Positions 1-64,000 of a stretch of DNA of 64,000 bases are shown in pieces. A program made the position numbers and the translations under genes. The DNA comes from Haliotis rufescens (lineage: Eukaryota). The notes below the pieces were generated by a model that saw only the letters and a list, made by a program, of their open reading frames with translations, searched no databases and was not told the DNA's origin. The DNA lies in NCBI RefSeq assembly GCF_023055435.1, contig NW_025963835.1, positions 32,302,001 to 32,366,000 of the forward strand, read 5' to 3'. Every line of letters starts with the position of its first letter. Positions within the stretch are counted from its first letter, which is position 1.

Positions 1-1266
1 TGTGGGGCACGTGTTTCATGAATGTGTGTGATTGTGAGATCCACGTGTTTCATAATTGTGCGTGATTGTGAGATCCACGTGTTTCATGAATGTGTGTGAT
101 TGTGAGATCCATGTGTTTCATGGATGTTTCTGATTGCGAGAGCTACGTGATTCATGAATGTATGTCATTGTGAGAGTTACGTGTTTCATGGATGTAGGTG
201 ATTGTGAGATCCACGTGTTTCATGGATGTATATGATTGTGGGGCACGTGTTTCATGAATGTGTGTGATTGTGAGATCCACGTGTTTCATGGATGTGTGTG
301 ATTGTGGGGCACGTGTTTCATGGATGTTTCTGATTGCGAGAGCTACGTGATTCATGAATGTATGTCATTGTGAGAGTTACGTGTTTTCATGGATGTGTGT
401 GATTGTGAGATCCACGTGTTTCATGGATAGATGTGATTGTGAGAGCCATATGTTTTATGGCTGTGTGTGATTGTGAGAGCCACGTGTTTCATGGATGTGT
501 GTGATTGTGAGAGCCACGTGTTTCATGGATGTGTGTGATTGTGAGAGCCACGTGTTTCATGGATGTGTGTGATTGTGAGATCCACGGGTTTCATGGATGT
601 GTGATTGTGGGGCACGTGTTTCATGAATGTGTGTCATTGTGAGAGTTACGTGTTTTCATGGATGTGTGTGATTGTGAGAGCCATGTGTTTCATGGATGTG
701 TGTGATTGTGAGATCCACGTGTTTCATGGATGTTTGTGATTGTGAGAGCCACGTGTTTCATGGATGTGTGTGATTGTGAGAGCCACGTGTTTCATGGATG
801 TGTGTGATTGTGAGAGCCACGTGTTTCATGGATGTGTGTGATTGTGAGAGCCACGTGTTTCATGGATGTGTGTGATTGTGAGAGCCACGTGTTTCATGGA
901 TGTGTGTGATTGTGGGGCACGTGTTTCATGGATGTATGTGATTGTGAGAGCCACGTGTTTCATGGATGTGTTTGATACTGAGATCCACGTGTTTCATGGA
1001 TGTGAGTGATTGTGAGAGCCACGTGTTTCATGGATGTGTGTGATTGTGAGAGCCACGTGTTTCATGGATGTGTGTGATTGTGGGGCACGTGTTTCATGGA
1101 TGTATGTGATTGTGAGATCCACGTGTTTCATGGATGTGTGTGATTGTGAGAGCCACGTGTTTCATGGATGTGTGTGATACTCAGATCCACGTGTTTCATG
1201 GATGTGTTTGATTGTGAGAGCCACGTGTTTCCTGAATGTGTGTGATTGTGAGCCACGTGTTTCATG
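1..1266. repeat. 34-bp minisatellite (CACGTGTTTCATGGATGTGTGTGATTGTGAGAGC)n, about 37 copies, runs off the window start
   Basis: Direct periodicity, e.g. CACGTG at 481 and 515. Confidence 0.97.
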
Positions 1267-2134
1267 ATGACGTTGTGACTAGCTTCATCTTGCCTTGTCC
1301 ACTTTACTCCAGCGGCAGGTGTTTCATTCACACATCGCTTGTTATAGATTGACTCTTTATATACGTATGCAGGAATCCATAACGCTGGTGTAAATCTACA
1401 GATGGAATGTACCGACCATACACTGGTACCACTGTATATGCACTCACGCTATCATTGTCCAATGTGACATGACAGATCGCACCTGTTACACACTAGGTAA
1501 TTATCTACTTCTTCTTGCATGCATATATAGTGGCATGCGCGCTTTGATCTTGTCACAATGCATTAATGTGCAAATCGTTTCATAGACACCAAACTTCTGA
1601 TTCGAAACGTTGCGATATAAACGCGCAATCACATAATCTACAAATTTCAAGTCACAGGTAGTTTTTCAAAATCTATTTTCTGTCGCGTTCCTTTTGCATA
1701 TATTGACCTTTTTCAATATATAATTGTATTACATGATCTCATCAACATGCAAACGTAATTATAACTGAAAGCGATTCCATCTAATCGCTGACATTGGAAT
1801 TAAACCGAAACCTGTTCCATTGTCATTTACAGTCGTATCAATTTACTGTTCTGATATTGGCAAGATAATCTCAACAACTGAAGTGGAAATTATGTCAGTG
1901 CGTAAGCATCACCCAATGAGGACAAATGAAACGCTCGTCCATAACGTGTTCTCCAGCACGTGTACTGGTGTTATGGTTCCCTGGTAAGTGGCAAGCCATT
2001 TCACGAAAGGTGTCAGCAAAACTACAGTTACCGTAACGATTTGTTCAACTGTGTTGATAAACTTGTAAACAAACCACACGGAAGACATCCTCTAGTTCTG
2101 TACATAGATACTTGAAATGTAAATTGAAACTGAC

Positions 2135-2372
2135 GAAAGACAAACTGTTGTTGTTTTAAACGGTCCTCGCACAAACGTAAGGCTTTCCAAATGGGCCAGT
2201 GTTTGGTTGGCCCCCGGTGCCACCTCTGGCGATCCTCACTTGTCTGCTAGCCTCACCATTGTAAATCAACATTGGTGTGATTTTTCGCAATGTGTAAATC
2301 TCCCTGCAGGTTTGGATGTAATAAATTTGTTTCCAGCAATTCTTGTATACAATAAGCGGCACCAGAAGGCAT
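2135..2372 (-). pseudogene. Decayed THAP-domain coding relic (probably DNA-transposon derived)
   Basis: Minus strand across frameshifts and stops: MPSGAAYC...QW..RQVRIAR...P...YVC/RLCEDRLKQQQF, resembling THAP MPxCxAxxC...W..R...P...LCxxHFxxxxF. Confidence 0.4.
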
Positions 2373-2802
2373 CTGGTTTCTTGTAGGAGTCGCTGACATT
2401 CCCCAGCGCTGTCGAGAGTTCACGTAAGATCATAATGGACTGTGCGATACTGGTGTAAAACTTACATCATGGTGATTTATGCTGCTTCTGATTAAATGCC
2501 GCCAAAACGTTTCCGAAGATATGCATTTCAGGGTAATCTACTTATGGCAATAGAAGAAACTGCAAGATCTGTCATTATTAATTGTGGATGAATGTGAATT
2601 TCAATGTATTTCAATAAAATAAATTCCATATTAATGAAAACTACATGTAATGAAACTACGACCTAAGTTGATGTTTTCCATGGTAAGTATTTTAGCAACA
2701 TCAATTTTGGCATCGAATCAGAGACCAAGGGCGTCTCTTTCATAAAATAATTTTGGTTTATTATTGTGTGCACTTGAAGTAATTTGTTCCATTAAGCCAC
2801 AG

Positions 2803-2868
2803 AGGTGGTAAGGCATCCTTGTGGTTAAAGTGTTCGCTCGTCAGACCGGGCTCGATACCCCATGTGGA
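2803..2868 (+). mobile_element. Degenerate head of tRNA-derived SINE family A
   Basis: GTGGTTAAAGTGTTCGCTCGTCA...GGGCTCGATACCCC matches the intact copy at 60754-60915. Confidence 0.7.
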
Positions 2869-3055
2869 CAAAAAGCTAGATGTAGAGTTACTTGTTGATC
2901 ATCCTCTAGTATCCAGTGTATTATATGCTAAATACCCTGGGTCCATTCGCCATCATAGCCTCGTTTTGACTCTATTCAGGGATTCAGGGAGTTTCAGGGA
3001 ATTTCAGGGAGCATCCCTTGGCTCCATCAGAAAATATGTATCACAAAGAATCTCT

Positions 3056-3625
3056 CATGGCTCCATCAGAGTATGTATTAGGTATGTGGGCTAGTCGCGT
3101 GGCTCCTACTCAAAACAGGTATGAGGTATCGTACTGCAGCTCCATCAGAGAGCATGTATATGGGCTAGTCGCGTGGCTCCTACTCAAAACAGGTATGAGG
3201 TATCGTACTGCGGCTCCATCAGAGAGCATGTATATGGGCTAGTCGCGTGGCTCCTACTCAAAACAGGTATGAGGTATCGTACTGCAGCTCCATCAGAGAG
3301 CATGTATATGGGCTAGTCGCGTGGCTCCTACTCAAAACAGGTATGAGGTATCGTACTGCGGCTCCATCAGAGAGCATGTATATGGGCTAGTCGCGTGGCT
3401 CCTTCTCAAAACAGGTATGAGGTATCGTATTGCGGCTCCATCAGAGAGCATGTATATGGGCTAGTCGCGTGGCTCCTACTCAAAACAGGTATGAGGTATC
3501 GTACTGCGGCTCCATCAGAGAGCATGTATATGGGCTAGTCGCGTGGCTCCTACTCAAAACAGGTATGAGGTATCGTACTGCGGCTCCATCAGAGAGCATG
3601 TATATGGGCTAGTCGCGTGGCTCCT
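3056..3625. repeat. 74-bp minisatellite, about 7.5 near-identical copies
   Basis: GGGCTAGTCGCGTGGCTCC recurs at 3088, 3162, 3236 ... 3606. Confidence 0.97.
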
Positions 3626-3755
3626 TCGTGACTCGAGTACGAGGTACACGTCGCGTTGCCCAGCCAGACATACATTAGCAGAAAACATTGCATTCCGCTT
3701 GTTTTGTTTAAGGAAGAGAATTGGTGTATCACTTCTAAATGCCTTTCAAAGACTT

Positions 3756-3816
3756 GGTTTGTTTGTTTGTTGTTTAACGCCGCTCTCGGCAATATTCCAG
3801 GTATATAATGGCGGTT
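3756..3816 (-). mobile_element. 3' tail fragment of SINE family B
   Basis: (TTTG)n-TTTAACGCCGCTCTCGGCAATATTCCAGGTATATAATGGCGG matches 53285-53340. Confidence 0.75.
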
Positions 3817-4543
3817 CGCCTTACGTAATTAGTCGTCGTGTATTAAATAGTGTATCATCATCTGAAATTAAAGTTTTAGATTCATGCGTATGAAAACCAA
3901 AAGATACTACAAAAATAGTTAGTGTTTTCCTACAAATGATTTATGAAGAGCCAAGGGGACCTCTACAAGACGAGAGTAGGGCATCTGTTCAAGACTGGTT
4001 ACGACAGTTGTTTGCGCGAACACAGTGACACAACAACTTGGGACTAGACCACAGCGCTGTCAGGAGCTTATCTTGGGCGGCGATAAGAAGGGGGACTTGC
4101 ACTTATCACAAAGACTTATTGTTGATGTACAATAAGCAAAGCTATGTCCATCACCAGGCTTATCTCCGGTCCGCTCTGGGTGAATAGACTGTAGTCTATC
4201 GCCGTCGCCGATTGGAGAGATTAGTATGACACCGGCGCATCATTGGGTCAAAACGGTGTTTAACTGAACGGTGAGGTTGTCTTGCATAAGCAATACAGTG
4301 TCTTTGAGTTTGGACCATTTCCGAGGGGTACGTTCAAGCGGTGTGTAAATATAGTCTCTTCATACGTTAATGTGGTTCTATTTATTTTCAGCATGCGACC
4401 AATGCATCGACGTGAAGATATGTCGTTTGTTTGTTTGTTCTTTGTATTTAACTGTACACTCAGCATTATTCCAGATATATAGCCAGCGATAATCAGACCG
4501 ACATTATGCTCCAAGCAACTGCTCTTCTATATTTACACATTTC

Positions 4544-4648
4544 GGGGCGGTGGGGTAGCCTAGGGGTTAAAGCGTTCACTCGTCACACTGAAGGCCCGGG
4601 TTCGATTCCCCACATGGATATTTCCATTTCTGCTGCCCCAGCGCTGTA
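4544..4648 (+). mobile_element. tRNA-derived SINE family A, 5' part
   Basis: A-box-like GTAGCCTAGGGGTTAA, B-box GGTTCGATTCC. Confidence 0.85.
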
Positions 4649-4843
4649 ACAGTAAATTAGGACAAATAAGAGAACACGATGGCGCGACTTGCCTTGCCTT
4701 GTTTGGGTTACTTCCCCTAGCTGCCTGGATTCGCTGATGGTGGCTTTGAATCCCAAATGACTTTCATCGAAGTGCAAAAGACGACCTGCGTCACTTCCGG
4801 TTTCCAACATCAACACGCTGTGACATGACTGAAATGTTCCAAG

Positions 4844-5090
4844 NNNNNNNNNNNNNNNNNNNNNNNNNNNNNNNNNNNNNNNNNNNNNNNNNNNNNNNNN
4901 NNNNNNNNNNNNNNNNNNNNNNNNNNNNNNNNNNNNNNNNNNNNNNNNNNNNNNNNNNNNNNNNNNNNNNNNNNNNNNNNNNNNNNNNNNNNNNNNNNNN
5001 NNNNNNNNNNNNNNNNNNNNNNNNNNNNNNNNNNNNNNNNNNNNNNNNNNNNNNNNNNNNNNNNNNNNNNNNNNNNNNNNNNNNNNNNNN
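4844..5090. other. Assembly gap (N run)
   Basis: N characters. Confidence 1.
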
Positions 5091-5184
5091 ACTACCTGGC
5101 CCATGTATGTCCGTATGTAGCAACTACGGGATCTTTTATGCTTGTCATAGAAAACAGTACAACATGTATATTACTTCGGAAAAC

Positions 5185-5313
5185 AGCCTAGTGGTTAAAG
5201 CGTTCGCTCGTCAAGCCGAAGACCTGGGCTCGATTCCACAGATGAGACAATCCGAAGCCCATATCACCACCGGCGTGATGTTGCTAAAAGCTGTCTTAAA
5301 TCATACCCACTCA
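5185..5313 (+). mobile_element. SINE family A, degenerate copy
   Basis: AGCCTAGTGGTTAAAGCGTTCGCTCGTCA...GGCTCGATTCC...CGTGATGTTGCTAAAAGC. Confidence 0.8.
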
Positions 5314-5487
5314 TGTACCAAATGTTATGTTTGGGAGAACACTTTCTCAGTAAAGTACAAATTCTATAGCTTTTTTATGTAAAGTCCCACAAAAATGAAA
5401 GTCAGAACACTGATATTCATATCACGTACTTTGTGTACCCCTCTGACAAGTGTAAATTGGCACGGCACTTGTCCGACTTTCAATTTT

Positions 5488-5660
5488 GTGGAAGCCTCGG
5501 TGGTTGAGTGGGTTAGATGGCTGATTTTGTGTCCTGGCGATTAGTGCCTCAGTCTGGCAGTTTTTTAACCCCCAAAAGTACTTAAATATGTACTTTACTT
5601 AGAGAGTGTTACATTGGACCTCTTTCTAAATGGCATTGTGTGTTCATACTCGCTCACACC
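5488..5660 (+). mobile_element. Dispersed repeat, probable SINE (family E); second fragment at about 8555-8638
   Basis: tRNA-A-box-like GGTGGTTGAGTGGGTTA; TGTTACATT(G/T)GACC(T/A)CTTTCTAAATGGCATTGTGTGTTCA shared with 8598-8638. Confidence 0.6.
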
Positions 5661-5942
5661 TTCGGAAAAGTTTAAGTTTATTATTAAATTATCAGAGGAG
5701 CAGGTTTCCGTCGATCCCATCCCAGCATATGTCTCAACGGATCAGAAATCGTGTAGAGAGAATGTTAACCAAACCATCTGCTTTTCATGATTATGCAGTC
5801 ATGCATATCGTTTTTTTCTGAACCAGGTTATTAAAGAAACATAAAGAATGAATTTATGAAACGATATAGTTCCCTTAAAATTTCCACCTGTGCTGTCAGT
5901 GTTATGATCCCATTCTGTTAGAACCCAGGTGCAAACGGGCTT

Positions 5943-6430
5943 ATGTTTCACTATACCGACCCATGTTTCACTATACCGACCCATGTTTCACTATACCGAG
6001 GTCTGTTTCACTATACCGACCCATGTTTCACTATACCGACGCATGTTTCACTATACCGACGTATTTTTCACTATACCGACCCATGTTTCACTATACCGAC
6101 CAATGTTTCACTATACCGAGGCATGTTTCACTATACCGACGCATGTTTCACTATATCGAAGCATGTTTCACTTTACCGAAGCATGTTTCACTATACCGAC
6201 CCATGTTTCACTATACCGACGCATGTTTCACTATACCGACCCATGTTTCACTATACCGAAGCATGTTTCACTATACCGACCCATGTTTCACTATACCGAC
6301 CCATGTTTCACTATACCGACGCATGTTTCACTATACCGAAGCATGTTTCACTATACCGACCCATGTTTCACTATACCGACGCATGTTTCACTATACCGAG
6401 ATCTGTTTCACTATACCGAGGTCTGTTTCA
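5943..6430. repeat. 20-bp minisatellite (ATGTTTCACTATACCGACCC)n, about 24 copies
   Basis: Exact 20-bp phase. Confidence 0.98.
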
Positions 6431-9290
6431 TAAATAACCTGTGAACGCATGAAATACATTTGCAGTGGCGAGAAATCTCTTTAATCTTTAAATGTGGCAT
6501 ATGCTTTGTGCTTAATACGTCTTGATGTCGAGCAGCTGGACGTCAGCAGACGTTATATCATAAAATAAAGTTTATAGTATCTTTTGTTATTGTTACGGAG
6601 AATGTTCTGACAGTTATAACATAACCATGACCTAATATACCGCCATCGTATGTTTCCAAGTTTGTTTATCAACTATCGTGTATGCGATTCTACGAGATTA
6701 CAGTGCAGTGGCTGGTCGTGCCGATATACCGTTGACTGGGCTCCTGTCTAGCTAAAAGAGTAAAAGCGATAGGTTTGCTGCGCGAACCAGCAGTCGAACC
6801 AGGTGCACCGTTGGTTGAAGATCACAAAAAGTGTCAGTTTTTACACGTCAGATATCCGCTGTCGACTGAGGGGACTATCAATCACTAGGAGGAGAACAAC
6901 CAGACCAGGAGAAGACTGGTTAATACGGGGAGCTGGCGGGGAAATACGATCTACCTGGTTTACACAGACCCTCGTTAAACCAGACATACAATTCCGGATA
7001 TCACACTCTGTTCCTGGCTATCTAAAACATGGAACTGCGTGAAATAGGAATGAAAAATAGTGTTAGATTGTAAATGGTAGCAATTGGTCTACCTTATGCC
7101 GGTTTAGATAATGTAGCGTGATAAGGAACTGAGAAAGCTTACAGAGAACATCGGTTTTGACGGCGTTCAGAGTAAGATGTTAAAATAATCCTGCTTTTCT
7201 GTGAGTTCAATTCCCCACATAGACACTATACGCGAAGACCAATCTTATGAGATCACATAATCGTGGTTCACTTGCTTGGTTTACGAGCTAGCCTAGTGTC
7301 AAAAATATCATAGGGAATATCAAAAAGAGGAATTCGCTGTATTTAGTAATCTTGGAATAAACTTCCTTCTCTGTAGCCACAAATGTTGTTTCGTTTCGGC
7401 GCGGGCGGGGATGCTGAACGGGTGTTTACACCATAACTCTTTGTTACTGCACGGGGGGTACGAAAACATGGCACGTGGCCGGTGGAACGCTCGGGGCCAT
7501 TGCAAGCGTTTACAGTTAGATGGGACACACTGAAAGACGAAATGCAGAAACTTCCGGAAAAACATCCAGACGTTTAGCTGAGATTTTGAGATATGCTGAC
7601 ACTCTTCTGACGTGGATGGAGGTGGGAATGTGAGGTCACGTGACTGCCAATGCAGTCGCAACTGTGTGAAAATGTATAAAAGAAAATATCTATTACACTC
7701 ACATTGATTTTGGGAACAGTTGTAACTTAATAATTATAATCAATCAAATAAAATTTGATTTAATGTAGAAATCCCATAAAACCTGTTTCCAAATGCCCTT
7801 GAATATTCTAAAACGTATTCAGAGATTCATTGAACATGGCGCTTATTCCTTTGCTATTCTAACTGACACACGCAACAACCCGAGCTACAGGTGTTCCGTG
7901 GCATTGTGTTATTATTGATGTTGACGTTCGGTATAGCATGTAAACTGTAAAACGGTTGAACAGACATTCAGCATAATTACACTCGCATAATAGTAGCATT
8001 AGTGATTGACCAAACTCGTCGAGCCATATGGTATATTGACGAGAGCCAGTTCTGTATATTGATCTACGACAGTACTGTATATTCCTGCAGAAACAGTAAC
8101 ATAATCAGACTTGGTTTTTTTTCATGTAGTTTTATTATACATAGTCTGATATATACACAAAAAAGTCAGTTTTAAACAATAGAAGCAGGTGTATGACTTC
8201 CAAAGTACCTCACTGGTTGTCTCACACGGGGGTCACGTGACATGGGAGCCATGTCTGTCAGTTCCTGTATATAAACACCCTAGAACACGGAACACGCTGC
8301 ACTCTCGAGTGCAACACGTCAGATATAGACACCCAGGTGAAGCACATGATACACTGATGGTAGAACTGTTCGTTTGAATGAACATTACTTGTGAAATAAC
8401 TTTAAAATGGATTTTAGGAAGCAAGATCTTACAATCTATACTTAAATGTATGTTCCTTTGTAAAATTGGTGTTAACGACCGGGCCCTGTGTCACAAGGCG
8501 ACCATAGCGCTACACCTAGCGTAGTTCCTATAGTTTGACTTGCACAAGTCTCTAAAGATGGGATTCAACCCAAACGAGAATCTGTCCTTGAACATTTGTT
8601 ACATTTGACCACTTTCTAAATGGCATTGTGTGTTCAATAAGTATTAGTTTATATCATAATTTCTAGATTATGTAAATAATAAAAAAAGATGAACCTGTAA
8701 GAGACAGAAGTCCTTATTGCACCGTCCACATATCTAGACTTGCCTATTAGGAGGATAGAACCAATACACATCCATGGACTTTTCTTTCAGTATAGCCTTT
8801 GAGCAAGGCTATGATGTGAACTTCTCAATAACGCTCGAATCAAAACGTGCTTTCCAACATGCATGTAGATAGTTTGTACCCTGCCCTATGAGGCTGTTCT
8901 GTGCAATAAAAAAAATCTTGATTCTTGATTCTTCATTCTTGCCCAAAGGTGTAGTGCTACGGTTAGCCTTCCGGACCCTAGAGAATACATTGAACATGAA
9001 TTCAACTCAAGTCTAGAATGATCAGTCTAGATTGCCTTAAGCAATGTTCTGAGCTCCATTTGGATTTCATTTTGTATTTTGTAGATATATATTTTTTTAA
9101 AAGAGAGCGATGTTTTGGGGACTAAATGTTAGTTTAAGCTACGATTAATGGAACATCTTATAGCGACTCTATAGAAACTGTGGAGTCAATGAAGACAGAG
9201 TTGAATCGTGGATGTCAGGTTGTGTGTTATTTAATGTCTTGGTACAGTTGTTGGTTCTTTACCAAGCAGTGTATAACTGGGTTACGCATG

Positions 9291-9453
9291 GGTGAGTGAG
9301 TGAGGTTTTACGCCGCTTTTAGCAATATTCCAGCAGTATCACGGCGGGGGACACCAGAAATGGGCTTTACGCATTGTACCCATGTGGGGAATCGAAACCA
9401 GGCCTTCGGCAGGACGAGCGAGCGCTTTAACCACAAGGCTACCGCAACACCCC
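9291..9453 (-). mobile_element. SINE family A, near full length with (TCAC)n tail
   Basis: Colinear with 60754-60915; tRNA A/B boxes on minus strand. Confidence 0.92.
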
Positions 9454-11011
9454 TTATGGAAGTTGAGATAATCATAGCGCCACATACGTTTTGTGCAAGA
9501 CCAGACCAGTATGTTTAAACACAATTGCATAAGATGAATTCATATGATTTCCTTTTGAATTTGTAACAAAGACAACAAACTACCACCAAATACCATCATG
9601 TATAATTAAATACGGATCCTTGCAATGACCATTGTCTCCAAGAAATGGCGAAACGACTTAGGTCCTTTTCAATTCTACTTTGCTTTCGTATCTGTGTTCC
9701 GGTTGGAAATGTGAACTTAAAACTAATATTTCTGCAGCAAATAAAGTAAAGAAACACTCTGTTTATCAAACATTGTAAGAGACTCCACATTCACTACGGG
9801 AACCCAAAGCCAACCGCGGACCTCAACGCACCACTTCGTCTTGGAAATTGAAGACCAATATCGCTAGGAGGCAATTACTGATAATGAAAAGCTAATTGGC
9901 ATTGATTGTAGTTTGATATTCTTGGTTATCGCAGTACCGCCGAATCAATCTGTTTATTGCCTTCCAAAGCGCCGGAACCCAAACATAGAAAACTGGTAAT
10001 GATATAAGAGAATGGCTAATTCTTTACATCTGCATTCAAACCAATGTCGGTGTCGGAGCAGAACCCCTGTGTTTGGGGAAACCTTGTTTCGGCTCGTGTT
10101 TATGCGATTGTTTACAAGAAGAAAGGGTTTAATTATGTGATGCACACCTGTTAAACTGTGTCCCCTCACCTAAATATTGTCAGAGAAAGTTCCCACTTTG
10201 TAAAGGGCCGTTCGAACGATTGAAGACGTCATGCGAGCCTGTGGAGATCCCTCATCGGGTTACACTGCCCCCTACCGGCCGTGACGAAACAGGATAACTC
10301 CCGACAAAGTTGCCGCAACTCAAAAGGCTGGGAATCTCGAAGCGGGACTCAAATTGCCAACATGTGTTGAAACCAAAAAGCTTTTGACGAATTCTAACGA
10401 TCTTGTTTCTTATTGTAACAAGAAAAATGACAACTCGGACCATCCGCTCAAACACAAGTAGAAATTTGTCGTCATTTTACAATAAGGTAAATTACCTCTC
10501 GTCTCCATTGTGATTGCTCAGAGCCCAGAACGTCAGTTTGATTGTTAAGGATCTTAGTTTATTCCAGGCTATTCTATAATGTAAACACTTGGTTTGACAG
10601 GTAAGCCGCTGTTTTTAAATACAGACACGTGAATAATGTTGAATTGATGAGTTGGATACATGATTTGAATGATGAAAATCCAGGAGGTAAAAATACAGTT
10701 TGAGGATAAAATAACAAATCCTCTCACAAGAGATGTTCGGAGCGATCCCATCTTTGGAGAGACTCATCCCTGTTCCTGAACATCATCTTCCTCGGTCTCA
10801 TTTCCCACACAAAGCCCAAGTACAGTCAACCTTATAATATCTTAAACATGGCTTTTTTTTCTCAAAATACATCTTTGTCTGTTGTAACCCAAGACTAAAT
10901 GTAAGCAAATTTTACGATGCGTGATGTAGGTTTTTTTGTAAGTTGTCTTTGGTGTCATTTATTTTTACTGCCTACTTTCATTTATTATTTTGAAGTTGTG
11001 TTCTACAAAGA

Positions 11012-11102
11012 AAGAAACCCCGTTAACCCGGTGCTAGTGAAACAGTCACGGGTATTACTAGTGTCCTCATTAACGGGGTCCAGATTAACAGATTCCCACT
11101 GC
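11012..11102. mobile_element. Degenerate MITE (Tc1/mariner/pogo-like)
   Basis: Inverted ACCCCGTTAA / TTAACGGGGT and end CCCACTG. Confidence 0.5.
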
Positions 11103-11936
11103 ACCATAAACAATAGTGACTGTTGTCGTAGTGTATCTGTATTGTTAGTTCAACTCGTCTTATTTTTCGACGTTAAAACGCCCGCAAAACAATTTTTCCA
11201 TAAGGTTTTACGTCTTTCTTTTCAGAGCAACATATTAAATAATGATATCTTTCTAAATTGTTTGTATAAATAGATGTGCCTACGCTATAAAACTATAAAA
11301 TAAAACTGCAGAATAAAATATTATTTACTTTCTGCATATGTGTTTTCCATTTTCAATTCCTATGATATATAGTTTTTACAACGTCTTCGAAACGCACAAA
11401 AACCTTGTCTATTCATATTGATGTCATAACGAATTGTGAAATCATTTCAACATAACTCTACGACTAAGTGCAAATACGTCTTAAATCATGTTGGACTACA
11501 ATGCATATTCGGGAGGGCTGGCGTATCGCGCTACATTTTGCCAGCGAGGAGGAGATAGCGGGGATTCCCCAAGGCGGATCAAGAAACAGTCAGGATGGGT
11601 GGCAAATTTAGATACTTCGTTTAATATCTTTAAGGTCTCTCACCGGGCACAGCTCTTATCATATTTTAACATTTTTTGAATCAAAGTAAATGTGCGAAAC
11701 TGTTCAACGGCAAGGCAACCCGCACCTTTCCCCTATAGAATAGTTCCTAGGAATCGTATTTATGCTTGAATATTCCCGAAGACCTTTTGAAGATTGTTTT
11801 GTCTGCGTATGGGATTTAGTTAGAAACCATGCGTCATGTTTGGTCCCGTGGAACCAGATTCCCGACCCCTTCACCAGGGGGTAGGGACATCTAAGTGTAA
11901 TTCACAAGACACACCGTGTTTGTTTGGTCTCGCCTC

Positions 11937-12025
11937 AGGGGTTTGGGGTGGAGGGGTTTGGGTGGGGTAGGGGGGGTGTGATGGGGGGGGGGGGGGGGGG
12001 GGGGGCGCTTTGGGGTGGGAGGGGT
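11937..12025 (+). repeat. G-rich tract / poly-G (G-quadruplex-capable)
   Basis: Many G3+ runs and a G run over 20 nt. Confidence 0.85.
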
Positions 12026-15000
12026 CGTTTAGAGGGACAACCCTAGGGGGCGAGGAGACTGAAGAGTTTTATGGAATAAAGATCATAAAGTTTGAAAAGC
12101 AAATGCACGCATCATTGCTCGCTCTTATCTTTCAGTCCGACTGTTGAAGACATCATTTTTGTCTCGAGTCTGTAAAATGCATTTCCTGGTTACAAAAGTC
12201 ACAAACTGCCGCTCTTTTTCCCCTCAACCAACGTTTCTATTCTACTTCAACGAAGTTAGATGTGTATTTAAGTGTTGAGTTTAAGCCACGCCGAGTATTT
12301 TGTCGGCAAATACATGAGCCTAAATCTATTTTGCATTGAATATCCCCTTTCATCTAAGATAGTAATCTATGTATTTTAACCGACAATTTCAACCACGTGT
12401 TTTCTTCAAGTCGTATACCGCTGTCGTGTTAGTGTGATAGTCATTCTCCTAGCAATATACAATGTTATGACAAAACGAAAGAAAGGCCTGGAATGCGACA
12501 ACAGCTGATTTGCAGTTTTTTCGCTCTGTTCATATGATAACGGGCACAACAACGTATTAGTAATCATTATAAAACCAGTTTTTCTTTTCCTTTCTGACGT
12601 GAGATGTCATTGGTTATGACAACAGAACTTTCAACACTCTTTTATCAAGGAATACTATGTGCCTTGTTTTTCAGTTTCAAGAACATATTTGTTTAAAATG
12701 TCAATAACCCAGGTCTGTGTAATCAGTCTCAAAAGTCTCCTCATTCATTGTACATCTGGTGTATTCTAAGCTAATGTAATTATTTCAATATGATCGTTAT
12801 GTCATGTCAACTTGAGGTTTTTGCTTGAACGTGAGTTTCAATAGTAACCACAATGGCTTTTAAATTATCTTCGGTTAAAAATATGCATAGATATTCCAAT
12901 TAATTACTTGGATATAAATTAAACATGACGATCTTCACAACAAGCCATTGTAGCTTTTACTCTTTCTCTAAAACATGCAAGATACCTTACGTGCATTGCT
13001 CCGACCGTATACAACGCCGTGTGTGTCATTTACAAAGAAACACAATATTTCACGTGTTGTTTTTAGTTATTTACTCTTATTTTTTTCAGGGGATCACGGA
13101 CGATCCTTATTATTTATATTTTTTGCCAATCAGTTTGAACATTTAACTCTCTACCCTTAGTAAAGCTAAGTCATGTTTCATGAATACAGCGCTATATATC
13201 CTTTCACTTAGATATATCGGTGACATACACGCATATCTATCTTGCATTTTTACATGCCTTTTCATTGGCAATAAATATGTATTTTTGTCTGCGGTAGATA
13301 GACATGCCGCACCATCTCCATATCATTCTACGACTTGACTAAACACAATCGCCATCGTACATACTAGCCCAGTATTTAAGGTCAAGGTCACATTGACTTG
13401 GGCTGAAAAACAAAATATGAAATTATATGTTTCCATATTATAATCATTTGAAAAATGGTCAAAAATAATGTATTTTATACATATGAGAGAATATACAGTT
13501 CGTAATTTAATATCTATAATGTTTTCACAAGCAGACTTTATGCCAGTGAGTAGAAAAGAATTTCAGACCGAATTCTTTTTGAAAAAAAAATCAGTAATCT
13601 TTTAATATTTCTGGCCATGTGGTCTAAATATGTTCAGAACTGTAGAAAAATATGCGAAAAATATCCGATTTCAAAGACTCCCCGATTCCAAAATTTAAAG
13701 CTAGCAATCGTGGCATGGTCCCCTGTTTGCTGTTTTCGCAGCGGGGAAGGAAATGGTTGAACGGTGTTGGTTCGCGCCTCGTTTCGTCTCCCTCATGTTC
13801 AAGTAGCCAGGTAGCACCTCTGACCTTTGATTAATTCACTGAGTGGTTCCACCAAATATTTTAAGTTTTAATGGAGGGCTTGTGGGACACGAACTCCGCC
13901 ACACTGGGCTTTGCTCGTGGGTATTTACTCAGCTTTCCGCTTCAGAACAGGACATCACAAACCACAGAGAAGGTATCCTCCATCAATAATCCTCGCAATT
14001 TCATGAAAGAACAGATTTAGAGGATTCGGATGTTTTCAACAAAGTAATCGGATTTTGCTAAGTCATTCAAGTCTCGTTTCAAACCGCAGATTATAAAAGA
14101 TTTTCACAGGAGTTCCAATATTAAGTTTTAATATCGCCAAGTTACTGGATATAATCTTATTAAATCTCTGTATGACAGAACGGTTTTGTTTGTGGCGTGG
14201 GCGTTGCGTGAGATATTTCCAATAACAATAAATACAATGATAATACAATAATGTACAACAAGTACAAAACAGAGATTTTTCTGGGTGTTAATTTTGATCG
14301 ACATAAACAGATGTACTCATGTTTAAAAACTTGTAAAGTGAACAAAAGCAATACCGACCTTCCCTGCAGCCGGAATCTTCTATGTTTATTAACAATAATC
14401 CGTCAGAAAGACGCTATTATCATCTGAACAGAACGTCCACACAGGAGTATAAGCAGACAGGACTATTTGCCCAAACAGATTCCACTGCGCGTTAAAAGAC
14501 AAAATAGCGGTGAAAACTTTATGAATTGATAATTTTAAGTACATACTATTTTCATCACACAAGTTCAAAGTGTAGCGTGATGGTCGCGGTTCTACTCATA
14601 ATCACGTCGTCGTCACTTCCAAATACGGAGAATCTACGAAACTTTCAGCAGAGATTTCTATTGAATATAGAAAGTGTTTTTGTGCTTTTATTTACCTGTT
14701 CAAACACCTCGTATCACTCACGGCAATCCTGTTTAGAATGTTCTTCAAAACTATTACATATTTCACTCCGGAAAGGAACGGATAAATAGTACAAGTAATA
14801 TAAGAATTGTTGCATGCTTCCACAATTAAATAATGTGTTATTAGTTATTTTGAACTCTTCCGATACTAAATATGTTCGGTATTTACATCCGTCAAAGGGA
14901 GCGACACGTACAGTTGAACTACTTTAAACACTTTCGTTCGTTTAATTATGCATATATGTACAGATTGTCTGATCTACCCCGTATTTAATAATATTAATAA

Positions 15001-18000
15001 TAATAATAATCATAATAATAATAATATGCATTTATGGAAAGAAACTGAACGTATGATATAAAGTATATTCACAATATAACTGTGACTAATATGAACAAAT
15101 TAAAAGTGACGTTTACGTACTTAACAAATTGTTAAAAAAAACCTGTTAATTTGATAATGAATGAACCATTCAATATATGTAAAAAGCAACCTTTGTTATT
15201 ACACGCATCGTCATATAATTATAAGGTGTGATAATTTCGTCTTGAGGTAATTTAGCAAGCATGGTACAATGATTAAAATTCAATTCAATTGAAGTGTCAT
15301 CTGGTCATTTACAAATGAATTAGTTATCAAAATTATAAATGATCCCGCACATTGTTACGTGATATGATTAATATGAATTATTAATTACATATATTTTCAT
15401 ATCACGTTTACAACTTCTTGTTTCATAACTTGATCGTACAACATTTATGCTGATTTAGAGATAAATGACACTTGTGGATTAATTTTACGCCAGTCGATGT
15501 ACTTTCCAACAATTTTGTGCCTAACTCGGTCTTTTTACATCCCAAAATTAGAAAACATTGCTTCAAAATGGCACCCTTTTTACACTGTATCTACACCACG
15601 GGAGTTAATTTTCGTTATTTAACTTTATTTAGATGCTAATGTTTAAATTGCACATACATATTTTATAATATGACATTATTATTTTTGCTCTAATCTATAA
15701 TATATAATGACTAATTTATAAACATATTTGCGCAAAAGAGGAATTTTCAGATTTTTATACAAAGGCTTGTCTCTCAATTGTTCTATTGTGAAATCGCAAA
15801 CTGTTGCCCATTTCAATAAAATGATTTATCTAGCAACACGGTTGTCCTTTACACATGCCATGAATGTTCAACCATCACTGAACATAACGGACTATTTCTG
15901 TCCCTAATCAAACACAAATAAAAGCGCTACACAGTCCCTTGAGTCCGTGTTTGTGTTAATTAAGGAACGTTTTCGATCTCTTTTACCAATTAACACCCTC
16001 CGCCGGATATCGCAATGATTACAGTCGCTTATTTGAAGATTGGGCATGCGCAACAAATGTAAACCACATTTCGGAAAAGGCTGTGATCTTAGCTGTAGGC
16101 GATGTCTCTGTTCTTGCCAAAGCAATATGTAAGTCGTTGAGGAATTAAGTATCTACCAGACTGTCAAATAGTTTTGAACAATGCAGAAGGCATTTAACGA
16201 TTCCATATTCTTATGTACAAACACACAACTGGCATTGTACTAGATGCTGGCTGTGCATGACGGTAAATAATAACGGTATATTATCTTGTAAATGTAATAA
16301 ATAAAGTGATTTTGAGAGAAAATATGTCATTGGTATTGTGTTTTTGTAATGTTTCGTTCCCTTGTCTTATATTTCTGTGAATCTCATTGAGTTTCGCCGT
16401 GTGGTGGAACAGCTGGGCCAAACGCATCTGAATACTGGCTGGAATAAACACGAACATTGTTTGATGCTAATATGTTTTGTGGAAGCACTCGTGCAGAAAA
16501 TGTGTACTGCTTTAGTAAACAGCTCTATTGTTTACCGATAAGCACACATGTACATATACAAATAAACAACAAAGTCCCCACAAACCTGGAAACATGAGAA
16601 ACATTTATACTAATCACAACATGACGACCTAATGTATAATCTCACCTCTCCCAGCACGCGAGATACTTCACAATGTCATTCTCTTTAATGTTTGGAATGG
16701 ATAATACCTTATACCATGTCTAGTACCGGCCGTGATTTGGTCAAAGCGTAGCTCCAGACAAAAAGGGCTATCTCTTTTTTATTCCCAACTAGTTAGCAAA
16801 CTGCCTCCAATGGCGACTTGACGATCCATCACTTTGACTGACGATGGAGTAGAAGCTGGTCTCGCTGTATCAATGACTCGAATAATGAATGCCTCGTTCT
16901 GGTGCCCCGGCCTTTCTCAGGGTGGGTCGTGGCCCGGGAGGGGGAGTCACTGGAGATGGAAACACGATTTTTCAAAATGAAAACTTAAACAATTTTAAAT
17001 ATGAGTATTTTCTGTTATTATAACCACGAATATTAATTATATCCAACTTAAGCTATAACTGGTACCCTATTGTATTTATAGGGTCTGAAAACATAGATGA
17101 GAGAGGAGATCAGAGGCTGCACAAGATCATGTTGGTTGTACTAGTTTTGCCTGTAATGTTAGATTAAACTAATTTATCAGTTACCGATGAAGAGTGTTGC
17201 TTTTATTATGTTTTCTTGCTGTGACGTTTTCATAAACGAAGAAGCATTCATGTCAATAAATGTACATTGTACGTATAGTGTCAATGGTGTTTTTGCTTTT
17301 TCTTCTCTATAATAACGAAATACTTTGACATCTTTGCTGGTTGAGAGTGTTAATAGCTTAAACACAATTCTGAACAGGTTCTTAAAATCAAAACTGAACT
17401 ATATACATCTGAAAAAACACCCATCTGTTTGTACCCTCATCTGTTCATTTTCTTTCTCTCACCATTAAAAACACAAACACATTCATCACTCACTCACTCA
17501 CTCACTCACTCATGCTTATCTCTAATACAACACTGTGATGCCTCTATTATATAATATACCAAGCTTCTCCGGGGAGAATATGCAACATTCACCTGAACTA
17601 TCGCAGAATGTGATATGATCTAATTTGATATTTAATTGAAACACGTTATTGTGATAGTTTCTGAAATTAGGATATATTTTCCATTTTCTACTGATTTTTA
17701 TCACTTTAAGTCAATTTCTCCAAAATAGTTTTGAAAAATATTCAATATGATTGCATTGCATTATAAGCTGCTGTTGTGGATGCATAGCGTTTCAATTCAA
17801 TTTAAACTTTAAAAAATTGAATACACTCAATAAAACTAATTTAGTTTTATCATAAACTGAACTTTGGGAGGTTAAAAAGCATAGCATTATGTTGTCAAGA
17901 AATACAACTATTTTAGACATTTATGAAATGTAAAAAACTGAACTACCCTAAATCCAAGCACTTAAATTAATAAATAAAAACACCTTAATGATTAGAAATG

Positions 18001-19189
18001 AAATGATATGCATGTTGATCTCTGTACAGGCAGACAAATGAGATTAACCAAACCCGTTTCTCTGTTGCAATCATATCCATGTATAAGTGCATCATATATT
18101 CTTCCTAAGAAAGGAACATATTTATCCAATTGAGGAACAGTTCATCATGCAGACAACGTTTGAAACAGAACACCTGACTTATGAACACAACCTAGCACCA
18201 TTAAACTTCTACTAATATAATGACAAAATGTCAACTGTACACATGATCTATTAACAGTATCAATATTCAATGTTAAAAGTCATTCATTATTTTCAGAATG
18301 CAATCGAACGATCTTAAGTTTGTACAAATTAAACAAGATATACAGATGACGAACCGAATACGTTTCGATATGAACAGACCGCCTCTTATACACAGAAAAG
18401 TTATGCTTGAAATATAAATTCCGTGTTCCCGAGATTATTGTATCATATTTTTATCTTGCAAATTCGGTGGAATATAATACTCGTTACTTGAATAAGCTTC
18501 ACATGATTTATCCGTGTACTAATGACTTCCATATCAAATAACTAGTAACACGTGGCAGATTTAATCTTTTGGAAATTATTAGAATTGCAAATGTGAAATC
18601 TACTATAAGTCATTTCATTGTCCGTCTAATATCAACCAGTGAAGGTTGACTTCGGCTCTAGTTGTATATACGTTTCTCTTTTTAAAGAGATAACATGCGC
18701 CATATTGGTTTATACCAATCACATAAGAGTTATTTTCCAAAAATGAAAACTGCTTTACACATAAAACAATATTTGCATTCACGTTTATGTAGTTATATAG
18801 CAAAGTATATTTATGCATGTAAGCTGTACAGTACAGCGTGTTATATTACATAATAAATATGGATATGAACATTTTTTCAACTTTTTAGAATAAACACGGA
18901 TCTGTGCATGTGCTTGTGTAGAATGCACGTGATAAACGACGGGGCGTAGCGCCACTGATTCTGTTGGCAATACGGCGTAATGTGGGCTGCCTCCGTGTGA
19001 TATACCCGAAATAATTAATACCTATTCCACATAGGCATGATGAGAACTTGATGCCAGTAATAATCAGACAGCACGGTAACATGGGGCATCTATTACGCTG
19101 ACACAATGACTCATTCATTAATGGAACTAATTTCCTGGCGCTCTGCTCTTATGTATGCCTGGTCAAACCTCAATGCCCGAACACGTGTG

Positions 19190-22100
19190 TATGACTGTGT
19201 GCTAAGGAAAACGTACATTGGTGCACATTATCGTGTGTAAGTGTGAGTATAGTAACTGCATATACTGGTCTACAAAATTATGTATAATTGTGTGCATAAT
19301 AAAAGATTTATTGATAGACATAATCATGTATAATTGTGTGTATATCAAATTCATATATTAGTGCACGTAATTATGTATAATTGTGTGTATAGTAACTGCA
19401 TATATTGGTACACATAATCATGTATACTTCTGTGTATATCAAATGCATATATTTGTACACATAAGCATGTTTCAGTGTGTGTATATCAAATGCATATATT
19501 GGAAAACACATCAGCATGTATGAGTGTATGTATATAAATGCATATATTGGCACACATAACCATGTATGAGTGTATGTATATGAATGCATATATTGGAAAA
19601 CACATAAGCATGTATGAGCGTGTGTACATCAAATGCATATATTGGCACACATAAGCATGTAGGAGTGTGTGTATATGAATGCATATATTGAATGCATATA
19701 TTGGCACACATAACCATGTATGAGTGTATGTATATGAATGCATATATTGGAAAACACATAAGCATGTATGAGCGTGTGTACATCAAATGCATATACTGGC
19801 ACACATAAGCATGTATAAGTGTATGTATATAAATGCATATATTGGCACACATAAGCATGTATGAGTGTATGTATATGAATGCATATACTGGCATTCATAA
19901 GCATGTTTGAGTGTATGTATATGAATGCGTATTTTGGCACACATAAGCATGTATGAGTGTATGTATATAAATGCATATATTGGCACACATAAGCATGTAT
20001 GAGTGTATGTATATGAATGCATATACTGGCACTCATAAGCACGTATGAGTGTGTGTTTATGAATGCATATACTGGCACACATAACCATGTATGAGTGTAT
20101 GTATATGAATGCATATATTGGCACACATAAGCATGTATGAGTGTATGTATATAAATGCATATATTGGCACACATAAGCATGTATAAGTGTATGTATATGA
20201 ATGCATATACTGGCACTCATAAGCACGTATGAGTGTGTGTTTATGAATGCATATATTGGCACACATAAGCATGTATGAGTGTATGTATATAAATGCATAT
20301 ATTGGCACACATAAGCATGTATGAGTGTATGTATATGAATGCATATATTGGCACTCATAAGCATGTTTGAGTGTATGTATATGAATGCATATATTGGCAC
20401 ACATAAGCATGTATGAGTGTATGTATATAAATGCATATATTGGCACACATAAGCACGTGTGAGTGTGTGTTTATGAATGCATATACTGGCACACATAAGC
20501 ATGTATGAGTGTATGTTTATGAATGCATATATTGGCACACATAAGCATGTATGAGTGTATATATATGAATGCATATATTGGTACACATAAGCATGTATGA
20601 GTGTATGTATATGAATGCATATACTGGCACACATAACCATGTATGAGTGTATATATATGAATGCATATATTGGCACACATAACCATGTATGAGTGTATGT
20701 ATATGAATGCATATATTGGCACACATAAGCATGTATGAGTGTATGTTTATGAATGCATATACTGGCACTCATAAGCATGTTTGAGTGTATGTATATGAAT
20801 GCATATATTGGCACACATAACCATGTATGAGTGTATATATATGAATGCATATACTGGCACTCATAAGCATGTATGAGTGTATATATATGAATGCATATAT
20901 TGGCACACATAACCATGTATGAGTGTATATATATGAATGCATATATTGGCACACATAACCATGTATGAGTGTATGTATATGAATGCATATGTTGGCACAC
21001 AGAAGCATGTATGTGTGTATGTTTATGAATGCATATATTGGCACACATAACCATGTATGAGTGTATATATATGAATGCATATATTGGTACACATAAGCAT
21101 GTATGAGTGTATGTATATGAATGCATATACTGGCACAAATAACCATGTATGAGTGTATATATATGAATGCATATATTGGCACACATAACCATGTATGAGT
21201 GTATGTATATGAATGCATATATTGGCACACATAAGCATGTATGAGTGTATGTTTATGAATGCATATACTGGCACTCATAAGCATGTTTGAGTGTATGTAT
21301 ATGAATGCATATATTGGCACACATAACCATGTATGAGTGTATATATATGAATGCATATACTGGCACTCATAAGCATGTATGAGTGTATATATATGAATGC
21401 ATATATTGGCACACATAACCATGTATGAGTGTATATATATGAATGCATATATTGGCACACATAACCATGTATGAGTGTATGTATATGAATGCATATGTTG
21501 GCACACAGAAGCATGTATGAGTGTATGTTTATGAATGCATATACTGGCACTCATAAGCATGTTTGAGTGTATGTATATGAATGCATATATTGGCACACAT
21601 AAGCATGTGTGAGTGTGTGTTTATGAATGCATATACTGGCACACATAAGCATGTATGAGTGTATGTATATGAATGCATATACTGGCACACATAAGCATGT
21701 ATGAGTGTATGTATATGAATGCATATATTGGCACACATAAGCATGTATGAGTGTATGTTTATGAATGCATATACTGGCACTCATAAGCATGTTTGAGTGT
21801 ATGTATATGAATGCATATATTGGCACACATAAGCATGTATGAGTGTATGTATATGAATGCATATAATGCATGTGTAAGTATGTGTATATCGATGCATATA
21901 TCGGCACACATAATCATGTATGAGTGTGTGTATACGAATGCGTATATTGGCACACATAAGCATGTTTGAGTGTATGTATATAAATGCATATACTGGCACA
22001 CATAAGCATGTATGAGTATGTGTATATATAAATGCATATATTGGCACACATAAGCATGTATGAGTGTGTGTATATAAATGCATATATTGGCACACATAAG

Positions 22101-24687
22101 CATGTTTGAGTGTGTTTATATGAATGCATATACTGGCACACATAAGCATCTATGAGTGTGTTTATATGAATGCATATATTGGCACACATAAGCATGTATG
22201 AGTGTGTGTATATAAATGCATATATTGGCACACATAGGCATGTATGAGTGTTTATATGAATGCATATATTGGCACATATAAGCATGTATGAGTGTGTGTA
22301 TATGAATGCATATATTGGCACACATAACCATGTATGAGTGTGTGTATATAAATGCATATATAGGCACACAAAAGCATGTGTAAGTATGTGTATATGAATG
22401 CATATATTGGCACACATAATCATGTATGAATGTGTGTGTATGTATATGAATGCATATATTGGCATACATAAGCACGTATGAGTGTTTATATGAATGCATA
22501 TATTAGCACACTTAAGCATGTATGAGTGTATGTATATATATGCATTTATTGCCAAACATAAGCATGTATGAGTGTATTTATATGAATGCATATATTGGCA
22601 CACATAAGCATGTTTGAGTGTGTTTATATGAATGCATATATTGGCACACATTAGCACGTATGAGTGTTCATATGAATGCATATATATTGGCACACATAGG
22701 CATGTTTGACTGTGTTTATATGAATGCATATATTCGCACACATAAGCATGTTTGAGTGTGTTTATATGAATGCATATATTGGCACATATAAGCATGTATG
22801 AGTGTGTGTATATCACATGCATATATTGGCACACATAAGCATATATGAGTGTGTGTATATAAATGCATATATTGGCACACATAAGCATATATGAGTGTTT
22901 ATATGAATGCATTCATTGGCACACATAACCATGTATGAGTGTGTGTATATCAAATACATATATTGGCACACATAAGCACGTATGAGTGTTTATATGAATG
23001 CATATATTGGCACACATAAGCATGTTTGAGTGTGTTTATATGAATGCATATATTGGCACACATTTGCACGTATGAGTGTTCATATGAATGCATATATATT
23101 GGCACACATAGGCATGTTTGACTGTGTTTATATGAATGCATATATTCGCACACATAAGCATGTTTGAGTGTGTTTATATGAATGCATATATTGGCACATA
23201 TAAGCATGTATGAGTGTGTGTATATCACATGCATATATTGGCACACATAAGCATATATGAGTGTGTGTATATAAATGCATATATTGGCACACATAAGCAT
23301 ATATGAGTGTTTATATGAATGCATTCATTGGCACACATAACCATGTATGAGTGTGTGTATATCAAATACATATATAGGCACACATAAGCACGTATGAGTG
23401 TTTATATGAATACATATATTGGCACACATAAGCATATATGAGTGTTTCTATGAATGCATATATTGTCACACATAGGCATGTATGAGTGTGTTTATATGAA
23501 TGCATATATTGGCACACATAAGCATATATGAGTGTTTCTATGAATGCATATATTGTCACACATAGGCATGTATGAGTGTGTTTATATGAATGCATTTATT
23601 GGCACACATAGGCATGTATGAGTGTTTATATGAGTGCATATATTGGCACACATAGGCATGTATGAGTGTTTATATGAATGCATATATTGGCACACATAAG
23701 CACGTATGAGTGTTGATATAAATGCATATATTGTCACACATAAGCATGTATGAGTGTTTATATAAATGCATATATTGGCACACATAAGCACGTATGAGTG
23801 TTTATATGAATGCATATATTGTCACACATAAGCATGTATGAGTGTTTATATAAATGCATATATTGGCACACATGAGCATGTATGAGTGTTTATATAAATG
23901 CATATATTGGCACACATAAGCACGTATGAGTATTTATATGAATGCATATATTGTCACACATAAGCATGTATGAGTGTTTATATAAATGCATATATTGGCA
24001 CACATAAGCATGTATGAGTGTTTATATAAATGCATATATTGGCACACATAAGCATGTATGAGTGTTTATATGAATGCATATATTGGCACACATAAGCATG
24101 TATGAGTGTTTATATAAATGCATATATTGTCACACATAAGCATGTATGAGTGTTTATATAAATGCATATATTGTCACACATAAGCATGTATGAGTGTTTA
24201 TATAAATGCATATATTGGCACACATAAGCATGTATGAGTGTGTGTATATCAAATGCATATATTGGCACACATAAGCATGTATGAGTGTTTATATAAATGC
24301 ATATATTGGCACACATAAGCACGTATGAGTGTTTATATGAATGCATATATTGTCACACATAAGCATGTATGAGTGTTTATATAAATGCATATATTGTCAC
24401 ACATAAGCATGTATGAGTGTTTATATAAATGCATATATTGTCACACATAAGCATGTATGAGTGTTTATATAAATGCATATATTGGCACACATAAGCATGT
24501 ATGAGTGTGTGTATATCAAATGCATATATTGGCACACATAAGCATGTATGAGTGTTTATATAAATGCATATATTGGCACACATAAGCATGTATGAGTGTT
24601 TATATGAATGCATATATTGGCACACATAAGCATGTATGAGTGTTTATATGAATGCATATATTGGCACACATAAGCATGTATGAGTGT
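19190..24687. repeat. Large 44-46-bp minisatellite array (ATGCATATATTGGCACACATAAGCATGTATGAGTGT[ATGT/TT]ATATRA)n, about 120 copies
   Basis: Direct periodicity; 46-bp units on the left, 44-bp units on the right, diverged left edge. Confidence 0.98.
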
Positions 24688-24774
24688 AAAGGCGACAGTC
24701 ACATCACTGATACATGTTGAGATATGCTATCATACATATTCATTCTCTTTGGGACGGGTCTTATTGCAAAAAAA

Positions 24775-26160
24775 TACAACATTTCCTCCTTGGAGTTTGT
24801 ATTGAATACGTATATATACAACATTTCCTCCCAGTATCATGCATTGCATATGTATGAATACAACATTTTCTTCTGGGAGATTGTATTGAATACGTATACA
24901 TATAACATTTCCTCCCAGTAGAATGCATTGCATATGTATGAATACAACATTTCCTCCTTGGAGATTGTATTGCATATGTATAAATACAACATTTCTTCTG
25001 GGAGATTGTATTGAATACGTATATATACAACATTTCCTTCCAGTAGAATGCATTGCATATGTGTGAATACAGCCTTTTCTTCTGGGAGATTGTCTTGCAT
25101 ACGTATATATACAACGTTTCTTCCCAGTAGAATGCATTGCATATGTATGAATACAGCATTTTCTTCTGGGAGATTGTTTTGCATACGTATATATACAACA
25201 TTTCCTCCTTGGAGATTGTATAGCATATGTATGAATACAACATATCCTCCCAGTAGAATGAATTGCGTATGTATGAATACGACATTTCCTCCTTGGAGAT
25301 TGTATTGAATACGTATATATACAACATTTCCTCCTTGGAGATTGTCTTGCATACGTATATATACAACATTTCCTCCCAGTTGAATGCATTACATATGTAT
25401 GAATACAACATTTCCTCCTTGGAGATTGTCTTGCATACGTATATATACAACATTTCCTCCTTGGAGATTGTTTTGCATACGTATATATACAACATTTCCT
25501 CCCAGAAGAATGCATTGCATATGTATGAATACAACATTTCCTCCTTGGAGATTGTATTGAATACGTATATATACAACATTTCCTCCTTGGAGATTGTCTT
25601 GCATACGTATATATACAACATTTCCTCCTTGGAGATTGTCTTGCTTACGTATATATACAACATTTCCTCCTTGGAGATTGTAGTGGATATGTATGAATAC
25701 AACATTTCCTCCCAGTAGAATGCATTACATATGTATGAATACAACATTTCCTCCTTGGAGATTGTCTTGCATACGTATATATACAACATTTCCTCCCAGT
25801 TGAATGCATTACATATGTATGAATACAACATTTCCTCCTTGGAGATTGTCTTGCATACGTATATATACAACATTTCCTCCTTGGAGATTGTATTGCATAC
25901 GTATATATACAACATTTCCTCCTTGGAGATTGTATTGCTTACGTATATATACAACATTTCCTCCCAGTTGAATGCATTACATATGTATGAATACAACATT
26001 TCCTCCTTGGAGATTGTCTTGCATACATATATATACAACATATCCTCCAAGTAGAATGCATTGCGTATGTATGAATACAACATTTCCATCTTTGAGATTG
26101 TCTTGCATACGTATACATACAACATTTCCTCCTATTAGATTGTATTGCATATGTATGTAT
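24775..26160. repeat. 42-bp minisatellite with two interspersed unit types
   Basis: TACAACATTTCCTCC followed by TTGGAGATTGTCTTGCATACGTATATA or CAGTAGAATGCATTGCATATGTATGAA; 14-aa periodicity in the ORF track. Confidence 0.97.
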
Positions 26161-27045
26161 TTTATCGAGTATTGTATTTGAATTCAACATTCTGTCCTAA
26201 AATCATTACAAACTATATCTATGCAGGAAGGAACGTATTATCCCACTAAAGCCATGTGTTTACACCTGCACCCTTTACCCTCTTACAAAGTGTGTGGCTT
26301 GTTCTTGGAACTGATTTCTGGTACAAGTATACATGAACCATTATTCGTATAAGCTATTTTAAACTGTAAGCAATCCTGCATTCATTCATCATTCAATCAA
26401 CACATTTAACAGCACACGTTCAATATAATCGAATAGAACTGATGAAAGGGTTGGGTGACATTATTTCTCACTCCCAAACGGTTGAGGGCGGAGTGGTGAA
26501 CACATTATCGTCTCCGAGCTTCCCAGAGACAACTCTTACCGTGTAATTGAAGGCTGGCGACAGAGTCCTGTCAAACCCCATTCGATGGTCATTTGAACTG
26601 CTCTGCTTTATCGCGCCGATCGACGTGGGGATTGAGTAAACGCTCATGCGATGGCACTTTGTTAAGTTGTGTTTCGTAGTGTTGAAATGTTGGAAACACA
26701 GTGTGGCTCAGGGAAATAGTATTTACTTATTCCCTGACCTCCTATCCTCTGTAATTGAAGCGTTGAAGCTCGTTCCTTTCACTGTGGTAACAGATTAACC
26801 CCTGGTTATATATCATCCCGTATGTAAAGAGAGCGTCGGTAGTTGATATGTTTCAAATTCAGTGACAGAGTTCAAGAACATGTCACTTTTAAATGGTTTG
26901 CACAAACTGTTTCGACGTTTGAGATTGAACATGACTTGACTTGATAAGATGGACTCTTTCTTTGGATAGCAATTGATTGAAAGTATTAATTTACATTTCA
27001 CAATGAGATTTATCACATCACTCCTGTATTTCGTTACATGTACAT

Positions 27046-27182
27046 NNNNNNNNNNNNNNNNNNNNNNNNNNNNNNNNNNNNNNNNNNNNNNNNNNNNNNN
27101 NNNNNNNNNNNNNNNNNNNNNNNNNNNNNNNNNNNNNNNNNNNNNNNNNNNNNNNNNNNNNNNNNNNNNNNNNNNNNNNNNN
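27046..27182. other. Assembly gap
   Basis: N characters. Confidence 1.
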
Positions 27183-27399
27183 GTTAGTCCATCATCTTCT
27201 TTATATCAGTTTGTATAAAGAAGATGATGAACTAACGTGGACTTTAGTATATTATTATATTTTACATGTACACCGAGTGAACATTTACCTCATTTTTGTA
27301 TATATATATAGTAAGCTCTATGTATATATTTACATGTATGTTGTTTTGTATTTTATTCTTAGGGTTTAACTGGGAGACAGACAGACACGAAGACCTTGT

Positions 27400-27492
27400 T
27401 TCATGGTTGTCTTGTCCAGACCCGATTATTTAAAGACCGACGTCATTTGGCTGGATCGTAGCTGAGTGTGGCGTTAAAATAACAAACAAAAC
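27400..27492 (+). mobile_element. 3' fragment of SINE family B
   Basis: TTGTCTTGTCCAGACCCGATTATTTAAAGACCG...GCTGAGTGTGGCGTTAAAATAACAAACAAA matches the reverse complement of 53285-53375. Confidence 0.75.
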
Positions 27493-28003
27493 ATATATAC
27501 AACATACGGATGTGTTTGAAGTATTATGTTTTGTGTGATCAAAGAACAAGACATATTCATCTAAATGTTAACCTGATGCATTTCAAAGCAAGAAAAATAT
27601 ACTGGTTGGTTCAGTGCATGTATTCTTCATATGAAACATAACTCAAACTTGAAATCAAATTAAATTCATCGTCAACGTAAACTATATTACATTATAGATG
27701 CATTTTCTTAAATGGAAATCAAAACATTGTCCTGCCTTACTTCGAAGTACAAATGTTGAGAATGTCAAAAAATATACGCTCGACTTTACAAATAATGTTT
27801 ATATTTACATGACAAGTTGAAGCCAAGTGGACATCTACATTCACTGTATATTAGACTGGACCTATGTTATACCCGAATTTGCAATATCATGATAGTGTTG
27901 TACGAAGCGCTTTTGGTCATTGTTCATAGTTTTGTCCATGAGAATGAAAGCAAAACGGTCATTGAATCTGGTTAAATATTTTCGTACAGTTTATGCATAA
28001 TTT

Positions 28004-28317
28004 NNNNNNNNNNNNNNNNNNNNNNNNNNNNNNNNNNNNNNNNNNNNNNNNNNNNNNNNNNNNNNNNNNNNNNNNNNNNNNNNNNNNNNNNNNNNNNNNN
28101 NNNNNNNNNNNNNNNNNNNNNNNNNNNNNNNNGNNNNNNNNNNNNNNNNNNNNNNNNNNNNNNNNNNNNNNNNNNNNNNNNNNNNNNNNNNNNNNNNNNN
28201 NNNNNNNNNNNNNNNNNNNNNNNNNNNNNNNNNNNNNNNNNNNNNNNNNNNNNNNNNNNNNNNNNNNNNNNNNNNNNNNNNNNNNNNNNNNNNNNNNNNN
28301 NNNNNNNNNNNNNNNNN
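28004..28317. other. Assembly gap (a single G inside, at 28133)
   Basis: N characters. Confidence 1.
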
Positions 28318-31027
28318 GGAGTGTTCAATCTTGCGGTTTGATACCCAGTGTATGGAACTTGTCATGTAATGATTGAATACCTGACAAGTCTTCATATCGT
28401 TCTTCCATTATTTTTGTATTTTTCAACATGTACTTAAATAAACGCATGCAAAAACAAAAAGCGCGGTACGTGTATATGTCATTAAAAATTCGCTGAGGGT
28501 CTAGATTTATAAAATATGGCGTCGAAAAAATAGAACTAAGATCATATGGCACGCTATCGCAAAGCAAACAGGTGATGTTTGTAGATAGATTACAAAGCAC
28601 ACATTGTTGTTTTCAGCTTGATGTGGTATTTCAATGCCCCCCTTCTGTTAATTGGTTCCCAAATTTCAAATGAAACACATTTCTCCAAAAGGCAGAAATG
28701 CTTAAATAATTTCATCATCCTGCTTCTCAATTGTAAAAATATAACATGAATATTTTCACATAATCGAATAACTAAAAACAGTATTATTGATTTAATATAA
28801 ATTATATATATATGTATATCATAATTTAACACGTGGGAAATACACTACAATTGTCTCATCATAACTAAAATAATTTTACGATTGATCAAAACGACAAGTA
28901 TTTCAGTAAACTACTGGGTAAAGGTTTATCTCATTTCTGATCAAGTTCTTTGTAAACAGTGTTCAGTGAATGTTTACCTGTGCAAGATTTTAAGTATTTC
29001 AACTGTTATATACGTATAATTATTATTATATAATTAACATTTCTAGTGAATATAATACATACAAAGCTCCCACATCACTGCAGCGATCTCAATGCTGACT
29101 TCTACTTCCCCTTTCCCTCGAAGTACATATTACTCATTCTACAAACGAACTCTGTTAATAGAAATATGAAATTAAGGAATTCTCCTAAATTTAGAAATAA
29201 TTCTTTTTTGACGATTAGGAAATCTTCATGATATCCGCTTTTCGATTAATATGTCTGTTCACAAATACATGATGGCAATGAAACGAACGTGTGATCAAAT
29301 CTTATATTACAATTATGCACATATTTGATATTGGTGTTATTAAGCCTGATGTGTATACATTTAATTGATGTCAATGACTAAAAATTCCTGTCAGGAGAGG
29401 TTCTGAAAATTGAATCACCTTTGTCCTATCCTGGTGGTTTTTAAAAAAAATATATGTTTAAACTAACATTTCTTGAAGCTTCGCGAACAACTAATTTATT
29501 TAGCTGAGCGTGACCTCCTGTCGATGATACTGGCAGTAGAAAGGGTTACATTTCCCGAAATCAAATCTGAAAATTCAAACACCCAAAATCGCTTACCACT
29601 ATGACAATATCATATTCGTCCCAATCAAAATTATATGATTTGATCAGATATTTATCCATAATCGAACAATATTGCAAAGGAAGGCTGTCAACAATAAAAA
29701 CGTTTTTGTTTGGGGCCAAGCATCGACACAACTCTCGCGACGGCTCCATTGACATCAGATAATCCGCCCGCTTAAAACTCCCCCGTCCTAGTAGATTAAT
29801 TTGACTGGATAATAGACCATGTTCAGTGACCGTGCGTTTGACAAACAACACAACCCGTCAGTAGATTCCCAGGACACTGTGCCCAGCCAACCGGGGGAGA
29901 TTTCTCTACAACCGTGAAGATTATCACGTCAGATAGATTGCCCATTTAGCAGTGTTGGGGATGGGAGCAGTGAAGTACGCTGCATTGCTGGACATGCTTG
30001 AAAATCACTAAGAAGAATTAATTTGATTTGATACTGTATGAACCTGGTATGTGAGTTTGGATAAAAAAAATAGGTTCAAGTTTGGTTCTTTTTGCTATTA
30101 GTTTGCAACGAGATTTTTCCTCTTCTAGAAGAAGACACAGCATTGTTTAATGCAACAGTTTATAGAAATAGTTTTGTTTCAGCATTAAAGCAACCGATAC
30201 ATCTACAATTATCAATTTGACTTCAAAATGCTTCAAAGCAGCGAAATAAACTTTTCTATAAATACCATTATTAAACTATAAAGTCTATTTATTCATTCAT
30301 TTTTTGTTTCTAATTTAGCATTTCTGTCTTCGATTCAAATCTTTTACATTAATATATTATGTTTGTTTATTTATGTGCCATCATTTCGTGTCATCATTTA
30401 TGTGAATATTAAGCATAGCGTGTCGCCTCTGTTGAGTGACAGTTGCGTTTGATAATTCTTAGCATTTGCTTCACGTTACATATTTGTCCTCATTTTTAAA
30501 AAAATACTACCGCTCATACGTAATGGAAAAGGCGGGTATTGAGAGAGACGTGTCCTACATCCATTCACCCCTTGTGTCATCCCCCTAGTTGCAGATGTAG
30601 GAGAGAGATGCACGTGATGACGTCATACTCATCTCATTATACGCCTGGAAAAAGGTTAAGCACCAGCACTCGTTTATCTTCACATATTTAAACTGTGTGA
30701 AATTTTTTAGAAATATGTACACATGGAATTGATAGCATCTTGATACATGTCTAAGATACCACGGATACATAGAAAGTTGGTACAAGAACGATGTATCATA
30801 TGTTAATGTAGATGGTCGCAAGCACTGGGTCGTATCATGCCATGCAAGAAACAGACAAACTAGAGAAAGGGTTGTCAAATCATTATTACACAACATGCAA
30901 TTACAAAATATAATCAGTTTCTATATCTATCTCAAATCTATCACTTTGTAAACAAAAACAATATTTTTTGTGATATTATTAAACAGGAAACTATTTTTTA
31001 TAAATGACATTATGGAAATACACGAAG

Positions 31028-31258
31028 ACTGCCTGGGAAAAGAAAGTATACACCCATGTTTGATGGTGGCTAAAATGGAACAAACAAGAAACTGTTATTG
31101 GATGGTGATGTATTTAATGCGGGCATCATAGTTGTTTTTTGGATGTTTATGTTGCAGTGTTCCGGCGACTGTTTTCAGCCTGGTAACATTTTGATAACGT
31201 TTATAATTGTTTGGTCTGCTCAAATTTTCAAGTGTATACTTTCTTTTGCTCAGCAGTG
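31028..31258. mobile_element. Non-autonomous Tc1/mariner-type element (MITE)
   Basis: Ends ACTGCCTGGGAAAAGAAAGTATACAC ... GTGTATACTTTCTTTTGCTCAGCAGTG|TA; left about 100 bp homologous to 62927-63030. Confidence 0.8.
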
Positions 31259-32890
31259 TATATAGTAAGAGGTGCTTCACCTTTATCCAGGTGTACATTT
31301 AGCCTGAAACTAATCTGTCGTCGAGGGAGTTCCTGTGAGTTAGTTAGTGTGTGAGTGAGTCTTTCGACACTTTGAGCAGTATGTCAGTTATATAATAGCG
31401 TAACAGCTTGATGCAGGGGGGGGGGGGGGGGGGGGGGACTCAGAACTCAGTATCTACCAGTTTAGCGAAACTGGCAAACGTGGGTGTGGTTATGTTAAAT
31501 CAAGGTCCTTCATCACGACGAGGAAACGGATAAAGAGTAGCAATCCTGCAATGCGAATTACAGTGCATATGGCCACTGTATGTGAAGGTAACCTTCGACT
31601 ACCAAATCCTAAACGGCACGGGTGTAGCTTTATGTATACTAACGACATCATACCAAGTTTAAACAAATATATTGTTTGTTTTGTGAGATCCGTTTAATCA
31701 AGATGTTGTACTGATAACATGGGCAGGTGTATATAGACCACATGTTTCTTTAGATCTACCAGCCTTTTAGTGTGACTCAATGATTATATTTCAACCCGGC
31801 GAAATTGGAATGAATAGCATTCTATACATGTGGCATACCTTACAAATGTGTAGCGTACCATACATAAAAATATAATTTATGTTATGCTAGGGAACATCAG
31901 ACCCTTCTTTGAATTACATACATTGTTACATAATTTACTTGCTTTGGTGCAAACTTCAAAGGTACAATTAACCTGGGTGTATATTCGAGAAAACCTTTCA
32001 GGTATGACTGAAAATGTATGAGTAAATAAATTTCAATCCCATTTATGACTTCAGAATGTTTGATTAATATATCCACTGCTGTGATATCAAAGAAACAGAA
32101 TGAATAAACTGAGGACATTTTGTGGCAAAAAAATCTAAACGCCAAGATGCGTGGATTAGAACGAATAATGCTCAGTTGATTTTGTGACATGAAAGGAAAT
32201 ACAAACAAACAGAACTGACGAAACAAACCAGTACATACCCTTGAAGTTTTTGAAGAGAAATGAAAACAATATGAATGCTGAATATTAAATTTATATCACG
32301 AGATGAACTTTATGTAGGACTGTGAACCCTGTTTAGTTATTCGCTACATTTTAAATTAGACATGCTCTTATTAAGAACCTCCATTGTTTTTCTACCTAAC
32401 GTACTTTTAAAAAAAATACCTTATACTGCAATAAAGGTAACAATACATATTATTTGGTGTCATATCTGGTGTGAAGCAGGGGCGTTACCTTTGTCCGTGT
32501 CTTTTGGCAACCGCGACTATTCCCAAACTCACTTCACCCGAGAATAACTAAAACCTAATAAACTCCCTCCCGAAAAATGACTGACATGGATTTAGTAGAA
32601 ATATGTCGACCTTTGTTACTGCGGTTCAAAATAAAGTCATTCTCGGCGTTGTTCCTTTCACCTGAATCGCTGCCTTATTACAATAATCGGATTATAGAGA
32701 TTGGGTTTTTAGAAAACCTGGCGTCGGACAAAACGTCAGCTGACCACGACTAAATTTCTAGAATTCTTAAACCATGATTTGCATAATTGAAATGTTGAAT
32801 GTTTATTTAAATATTTTAATTTCAATCGGCCTCGATTATCCGACGAAACAGATTCCATTGGGCTTAAAAGGTAAAATAGCGGTGAAAATG

Positions 32891-32980
32891 ATATGAATGG
32901 ATAACTGAAAATCAGTGATGACACCAGGCGTTCGCGAAACGGGTAAGGATGCCGCCTGCACTGCCGGTAGCACCGGGTAT
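32891..32980. mobile_element. Dispersed repeat fragment (second copy at 49221-49281 and beyond)
   Basis: ATATGAATGGAT..ACTG...ATGACACCAGG(C/T)GTTCGCGAAA...CCGG(T/C)AGCACC shared. Confidence 0.65.
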
Positions 32981-33842
32981 GTTTGAATAGAAATGAATTT
33001 GTATGTCGACGTGGTTTCGTCCTGCTTTTATTTGGAATTGTTACTACAGATCAATGTCTGGGCTATTTTCGCTGGTGTAGATGTGTTTCACTTGGGTGAT
33101 GACAAAACAAGATGCAGAGCCGACGATAAAAAGTGCACGAGGATTCAAGTTAAATTACACATTATACAAACACAAAAGAAACATGGGGGTCATTAACGCT
33201 GAAAAATCGAAAAATCAAACAGGGTATGCGTGGGGTCGCAAATATTGACGATGAACGCACCGCAATCAGCTGCCTGACTAAACAAACCTGCAAATGTTTA
33301 AGGGAAACGTACGAGATAGCACAGACAATTGCTCTGAAGTTCGTTCCAGAGCTGGCTATATGTACCATCCACAAAGCGGAACGTCACAATAATATTGACA
33401 GTAGAGAAAATTATCCAAACTTTACGGACACTGCATCGTAACGCATGACGAACGTTGCCTTGCTTTGTGGAAGACCACTCATTCGAGGAGACTCTATGAT
33501 ATCAATTCATCACTTAACTTTATAATGTAAAATGCATGTCCCATCGTGACAGCCTAACGTATTACACTGGTGGTTATGTCATTAAGAATGACAAAGCCCA
33601 AGTATGAATGAGTTGTTTATAATACATGATGCAACTAAAACAACACTACATAAATACACAGTTTCAACATCCGTCCGCCACCAGCAGTTAAAGAGATCCT
33701 GATTTAGTTCACATCTGATTCTTCATCGGAGCGGCTCCACGCAAAAACAATCATTTTTGTCAATCAAGGCATTTAGTTTCACCTTTATTTGAAATTAAGA
33801 CACAGAAAGACATACGAAAACAAGAGATAAAATCATTTATAG

Positions 33843-34759
33843 CTCAGCTTTCTCCTAGTTCGCCTGATGCTGAAGAAACGTGCAGCCCAGCGGTGAGACG
33901 AGGAAGGCGATCGCCAGGACGCTTCTCAGAAAACACCCTGCGAGAAAGTTAAGAACTTGAGTATCTGATAATATCCTGACAAGCATATTTGTTTATTTAT
34001 CTGGATGTATATTTTTCTCGTATAGCACCTCGCTCGCACCAGACTTGGAACAGGAGTTCCCCAATCGCCGAAGCAACGCAACCGATCTGCTCGATTCACG
34101 GAAGGAGTCCACCTGTCTCCCGGCTTTCGTGTTTTACATGACAAAATTCTGTTTCTTCCGCTCAGGGAAACGGTGGAAAAAATGTGTGTGAGAGAAGACA
34201 GAACATTTGTCATGTCAAACAGCTAAGGATAATAGCTTTTGTTCCTGTATGTCTGAGACAGACGCCTCTAGGGTGTGCGGAGCACATGTTGGCTAAAGGC
34301 TGTTGGTCGTACTGGCGATATGTATTTGTAACACGTGATGAGATAGCGTTGTTTAATCAGTGGTTTGGTTGCAATTGCTATCGCAATCTGATATCGTTCC
34401 AATAAAACATCTAACATTAGAAAATTTGTCAAAAGTTTTTTTGAGTGTATTTTTTATTTTGGGTAATTTTTCGGTGATGTGGCAAGTTCTTGTTTGTTAC
34501 GGATCCACAAGAATTGTTCACTAACAAAAACACCCTGAAATCGGATTCAAAGGAAGGCCGTGAAAGTATGATGCTGGTAAGTTTTGTGTCAGGCGGTGTC
34601 ATCATCATCATCATCATCATCACAAGAATTGTTCACTTACAAAAACACCCTGAAATCGGATTCAAAGGAAGGCCGTGAAAGTATGATGCTGGTAAGCTTT
34701 GTGTCAGGCGGTGTCATCATCATCATCATCATCATCATCATATTTATTTGATATGAACC

Positions 34760-34794
<35 letters not shown>

Positions 34795-34990
34795 CCTGAT
34801 ATGAACTTTATGTGTTGTGTGTTTGTCTTAAGAGGCGACGTGAACGAGGAGCCGGTATTGCTCAACCCAGCTGCCTGTGTCCCCTTGGAAGTGGCACCCG
34901 GTGTCGTATCGCTGCAACGTCCCCGACTGCGACGTCGACAAATATTACCTCACTTGGGAACTACAGAGCTCCTTGGAGTGCTGTCCCTTC
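33843..34990 (+). pseudogene. Possible decayed multi-exon coding fragments
   Basis: GC-richer blocks after pyrimidine/AG acceptors (33842, 34025, 34830), a CTG|GTAAG donor, and YRCNVPDCDVDKYY (CxxxxC); stops and frameshifts present. Confidence 0.25.
34506..34742. repeat. 115-bp tandem duplication, each unit ending in (CAT)n
   Basis: CACAAGAATTGTTCAC at 34506 and 34621. Confidence 0.95.
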
Positions 34991-35261
34991 TATCTCAGCC
35001 ATGTTCTCTCTGGGTATTGGAGATGTTCTATTGCTTATGAAACTTACGTAGTATGTTTAAATCATACACGTTTAGATATATGAACGTGACTGGTAGCAGA
35101 TACTGATTTGTACATCACATAATCAAGTTTTGCTTAGTTGTTCCAATAGTGAGATAATATACTCTAGGAGTAAGGTTATGAGCGAATGTGTGAGTGAGTG
35201 CATGAGACTGACGTATGCAGCCGTCACGTTCTGTAATATATGTGGGGTTGAAGTTCTGAAG

Positions 35262-35915
35262 TTGAGATTGAAGGGTGGAGCCACCACGTTCTGCACTTGT
35301 GGCCCAAGACGCTTGTAGCTTTTATACAACTGATGACTGACTGCAACGTGGACTCATTGGAGACTGTACTTGTGCCTGAAGCATGGAGCCATCACGTTCT
35401 GGGGCCATTTTCCCAGATTGATTGATGGAGCCACCACGTTCCTCGCTTGTTTCCACAGCTTGAAGCATTGAGCCATCACGTTTGTAGCTGTACCAGTGGC
35501 CGGACGTTAAAGCATGGAGCCACCACGTTTGTAGCTGTACCAGTGGCCGGAAGTTAAAGCTTGGAGCCATCACGTTTGTAGCTGTACCAGTGGCCGGAAG
35601 TTAAAGCTTGGAGCCACCACGTTTGTAGCTGTACCTGTGACCAGAAGTTGAAGCATGGAGCCACCACGTTTGTAGCTGTACCATTGGCCAGAGATGGAAG
35701 CTTGGAGCCATAACGTTTGTAGCTGCATCAGTGGCCAAAAGTTAAAGCTTGGAGCCATAACGTTTGCAGCTGTACCAGTGGCCAGAAGTTTAAGCATGGA
35801 ACAATCACGTGTGTAGCCGTACCAGTGGCCAGAAGTTTAAGCATGGAACAATCACGTTTGTAGCTGTACCAGTTGTCAGAAGTTGAAGCTTGGAGCCACC
35901 ACGTTTGTAGCTGCA
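35262..35915. repeat. 47-bp minisatellite (GGAGCCACCACGTTTGTAGCTGTACCAGTGGCCAGAAGTTGAAGCAT)n
   Basis: 47-bp phase (35471, 35518 ...); degenerate left part. Confidence 0.93.
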
Positions 35916-36162
35916 GTTTTGCCACATATTGAAGCACCACACTCGTGGCAGGCAAAAACTGAGACATGACGATGCTGTCAATAGTGTAGCATGACGTTTG
36001 TACAGTTGTTGTCGACTGCACAAAAAACCCACTGCTTATTTACTCATAGTATTATCTTTGGCGTGTGCTGATGTGAGATCCTATCTAGGTTAAAGGTTAC
36101 CCATCTTAAGTTGCTGTAGTAGTGTTGTGTAACAATGTCTAAGGTTCGCCGGAGTTCGAAAC

Positions 36163-36274
36163 CAGTGCCTCTTTTCACAAAGCGATCTTAGAGACACGAC
36201 TGTCATAAGTCAATGTTAAAGTAAGGAGGCAAGATCGCCTTAGCGCTCGCATCGTTATGTGGAATGGCGCCCTG
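36163..36274. mobile_element. Degenerate short MITE; related fragment at about 8479-8540
   Basis: Imperfect inverted ends CAGTGCCTCTTTTCACAAAGCGAT / ATCGTTATGTGGAATGGCGCCCTG. Confidence 0.5.
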
Positions 36275-39069
36275 TAAGAGACATTTTTTAAACAGAAATA
36301 TCTTTGACAATTTTCAGACACGATGGTAGAAAATGTCAGACGTACACATTTTTAACAACTTTTATCTGCAAATGAAGTTCTTAAAACCCATTTCCCTTCA
36401 TATTGTGATCCAAATGGGTCTAAACCTAGGATACACGTACAATTACAACTCTGGGTAATAAAATAGGTTATGGAGTATCAAATGATATGATTGATACATT
36501 CCAACTACTGTTTCCACGATGTATGGGGATTTGAACTAGTGTAATTGGGAGTCAACTTGATATTCATCAGATTTGTCTTCAACGTCTAATGAATGCTAAT
36601 TAGTGTCGAAGATTATTTCAAATAAATTGATGGCACGGCATTATATTGTCCCAACTTGTAATTCACAATTCTGTTCATGGTTTATAAAGCGTTTTCGGTT
36701 AAAAACGAACATGTTTAATAAAGCATACTTTTTGAAGAGTTTTTGCCGGAGATTTTGTGAACAGCAACGCTGTTTGTAGCTGAACATTTTGGGTGTAATT
36801 ATTGACAAATGGTAATTGGTATCACACTGGGGTTAGGTCCTTCACTTAAACAGCTTTCCTCTTCCCTCTGTCCCACATGTCACATCGTCCAGAGATCCAT
36901 AAATTCTACGCCCTGTCGAACCTCCTCAATAGTCCGCCATGTTGTGTCACTCCGCCTCACTGACCTCATCACGCACTATGAATATTCTCTATATTGATCG
37001 TTCCACGAGCCGATCATCTCGCAATATAGCGCTGCTTTAATGTGATTTTCATTTAGATCCGCGATTTGTCCCCAATCGAAGAATGCAGAGCCCTAAAATC
37101 TCCAAAGGATTGGAAGAAATCTGGACTGGAGCCCCTCGCAAAATCTCATGCAATGGCGTAAATCTCGCACTACCGGAGGAGGATTTGAGAGTTGAACCCG
37201 GTGTTTTTGACATTTGGCCTACTCGAGAACTCTTGGACTCGTTGTTGGGAGTTAGTTCTGGGGAATATTTTTTTTGTGAATCTGAAAGTTCTTTTCACGA
37301 ACATTAGCATCTGTAGTTTCAGCCCTTCCAGAGATTGTTTTCGCTGACTTCAAGATGAAATTCTTTATATGATCTTTATCTTACAATGAACTACATGTAA
37401 CTGTATATAATTATGTTTATATCACACAGTGCTCTCTTTAATAAATATTATATATATAATCACAGTTTAATAAACCATTGTTTTCTTTTTGTGGCCAACT
37501 TATGAAGGTGAGATGCTGATATGAAAATCCATCATGATCATGTTGATGATGATGATGAGGAGGAGGATCATCATCATCATCCCAAGCGAAGATCTGAGTG
37601 GGAAGTTTAATTTTACCCCTTTTGTTGAAAAACAAACCAACACTCTCATTTACAGAATAAATTCAAATTTTCAAAACAAGAATGATATTCAACGGATATT
37701 TGACAGAAATCTCTTCCAGTTCAAAGATTAGATTATTCATGTCTCTTTGACATTTGAAGTAGACATTGTATCAATGAATACGTTCAAGAATCATAAATTC
37801 CAGTCGTTCCTCTTCTTCTCATAAATAATCAAAACAAACAACAATCATCAGCAGCACTACATAAGAGACAAAGAACTGGTTGAAGTAAATGATATAATAA
37901 CCTATAACCACTATACATCACCCCAAACTGGCTTCCACAGGAGATATAGCTACAACGAATTCTGTCACAATGCTTTGCAGACCATTGTAACGTCACTGGT
38001 TACCATGACGTCACAATCAAATGACATTACTAGATCTTGGCTAGTGAAGCCGGCTAGCTGTACGTACTCTCTATACACTGGTTATCACTATTTAGAAACA
38101 GAAAAGTTTAAAGATTGATTTTGGATGATAAATATAATCTCACCCTTGTGTCCTCCTATGTCAAATATATCGACACTCGCCAAGCCCCGGAGTTTGAAGC
38201 TTCTATCGACTCGTGTAGATATATTTGATATCAAGCTAAACTGTGGTGAGGTTCTCTGTTTTGCTACTTCAGGGTTTAACCCCGACATGCAGCTTATTTA
38301 CGAAACATCAAACAGCGACCCTAGATTGAGCAGGAAACAATAGAAATACCATGCAAGACCACGGATGGCAGCAACCATTGTGTGACTTCATTAACAGACC
38401 TGAATGGTTCGTACGCTTAATTTGAGGAGGAAATGCGGCAAGGACAACAGCAAGGATTCCTGGACTCTGATGTTTTTACCGGTTTTTCTTTCTTGGTTTT
38501 GATACTATTTTTGTTAAGCATCCTAATCTGTTTAAGGAAAGTTGATACTTCTCTCAGTAATCCACAATCTCAAGCTCACAGTCTTGGTTACGAGCTGCGA
38601 AATCTCACAAATAACAACATTCAAATATTAAAATACAAATTTAAAAAAACATCAATATGGTATCTCCGGCGTCAGTACGTTCAGCGCAGGCCATGCGGTG
38701 TATAGTTCATTCATGAACCATCGATTAAACAGTGTAAGCAGTATTTTTTCTGAATTGCAATTAGCGTTGTTTTGTTTGCTTTATGTGGACAAAATCTTCG
38801 CTTACGGTTGATTAACCCTGAGTTGTGATCGGTTTTCCGTCAGTACTGCCCAGTCAGTGGCGTGTAGAGATAGCTGGGGAAATCTCACCCTCAAACTCCG
38901 AGAATGAATTCAGTCGGCGTTTACCACAATGCATCGTTCCCGTCCGTGCTGGTTAAAGATAAGCCTGGCAGTTCTACCCCTCAATGGTGCTTTCAAACAT
39001 CGGAAATCACCGTACCGTATTATACGAAAACTAAACTCGTTCCCAAAATACAACGGTGCTGTGCAAAGT

Positions 39070-39277
39070 TGGGTCCCTTAGGCGTGCCGGAAACCAATGA
39101 TTGTGGGTTTGAATCCCGGATCGACCCGACTTTGATTAGTACCATACCCGTGCTCGTGGGTTTCACGAAAGTGTTAAACGGCTTACACCTGCATCCTTCA
39201 GACTTTCCTCCCACTTCAAGCTGAGAAGCCGTGATAGAAGTGGAATACTGTTCAAATCGGCGTTAAACCCATTTACA
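39070..39277 (+). mobile_element. tRNA-derived SINE family C
   Basis: B-box GGGTTTGAATCCC, body ACCATACCCGTGCTCGTGGGTTTCAC, tail GGAATACTGTTCAAATCGGCGTTAAACCC; homologs at 53960-54340 and 59735-60615. Confidence 0.8.
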
Positions 39278-40879
39278 GTTACCATTTGTTGTTTTTGCTT
39301 GTATTGTTTTGTTTTGAATAATCATGATCCAACGCAACTGCCATAAGGTTATAAACTGAGGTCAAACGAAACTATACCGCTCTGTTGATTAAGTCATGTT
39401 TGATGTTCAGTTGAAAATATCTTAAGATATTATACCCAAAATATGAACAGTACTGGAGTTTAGTCAGCACTCAAAGGATACTTCTTTATGATGTTATTTT
39501 TTAAATATAATTCTATTTAAAACTTGTTTAAGAAATTAAAAATCGCACAAAATACAACTGCTAGTGCGTATACTGGACATCCTATCTTTGAAAATCAATA
39601 GATTTTCTTTTTTACAAGTTTACAACATTTAAAAAAAATGGTTGTGGTCAGAGAGATTACAAATTCATTTCTTACCCCAGTCGTCATTGAACCAGTTTAT
39701 TTTTACACAAAATGACCAAGCCAGATAACTTTTTACAAACTGTTGCAGGATTGAGTGAAGTTTAAATAGAAATCATTATCAAGTTGAACAAACGTTCTTT
39801 CAAATTTTAATTACAATAAAAACAAACTAGGTTTACTTTCTTTTGCCCCTTACCTTAGTTAGAACACTTGCAATGTTTGAAGTAACCAACATATGTACCC
39901 AAAATATAGACAGTGTATGTAGACCTTTTCAAGTACACAATCATTCAAAATACTTAGATTGCATTTGGTACTATGACAAAGTAATTATCGGAAAATAATA
40001 ATTACTATTATTTATGTCATATTTCTACCGGGTACCCATTTACAAACTGCATTATCATGCAGTGTAACGCAGCTTCACCAAAAGCACCAAAAGCACCAAA
40101 GATACCTAATCTTTACCATAAACCGTCTTTCAAAGCAAAGTTTTGAAAATCACACACAAGAGTGTGTGTGTGAATGAATGAGTGAGTGAGTGAGACTCAA
40201 CGCCACTTATTCTAGTTATACCACAGCGAGTCCGTTTGCTGTGGGAGAAGTCTCGAAGTGATGAATGCTTGAGATATCTACTTTCACTTTGGTGAAATCC
40301 ACCAGCAAGGGTATGATGCTAACAAACCAAGATTGACAGGGTGGTGCGACAGCTTGATATGGGAGGAAAGGCCGAAGTGAGGCAACACACAACACAAGCT
40401 TTTTGTGACTATTACGGTACGACTGCGTCAGTCTGTGCAGATCAATTATTTCTTATCACTTCACTCCAGTTGACGAAGTATCGACAAAACCCTCAGAATT
40501 CCTCTGCCTGTTCACCCTGATAGCGAGAGCTCAGTCTTTAGACTCGGAATAAATTCATCTCAACCGACCCTATCTCAGCACTCAGTTTTTGTGCCATGTT
40601 TCTGATAATCCAATTTAAGATAAGGTGAAATTTGTGCAGTGTTTGGAACAGCTTGCCGGGGTGTCCTCCAGGACAGCCATAACCTCTCGCTCTCCTCCTC
40701 AAGCAGGAAACACAGGTTTCATTCAGTCGCTCCTATCACTGCATTTTATGGACACATCTGATATTAAAGCATTGGATCGTTTCATTCCAAATTTTATTCT
40801 GCAAATGTTCAACTTTATAACATGGCTTTGTATAATAGGTTTAAGTAATGTGTACTCTCGTACGTACAGGTTTAAGTGT

Positions 40880-41295
40880 AAAATAGAACAGTTTCAAGGG
40901 CAGAATAGTACGGATTCGAGGGTAGATGGTACATTTTCAAGGGTAGACTAGTACAGATTCAGGGATAGACTAGAACAGATTCAAGGGTAGACTAGTACAG
41001 ATTCAGGGATAGACTAGAACAGGTTTAAGGGAAGATCGTACAGATTAAAGGGTAGATGATACAGATTCAAGGGATAAATGTTACAGATTCCGGGGTCGAC
41101 TAGAACAGGTTTAAGGGTAGATGGTACAGATTCAAGGGTAAATGATACAGATTCAAAGGATGAATTGTACAGATTCCGGGGTAGACTAGAACAGGTTTAA
41201 GGGTAGATGGTACAGATTCAATGGTAAATGATACAGATTCAAGGGATGAATTCTACAGATTCCGGGGTAGACTAGAACAGGTTCAAGGGTAGAGT
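40880..41295. repeat. Degenerate 21-23-bp minisatellite (CAGATTCAAGGGTAGACTAGTA)n
   Basis: Direct periodicity. Confidence 0.9.
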
Positions 41296-41998
41296 TGTAC
41301 CCCAGGCATTTCGTCACACTAAAATGAGGATCGGATAGTTCGACTTGGCCGAGTGTGTGATCCAAACGATCCGCAAGGCTGTATGTAAGACAAGATGACT
41401 TCAACTTTCCAATACTCAACTTTCTCAACATATGTTGACCAATACCCCAGCAGCTCCAGCCTTTGGTGTCTACATTTCACAAAGGTACAAACGAGCAAAC
41501 TTTATGAAAAAAATTCAAAGAGCGTCATATGACGCTTACTCCAAAGTTTGACCAGGGTTGCTGGCCTTGGTAAACCTTTTCAATAATTTCTCATTTGACA
41601 CATCAGTGACAAAATGTCTACTATAAACAATTGAGGCTTTACTGAGGCCTTGAACCGTGATCAAATACCGTATGAACTAGTGCCTCATGACGCTCTTTGT
41701 AGTCTTGTCATATAGTGTTGTGGAGCGGGTTTTTTTGGGCCATTCTGAATAAGTGGAAGGAAAGTAAAATATCTTTTTGGCCGTTATTGAACAATAGATC
41801 ATCGATATACATGAACCTTAAGTTAAACTTCTTGGCCAAATTGCTTTGTTTTGATTTTGCCAATCCGAGGAGATTTTCCGATTCACAGAATATTACAGAA
41901 AATTATTTACAAAGTGTTTTGATTTTTTGTTCGACTTAATTCACTGTCATAATGAACTATTGTGTTGTTGGTTTAATTTCCATATCCTGATAAAATAG

Positions 41999-42133
41999 CA
42001 GAATACTTCAGAATCGGTTGCTTATGTAGAATTATTCAGTGTATGTTTTTTGTGACAGCAAATTTCAGAATACTTCAGAATCGGTTGCTTATGTAGAATT
42101 ATTCAGTGTATGTTTTTTTTGTGACCGCAAATT
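41999..42133. repeat. 67-bp tandem duplication
   Basis: CAGAATACTTCAGAATCGGTTGC at 41999 and 42066. Confidence 0.93.
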
Positions 42134-42400
42134 TGAATTAATGCCAAATCTATCGGGAAGGCACGTAGAGCATGCAGTATTCCTGATGACACTGTGTTAC
42201 CATTCTCAGAAATATCTTTGATCAATGTTGAAGTGATTTGATTCGTCCCAAGAACACCATTCATGTCTGAGACTAGACCAACTATGGTGACTTCAGACTC
42301 AAAGGAATCTTCTTACCAAACATGGCCAAAGGGTCTATAACTATTAAATGTCGTTTTTAAGAAAAGCATCCAAAACTAATCGCGGTCTAACGGAAATATC
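42060..42400 (+). mobile_element. Old interspersed repeat (DNA-transposon-like); inverted homolog at 50550-50885
   Basis: GATTCGTCCC..AACACCAT.CATGTCTGAGACTAGACCA...GACTTCAGACTCAAAGG...AAACATGGCCAAAG is the reverse complement of 50622-50710. Confidence 0.8.
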
Positions 42401-43829
42401 ATTCAGAAAAATGTTAAAACCAAAATCGTTGAGAAAATGGAAAAGTCTAATTCGGTATCAAATTTATTCAATCAAGAAATGCATATGTACATGTAAACAA
42501 ATAAGTAAATATATTCTTCATTGCTTTTGAACATATTGTCACACTGAACTTTACCTGTTGTTGGTTTTTTTAATAAAAAACTCAATTCAGATGGTAAGAA
42601 ACATTTTAAATTGGAAAAGTTATAAGACAAAATCGCTCGTCAAATATTGTCGTAATGAAATGTCAGATAAGTGGGAATGGCACCGGCATGAGACATTGTC
42701 CTAGCATTGTGCCAGATTCCATCACAGGTCTCAGTCCATATAGAAAGTCAGAATCAATAATGGACAATGGGACAAGCAGAGAGAAAGCGGTTCAACATGA
42801 CGGATGAATTTCTGAATTACACAACTAACTAGGATGCCTCGATCTGTCACTCACACACGGGCATACTGTGTCTCCGTCGACATGCTTTCCAATTTCATCT
42901 GGACTTGGGTCGAATGGCCATTTTGCAAATGTCAACGGCTTAGCCCTGGTCGTGACTCAGGTCAGATATTGGGTTTATTTAAACAACTAATGTCCTGCGA
43001 TGCTAAAAGTCTTGAGATGAATAAAAAATATTAAAGTATGACTGAGCCATTGCTTTGGTCAATTTCATTTTTCAAACATAGAGACGGGTCAATTTTGGCG
43101 CAAGGACTACATTGTGATGGATCACCCTTAACCTTATTGCTTTGATCACGTTTAAGGAAACATGTCATCTATTCTTTATTTTTCATAAAGGCCATGTCTT
43201 GTATCTGGGATGGGTGATGAAGTATGGACATTTTGCTTCAGCGAAGGAAATGACATTTTTAAGTTTTGGGATTAAACGTAATAATTGTAGTGTTTTATTG
43301 GTACCATTTGTGAAATTGATATCCATCAAGTGAATAGATGTTTGTTCATTAATCAAATCTGTCGCAGTGATGACACCTGCTGATATACGGTCACTGAAAG
43401 TGGTTGTTGCCGAGGGCTGCGGTGTTGGTTAAAAAGTTTAAAGGGCGAAATTCAATAATTTCATGGCGCATATGTCTACCGCGTGTATCACATAGGTATT
43501 GATTCTAATTGTTACATTAATGCTTTGAACAGTGTAGAATAGAGTGCAGGTAGGTGTCACTAGTGTGTACATGTGTGGTGCAATACAAAGCCAAATTATC
43601 CTCCGAGTTTGTTTGTGGCCACATTTAAACGTAGACCTTTTACTAAAAAATAACAAAATATCTACACGACTGTACGCTACAATTGTATTTCATGTCCTAA
43701 ATGGGACGTTTTCTGATCATGAAACAATAACTACAGTGATATTCAATTGTTGGTTCGTATGAAATGAATAACTGGATTAATAAATTATTTTAAACAATAT
43801 TACGTTGTACATAATTATTGTTGTTGTTG

Positions 43830-43841
43830 TGATTATTATTA

Positions 43842-43884
<43 letters not shown>
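43830..43884. repeat. (ATT)n microsatellite
   Basis: Direct. Confidence 0.95.
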
Positions 43885-43885
<1 letters not shown>

Positions 43886-43979
43886 TGTTGGTACAATATG
43901 GTTATCAGCGATGAGACGTAGTATGGAACCAAAGGTGACTAGATTACATGATGTTTGGTTTTCGGAAGTTCACTTTGTT

Positions 43980-44059
43980 GGTTGTCTCGAACCACGGATA
44001 ACTCGAACCACGGTTTTTTAGAGGTTCCCACGCGTTCGATAAAACGAGGCTCCACTGTA
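43980..44059. mobile_element. MITE right-end fragment (pogo/Tc1-like, ...CCACTG|TA)
   Basis: CTCGAAC subrepeats and TTCGATAAAACGAGGCTCCACTGTA end. Confidence 0.5.
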
Positions 44060-45625
44060 TATTCATTTAGTGCCTTACCTGGAGTAAATTACCTAAATCT
44101 ACACTATAAAATATTAATTCATTGATATATAAATTCACGAGAAATAATAATGTTCTAAAAACAGTGTAGCGGATCTTTATATCCGAACAATAAATGCCAT
44201 TAAAAATAGTCCTTAGTATTTAATGCACAAAGAATAAAAGAATTTGTTGTCGCCTCGTACTGACAATGTCAGTAATGTTGCTGTAAACACTTAGAATAAT
44301 GACGTTTTTACAACATGTAGCTGACTTAACAGTCTTCTCATGATTGTTCATGTTGTACCGAGTGAATATGACGCAAGGAAAGAAATGTTTCGCTTGTTTT
44401 ACATCAACAGTTTTCTCTCAAGACTGAAGTCTTCTTGTACAGGTATTTAAGTACGTTCATATACATCTTCTTCAAAAGACTGTTATTTCTAACGCGCTTC
44501 CAAAACAAAATAGATTCACTTCAAATGTCTGAAATCCTATATTTGATTAATAGGCAATCTTGTCTCCCTTCTCTGTGAATGGAGCGTGTTTTTATTGAGC
44601 TTTAATGAACTCACAAATGTCATCTACTTTCCATGTGAACAGCCCACACCAAGGAATTTGCTATGTTATTAGGATGGAATTGTCAGAAGGTGACACGTTG
44701 AACCCAGGGTATTGAACACGGATTAAGTTGTAACACCTACAAATATTTCAATTTGTTCAAAATATTTGCTTCATCGACTTCTTCCAAAGCTGCTTTTATT
44801 TTTCGGATGTATGAAGAACGATAACAATTGTGACGGGAAGCAAACAGTGACTTTACTGCAGTCGCCCGTGTATGTAGACACAATGTTTCTAAACCCAGAT
44901 TAGTCCCAAGATGAATGGTCAACACTGCCCGTCTTTCAGACAAGGGCGTCGGGAAGCAGTCATCGAAATTACTCTTAGTTTTACCCAGTGGGGGTCGACG
45001 AGGGACGGCTCAAAACGAGCGTTAGTTCATAAGACGATGGTGATCAACAATAGAGACAGACGACCCCAAGTCTATGATAGCACCTCGACAATTATCATCC
45101 AATTTCAGCCCCGTCCCGACACCTTCGGTGCTATTGTTGCCCTTTTAGGGACGCTAACGAGAAAATCCCCTTCCTTTCATGTATTTGAATTCGTCTTGCG
45201 CTTTTGCCAGCTTTGCTTGGAAGAGATGCAAGCATATCCGTTTATAGAAGAGCAGGTGAACAAACACGCTCCCTTGATGGTACTTCCCGCATGGGGTTTC
45301 TTAGTATCGGCGCCGTACCTCCACTTTGGCATTCCGTAGGTTACTATTATTTTTTAAATCCCCCTTTGACACTTTGACAACCGACCCGTGCCCCCTATCT
45401 TGTGAGCAGGGCTCATGGCGCGAAGCCATATCCCTCGATACGACGCCATTTAAAACATATCTTGACCTATGCCTTGGAGTTAATTAAAAATCCGGTCTCT
45501 TACAAACGAGAGAACATCAGGTTTGTAATCAACGAGGCATCAGGAGCACTGGGTTGACCATTTTGACAGAGCCCTGCTCCAGGGAGGCGCACGGTGCTCC
45601 GTCATCCTGCTCAATTCCCTGACGA

Positions 45626-45641
45626 TCGCTAGATGGCGCTG
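45626..45641 (+). promoter_or_regulatory. Candidate CTCF site
   Basis: TCGCTAGATGGCGCTG matches the core of CCASYAGRKGGCRS. Confidence 0.45.
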
Positions 45642-46411
45642 ACTCCGAGTCTGTCCGCCATGATGAATTGCGCGTGAGCTCACTGCAAACCAAATTCATT
45701 CTGTTTGAAGATAATCTAATCGCTATTCAGACGACAGGCTGAATTTATATGATTACGACTGTCAACGCGACAAAGTCTATTACTGATGTCTTATTTTGTA
45801 GCAAGGCGATTAAAACATGCAATTCCAATGCAGCTGTCAAACAGAGGGGACAGCCTTGTTTAATGGTGAATGCTTGATAGTTAGGGATAGAGAAAACAGC
45901 ACGGGAAATTTATTGAATTTGATGTTTAAGTGATACATTGAGAGTCATTGACAAGCATTTCCATCTACAATGGAGAAAAAACTCAACATGGTAATGAAAC
46001 GTCACCAAGGGAAGTTTTATTGAACATGATTGATAACTTTGCGTGTTCTAGTCTGTAAGATGTATAACGTCATTTGAAGAATATAACCGGAATGTGTAGA
46101 GTAGATCTTCACTGCTGTGTGGTGAAGGTAAGGTGACTGTCAAAATGAAGCTGGTTTAAAGGGGAACTCTATGCATTCTGATGCCGAATTCCAATAGGTG
46201 GAAACCCTGTTGTGATACGTGTGAAATTCAGACATTGTCTGTCTGAAGCAAGGGTAATCATGAACTGTAAACTGATATACATTATACCATTTTAGTCACT
46301 GGACTGAGAGAGTTGGCTTTCAACCACTTGGATCAAGTTTGCTACATCATTTGGAATCGCATTTAAAGGGACCTCAACAAGTTTTTGAGGCGACGAGTGT
46401 TTTGAGATTAC

Positions 46412-46845
46412 TTTAACTCTGTACGTCTTTGAGCTCTGTGCGTCTTTGAGCTCTGTACGTCTTTGAGCTCTGTACGTCTTTGAGCTCTGTGCGTCTTTGA
46501 GCTCTGTGCGTCTTTGAGCTCTGTACGTCTTTGAGCTCTGCGCGACTTTGGGCTCACTGCGTCTTTGGGCTCTGTGTGTCATTCAGCTCTGTACGTCTTT
46601 GGGCTCTGTACGTCTTTGGGCTCTGTACGTCTTTGAACTCTGTACGTCTTTCAGCTCTGTACATCTTTGGGCTCTGTGCGTCTTTGAACTCTGTACGTCT
46701 TTCAGCTCTTTTCGTCTTTGGGCTCTGTACGTCTTTCAGCTCTGTGCGTCTTTGGGCTCTTTTCGTCTTTGGGCTCTGTACGTCTTTGGGTTCCGTACGT
46801 CTTTCAGCTCCGTACGTCTTTCAGCTTTGTACGTCTCTCAGCTAC
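46412..46845. repeat. 17-bp minisatellite (GAGCTCTGTACGTCTTT)n
   Basis: Direct periodicity. Confidence 0.96.
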
Positions 46846-49352
46846 TTGAACTTTCCAGCTCGTTGACCTTTCATCACTGTGATCCTTTGAAGTATGTTTA
46901 CATACAAACTTTTACCCATGATCTGTAAGAAATTGCTGGGTTTACTTTAAGAAGGACCACTTGGTCCCTTCAACGCCTGTTTCTATTGTACCGCCATGAA
47001 GCATGCACCCTGGATATTACTTATTAGACTATCTTCACAGAATACCTACATGTCATAAACAAATCACAGAATCCCTACATGCGATAAACAAATCCTATCT
47101 ACAGAAAACGACATTAACAACCGGAAGCGGAAGTGATTGTTCAATCCTCTGCACCAACAACAAACCAAGGTATGTTATCTGGCCCCTACTCGTGTTTACA
47201 GAGGAAGGTAGATATGCTGGTGTAGGTAGTCGCCCGCAGCAGGCAGAGAGATAACGCCGTCACACACCTGCCTGTTCTGGATTGTGTTTCGCATGTCTAT
47301 CAGATATCTATGTGGCAATCTGGAAGCGTCAGACATGCATGATTAAATATGACGACATGGCTGTTCTTTCATATCATCAATTAAAGTTTGTATACAACTT
47401 GTCAAATATGCACACATTCTCGGAGCACCTTTGACCATCTGATGGGTACGGTGGGCCCAGTGGCATCAACCCTGAATTCTTGGTTATGAATCCCTATTGA
47501 GTCAAACACTTCAAGCCGGACACTATACAGCCAAACAATGAAACATGCAACAATATACACATCTCCTATTCCACTACACATCTTACTTATCCTTAAACCA
47601 GAAACATCATACTCTCTTTGTATTACTGCACTCATTGAACCAGTGAAGACATATTTATATTTGAACATGGGCTGAATTTATGATGTCACTTGAAACTAAA
47701 CACAAAAAATACATTATCATTTTTAGAACATTGGAATTTCGTTCAATGTGAATGTCTATGTTCAAGTTAAACGATTGTCTAAAATGTCATAAAACAGGGC
47801 TTCGGACTATGTGAGTGAGACTATTTCAATCCAGCAATGCATTTGATTATTCAGTTACCACGAAACGGAGCACAAAACGGCCAAGAAGGAATACACTACT
47901 TGTAAAACTCGTAATAAACCCGGTAGTCGCCATTTGCCTTCTTTAAATGCCCCTTATCGGCTAGCGGCCACGGCACCAGCGAGCTATCACTGAGCAAGAA
48001 TACACTAGAACTACTATAAACCTAACGGAACACCATGGTTGCATAATCATAGCCAGCTGTTAATTCCACACAAACGGCAATCTAATTATTGATGCCGAAA
48101 CAGGCACTTTGATTCGATAATACCCGGTAATGATGTACTACTAAAGTGACAAATTTATTGTTACCCAGCGTTGGGGACTTGGGCTCTTTCACCCCAGCCC
48201 AAGAGAGCCTTGGTAATTTACATGATAAATGGCTCCCGAGCAAGCCAATTTTCATACGACTGCATGCGCCGTAAGCGATGACGAACTGCTCCCGGGAGAA
48301 ACGAGTCGAAGACGAAGATTCCCTGAAAGATTATCCTTCCATTTTACCGATATAGCATTAATTACCTCCCTTTGTATAACTCTTCATAACAGAGGAAGAA
48401 ATATCACTTCCAAAATGGCGTCCTTATTCGAGCCGGACAGATGCCATTTGAGAGATTGGAGAGATTTGTTTCGAAAGAAGAGCGATCGAAAAGTTGGGGG
48501 AAAATGATCCGATCGGTATCTTGGATTATCACATACAAACTACCAAGACAATAGTCCATTTGACGCGTGTGTTAGCTGATGAGCTAAATGATACCCCGTT
48601 CCGACCCGACCCGCGACAACCATTACCTCAGTTTCGAATGTCCGTGACTCGGCCCATTAAGAGCGAAACAGTCAATGTCCCGCTACGTCCTAAACGGTTT
48701 ATTGCGTGAAAATAAAAATTTGAAACCAGATATTTGCATCTGAGGTTGAGAAACTGCAATTAAAGAAATATTTTCCTCTTAACAATTCAGTGAGGGTGCT
48801 GTTTTATCCCAAAATCACCAGTCTGTGTGTTTAAACACATTTCCACGCACGTGAAATTAGCACGTGGAGAGTTCAATTAGGTCATAGTATTTCATGCTTC
48901 GCCGGTGTTAAGGGGTAGCGACAACTGGATTCAACCTCAATGACATTAGAATGGTTCGTAAGAGTTAATCACGTTCTGAGTCAAAGCTGCGTGAAACGGC
49001 AACCCTCTCGAGACTAGCTCCACAGCGGTACCTTAACTCGTAGGGAGGGAGAAATGGTTACAGACAATGCCTAAACTAATGCGCTACCATTTTAAGCACC
49101 ACAGAATACATAACGGTAAATAAACATGGCATTCAAAACGTCAACCCTAGAGATATCTGTCTGTATTATTTGCCGAAGCAGAATCTGGACGGCGAAAAAT
49201 GGCATTATAGAGATGAAAGTTATATGAATGGATCACTGCATGACACCAGGTGTTCGCGAAAAGGGACAGCATGTCCTGCTCTACCGGCAGCACCCGTCAC
49301 AATTTTCATACTAAGTAAGTATTTGTAAGTGTTAACATCCCTGCCAACAAGA

Positions 49353-49707
49353 GACCGCCTCCGTGGTCTTGTGGTAGAGCGTCCGCCCGGAGAGCGGAAG
49401 GTCCGGGGTTCGATCCCCAGCCGCGTCATACAAAAAGACGTTAAAAGATTGTACTTGTTGTTACCCTGTCTGGCGCTCGGCATTAAGGGGCTAAAACAAG
49501 GACTGGTCGGCTCGGAGTCAGTATACTGTGTCTGAGTGGGGTATTCATGTTAAACTGCGGCATGGTATCTCAGTGAGCTAGCACTATAAATCGGCATCAG
49601 TCCGGACTAGTACAAGCAGCCACACACACACATACACGTGCATGCACGTCGCTATATAAGTGCAATAATCTTGGACGCGACGTTAAACCCAATTTCACCT
49701 CGTCTCA
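49353..49707 (+). mobile_element. Full-length tRNA-derived SINE family D with Meta-type central domain (MetaSINE-like)
   Basis: A/B boxes (GTGGTCTTGTGG, GGTTCGATCCC); GTCATAC.AAAGACGTTAAAAGAT.GTACTTGTTGTTACCCTGTCTGGCGCTCGGCAT resembles the Meta domain; 13-bp TSD CCTGCCAACAAGA at 49340-49352 and 49708-49720. Confidence 0.92.
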
Positions 49708-50549
49708 CCTGCCAACAAGAACCAGTAAGCAATCGATTCTGTCTGTGTAACAATTTTATGAACGTGTATTAATTATCAAAACAGACATATGTAGTATGTT
49801 CATTATTCCTGTACTCTAAGTACGGTCAAGTCAATTGAAATGATAAATGCATTTACTCAGATATAACAGAAAGGCATACTTTATAGTTCCTTGTGTCAGA
49901 ATGGACATTGTAAAGGTCCTAAATTTGACCATTTGCGCAATGACTTCGATCAGTAAAGACGCTGCCCAGCTCAAATGTCGTTTTGATGTAATTGACTTGT
50001 CCCTCATCTCTTTACATTTACAAAAATGTATATAAATGTTTCTTGGGAACCTTCTCTGCGACATGGGGCCCATCTATATATCTGGCCGAGCTCCTGACAA
50101 GGATATCTCCCTCAACGTCGGGAAGATCCCACAAACAGATATTGAGGTTGATTCCGGCTCACCCTGTGTGGTATCGGCAATCACAGAAAGTTACACAAAC
50201 ATTGTTTATTTCTACTTCTGAGAAAAAAACAACAGAACTTGCGTTGTTTAGATACTGGCCCTTTTAAGAATATTGTTATTTGTGATTAACTGTCAAAATG
50301 GCGTTTCTGAATTTGAATTTCATTTTAATTTGACAAAACTAATGGATTTTCACAGATTTGAAAGGCCGTTTTTGCTGACAACTAGGTGCATTGCTCCGAT
50401 ATTTCTTGTATATCTCAACATCGCGATTCCCACGTGTGCGGGGTAGATGTAAAGGTTTTTGGTTCGTGCGACCGTGTGCTCGACAGTCTTTTAGTTACAT
50501 AACGTCACCGAGTGACTGAGAGCAATGTTGTTTTACAACAATATGAAGT

Positions 50550-50885
50550 AAGAAATTATTGCCTAAAATTCGATAAGGTTGGGATGCTTGTCTTCAAAAG
50601 CGGCATCTGATAGTCATGCATTCTTTGGCCATGTTTAAATTAAACCTTTGAGTCTGAAGTCTCCATTGCTGGTCTAGTCTCAGACATGTATGGTGTTTTG
50701 GGGACGAATCAAACCTCTTCAAAATGTGATCAAAGATATTTCTAAGAAAAGTTAAAGGTCTTTCCAGGAATACGACATGCTACAGGTGCCTTCCAATGGG
50801 TTTGGTATCAGTTGAAATTATTTTCTTACAAGAAAAGCAGGATCTGAATAATACTACAAAGGCAGCCGATTTTGGAACATTCTAG
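50550..50885 (-). mobile_element. Inverted homolog of 42060-42400
   Basis: Reverse-complement similarity over about 330 bp. Confidence 0.8.
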
Positions 50886-51048
50886 GTATCTAGTAACAGT
50901 AAAACGTACGCGTGTTGAGGAGATAATTCACTAAACAATACATTGCTTTAGCTTCCAAATTTCATAATTAGGTGGAAATAAATAATTAAAACCCTTTGTA
51001 AACTAAGTTTGAAATATTATTTGTGACGACGCGTGACTCATCAACGTG

Positions 51049-51058
51049 GAGAGAGAAA

Positions 51059-51108
<50 letters not shown>
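51049..51108. repeat. (GA)n microsatellite
   Basis: Direct. Confidence 0.97.
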
Positions 51109-51110
<2 letters not shown>

Positions 51111-52934
51111 CACTCGACGTGGCCATCACCCCATTATCCAGACACATTGGGCACTTGTTCAACAGACTTTAAAAGAAGCCATTATTGAATAAAACAGAGC
51201 ATCTGTTGAAAACGGCCTTGAACACCTATCTCGAAAACATATTGCTATTATGTCTGTAGTTTAACACTTAAACAGACACTTTCATAATTATTTTGCTCAA
51301 TTTCCTTGATTGCAATAATATTTATGTCGCGTACTAATGACGTGGAACGTGTTACTTGAGGCAGAGAAGCGAAATGAGGTAAAAATATATGGACCCTGTA
51401 CTCCCAGACAACTCAGCACCCCCACCTTAGGATGCTACGCCATGAATTGCTCTTGAATGACGTGTCATAAATGTTGTTGTTTTTATTTTTCCACAAGCCT
51501 TTACAAATGTGTTTACCTTTGCATCGTTTCCACAATTTCAGACTAGACTCCCGGAATGCTAAATCAAAAACCCCACATTTTATTACCCCATTATAAATTA
51601 AAATATATCTCTACCTTTCTCTCTTTAATAAATCAGGGGCATTTGGCATCTTGAGTACATGATTTTATCTGGCAATCTTGAATTGCATGAGAGCATGTTT
51701 TTAAATATAAAATCACAGACACGACGGTAAGCTGTCAGCTGACTAGCGATATGCACAATTGTAGATCGTCAATACCAACAAGAACATTCGGAGCGGCCAG
51801 TCTAGAACCGCAGCGCGTAACGCAGTATAACAGTGCATGGAGTCTGGCAACGCCGCATGAGGCCGCAGGGGGACACATGTAGAGGGAGATTAAAATGAAA
51901 TGGAAATGACAACGATTGTGCCCATGTCCTGTGTTAATCTCCGTCCTCGAGTCTTCATTCGTGTCAGATGGCGTTATGTCCGCTTGGATAGGCATCGCTG
52001 TCTGACCATGGGTCATCGCACAGGATTACAACGCTTGATATCTGGTCATCGGATGACAGACACAAGAGAGAGGGCTCAGGTTCCCCGGGGGTCAGCATAA
52101 CCCCTCGGGCGGAAGTAGAGACCAAAATAAACAATACGTGATTATCTCCCCTTGAATACCCACCCGGACAAGCATGGTGGCTGTATTGAAGGGGGTGGTA
52201 TATAGGTATATTGAAGATTTACAGGCACAATTAGTAAGTTCGTGTGTGGCAAGACGAGGACAATGTGTTGTTGTTGATGGAGAACAATGCATTATAGAGA
52301 GATCTTGAACAGCTGAAACATATTTTCCAGGATCAAGATGTGTTTTGTCTTCAAGGCCATATCACCCATGTTGCATAAACACAAATATACACGAGGTTGC
52401 ATGTCGTCTCTAAGTAGGAATATACAAAGTAAATATTTAGCAAAAGTACAATTTTTTCTTCATCTTGAAAATGTACACAGTCGGTTAGGTAGGATACTAT
52501 TATCACATCATTAAATTTATATCTCACATATTTATATAAAAACACATTTCAGACACTTGATTTTTACGAAGCTTTTAATAGAGATGAATACAAGGAGACA
52601 CGTGCTTATATACTAGAGTGAGTGAGTCAGATGGGTTTAATGCTACTTCTAAAGGTAGATATGTTATATTAGTAATGTACAGTTTCCGCTTAATGTCGGA
52701 TTAATCCCAGAAGTAATGCGGAACTTCAACGATTACCACTTTGATATAACCGCCAACACGGCCAAGGTGCTGATAAACCGACTTTCATAATCACCAAGAA
52801 TCTGAAATTTTAACACACTATCATAGGATGCTTGTATGCTTAAGGGACGCAACTCTGCGTAGCGAGTTCCAACACTTTTGAAACCTCCTGTTGTATAAAT
52901 TGTTTGAGAGACATTACCTAGAAGCTGACGGATG

Positions 52935-53095
52935 ACAAAGTAGATACAATTTATGGATAACAACTTCTTTAATACTGTAAAGGCGACGTTTCGGCAAAGA
53001 TCCTCATACCGTTGTCATGCATCCTGCTTGGATCCATACCGAAACGTCGCCTTTACAGTATTAAAGTTGTTATCCATAAATTGTGTCTACTTTGT
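52935..53095. mobile_element. Inverted pair of Penelope-like element ends with a minimal hammerhead-ribozyme motif
   Basis: About 58-bp arms ACAAAGTAGATACAATTTATGGATAACAAC...GGCGACGTTTCGG / CCGAAACGTCGCC...TTGTGTCTACTTTGT; core TGACAA-C-GGTAT..ATACC-GAAAC-GTC. Confidence 0.7.
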
Positions 53096-53156
53096 TATAT
53101 ACTAGACGGGATTGTACACTAGATGTGGTTTTAAAAAGATGTTGGCTTATTCTAGA

Positions 53157-53572
53157 TGTGTGGGTGTGGTCTTCATCTGCTTTTGACAATATAATAGTAA
53201 CATCGCGGCACGAGTCATTGTCTTCCCACATTGTACCCTTGAAGGCAATTGAACCCGGGTGTTCGGCGTGACTGGACTGGATTGGATTGGATTGTTGTTT
53301 CACGCCGCACTCAGCAATATTCCAGCTATATAACGGCGGTCTGTAAATAATCGAGTCTGGACCAGACAATCCAATGATTAATATCATGAGCATCGATCCA
53401 CGCAATTGGGATCGATGACATGCATCAACCAAGTCAGCGAGCCTGACCACCCGATCCCGTTAGTCGCCTTTTACGACAAGCATAGTCACCTTTAAAGCAA
53501 GCATGGGTTGCTGAAGACCTATTCTACCCCGGAATCTTCACGGGTCTCGTGACGAGCGGATGCTCTCCACCT
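53157..53572 (-). mobile_element. Old SINE family A copy split by a family B insertion
   Basis: CACATTGTACCC...GAACCCGGGTGTTCGGCGTGAC | CGTGACGAGCGGATGCT. Confidence 0.75.
53273..53547 (-). mobile_element. Full-length SINE family B (no tRNA head; LINE-derived bipartite type)
   Basis: Minus strand CCCGTGAAGATTCCGGGGTAGAATAGG...TGTCGTAAAAGGCGACTAACGGGATCGG...GGAATATTGCTGAGTGCGGCGTGAAAC-(CAATC)n; flanking CGTGAC duplication at 53267-53272 and 53548-53553. Confidence 0.9.
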
Positions 53573-53830
53573 GTATACTAGAAGGGAGGTTTAAAGCTGT
53601 TACCTACCAAGTGAAAGGTGGTTACCAGTGGGAAATTGTTACATTCGTGAAGAAAACTGAGTATATATTGGTTATATACCTGCATAGAATTGATAATCTA
53701 TTGCAAGAGAAGTGGTTATAGAACATAATATATGTTTAGAACTGGTTATATGCAAGTGGTTATATGTCATTACCAGGCTGACACAGAATGAAGACGTTAC
53801 AGATTGGGGTAAACGACTTGGATTATAAGC

Positions 53831-53900
53831 TTGTTGTCGTGGGATTCGAACCCATGACCATTCTGTTTGCGTGTAGCTTGACCACTTGACTATGCGTGCT
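53831..53900 (-). mobile_element. tRNA-derived head (SINE head or tRNA pseudogene)
   Basis: Minus strand ATAGTCAAGTGGTCAAG ... GGGTTCGAATCCCAC; anticodon arm not intact. Confidence 0.55.
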
Positions 53901-53959
53901 TCTGTGAATCAGGACACCAAGATGTGCAAGTTGCTGTGAATATTGGGTCTTGTGTCGGA

Positions 53960-54340
53960 GGACACAGCCGTCTGAGGCGCCGCAATATGCGGAGAAGAAA
54001 CCTTAGATTAGAATCCCAGATTCGCCCCAATTATGTTTCTAGGTTTGTCAGCACCATACCTGTGCTCGTGGGTTTCACCTAATTGGTAAATGTCTGAGAC
54101 CTGCAACACTTCGGGCCTTTTTCCTACATAACTGGACGGGTGAGTGAGTGAGTATGGTTTTACGCCGCTTTTAGCAATATTCCAGTAATATCATGGCGGG
54201 GGCCACCAGTAATGGGCTTCACACATTGTACCCATGTCGGGAAGCGAACGCTTTAACCACTAGGCTACCCGACCGCCTCGATATAACTGGAATACTGTTT
54301 AAAGCAGTGAATAAACTCGCACAGTCAGTCACTCACTCAC
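53960..54340 (+). mobile_element. SINE family C copy interrupted by a family A insertion
   Basis: ACCATACCTGTGCTCGTGGGTTTCAC before the insertion; GATATAACTGGAATACTGTTTAAAGCAGTG..(TCAC)n after it. Confidence 0.75.
54139..54279 (-). mobile_element. SINE family A nested in family C (internal deletion at the B-box)
   Basis: (GTGA)n-TTTTACGCCGCTTTTAGCAATATTCCAG...TTTAACCACTAGGCTACCCGACCGCC. Confidence 0.9.
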
Positions 54341-54388
54341 ACATTTGAATTCAGTAAACTCTGAATTTCGTTACACCGCTTCATCGTT

Positions 54389-54506
54389 GGTAGGGTGGCC
54401 TTATTGTCAAAGCGTTCGCTTGTCACCCGGAATCCCCTGGTTCGATACCCCACAAGGCTCCAGTACGTGACGTCCCTCATTGGTGTCCCCGTCGTGATGT
54501 TGCTGA
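54389..54506 (+). mobile_element. SINE family A, degenerate 5' part
   Basis: GTGGCCTTATTGTCAAAGCGTTCGCTTGTCAC...GGTTCGATACCCCAC...GGTGTCCCCGTCGTGATGTTGCTG. Confidence 0.75.
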
Positions 54507-54511
54507 CACGG

Positions 54512-55555
54512 ACACCTGTGTTACACGACCTCCATCTGTCACTGGTCAAGCAGAGAATTCAGTTCAAGATTAATGATGACTTCTCACCAGGATACCCCCT
54601 AGAGGTCATTCAAATGTATCAAACTTCACGAGCATTACGTAGCGACTCGTCATACCAGACATACCAGACTCGACGTACCAGACATACCAGACTCGTCATA
54701 CCAGGCATATCAGACTCATCGTACCAGCCATACCAGAATCGTCATACCAGACATACCAGACTCGTCGTACCAGCCATACCAGACTCGTCGTACCAGACCT
54801 ACCAGACTCGTCGTACCAGACCTACCAAAATCGTCATACCAGACATACCAAAATCGTCATACCAGACATACCAAAATCGTCATACCAGACATACCAGAAT
54901 CGTCGTACCAGACATACCAAAATCGTCATACCAGACTCCTCATACCAGACCTACCAGACTCGTCATACCAGACCTACCAGACTCGTCGTACCAGACATAC
55001 CAGACTCGTCATACCAGACATACCAGACTCCTCGTACCAGACATACCAGACTCGTCGTACCAGACCTACCAGACTCCTCATACCAGACATACCAGACTCG
55101 TCGTACCAGACCTACCAGACTCGTCATACCAGACCTACCAGACTCGTCATACCAGACATACCAGACTCGTCATACCAGACATACCAGGCTCCTCGTACCA
55201 GACATACCAGACTCGCCGTACCAGACATACCAGACTCGTCGTACCAGACATACCAGACTCGTCGTACCAGACATACCAGACTCCTCGTACCAGACATACC
55301 AGACTCGCCGTACCAGACATACCAAACTCGTCGTACCAGACATCGTCGTACAAGACATACCAGACTCGTCGTACCAGACACCACAACATTCGCCTCGAAT
55401 GGCTGCAAAATTAGAGATGCGGCGTTAAGTAATGTTCACTCACTCACTCTCTGTTGCCAGTCCCAAGCTCCATACCACTCGATACCACTCGAACAGAAAC
55501 AAGTAGACTCTCTTCAATCCTTACGACGTTAACTCAAAACCTTCTCTTTTCACAA
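54512..55555 (+). mobile_element. Decayed 3' end of L2/CR1-clade LINE ORF2, interrupted by a minisatellite and a SINE tail
   Basis: TPVLHDLHLSLVKQRIQFKI...YQTSRALRS..LVVP [array] SVASPKL..SIPLEQKQVDSLQSLRR*LKTF matches the L2/CR1 C-terminus (HITPxLxxLHWLPVxxRIxFK...LRS..LLVVP...SVAAPKLWNSLP...FKxxLKTxLF). Confidence 0.8.
54644..55380. repeat. 23-bp minisatellite (GACTCGTCRTACCAGACATACCA)n
   Basis: Direct periodicity, 13+10 substructure. Confidence 0.96.
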
Positions 55556-55741
55556 ACTTGAATTTTCAACTTCAAAAAGAGACATGAATAAACTAATCTT
55601 TGAACTGGAACAGATTTCTGTCAAATATCCGTTGAATATCATTCCTGTTTTGAAAATTGGAATTAATTCTACAAATGAGATTGTTGGTTTCTGTTTAAAT
55701 AAAAGGGGTAAAAATAAAATTCTCACTTAGATCTTCGCTTG

Positions 55742-56069
55742 GGTGGGGGGAGGTGAAATTGGGTTTAACGTCGCGTCCAAGATTATTGCACTTATATAGC
55801 GACGTGCATGCACGTGTGTGTTTGTGTGTGGTTGCTTGTACTCGTCCGGACTAGTGCTGATTTATAGTGCTAGCTCACTGAGATATCATGCCGCACTTTA
55901 ACATGAATACCCAACTCCGTGCCGACCAGTCCTTGTGTAAGCCCCTTTATGCCGAGCGCCAGACAGGGTAACAACAAGTACCATCTTTTAACGTCTTTGG
56001 GTATGACGCGGCCGGGGATCGAACACGCTCTCCGGGCGGACGGTCTACCACTAGATCACGGAGGCGGTC
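55742..56069 (-). mobile_element. SINE family D (MetaSINE-like), second copy with small deletions
   Basis: Reverse complement of 49353-49707; 10-bp TSD TCTTCGCTTG at 55732-55741 and 56070-56079. Confidence 0.92.
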
Positions 56070-56079
56070 TCTTCGCTTG

Positions 56080-56132
<53 letters not shown>
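56080..56132. repeat. (GAT)n microsatellite
   Basis: Direct. Confidence 0.97.
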
Positions 56133-57623
56133 CGATGAACGACAGTTCTGTTGTACAAATCGGCTGTACAAACCAGGTACGTGTTTCGGCCAACCATCGC
56201 GTCCACCACCAATACCATTGTGTGATTTAATATATGAAAGCCACGAAATCCGCAATCCACAATTCCAAAAAACAACGTTTCAACAAATTGAATCGCTAAA
56301 TGCATGTCGACAGCAATGTAATTCGTGAATGAACATCATATGAACATAAAAATCAATTAAGCAAACACAGGAACACGAAAAGCACAAGAGTGCCTCGAGG
56401 CTGCGGTCTAACTTCAGTCGACCTGACACACGAAATCAACATTATGGTAATCAGGCGATTAATTAACATCCTTGTAGCCATTGTAAGAGTTAATTACAAA
56501 GCCGAGACTGGTGTACCAGGATAAGGGTAGCATTGGGCCACGATCACCGATACGCCTGTATTTGTGCACATGGCCCCAAGCCGGGCGGTGTTTTGCTTTA
56601 AGCTCCCCATGATATTTCCTCTCTCCACCAGCCCGCATCTATCTCCATTTTCCCTTGTTCAATCTCGTGCAGCGATGTTTAATTAGTTTATGAGAATATC
56701 CCATCACTCAGCTTGAACTGTACAGGTCTCCTTTTACCCAGCCAGTGTATTATTTTACGTTATTTAATAGGATACGGGGAAAATAATATGTTCTTCGCTT
56801 TCCACTGGTCTGGATCGAGCACCGAGTGGGTTCGAGGGCCCAAAATCGATAAGCTGCTAGACCCGTGAGCCATGGTCCTCGGTGGGATGCAAAACTAGAA
56901 TCGGTTGTCTTGTAGCAATGTCTAAATATTTGATAGATTCGTGTCTCTCAAGTTTTTAAAAGTTGGCACCGTTTTAGATGAAGACTGCGGTAGCTTGTTT
57001 GTCCCAATGGTTTTGAAATGAATAATTGACAAGAAACGTCTATGATCGGTGTCCATTTCTTCTTCTTTGTGTCGTTGATCCTGTAGCTCGGCGACAGAAC
57101 TTCCACTCGTTATATTCCATAAAAGAAGATAATGACGAAGTACCGGTACTACTGATGTTCTCTTGTTGAGCCTTGGCGCGCTTAGGCAGGCACTAAAACC
57201 TCCTTATCTCGATGGCGATCGAATACATTCAACTTATACATAATTCGACACATGCGGAGTTCGTGTAATTGGTCATAGTACTGGTGACTTGATCGAATTT
57301 CCACCCCTATGGTATCTAGATTGACTCCGGCACGGACCACGTATTGTAACGCGAGATGTCATGGGTTTGTACATATATGATGTCAAATAAACTGCCTGGC
57401 ACAGAAAGCATACACTTGAAAATTGGATTTGACCAAGAAATTACAAACGTTATCAAAGCGTTATAAGGTTGAAATCAATCGCAGAAACCATGGAATAATA
57501 ATTTCTTGTTTGATTCATTTTAACCATCAAACATTGCTGTATACTTTCTTTTGCCCATCAGTTCGTGTTCTTTCATGTTACAGTTAAAGTTGAACCGTAT
57601 TTGGATCTAAAACCTTACATAAT

Positions 57624-57624
<1 letters not shown>

Positions 57625-57680
<56 letters not shown>
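57625..57680. repeat. (GA)n microsatellite
   Basis: Direct. Confidence 0.97.
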
Positions 57681-57682
<2 letters not shown>

Positions 57683-57723
57683 ACGAACTTGTTACTAATA
57701 ATCGTATTTGGAAATTAGTCAAT

Positions 57724-57866
57724 ACGTCCGCTCTTAACAATATTCTAGCAATATCACGGCAGGGGACACTGAACATGTATATGGGCTTCCCAAATTGTAC
57801 CAATTTTGGGAATCGAACTTCGGCGTAACACGCTAGTGCTTTAATCACTAGGCTACCCCCGCACCA
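57724..57866 (-). mobile_element. SINE family A, degenerate
   Basis: CAATATTCTAGCAATATCACGGCAGGGGACAC...GGGAATCGAAC...TTTAATCACTAGGCTACCCC. Confidence 0.8.
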
Positions 57867-58279
57867 ACACAATTGGGACATCCTTGTCGAGTTTCGTACA
57901 ATATATGTGAGAAAGAGTATAGAATATCTAACTTGAATAAATATTTTGTGTTTCCGTCCCTGGACGCAGTGTTCTCAATGGTAAGCGGTTTCAGCAGCAT
58001 ACTGGGGCAATGTATGTAGATTGTGTTTATTCAAAGAATACAAATGCACGTAGTGAATGGATGGGTTTTAATTGGATCCATGAGATGTAGTAATACTATT
58101 CCAGCGTTAAACTATTGTGTTTCACCTTACGTTGTCTGCCATGGTATATATGTGGTACACTTTATGTCATAGGCACTGAGCCATATAATTGTTATTCATT
58201 GATGCATATAAATGGGATTTTTCGGGAAAGCGCAATACGTGTTTCGTGTGTACCGCGATACTTCCATGGCACGGGTGGC

Positions 58280-59595
58280 TCTAGACTGTCATCCGGACCT
58301 TGAAACAAATATATTCAATACAGCCCATGCAAGTCTATAATAATTAGCAAGTTTAGATTACTGCAGTATCTGAAAATGAGGAGAGTCTCTGTGCTCCCTT
58401 TTATTATATTTTGTAGCTATAATTTAACAACTGTTTTCATCCGTAAAATATGTTTATTTAAGAGACTAGATGTTAGTCAATCCAGCTTAGTCGTCGAACT
58501 TGATGTGCAGATTTGCCTACCCTAGTCGTGCCAGGAATTTATGATTGTGCCCTGTAAAAGTGTGTTTAGTCCCAAAATACAAACTTAAACGGGTTCCGTT
58601 CCTAAAAGTTTGACGCGTTTAGGTGTCTAAATATGTTTAGGTGTCTAAACATGTTTAGGGTGGTGTTTATAATGTAAACACGTTTAGGATGTAAAGATGT
58701 TTCATGTTGTGTTTAACAGCTAAACGTGTATCCCAGGATTGCCCAGGGTGTCTCCTATAAACGACATTCTGTGGAATACACTTCAGCTATACTCAAATCA
58801 TTCATTTTAGCTTCCAAATTGACTGCCTTTGTTTTAGAAATTATATTGTAAACGTTAGTGTCATTTTCGGAAGGAGGAGGTGGGGGTAGGGGGGGGGGGG
58901 GGGGGGGGGGTAAGGGGTTGGGGGCTGGGGAGGGGGGGGGGGATGACACTATGCGCGTTTCTTCACAGTGTTAACCGCTCAAGATGGAATCCTCATATAT
59001 TCCATCTCAGTAACAATTTATAAAGATCTACACATATTTTAAACTCTAAAGTAACGGGACATTATAAGGTGTACATGTTTCTGAACTGTGATGTATTTTT
59101 GTGTGCAGTAGGATTTGATAATGCCTGTGTGACTGACAAACATTTTGCCAAGTTCAACCTATTTGATAACTTTTGTATTTATGATTAAAACTGCTAGTTC
59201 GACATTAACGTCAGAATTATGTTCTTACACAATAACATTTGAATAATAGTTCATAATTAAACAACGTTTAATTATGAATATATTTCATAACATAATACAT
59301 CATTTCAAAATTTGTTATCTAATATATTGTAAAATCTATTTTAAGTAATCATTATACATGTTATCGATATTTGACTTGCATGATGTTATGTTAGACTAAA
59401 ATCTAGTCTCTGAAATGAACATATCGTACATAAAAAAACAGTTGTTTAGTTATCTTAATAAAAATATAATAAAAAGGAGCCCAGTGACTCTCTTCATTTT
59501 CAGATACTGCAGTGATCTAGACTTGCCAAACATTATAGACTTGCATGGGCTGTATTTGATATATATTTGTATCAGGGTCTGTAAGACAGACTAGA
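58280..59595. mobile_element. Fold-back structure: about 200-bp inverted arms (58280-58478 / 59394-59595) around about 0.9 kb
   Basis: AATACAGCCCATGCAAGTCTATAAT...ACTGCAGTATCTGAAAATGA vs TCATTTTCAGATACTGCAGT...ATTATAGACTTGCATGGGCTGTATT. Confidence 0.8.
58872..58943 (+). repeat. G-rich tract (G-quadruplex-capable)
   Basis: Multiple long G runs. Confidence 0.85.
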
Positions 59596-59734
59596 TGTTA
59601 TGTGTTTACATCCGAAATGTGTTAGGATAAAACACACTTAAAGTGTATTCCGTTTAGAATTTAAACCATTCCTAAACATATTTAGATCGAAACATGAGTT
59701 GTATGTGTTTTCATTCTAAACACAGTTTTCACAG

Positions 59735-60615
59735 TGTGGGTCCGAATTCCAGAACTCCCATGATTGTTTCTCGTTTTGTTTCTCGTTTTGTTTCTCGGAT
59801 TGTTTCTCGGGTTGTTTCTCGTTTTGTTTCTCGGGTTGTTTCTCGGATTGTTTCTCGGGTTGTTTCTCGGGTTGTTTCTCGGGTTGTTTCTCGGGTTGTT
59901 TCTCGGGTTGTTTCTCGGGTTGTTTCTCGTTTTGTTTCTCGGGTTGTTTCTCGTTTTGTTTCTCGGGTTTCTCGGGTTGTTTCTCGGATTGTTTCTCGGG
60001 TTGTTTCTCGGGTTGTTTCTCGGATTGTTTCTCGGGTTGTTTCTCGGGTTGTTTCTCGGGTTGTTTCTCGGGTTGTTTCTCGGATTGTTTCTCGGGTTGT
60101 TTCTCGGATTGTTTCTCGGGTTGTTTCTCGGGTTGTTTCTCGGATTGTTTCTCGGGTTGTTTCTCGGGTTGTTTCTCGGGTTGTTTCTCGGATTGTTTCT
60201 CGGGTTGTTTCTCGGGTTGTTTCTCGGGTTGTTTCTCGGGTTGTTTCTCGGATTGTTTCTCGGATTGTTTCTCGGGTTGTTTCTCGTTTTGTTTCTTGGG
60301 TTGTTTCTCGTTTTGTTTCTCGGATTGTTTCTCGGATTGTTTCTCGGACTGTTTCTCGGATTGTTTCTCGGATTGTTTCTCGGATTGTTTCTCGGATTGT
60401 TTCTCGGGTTGTTTCTCGGATTGTTTCTCGGATTGTTTCTCGGGTTGTTTCTCGGATTGTTTCTCGGATTGTTTCTCGGATGGTTTCGTAGGTTTCATCA
60501 ACGTGGCAAATGTCTAACACCTGCATCACGTCTGACTCCTCACTCCGACACGCCGTGATATGACCGGAATACTGTTCAAAACGGCGTTAAACCCCCACTC
60601 ACTCACTCACTCACT
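59735..60615 (+). mobile_element. SINE family C copy containing an expanded 12-bp array
   Basis: B-box-like GTGGGTCCGAATTCC before the array; CGTAGGTTTCA...GGAATACTGTTCAAAACGGCGTTAAACCC(CACT)n after it. Confidence 0.75.
59762..60480. repeat. 12-bp minisatellite (TTGTTTCTCGGR)n, about 60 copies
   Basis: Direct periodicity. Confidence 0.98.
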
Positions 60616-60753
60616 AACAAGGTTCCATATTTACTGAATAAACGATACCACAGCAATTTAATACTAATAAATAATAATAAATGTAAAATGACAACAAGTT
60701 ACAGGTCAAGGTAAAAGTGATATTCCAATGAGTATGAAGGTTACATTAGTAGA

Positions 60754-60915
60754 GTGAGTGAGTTTGGTTTTACGCCGCTTTTAGCAATATTCCAGCAATA
60801 TCACGGCGAGGGATACCAGTAATTGGCTTCACACATTGTACCCATGTCGGGAATCGAACCCGGGCCTTCGGCGTCACAATCAAACGCTTAAACCACTAGG
60901 CTACCCGACCGCCCC
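60754..60915 (-). mobile_element. Full-length SINE family A with TSD
   Basis: tRNA A/B boxes, (TCAC)n tail, 12-bp TSD TACATTAGTAGA at 60742-60753 and 60916-60927. Confidence 0.95.
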
Positions 60916-60997
60916 TACATTAGTAGATATCAACTCAACGAGTTCATTGGCGCAATACATCTGTTTTACCCGATACACCGAAACAACACTCGATATA

Positions 60998-61167
60998 CAG
61001 TAAACTACGGTTACAACGAAATCGAAAGGAAAACTAATTTTGTTTGTTATATCCGTAGTTCGTTATAAGCATATATACAGCATATATACAACAAATGCAC
61101 GGACCAGAAAGAGTTCGTTATATACGTAAGTTGTTATAAGCGTATTTCCTATAAACGTAGTTTACTG
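60998..61167. mobile_element. 170-bp MITE, Tc1/mariner (pogo-like) type
   Basis: TIRs CAGTAAACTACG / CGTAGTTTACTG, flanked by TA on both sides. Confidence 0.88.
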
Positions 61168-62926
61168 TATTTAAAGTTTTATATTTACTTTTATATTTAT
61201 CTTTACTCTGATACCGGTTTAGTAACAACGTCAATTCTCTCATGTCCTTTCCTGGTTCAATGAGCTGCACTGATAACGATATCAAAACATTGCCATAACC
61301 CACACCCGCTTTCCCTCCTCATCAAGCCACCCGTCACTCCCCCGTACCCCACCCCCCTTCCCCGCTTAATACCCCCATCCGTCGGGAGCCCCCATTTAAC
61401 CAGAATTGTAACCCCCAACCATACAAGATGTTCTCCCGTTTGATCCTAACCCGTTAGATCATGGAGTCGGTATCTGTAAAAGAGCTGTTGTGGAGCTTAA
61501 TACGCGCGCCAATATCTGTGGATTACTGTAATTAATGGGCCGCTATGCATATAATGCGAAATATGATTTCAAAGAGAAGTGCGTTCACGTGCGCGCGGTA
61601 GGAATCGGTCTCGTGGGATCTCGCGGGATTGTGCGATGCTTTGTTCTACCGGCAGTTCTGTCATTGCACGAGTCTTATTACCACGTTAGTGCTACGGTTT
61701 AGATAGAAAATCCATTTTTCGCTGACAGTAACGGTTAAAGGTTGCACTAAGTCGTTTGTGCTTGTGAAATAGAAAATGGAAAATAAATGACAAAATACAA
61801 CGGCATGGACGAAGAGTGGACATCAAAAAAAGATTAAACAAAGTAATATGGTAAAAAGGATAGACACCGCGCTGACCCCGCCCATCAAGGTAATACGGTT
61901 ATTACGGAGCTCGATGGGGGTCGGTGTGGCCGTCCCGGGGGACTCACTGGTACATACCTTGGGGAGAATCGTTAAAAGCTGGGTTTGAACCGCAAGGGGG
62001 TACTATTTGTAGACTTAATGACGAGACATACAGATCAATACTAAACCACATAATTCATAGACGAATCAATACTACATCAACTTCTCGGTATTGTGTTCTG
62101 GACAGAACAGAACATGACCAGAGCAACGGGAGCAGAACGTTCTAGAGCATACGTTACGATATGTTTGCATTTAACATTTTTCAAAATTGTTTTATAGTTT
62201 ATAAATCATTGGTATCTATATTTTTGTATCTGCTTGAATATTTTAAATTGAAAGAACTGTCTATTTATATTTTAAATTAATTCGCACAAATGCACTGTCC
62301 GGACAATAGACTGTTCATGTTTACAAGACAGTCAGGGCAGACCCATGTATTTATATCTCAGTTATGTTCAATATATCTCCAGATCTGTGGCGTTAAAAGT
62401 CGCCCTTCCTTGTACACCGTGATACTAATAACCCGATAACGCGAGGATATTGATAAAACGACAATCAATTAATTAGCTGGACACTGTAATTTAATGTTAA
62501 TGCCTGGTTCGGTGTTGGTCCTGTAATACTTCAGACGTTATCTGTGATGTATCAGCAACAGTAGATGCTAGACCTCCGACATCTTCACACATACAGAGAC
62601 TCAAGTCAGAACCCACAACACCTACAGGCATCCCTTCTCGATTATTTTGAAGGTAATATCCCATATGATCAACCTCTCCTTGCCTTATAACGAGCTTATT
62701 CTGTAAACAGCTGATCAAATTTTTGAAAAGTGAATTTTATAACACATAACAAATCCATAAATGCATGAAAACATGCATCATGTTGAAAAATGCAATAACC
62801 AGGATTTGTTGTCAACAAGTCCTACCAACTCATGTCCACATTAAATATATTACTGTTAAGATTTACGTTTTTATACACATGTTTAAGTTCGTTGTAAATA
62901 AAATGACATATGTGCAATATAATCTA

Positions 62927-63035
62927 CACTGCTGGGCAAAAGAAAGTATACACCATGTTTGATGGCAGTTAAAATGAAACAAGTAAGAAATGGTTATTCG
63001 ATGGTGATGTATTCAATACGGGTACCATAGGCGAT
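62927..63035 (+). mobile_element. Left end of the Tc1/mariner-type element also seen at 31028-31258
   Basis: TA|CACTGCTGGGCAAAAGAAAGTATACACCATGTTTGATGG...GATGGTGATGTATT. Confidence 0.8.
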
Positions 63036-63890
63036 ATCACATGCATCATTTCAATTAGTACCTCCCTCACATTGGACGTGCACATGAAGCCTCCAGCAAC
63101 ATGGGGTCGCAATGTCACAGTACACACAAATACAAAAAGTAAAGTGAATTTTGAAGAGTATATTTTTTGGCCCGGCAGTTTAGCTTTATTTATATATTTT
63201 CCTCCCAACAAACTACAACTGAACATGTTCGGGCTCGTGCAGTTTCTACCTCGTTCTGTGTATGTGAAACGTGGGGATATTATAAGTTACCGTCCAGTAC
63301 GAAATGTATTATCAGGGCAATATGTTGCAAAACTCCGCCATATTCCTCGCGATTTTATCTGAGATTTTTATCAAATTGAGAAACGTATGAATCATAATTT
63401 ATAATTTTCGTCATAACCAAGAATTTATGAGTGTGCGAAGTGATAATCCCAATGAAAAAATACAATTTATCACCATGGTTGAAATAGCCAAAATTAATCT
63501 TGAATGGAGAGTCTGAGACATCCAAACGTAATGAATTCCAAAGCAAACCCTACAAGTTCCTTTGATACCAGTAACATGAACCCAATCTGGTTATATCAAT
63601 TAACAATATACCGTTAAAAATCCCACGAAACCAAGACACAGGTTAGGAAAAAAGAAAATTTATTTCCTGAAAAGAAAACGATCCATCACATTTTATGATG
63701 TAATACGTCGAGTGGGTAATTCATGCATATCTTCTTCGAGATAAACTGATTTTTTCAGGTAGTTTTCTAGGCTCATAATTTGCTCTTATCTCCTCTCAGA
63801 ATGCTGAAAGTGTGATTAAAACGGGACTTATCTAATCTTAAGTTTCAGATAGTTAACTTATCAGCTGGGTATAAGGCGATCACCTTCAAC

Positions 63891-64000
63891 ACATTGTAAC
63901 ATTGTGAAGGCGTGTTGTTGAAAATCGTATTGTAACATTGTGGAGGCGTGTTGTTGTACAACGTATTGCAACATTGTGAAGGCGTGTTGTTGTACAACAC
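63891..64000. repeat. 36-bp tandem repeat, runs off the window end
   Basis: ACATTGTGRAGGCGTGTTGTTG at 63899, 63935, 63971. Confidence 0.9.

What the first reader, a model, noticed from the sequence alone, without database searches (positions are those of the whole stretch)
52935..53095. Palindromic Penelope-like mini-element whose two arms reconstruct a variant minimal hammerhead ribozyme
Seen: inverted arms of about 58 bp. The minus arm reads GC-ATGACAA-C-GGTA-tgaggatctt-TGCC-GAAAC-GTC-GC, and the plus arm reads GC-TTG-[deletion]-gatcc-ATACC-GAAAC-GTC-GC. Combined they give GC-TTGACAA-C-GGTAT(loop)ATACC-GAAAC-GTC^GC. Known: Penelope-like elements carry type I minimal hammerheads with a palindromic ACGT helix III that act as dimers, and often leave inverted pLTR ends. 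The core differs from CUGANGA by a compensatory U3-A8 in place of C3-G8 and a one-base insertion after A9. Inference: a tiny non-autonomous ribozyme-bearing element; this copy is probably inactive.
Basis: partly seen in the sequence, partly recalled or inferred. Interest (0 to 1): 0.7.

Follow-up and report, generated by a model that had tools for sequence, protein, structure and literature searches.

The report
Back-to-back Penelope retrotransposon stub
This 200-base mirror-image sequence is a decayed insertion of two back-to-back ends of a common Penelope-type jumping gene that carries an already described hammerhead-ribozyme motif, likely built on landing when both cut DNA strands copied the short front end of the element's RNA, so it is probably a dead by-product and not a self-copying mini-element.

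Summary
In detail: both arms read as described, though they are about 78 bp, not 58. The insert also has a one-sided 34-bp tail and a 9-bp target duplication (52889-53101). It belongs to an abundant family whose longer copies run into an RT plus GIY-YIG ORF of Penelope/Poseidon type. The hammerhead reading is supported by covariation across sister families. U3-A8 and the extra base after A9 are both published for Penelope hammerheads (PMC4209133). A separate non-autonomous mini-element is not supported: 110 one-tailed inverted copies show 101 different breakpoint pairs, and spans run from 81 to 1455 bp. Arm 5' ends pile up 40-46 bases before the predicted cut, 30 bases behind a TATA box, in two subfamilies. 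The stubs are therefore likely twin-primed run-off copies of mostly uncut RNA. This copy is probably inactive. Cleavage is untested, and an excess of ends at the cut site was weak and did not replicate. The scan has reported the same reading in other genomes. Verdict: new member of a known kind, modest interest.

The parts
52889..52897 (.). Left copy of the candidate 9-bp target-site duplication
   Evidence: one mismatch to the right copy. Family-wide, 83 of 118 inverted pairs have a duplication of 9 bp or more against 14 of 400 mismatched flank pairs
52898..53021 (-). Tailed arm: PLE pLTR from about -37 to +87 relative to the predicted cut
   Evidence: Alignment to real copy L083 (row L001)
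52898..52931 (-). One-sided 34-bp tail; holds the decayed start of the PLE ORF (ATG at 52914-52912)
   Evidence: In L117, L119, L121, L122, L123, L124 the same tail runs on into the ORF, translated MPIKQF in L119
52983..53020 (-). Minimal type I hammerhead motif, damaged (A at core position 3, one stem II mismatch); predicted cut between 52985 and 52984
   Evidence: cut site inferred from hammerhead numbering, untested
53022..53095 (+). Tail-less arm: pLTR from about -40 to +52, with a 13-nt deletion between 53030 and 53031 that removes most of the core and the 5' strand of stem II
   Evidence: compared with L083 and L146
53041..53050 (+). Surviving 3' half of the second hammerhead motif (GAAAC-GTC-GC)
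53093..53101 (.). Right copy of the candidate target-site duplication (first 3 bases shared with the arm end)

Best explanation
The palindrome is one decayed insertion of two head-to-head pLTR ends of an RT- and endonuclease-encoding Penelope/Poseidon-type element, likely assembled at the target when each cut strand primed its own cDNA (one from +87, one from about +52) and both likely ran off the RNA's predicted start about 42 bases before the hammerhead's predicted cut site. Shown: family membership, parent ORF, target duplications, one-sided tail, variable centre, pile-up of 5' ends, TATA box at -72. Inferred: the two priming events, the transcription start, joining of the two cDNA ends, use of mostly uncut RNA, and inactivity of this copy. 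The hammerhead is a passenger here: it is copied because it lies between the RT start sites and the RNA 5' end.
For: [quoted passage not shown] Of 118 distinct directly joined inverted pairs, 110 have exactly one tailed arm, 6 none, 2 both. In 62 of the 110 the tail-less arm reaches at least 4 nt further 5' than the tailed arm, so each arm holds sequence the other lacks and neither can be a fold-back copy of the other. There are 101 different breakpoint pairs among the 110. Arms chosen only on +17..+46: older subfamily, 81 of 94 end at or before -46, rate 0.118 per base at -40..-46 against 0.016 and 0.019 on either side; younger subfamily, same bins, 51 of 74, rate 0.062 against 0.0115 and 0.0125, p 1e-5 and 2e-4. 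TATATA begins at -72 or -73 in 6 of the 9 motif-bearing copies printed, covering three families. In vitro, an anole Poseidon protein cuts and extends both strands, starts RT at two internal sites that bracket the tail and uses uncut RNA (PMC11167929).
Against: The transcription start is predicted from TATA and initiator-like motifs only; no RNA 5' end was seen. The pile-up is broad (-31..-39 also raised: 0.046 and 0.047 per base), so RT stalling or trimming could contribute. The -40..-46 bin was chosen after seeing the first sample. No excess of a cap-derived G beside the ends (8 of 46). 13 of 94 and 23 of 74 arms extend beyond -46 and need a longer template. Breakpoints are BLAST ends and approximate, and that pool mixes differently selected loci. 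No intact full pLTR-ORF-pLTR copy was found. 30 of 118 pairs showed no duplication of 8 bp or more.
Confidence: 0.7

Rival explanations
1. Same Penelope origin, but both arms are ordinary random 5' truncations from the 3' pLTR, with the pile-up caused by RT stalling on RNA structure or by end-joining preferences and not by the RNA's start.
For: PLE copies are described as highly 5'-truncated with an inverted truncated partner (PMC8557442). Arms of hundreds to 2600 bases exist. The pile-up is spread over -31..-46 and lies just past the stem II hairpin.
Against: The end rate falls five- to six-fold right after -46 in both subfamilies, and that edge sits 30 bases behind a TATA box kept at the same distance in three families.
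Confidence: 0.2
2. A self-propagating non-autonomous palindromic mini-element (retrozyme- or MITE-like) that is transcribed, perhaps cut or circularised by its hammerheads, and moved in trans as a unit.
For: The 180-220 bp class is the commonest span among 118 pairs (the pool is enriched for it). Seven breakpoint pairs recur two or three times. Non-autonomous PLE derivatives exist (bioRxiv 10.64898/2026.07.22.740005).
Against: 101 distinct breakpoint pairs in 110 copies; continuous sizes; variable 8-17 bp duplications; no terminal symmetry because the tail is one-sided. Short copies start downstream of the TATA box. A transcript of the palindrome would bury both motifs in one long hairpin.
Confidence: 0.06
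3. The inversion arises by fold-back self-priming of one strand (self-priming was proposed for rotifer Penelope palindromes in PMC3846280).
For: In 39 of 110 pairs the tailed arm contains the whole tail-less arm, which a fold-back could give. Short overlaps at the junction are common.
Against: In 62 of 110 pairs each arm has sequence the other lacks, for example L031 (+38..+87 against -563..+53) and L082.
Confidence: 0.04

Closest known systems
EN+ Penelope-like element insertions with an inverted 5'-truncated pLTR, one-sided 30-40 bp tail and TSD (PMC3846280, 11 passages; PMC8557442, passages)
   Same: Head-to-head inverted pLTRs, tail on one arm only, variable TSD, pLTR overlapping the ORF start, TATATATA followed by an initiator-like motif
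   Different: Here both arms are so short that no ORF body is left. The passages read do not describe a pile-up of arm ends at the predicted start and favour self-priming, which fits fewer than half of the pairs here
Minimal hammerheads (min-HHR) of metazoan PLEs, including the U3-A8 variant of Schistosoma mansoni (PMC4209133, parts 1-2 of 4 and supplement passages)
   Same: Core with one extra base between 9 and 10.1, G10.1-C11.1, palindromic 15.2-16.2 with no loop 3, U3-A8 covariation, opposite-strand pairs 100-700 bp apart
   Different: Stem I is only 2 bp (4-5 bp in S. mansoni, 2 bp in D. virilis). U3-A8 is the majority form in this genome (82 of the first 100 hits). The extra base is C and can pair with G12 in the predicted monomer fold
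Poseidon from Anolis carolinensis, PAc (PMC11167929, parts 1-2 of 4)
   Same: C-terminal EN, two RT start sites bracketing the tail inside the ORF start region, both strands extended, uncut RNA as main template
   Different: PAc has a C3-G8 core and its ORF starts at stem II; here the ATG lies about 70 bases after the cut site, inside the tail
Animal non-LTR retrozymes (bioRxiv 10.64898/2026.07.22.740005, part 1 of 5)
   Same: Non-coding, hammerhead-bearing, PLE-derived
   Different: Retrozymes are head-to-tail tandems with an HHR per unit; this is a head-to-head pair with a copy-specific junction

Membership tests
EN+ PLE, Penelope/Poseidon clade (parent family) | Single ORF with RT and C-terminal GIY-YIG endonuclease linked to this pLTR | tested here: met
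   L087/L111 RT PF00078 E 5e-10, followed by VVYKVDCNCGQSYVGET. Pfam gave no hit for the EN part, so the EN is identified by motif
EN+ PLE, Penelope/Poseidon clade (parent family) | DKG and GxKF/Y motifs; two cysteines inside GIY-YIG (CCHH); no CX2-5CxxC linker | tested here: met
   ADKGK and SKGLKY in L111, CNC between VVY and YVG, no cysteine linker; definitions from PMC8557442
EN+ PLE, Penelope/Poseidon clade (parent family) | Placement in the clade by RT phylogeny | not tested
   No reference PLE proteins were fetched; one search gave only weak RT and telomerase matches
EN+ PLE insertion | pLTR overlapping the ORF start, with optional 30-40 bp tail on one end | tested here: met
   3' ends cluster at +87 and +46..+56; 110 of 118 pairs one-tailed
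EN+ PLE insertion | Variable-length target-site duplication | tested here: met
   83 of 118 with 9-17 bp against 14 of 400 controls; window copy 9 bp with one mismatch
PLE min-HHR (family motif) | Core NUGANNA-H and GAAA with a Watson-Crick 3-8 pair | tested here: met
   6346 hits against 861 control; first 100 tallied by eye: 82 U-A, 8 C-G, 6 U-G, 4 C-A; pair UA 10, CG 7, UG 2, other 1 in 20 rows
PLE min-HHR (family motif) | Helices I and II supported by compensatory change | tested here: met
   30 double changes against 12.2 shuffled, 0 of 500; stem I GC 9 / AU 6; three stem II pairs. Rows are hand-picked, related, and come from only a handful of families
PLE min-HHR (family motif) | Palindromic 15.1-16.1 (ACGU) allowing dimer helix III | tested here: inconclusive
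   Present in all 20 rows, but fixed by the search pattern; a dimer fold of a real copy did not recover the hammerhead dimer
PLE min-HHR (family motif) | Self-cleavage after GUC | not testable with these tools
   Indirect trace only: ends exactly at +1 in 7 of 427 genome-wide and 4 of 94, but 1 of 74 in the younger subfamily
PLE min-HHR (this copy) | Intact core in at least one arm | tested here: not met
   A at position 3 in one arm, 13-nt deletion in the other
Non-autonomous mini-element / MITE | Fixed unit with shared internal junction and symmetric termini across independent insertions | tested here: not met
   101 breakpoint pairs in 110 copies; one-sided tail
Non-LTR retrozyme | Head-to-tail tandem units, each with a complete HHR | tested here: not met
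   The window copy is head-to-head; short tandem arrays of the motif exist elsewhere
Non-LTR retrozyme | Abundant circular RNA | not testable with these tools
   Only small-RNA raw reads and contigs were available

The most novel reading that the evidence does not exclude
The thousands of stubs are a fossil map of the element's RNA 5' ends: most arms run off the transcription start at about -42, and a few per cent stop exactly at the hammerhead cut. That would be a genomic trace of in vivo cleavage by a U3-A8 minimal hammerhead and of twin priming as the source of Penelope's inverted ends.
Probability: 0.3. Interest if true: 0.6.

Novelty: new member of a known kind. Interest (0 to 1): 0.3.

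Why it matters
For annotation: such palindromes are Penelope stubs, not MITEs, miRNA hairpins or new ribozyme elements. For mechanism: how Penelope elements make inverted ends and one-sided tails is only partly worked out. The arm-end counts give testable numbers (RT starts at +87 and about +52, RNA start near -42, mostly uncut template) that fit the 2024 in vitro work. The U3-A8 family is a ready substrate for a cleavage assay. The scan has already noted the same pattern in other genomes, so this window adds a case, not a discovery.

Tried and rejected
Rfam: no hammerhead family at E<=10; MIR821 and MIR6217 hits are generic long-hairpin matches far below gathering scores. One search used L043:1-1000 as a supposed PLE RT query; it was a nested RNase H-bearing LINE. 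Pfam missed the EN domain; the weak ADPrib_exo_Tox hit (E 0.066, below cut-off) was rejected as noise. PDB sequence search gave only weak RT matches. The Atlas search gave no answer. An intact full-length pLTR-ORF-pLTR copy was not found among L111 and L136-L139. Sequencing runs: no RNA holder listed on record. Small-RNA run X21 gave 0 reads on the window copy, and X20 gave 0 on L111. Excess of ends at the predicted cut: 7 genuine ends at +1 of 427 anchors against 3.0 expected, p 0.035; controls gave 3 genuine ends of 12 hits at +2 and 1 of 1 at -1; 4 of 94; 1 of 74. Left inconclusive. Cap-derived G beside the pile-up: 8 of 46, not in excess; ends called -41 begin with a templated G and cannot be judged. 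A splice-acceptor reading of the AG at -42/-41 was considered: the four ends at -40 share no upstream exon. MFE folding of a real copy gave stem II extended by C9.1-G12 and no hammerhead as monomer or dimer, as expected for a 2-bp stem I. Lunse et al. 2017 is not held and was seen only as a citation in PMC6765202; it may already report activity of such variants. One supplementary file of PMC4209133 could not be searched.

Full report
Observation. The inverted repeat is longer than stated: 52932-52966 / 53064-53098 (35 nt, 94%) plus 52962-53003 / 53030-53071 (42 nt, 88%), about 78 bp per arm. As RNA the stretch folds into one hairpin of -97.5 kcal/mol, z -15.95. Rfam has no hammerhead hit here. 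Positions below are relative to the predicted cut: C17 = -1, next base = +1.

Family. A search of the own genome (1.33 Gb, 615 contigs) gave 1906 candidates; 40 were scored, and the other full-length matches are 77-87% identical. One exact 25-mer has 690 hits and two exact 30-mers have 552 and 795, all with 0 control hits. The copies show that the window element runs from 52898 to about 53095: a tailed arm (-37..+87, minus strand), a tail-less arm (-40..+52, plus strand, 13-nt deletion) and a 9-bp duplication with one mismatch at 52889-52897 and 53093-53101.

Parent. Longer copies continue upstream into a reading frame ending in a GIY-YIG-type domain. L111 is the same architecture at 3.2 kb: a 600-bp tailed arm, a 2.6-kb tail-less arm with RT (PF00078, E 5e-10) and EN, and a 14-bp duplication. 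In 6 of 8 loci examined the tail runs on into the ORF start, so the tail of the window copy is the decayed first codons of that ORF. [quoted passage not shown] No intact pLTR-ORF-pLTR copy was found.

Ribozyme motif. A pattern for YTGANRA..GAAACGTC has 6346 hits against 861 for its control. Of the first 100, by eye, 82 are U3-A8, 8 C3-G8, 6 U-G and 4 C-A. Twenty hand-picked 34-nt motifs from several families give 86.5% paired cells against 77.8 shuffled and 30 double changes against 12.2 (0 of 500 each). Covariation is at the 3-8 pair, one stem I pair (GC 9, AU 6) and three stem II pairs. The rows are related and the core was fixed by the pattern, so this supports the fold but is not a probability. 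The variant is published: PMC4209133 (parts 1-2 of 4 read; supplement passages) reports U3-A8 in about 1,300 S. mansoni motifs, the conserved extra base between 9 and 10.1, palindromic 15.2-16.2, opposite-strand pairs 100-700 bp apart, and low activity even as dimers. A search for 'U3-A8' with 'hammerhead' found only that paper. The window copy has A at position 3 in one arm and has lost most of the core in the other. The arms face opposite ways and would pair with each other. It is probably inactive (inference).

Is it a mini-element family? No. Among 118 distinct, directly joined inverted pairs pooled from the fetched loci, spans run from 81 to 1455 bp; 110 have one tail, 6 none, 2 both; the 110 show 101 different breakpoint pairs; 83 of 118 have a duplication of 9-17 bp against 14 of 400 mismatched flank pairs. 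Each insert has its own centre. In 62 of the 110 the tail-less arm reaches further 5' than the tailed arm, in 39 the reverse, in 9 they are within 3 nt. In the 62, each arm holds sequence the other lacks, which excludes a single fold-back and points to two priming events. PMC11167929 (parts 1-2 of 4) shows in vitro that an anole Poseidon protein cuts and extends both strands, starts at two internal sites that bracket the tail, and mainly uses uncut RNA. The 3' ends here cluster at +87 and +46..+56.

Why about 200 bp? Arms were sampled on +17..+46 only. Older subfamily (the window's): 96 arms from the first 100 of 552 hits, 94 after dropping 2 duplicated loci; 81 end at or before -46; end rate 20/170 = 0.118 per base at -40..-46, 61/3861 = 0.016 downstream and 9/468 = 0.019 upstream. 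That bin was chosen after seeing the data. Younger subfamily, same bins: 77 arms from 70 loci of 795 hits, 74 after dropping 3 interrupted by LINE tails; 51 end at or before -46; 12/195 = 0.062 against 0.0115 and 0.0125 (p 1e-5, 2e-4). TATATA begins at -72 or -73 in 6 of the 9 motif-bearing copies printed, from three families. That is 30 bases before the A at -42 of an initiator-like TCAGTC (consensus and spacing recalled; a TATA-plus-initiator layout is described for a rotifer pLTR in PMC3846280). I infer that the RNA starts near -42 and that RT, starting at +87 or +52 near the RNA's 5' end, runs off after about 130 or 95 bases; two such cDNAs give the 200-bp palindrome. The window's arms begin at -37 and -40. 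Against this: the rate is also raised at -31..-39, no RNA end was seen, no cap-derived G is in excess (8 of 46), and 13 of 94 and 23 of 74 arms are longer and need read-through RNA. In D. virilis the start lies further upstream, 46 bp before a 75-bp intron (PMC2377424, passages).

Is the ribozyme used? Most arms pass through the predicted cut, so the template is mostly uncut. Ends exactly at +1: 7 of 427 anchors, all genuine, against 3.0 expected (p 0.035); 3 genuine of 12 hits at +2 and 1 at -1; 4 of 94; only 1 of 74. This is suggestive and not replicated. Small-RNA runs laid on L111 gave 545 (X21), 72 (X22) and 0 (X20) reads, all antisense to the ORF, the main species 30 nt long, none over the hammerhead. 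That looks like piRNA silencing (inference; the runs may be from a related species).

Comparison and novelty. It works like, and its parent is, an endonuclease-bearing PLE with a min-HHR. It fails the tests for a MITE or retrozyme (PMC8557442; PMC3846280; bioRxiv 10.64898/2026.07.22.740005 part 1 of 5; PMC8969392 passages; PMC6765202 passages). The pile-up at a predicted start was not in the passages read or the listings of searches; I did not read these papers whole and cannot say it is unpublished. My run-off reading was noted before one search showed eight earlier notes of this scan with the same reading in other genomes; those are unchecked AI notes and add no independent support.

Verdict. 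Real, ordinary in kind: new member of a known kind, interest 0.3. Best explanation 0.7; random truncation 0.2; self-propagating mini-element 0.06; fold-back 0.04.

Noticed in passing
L070, L073, L075, L076, L220; L240, L241, L244, L247, L249, L154, L049, L050, L056: A young RNase H-bearing LINE with an (AAGT)n tail, and a second LINE with a (CAA)n tail, insert at about -50 in PLE pLTRs, between the TATA box and the hammerhead, in the same orientation, in four PLE families. 5 of 39 LINE loci with a tail have a core 9-17 nt behind it. In 7 of 15 loci checked, PLE upstream sequence and a duplicated site flank the LINE 5' end, so these are insertions into PLE DNA. A hotspot, not strict targeting; one search listed no paper on it; noted earlier by the scan (e1-9315527).
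   Followed up: partly
L112 (C1:64527783-64528763), L181/L193 (C1:8198534-8199264), L209: Head-to-tail arrays of the hammerhead segment with periods of about 75, 72 and 50 bp; most L112 units read GAAACATC in place of GAAACGTC.
   Followed up: partly
L183, L184, L185; L151, L153, L070: Sister PLE families share the 34-nt hammerhead geometry with C3-G8 or U3-A8 cores; one forms the same short head-to-head palindromes with centres near -38..-44.
   Followed up: partly
window 52727 and 53075-53250: One contig in run X16 joins 53075-53250 (reversed) to 52727-52882, and X15 has a matching piece (table 8): a possible inversion or inverted duplication with one breakpoint in the right arm in another individual or species.
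   Followed up: no
L111:3858-5014: Antisense small RNAs of about 30 nt over the PLE ORF in runs X21 and X22, with a dominant species at 4968-4997.
   Followed up: no
L137:629-945, L138:572-913: The same short palindrome sits directly in front of the ORF start, i.e. as the 5' end of longer insertions.
   Followed up: partly
window 53209-53540 and 54140-54421: Other interspersed repeats beside the element (direct and inverted matches D1, D2, I1, I4), also seen around many fetched loci; not part of the insertion.
   Followed up: no
window 19500-26130, 54365-55530, 59676-60586: Long minisatellite arrays that give spurious open frames.
   Followed up: no
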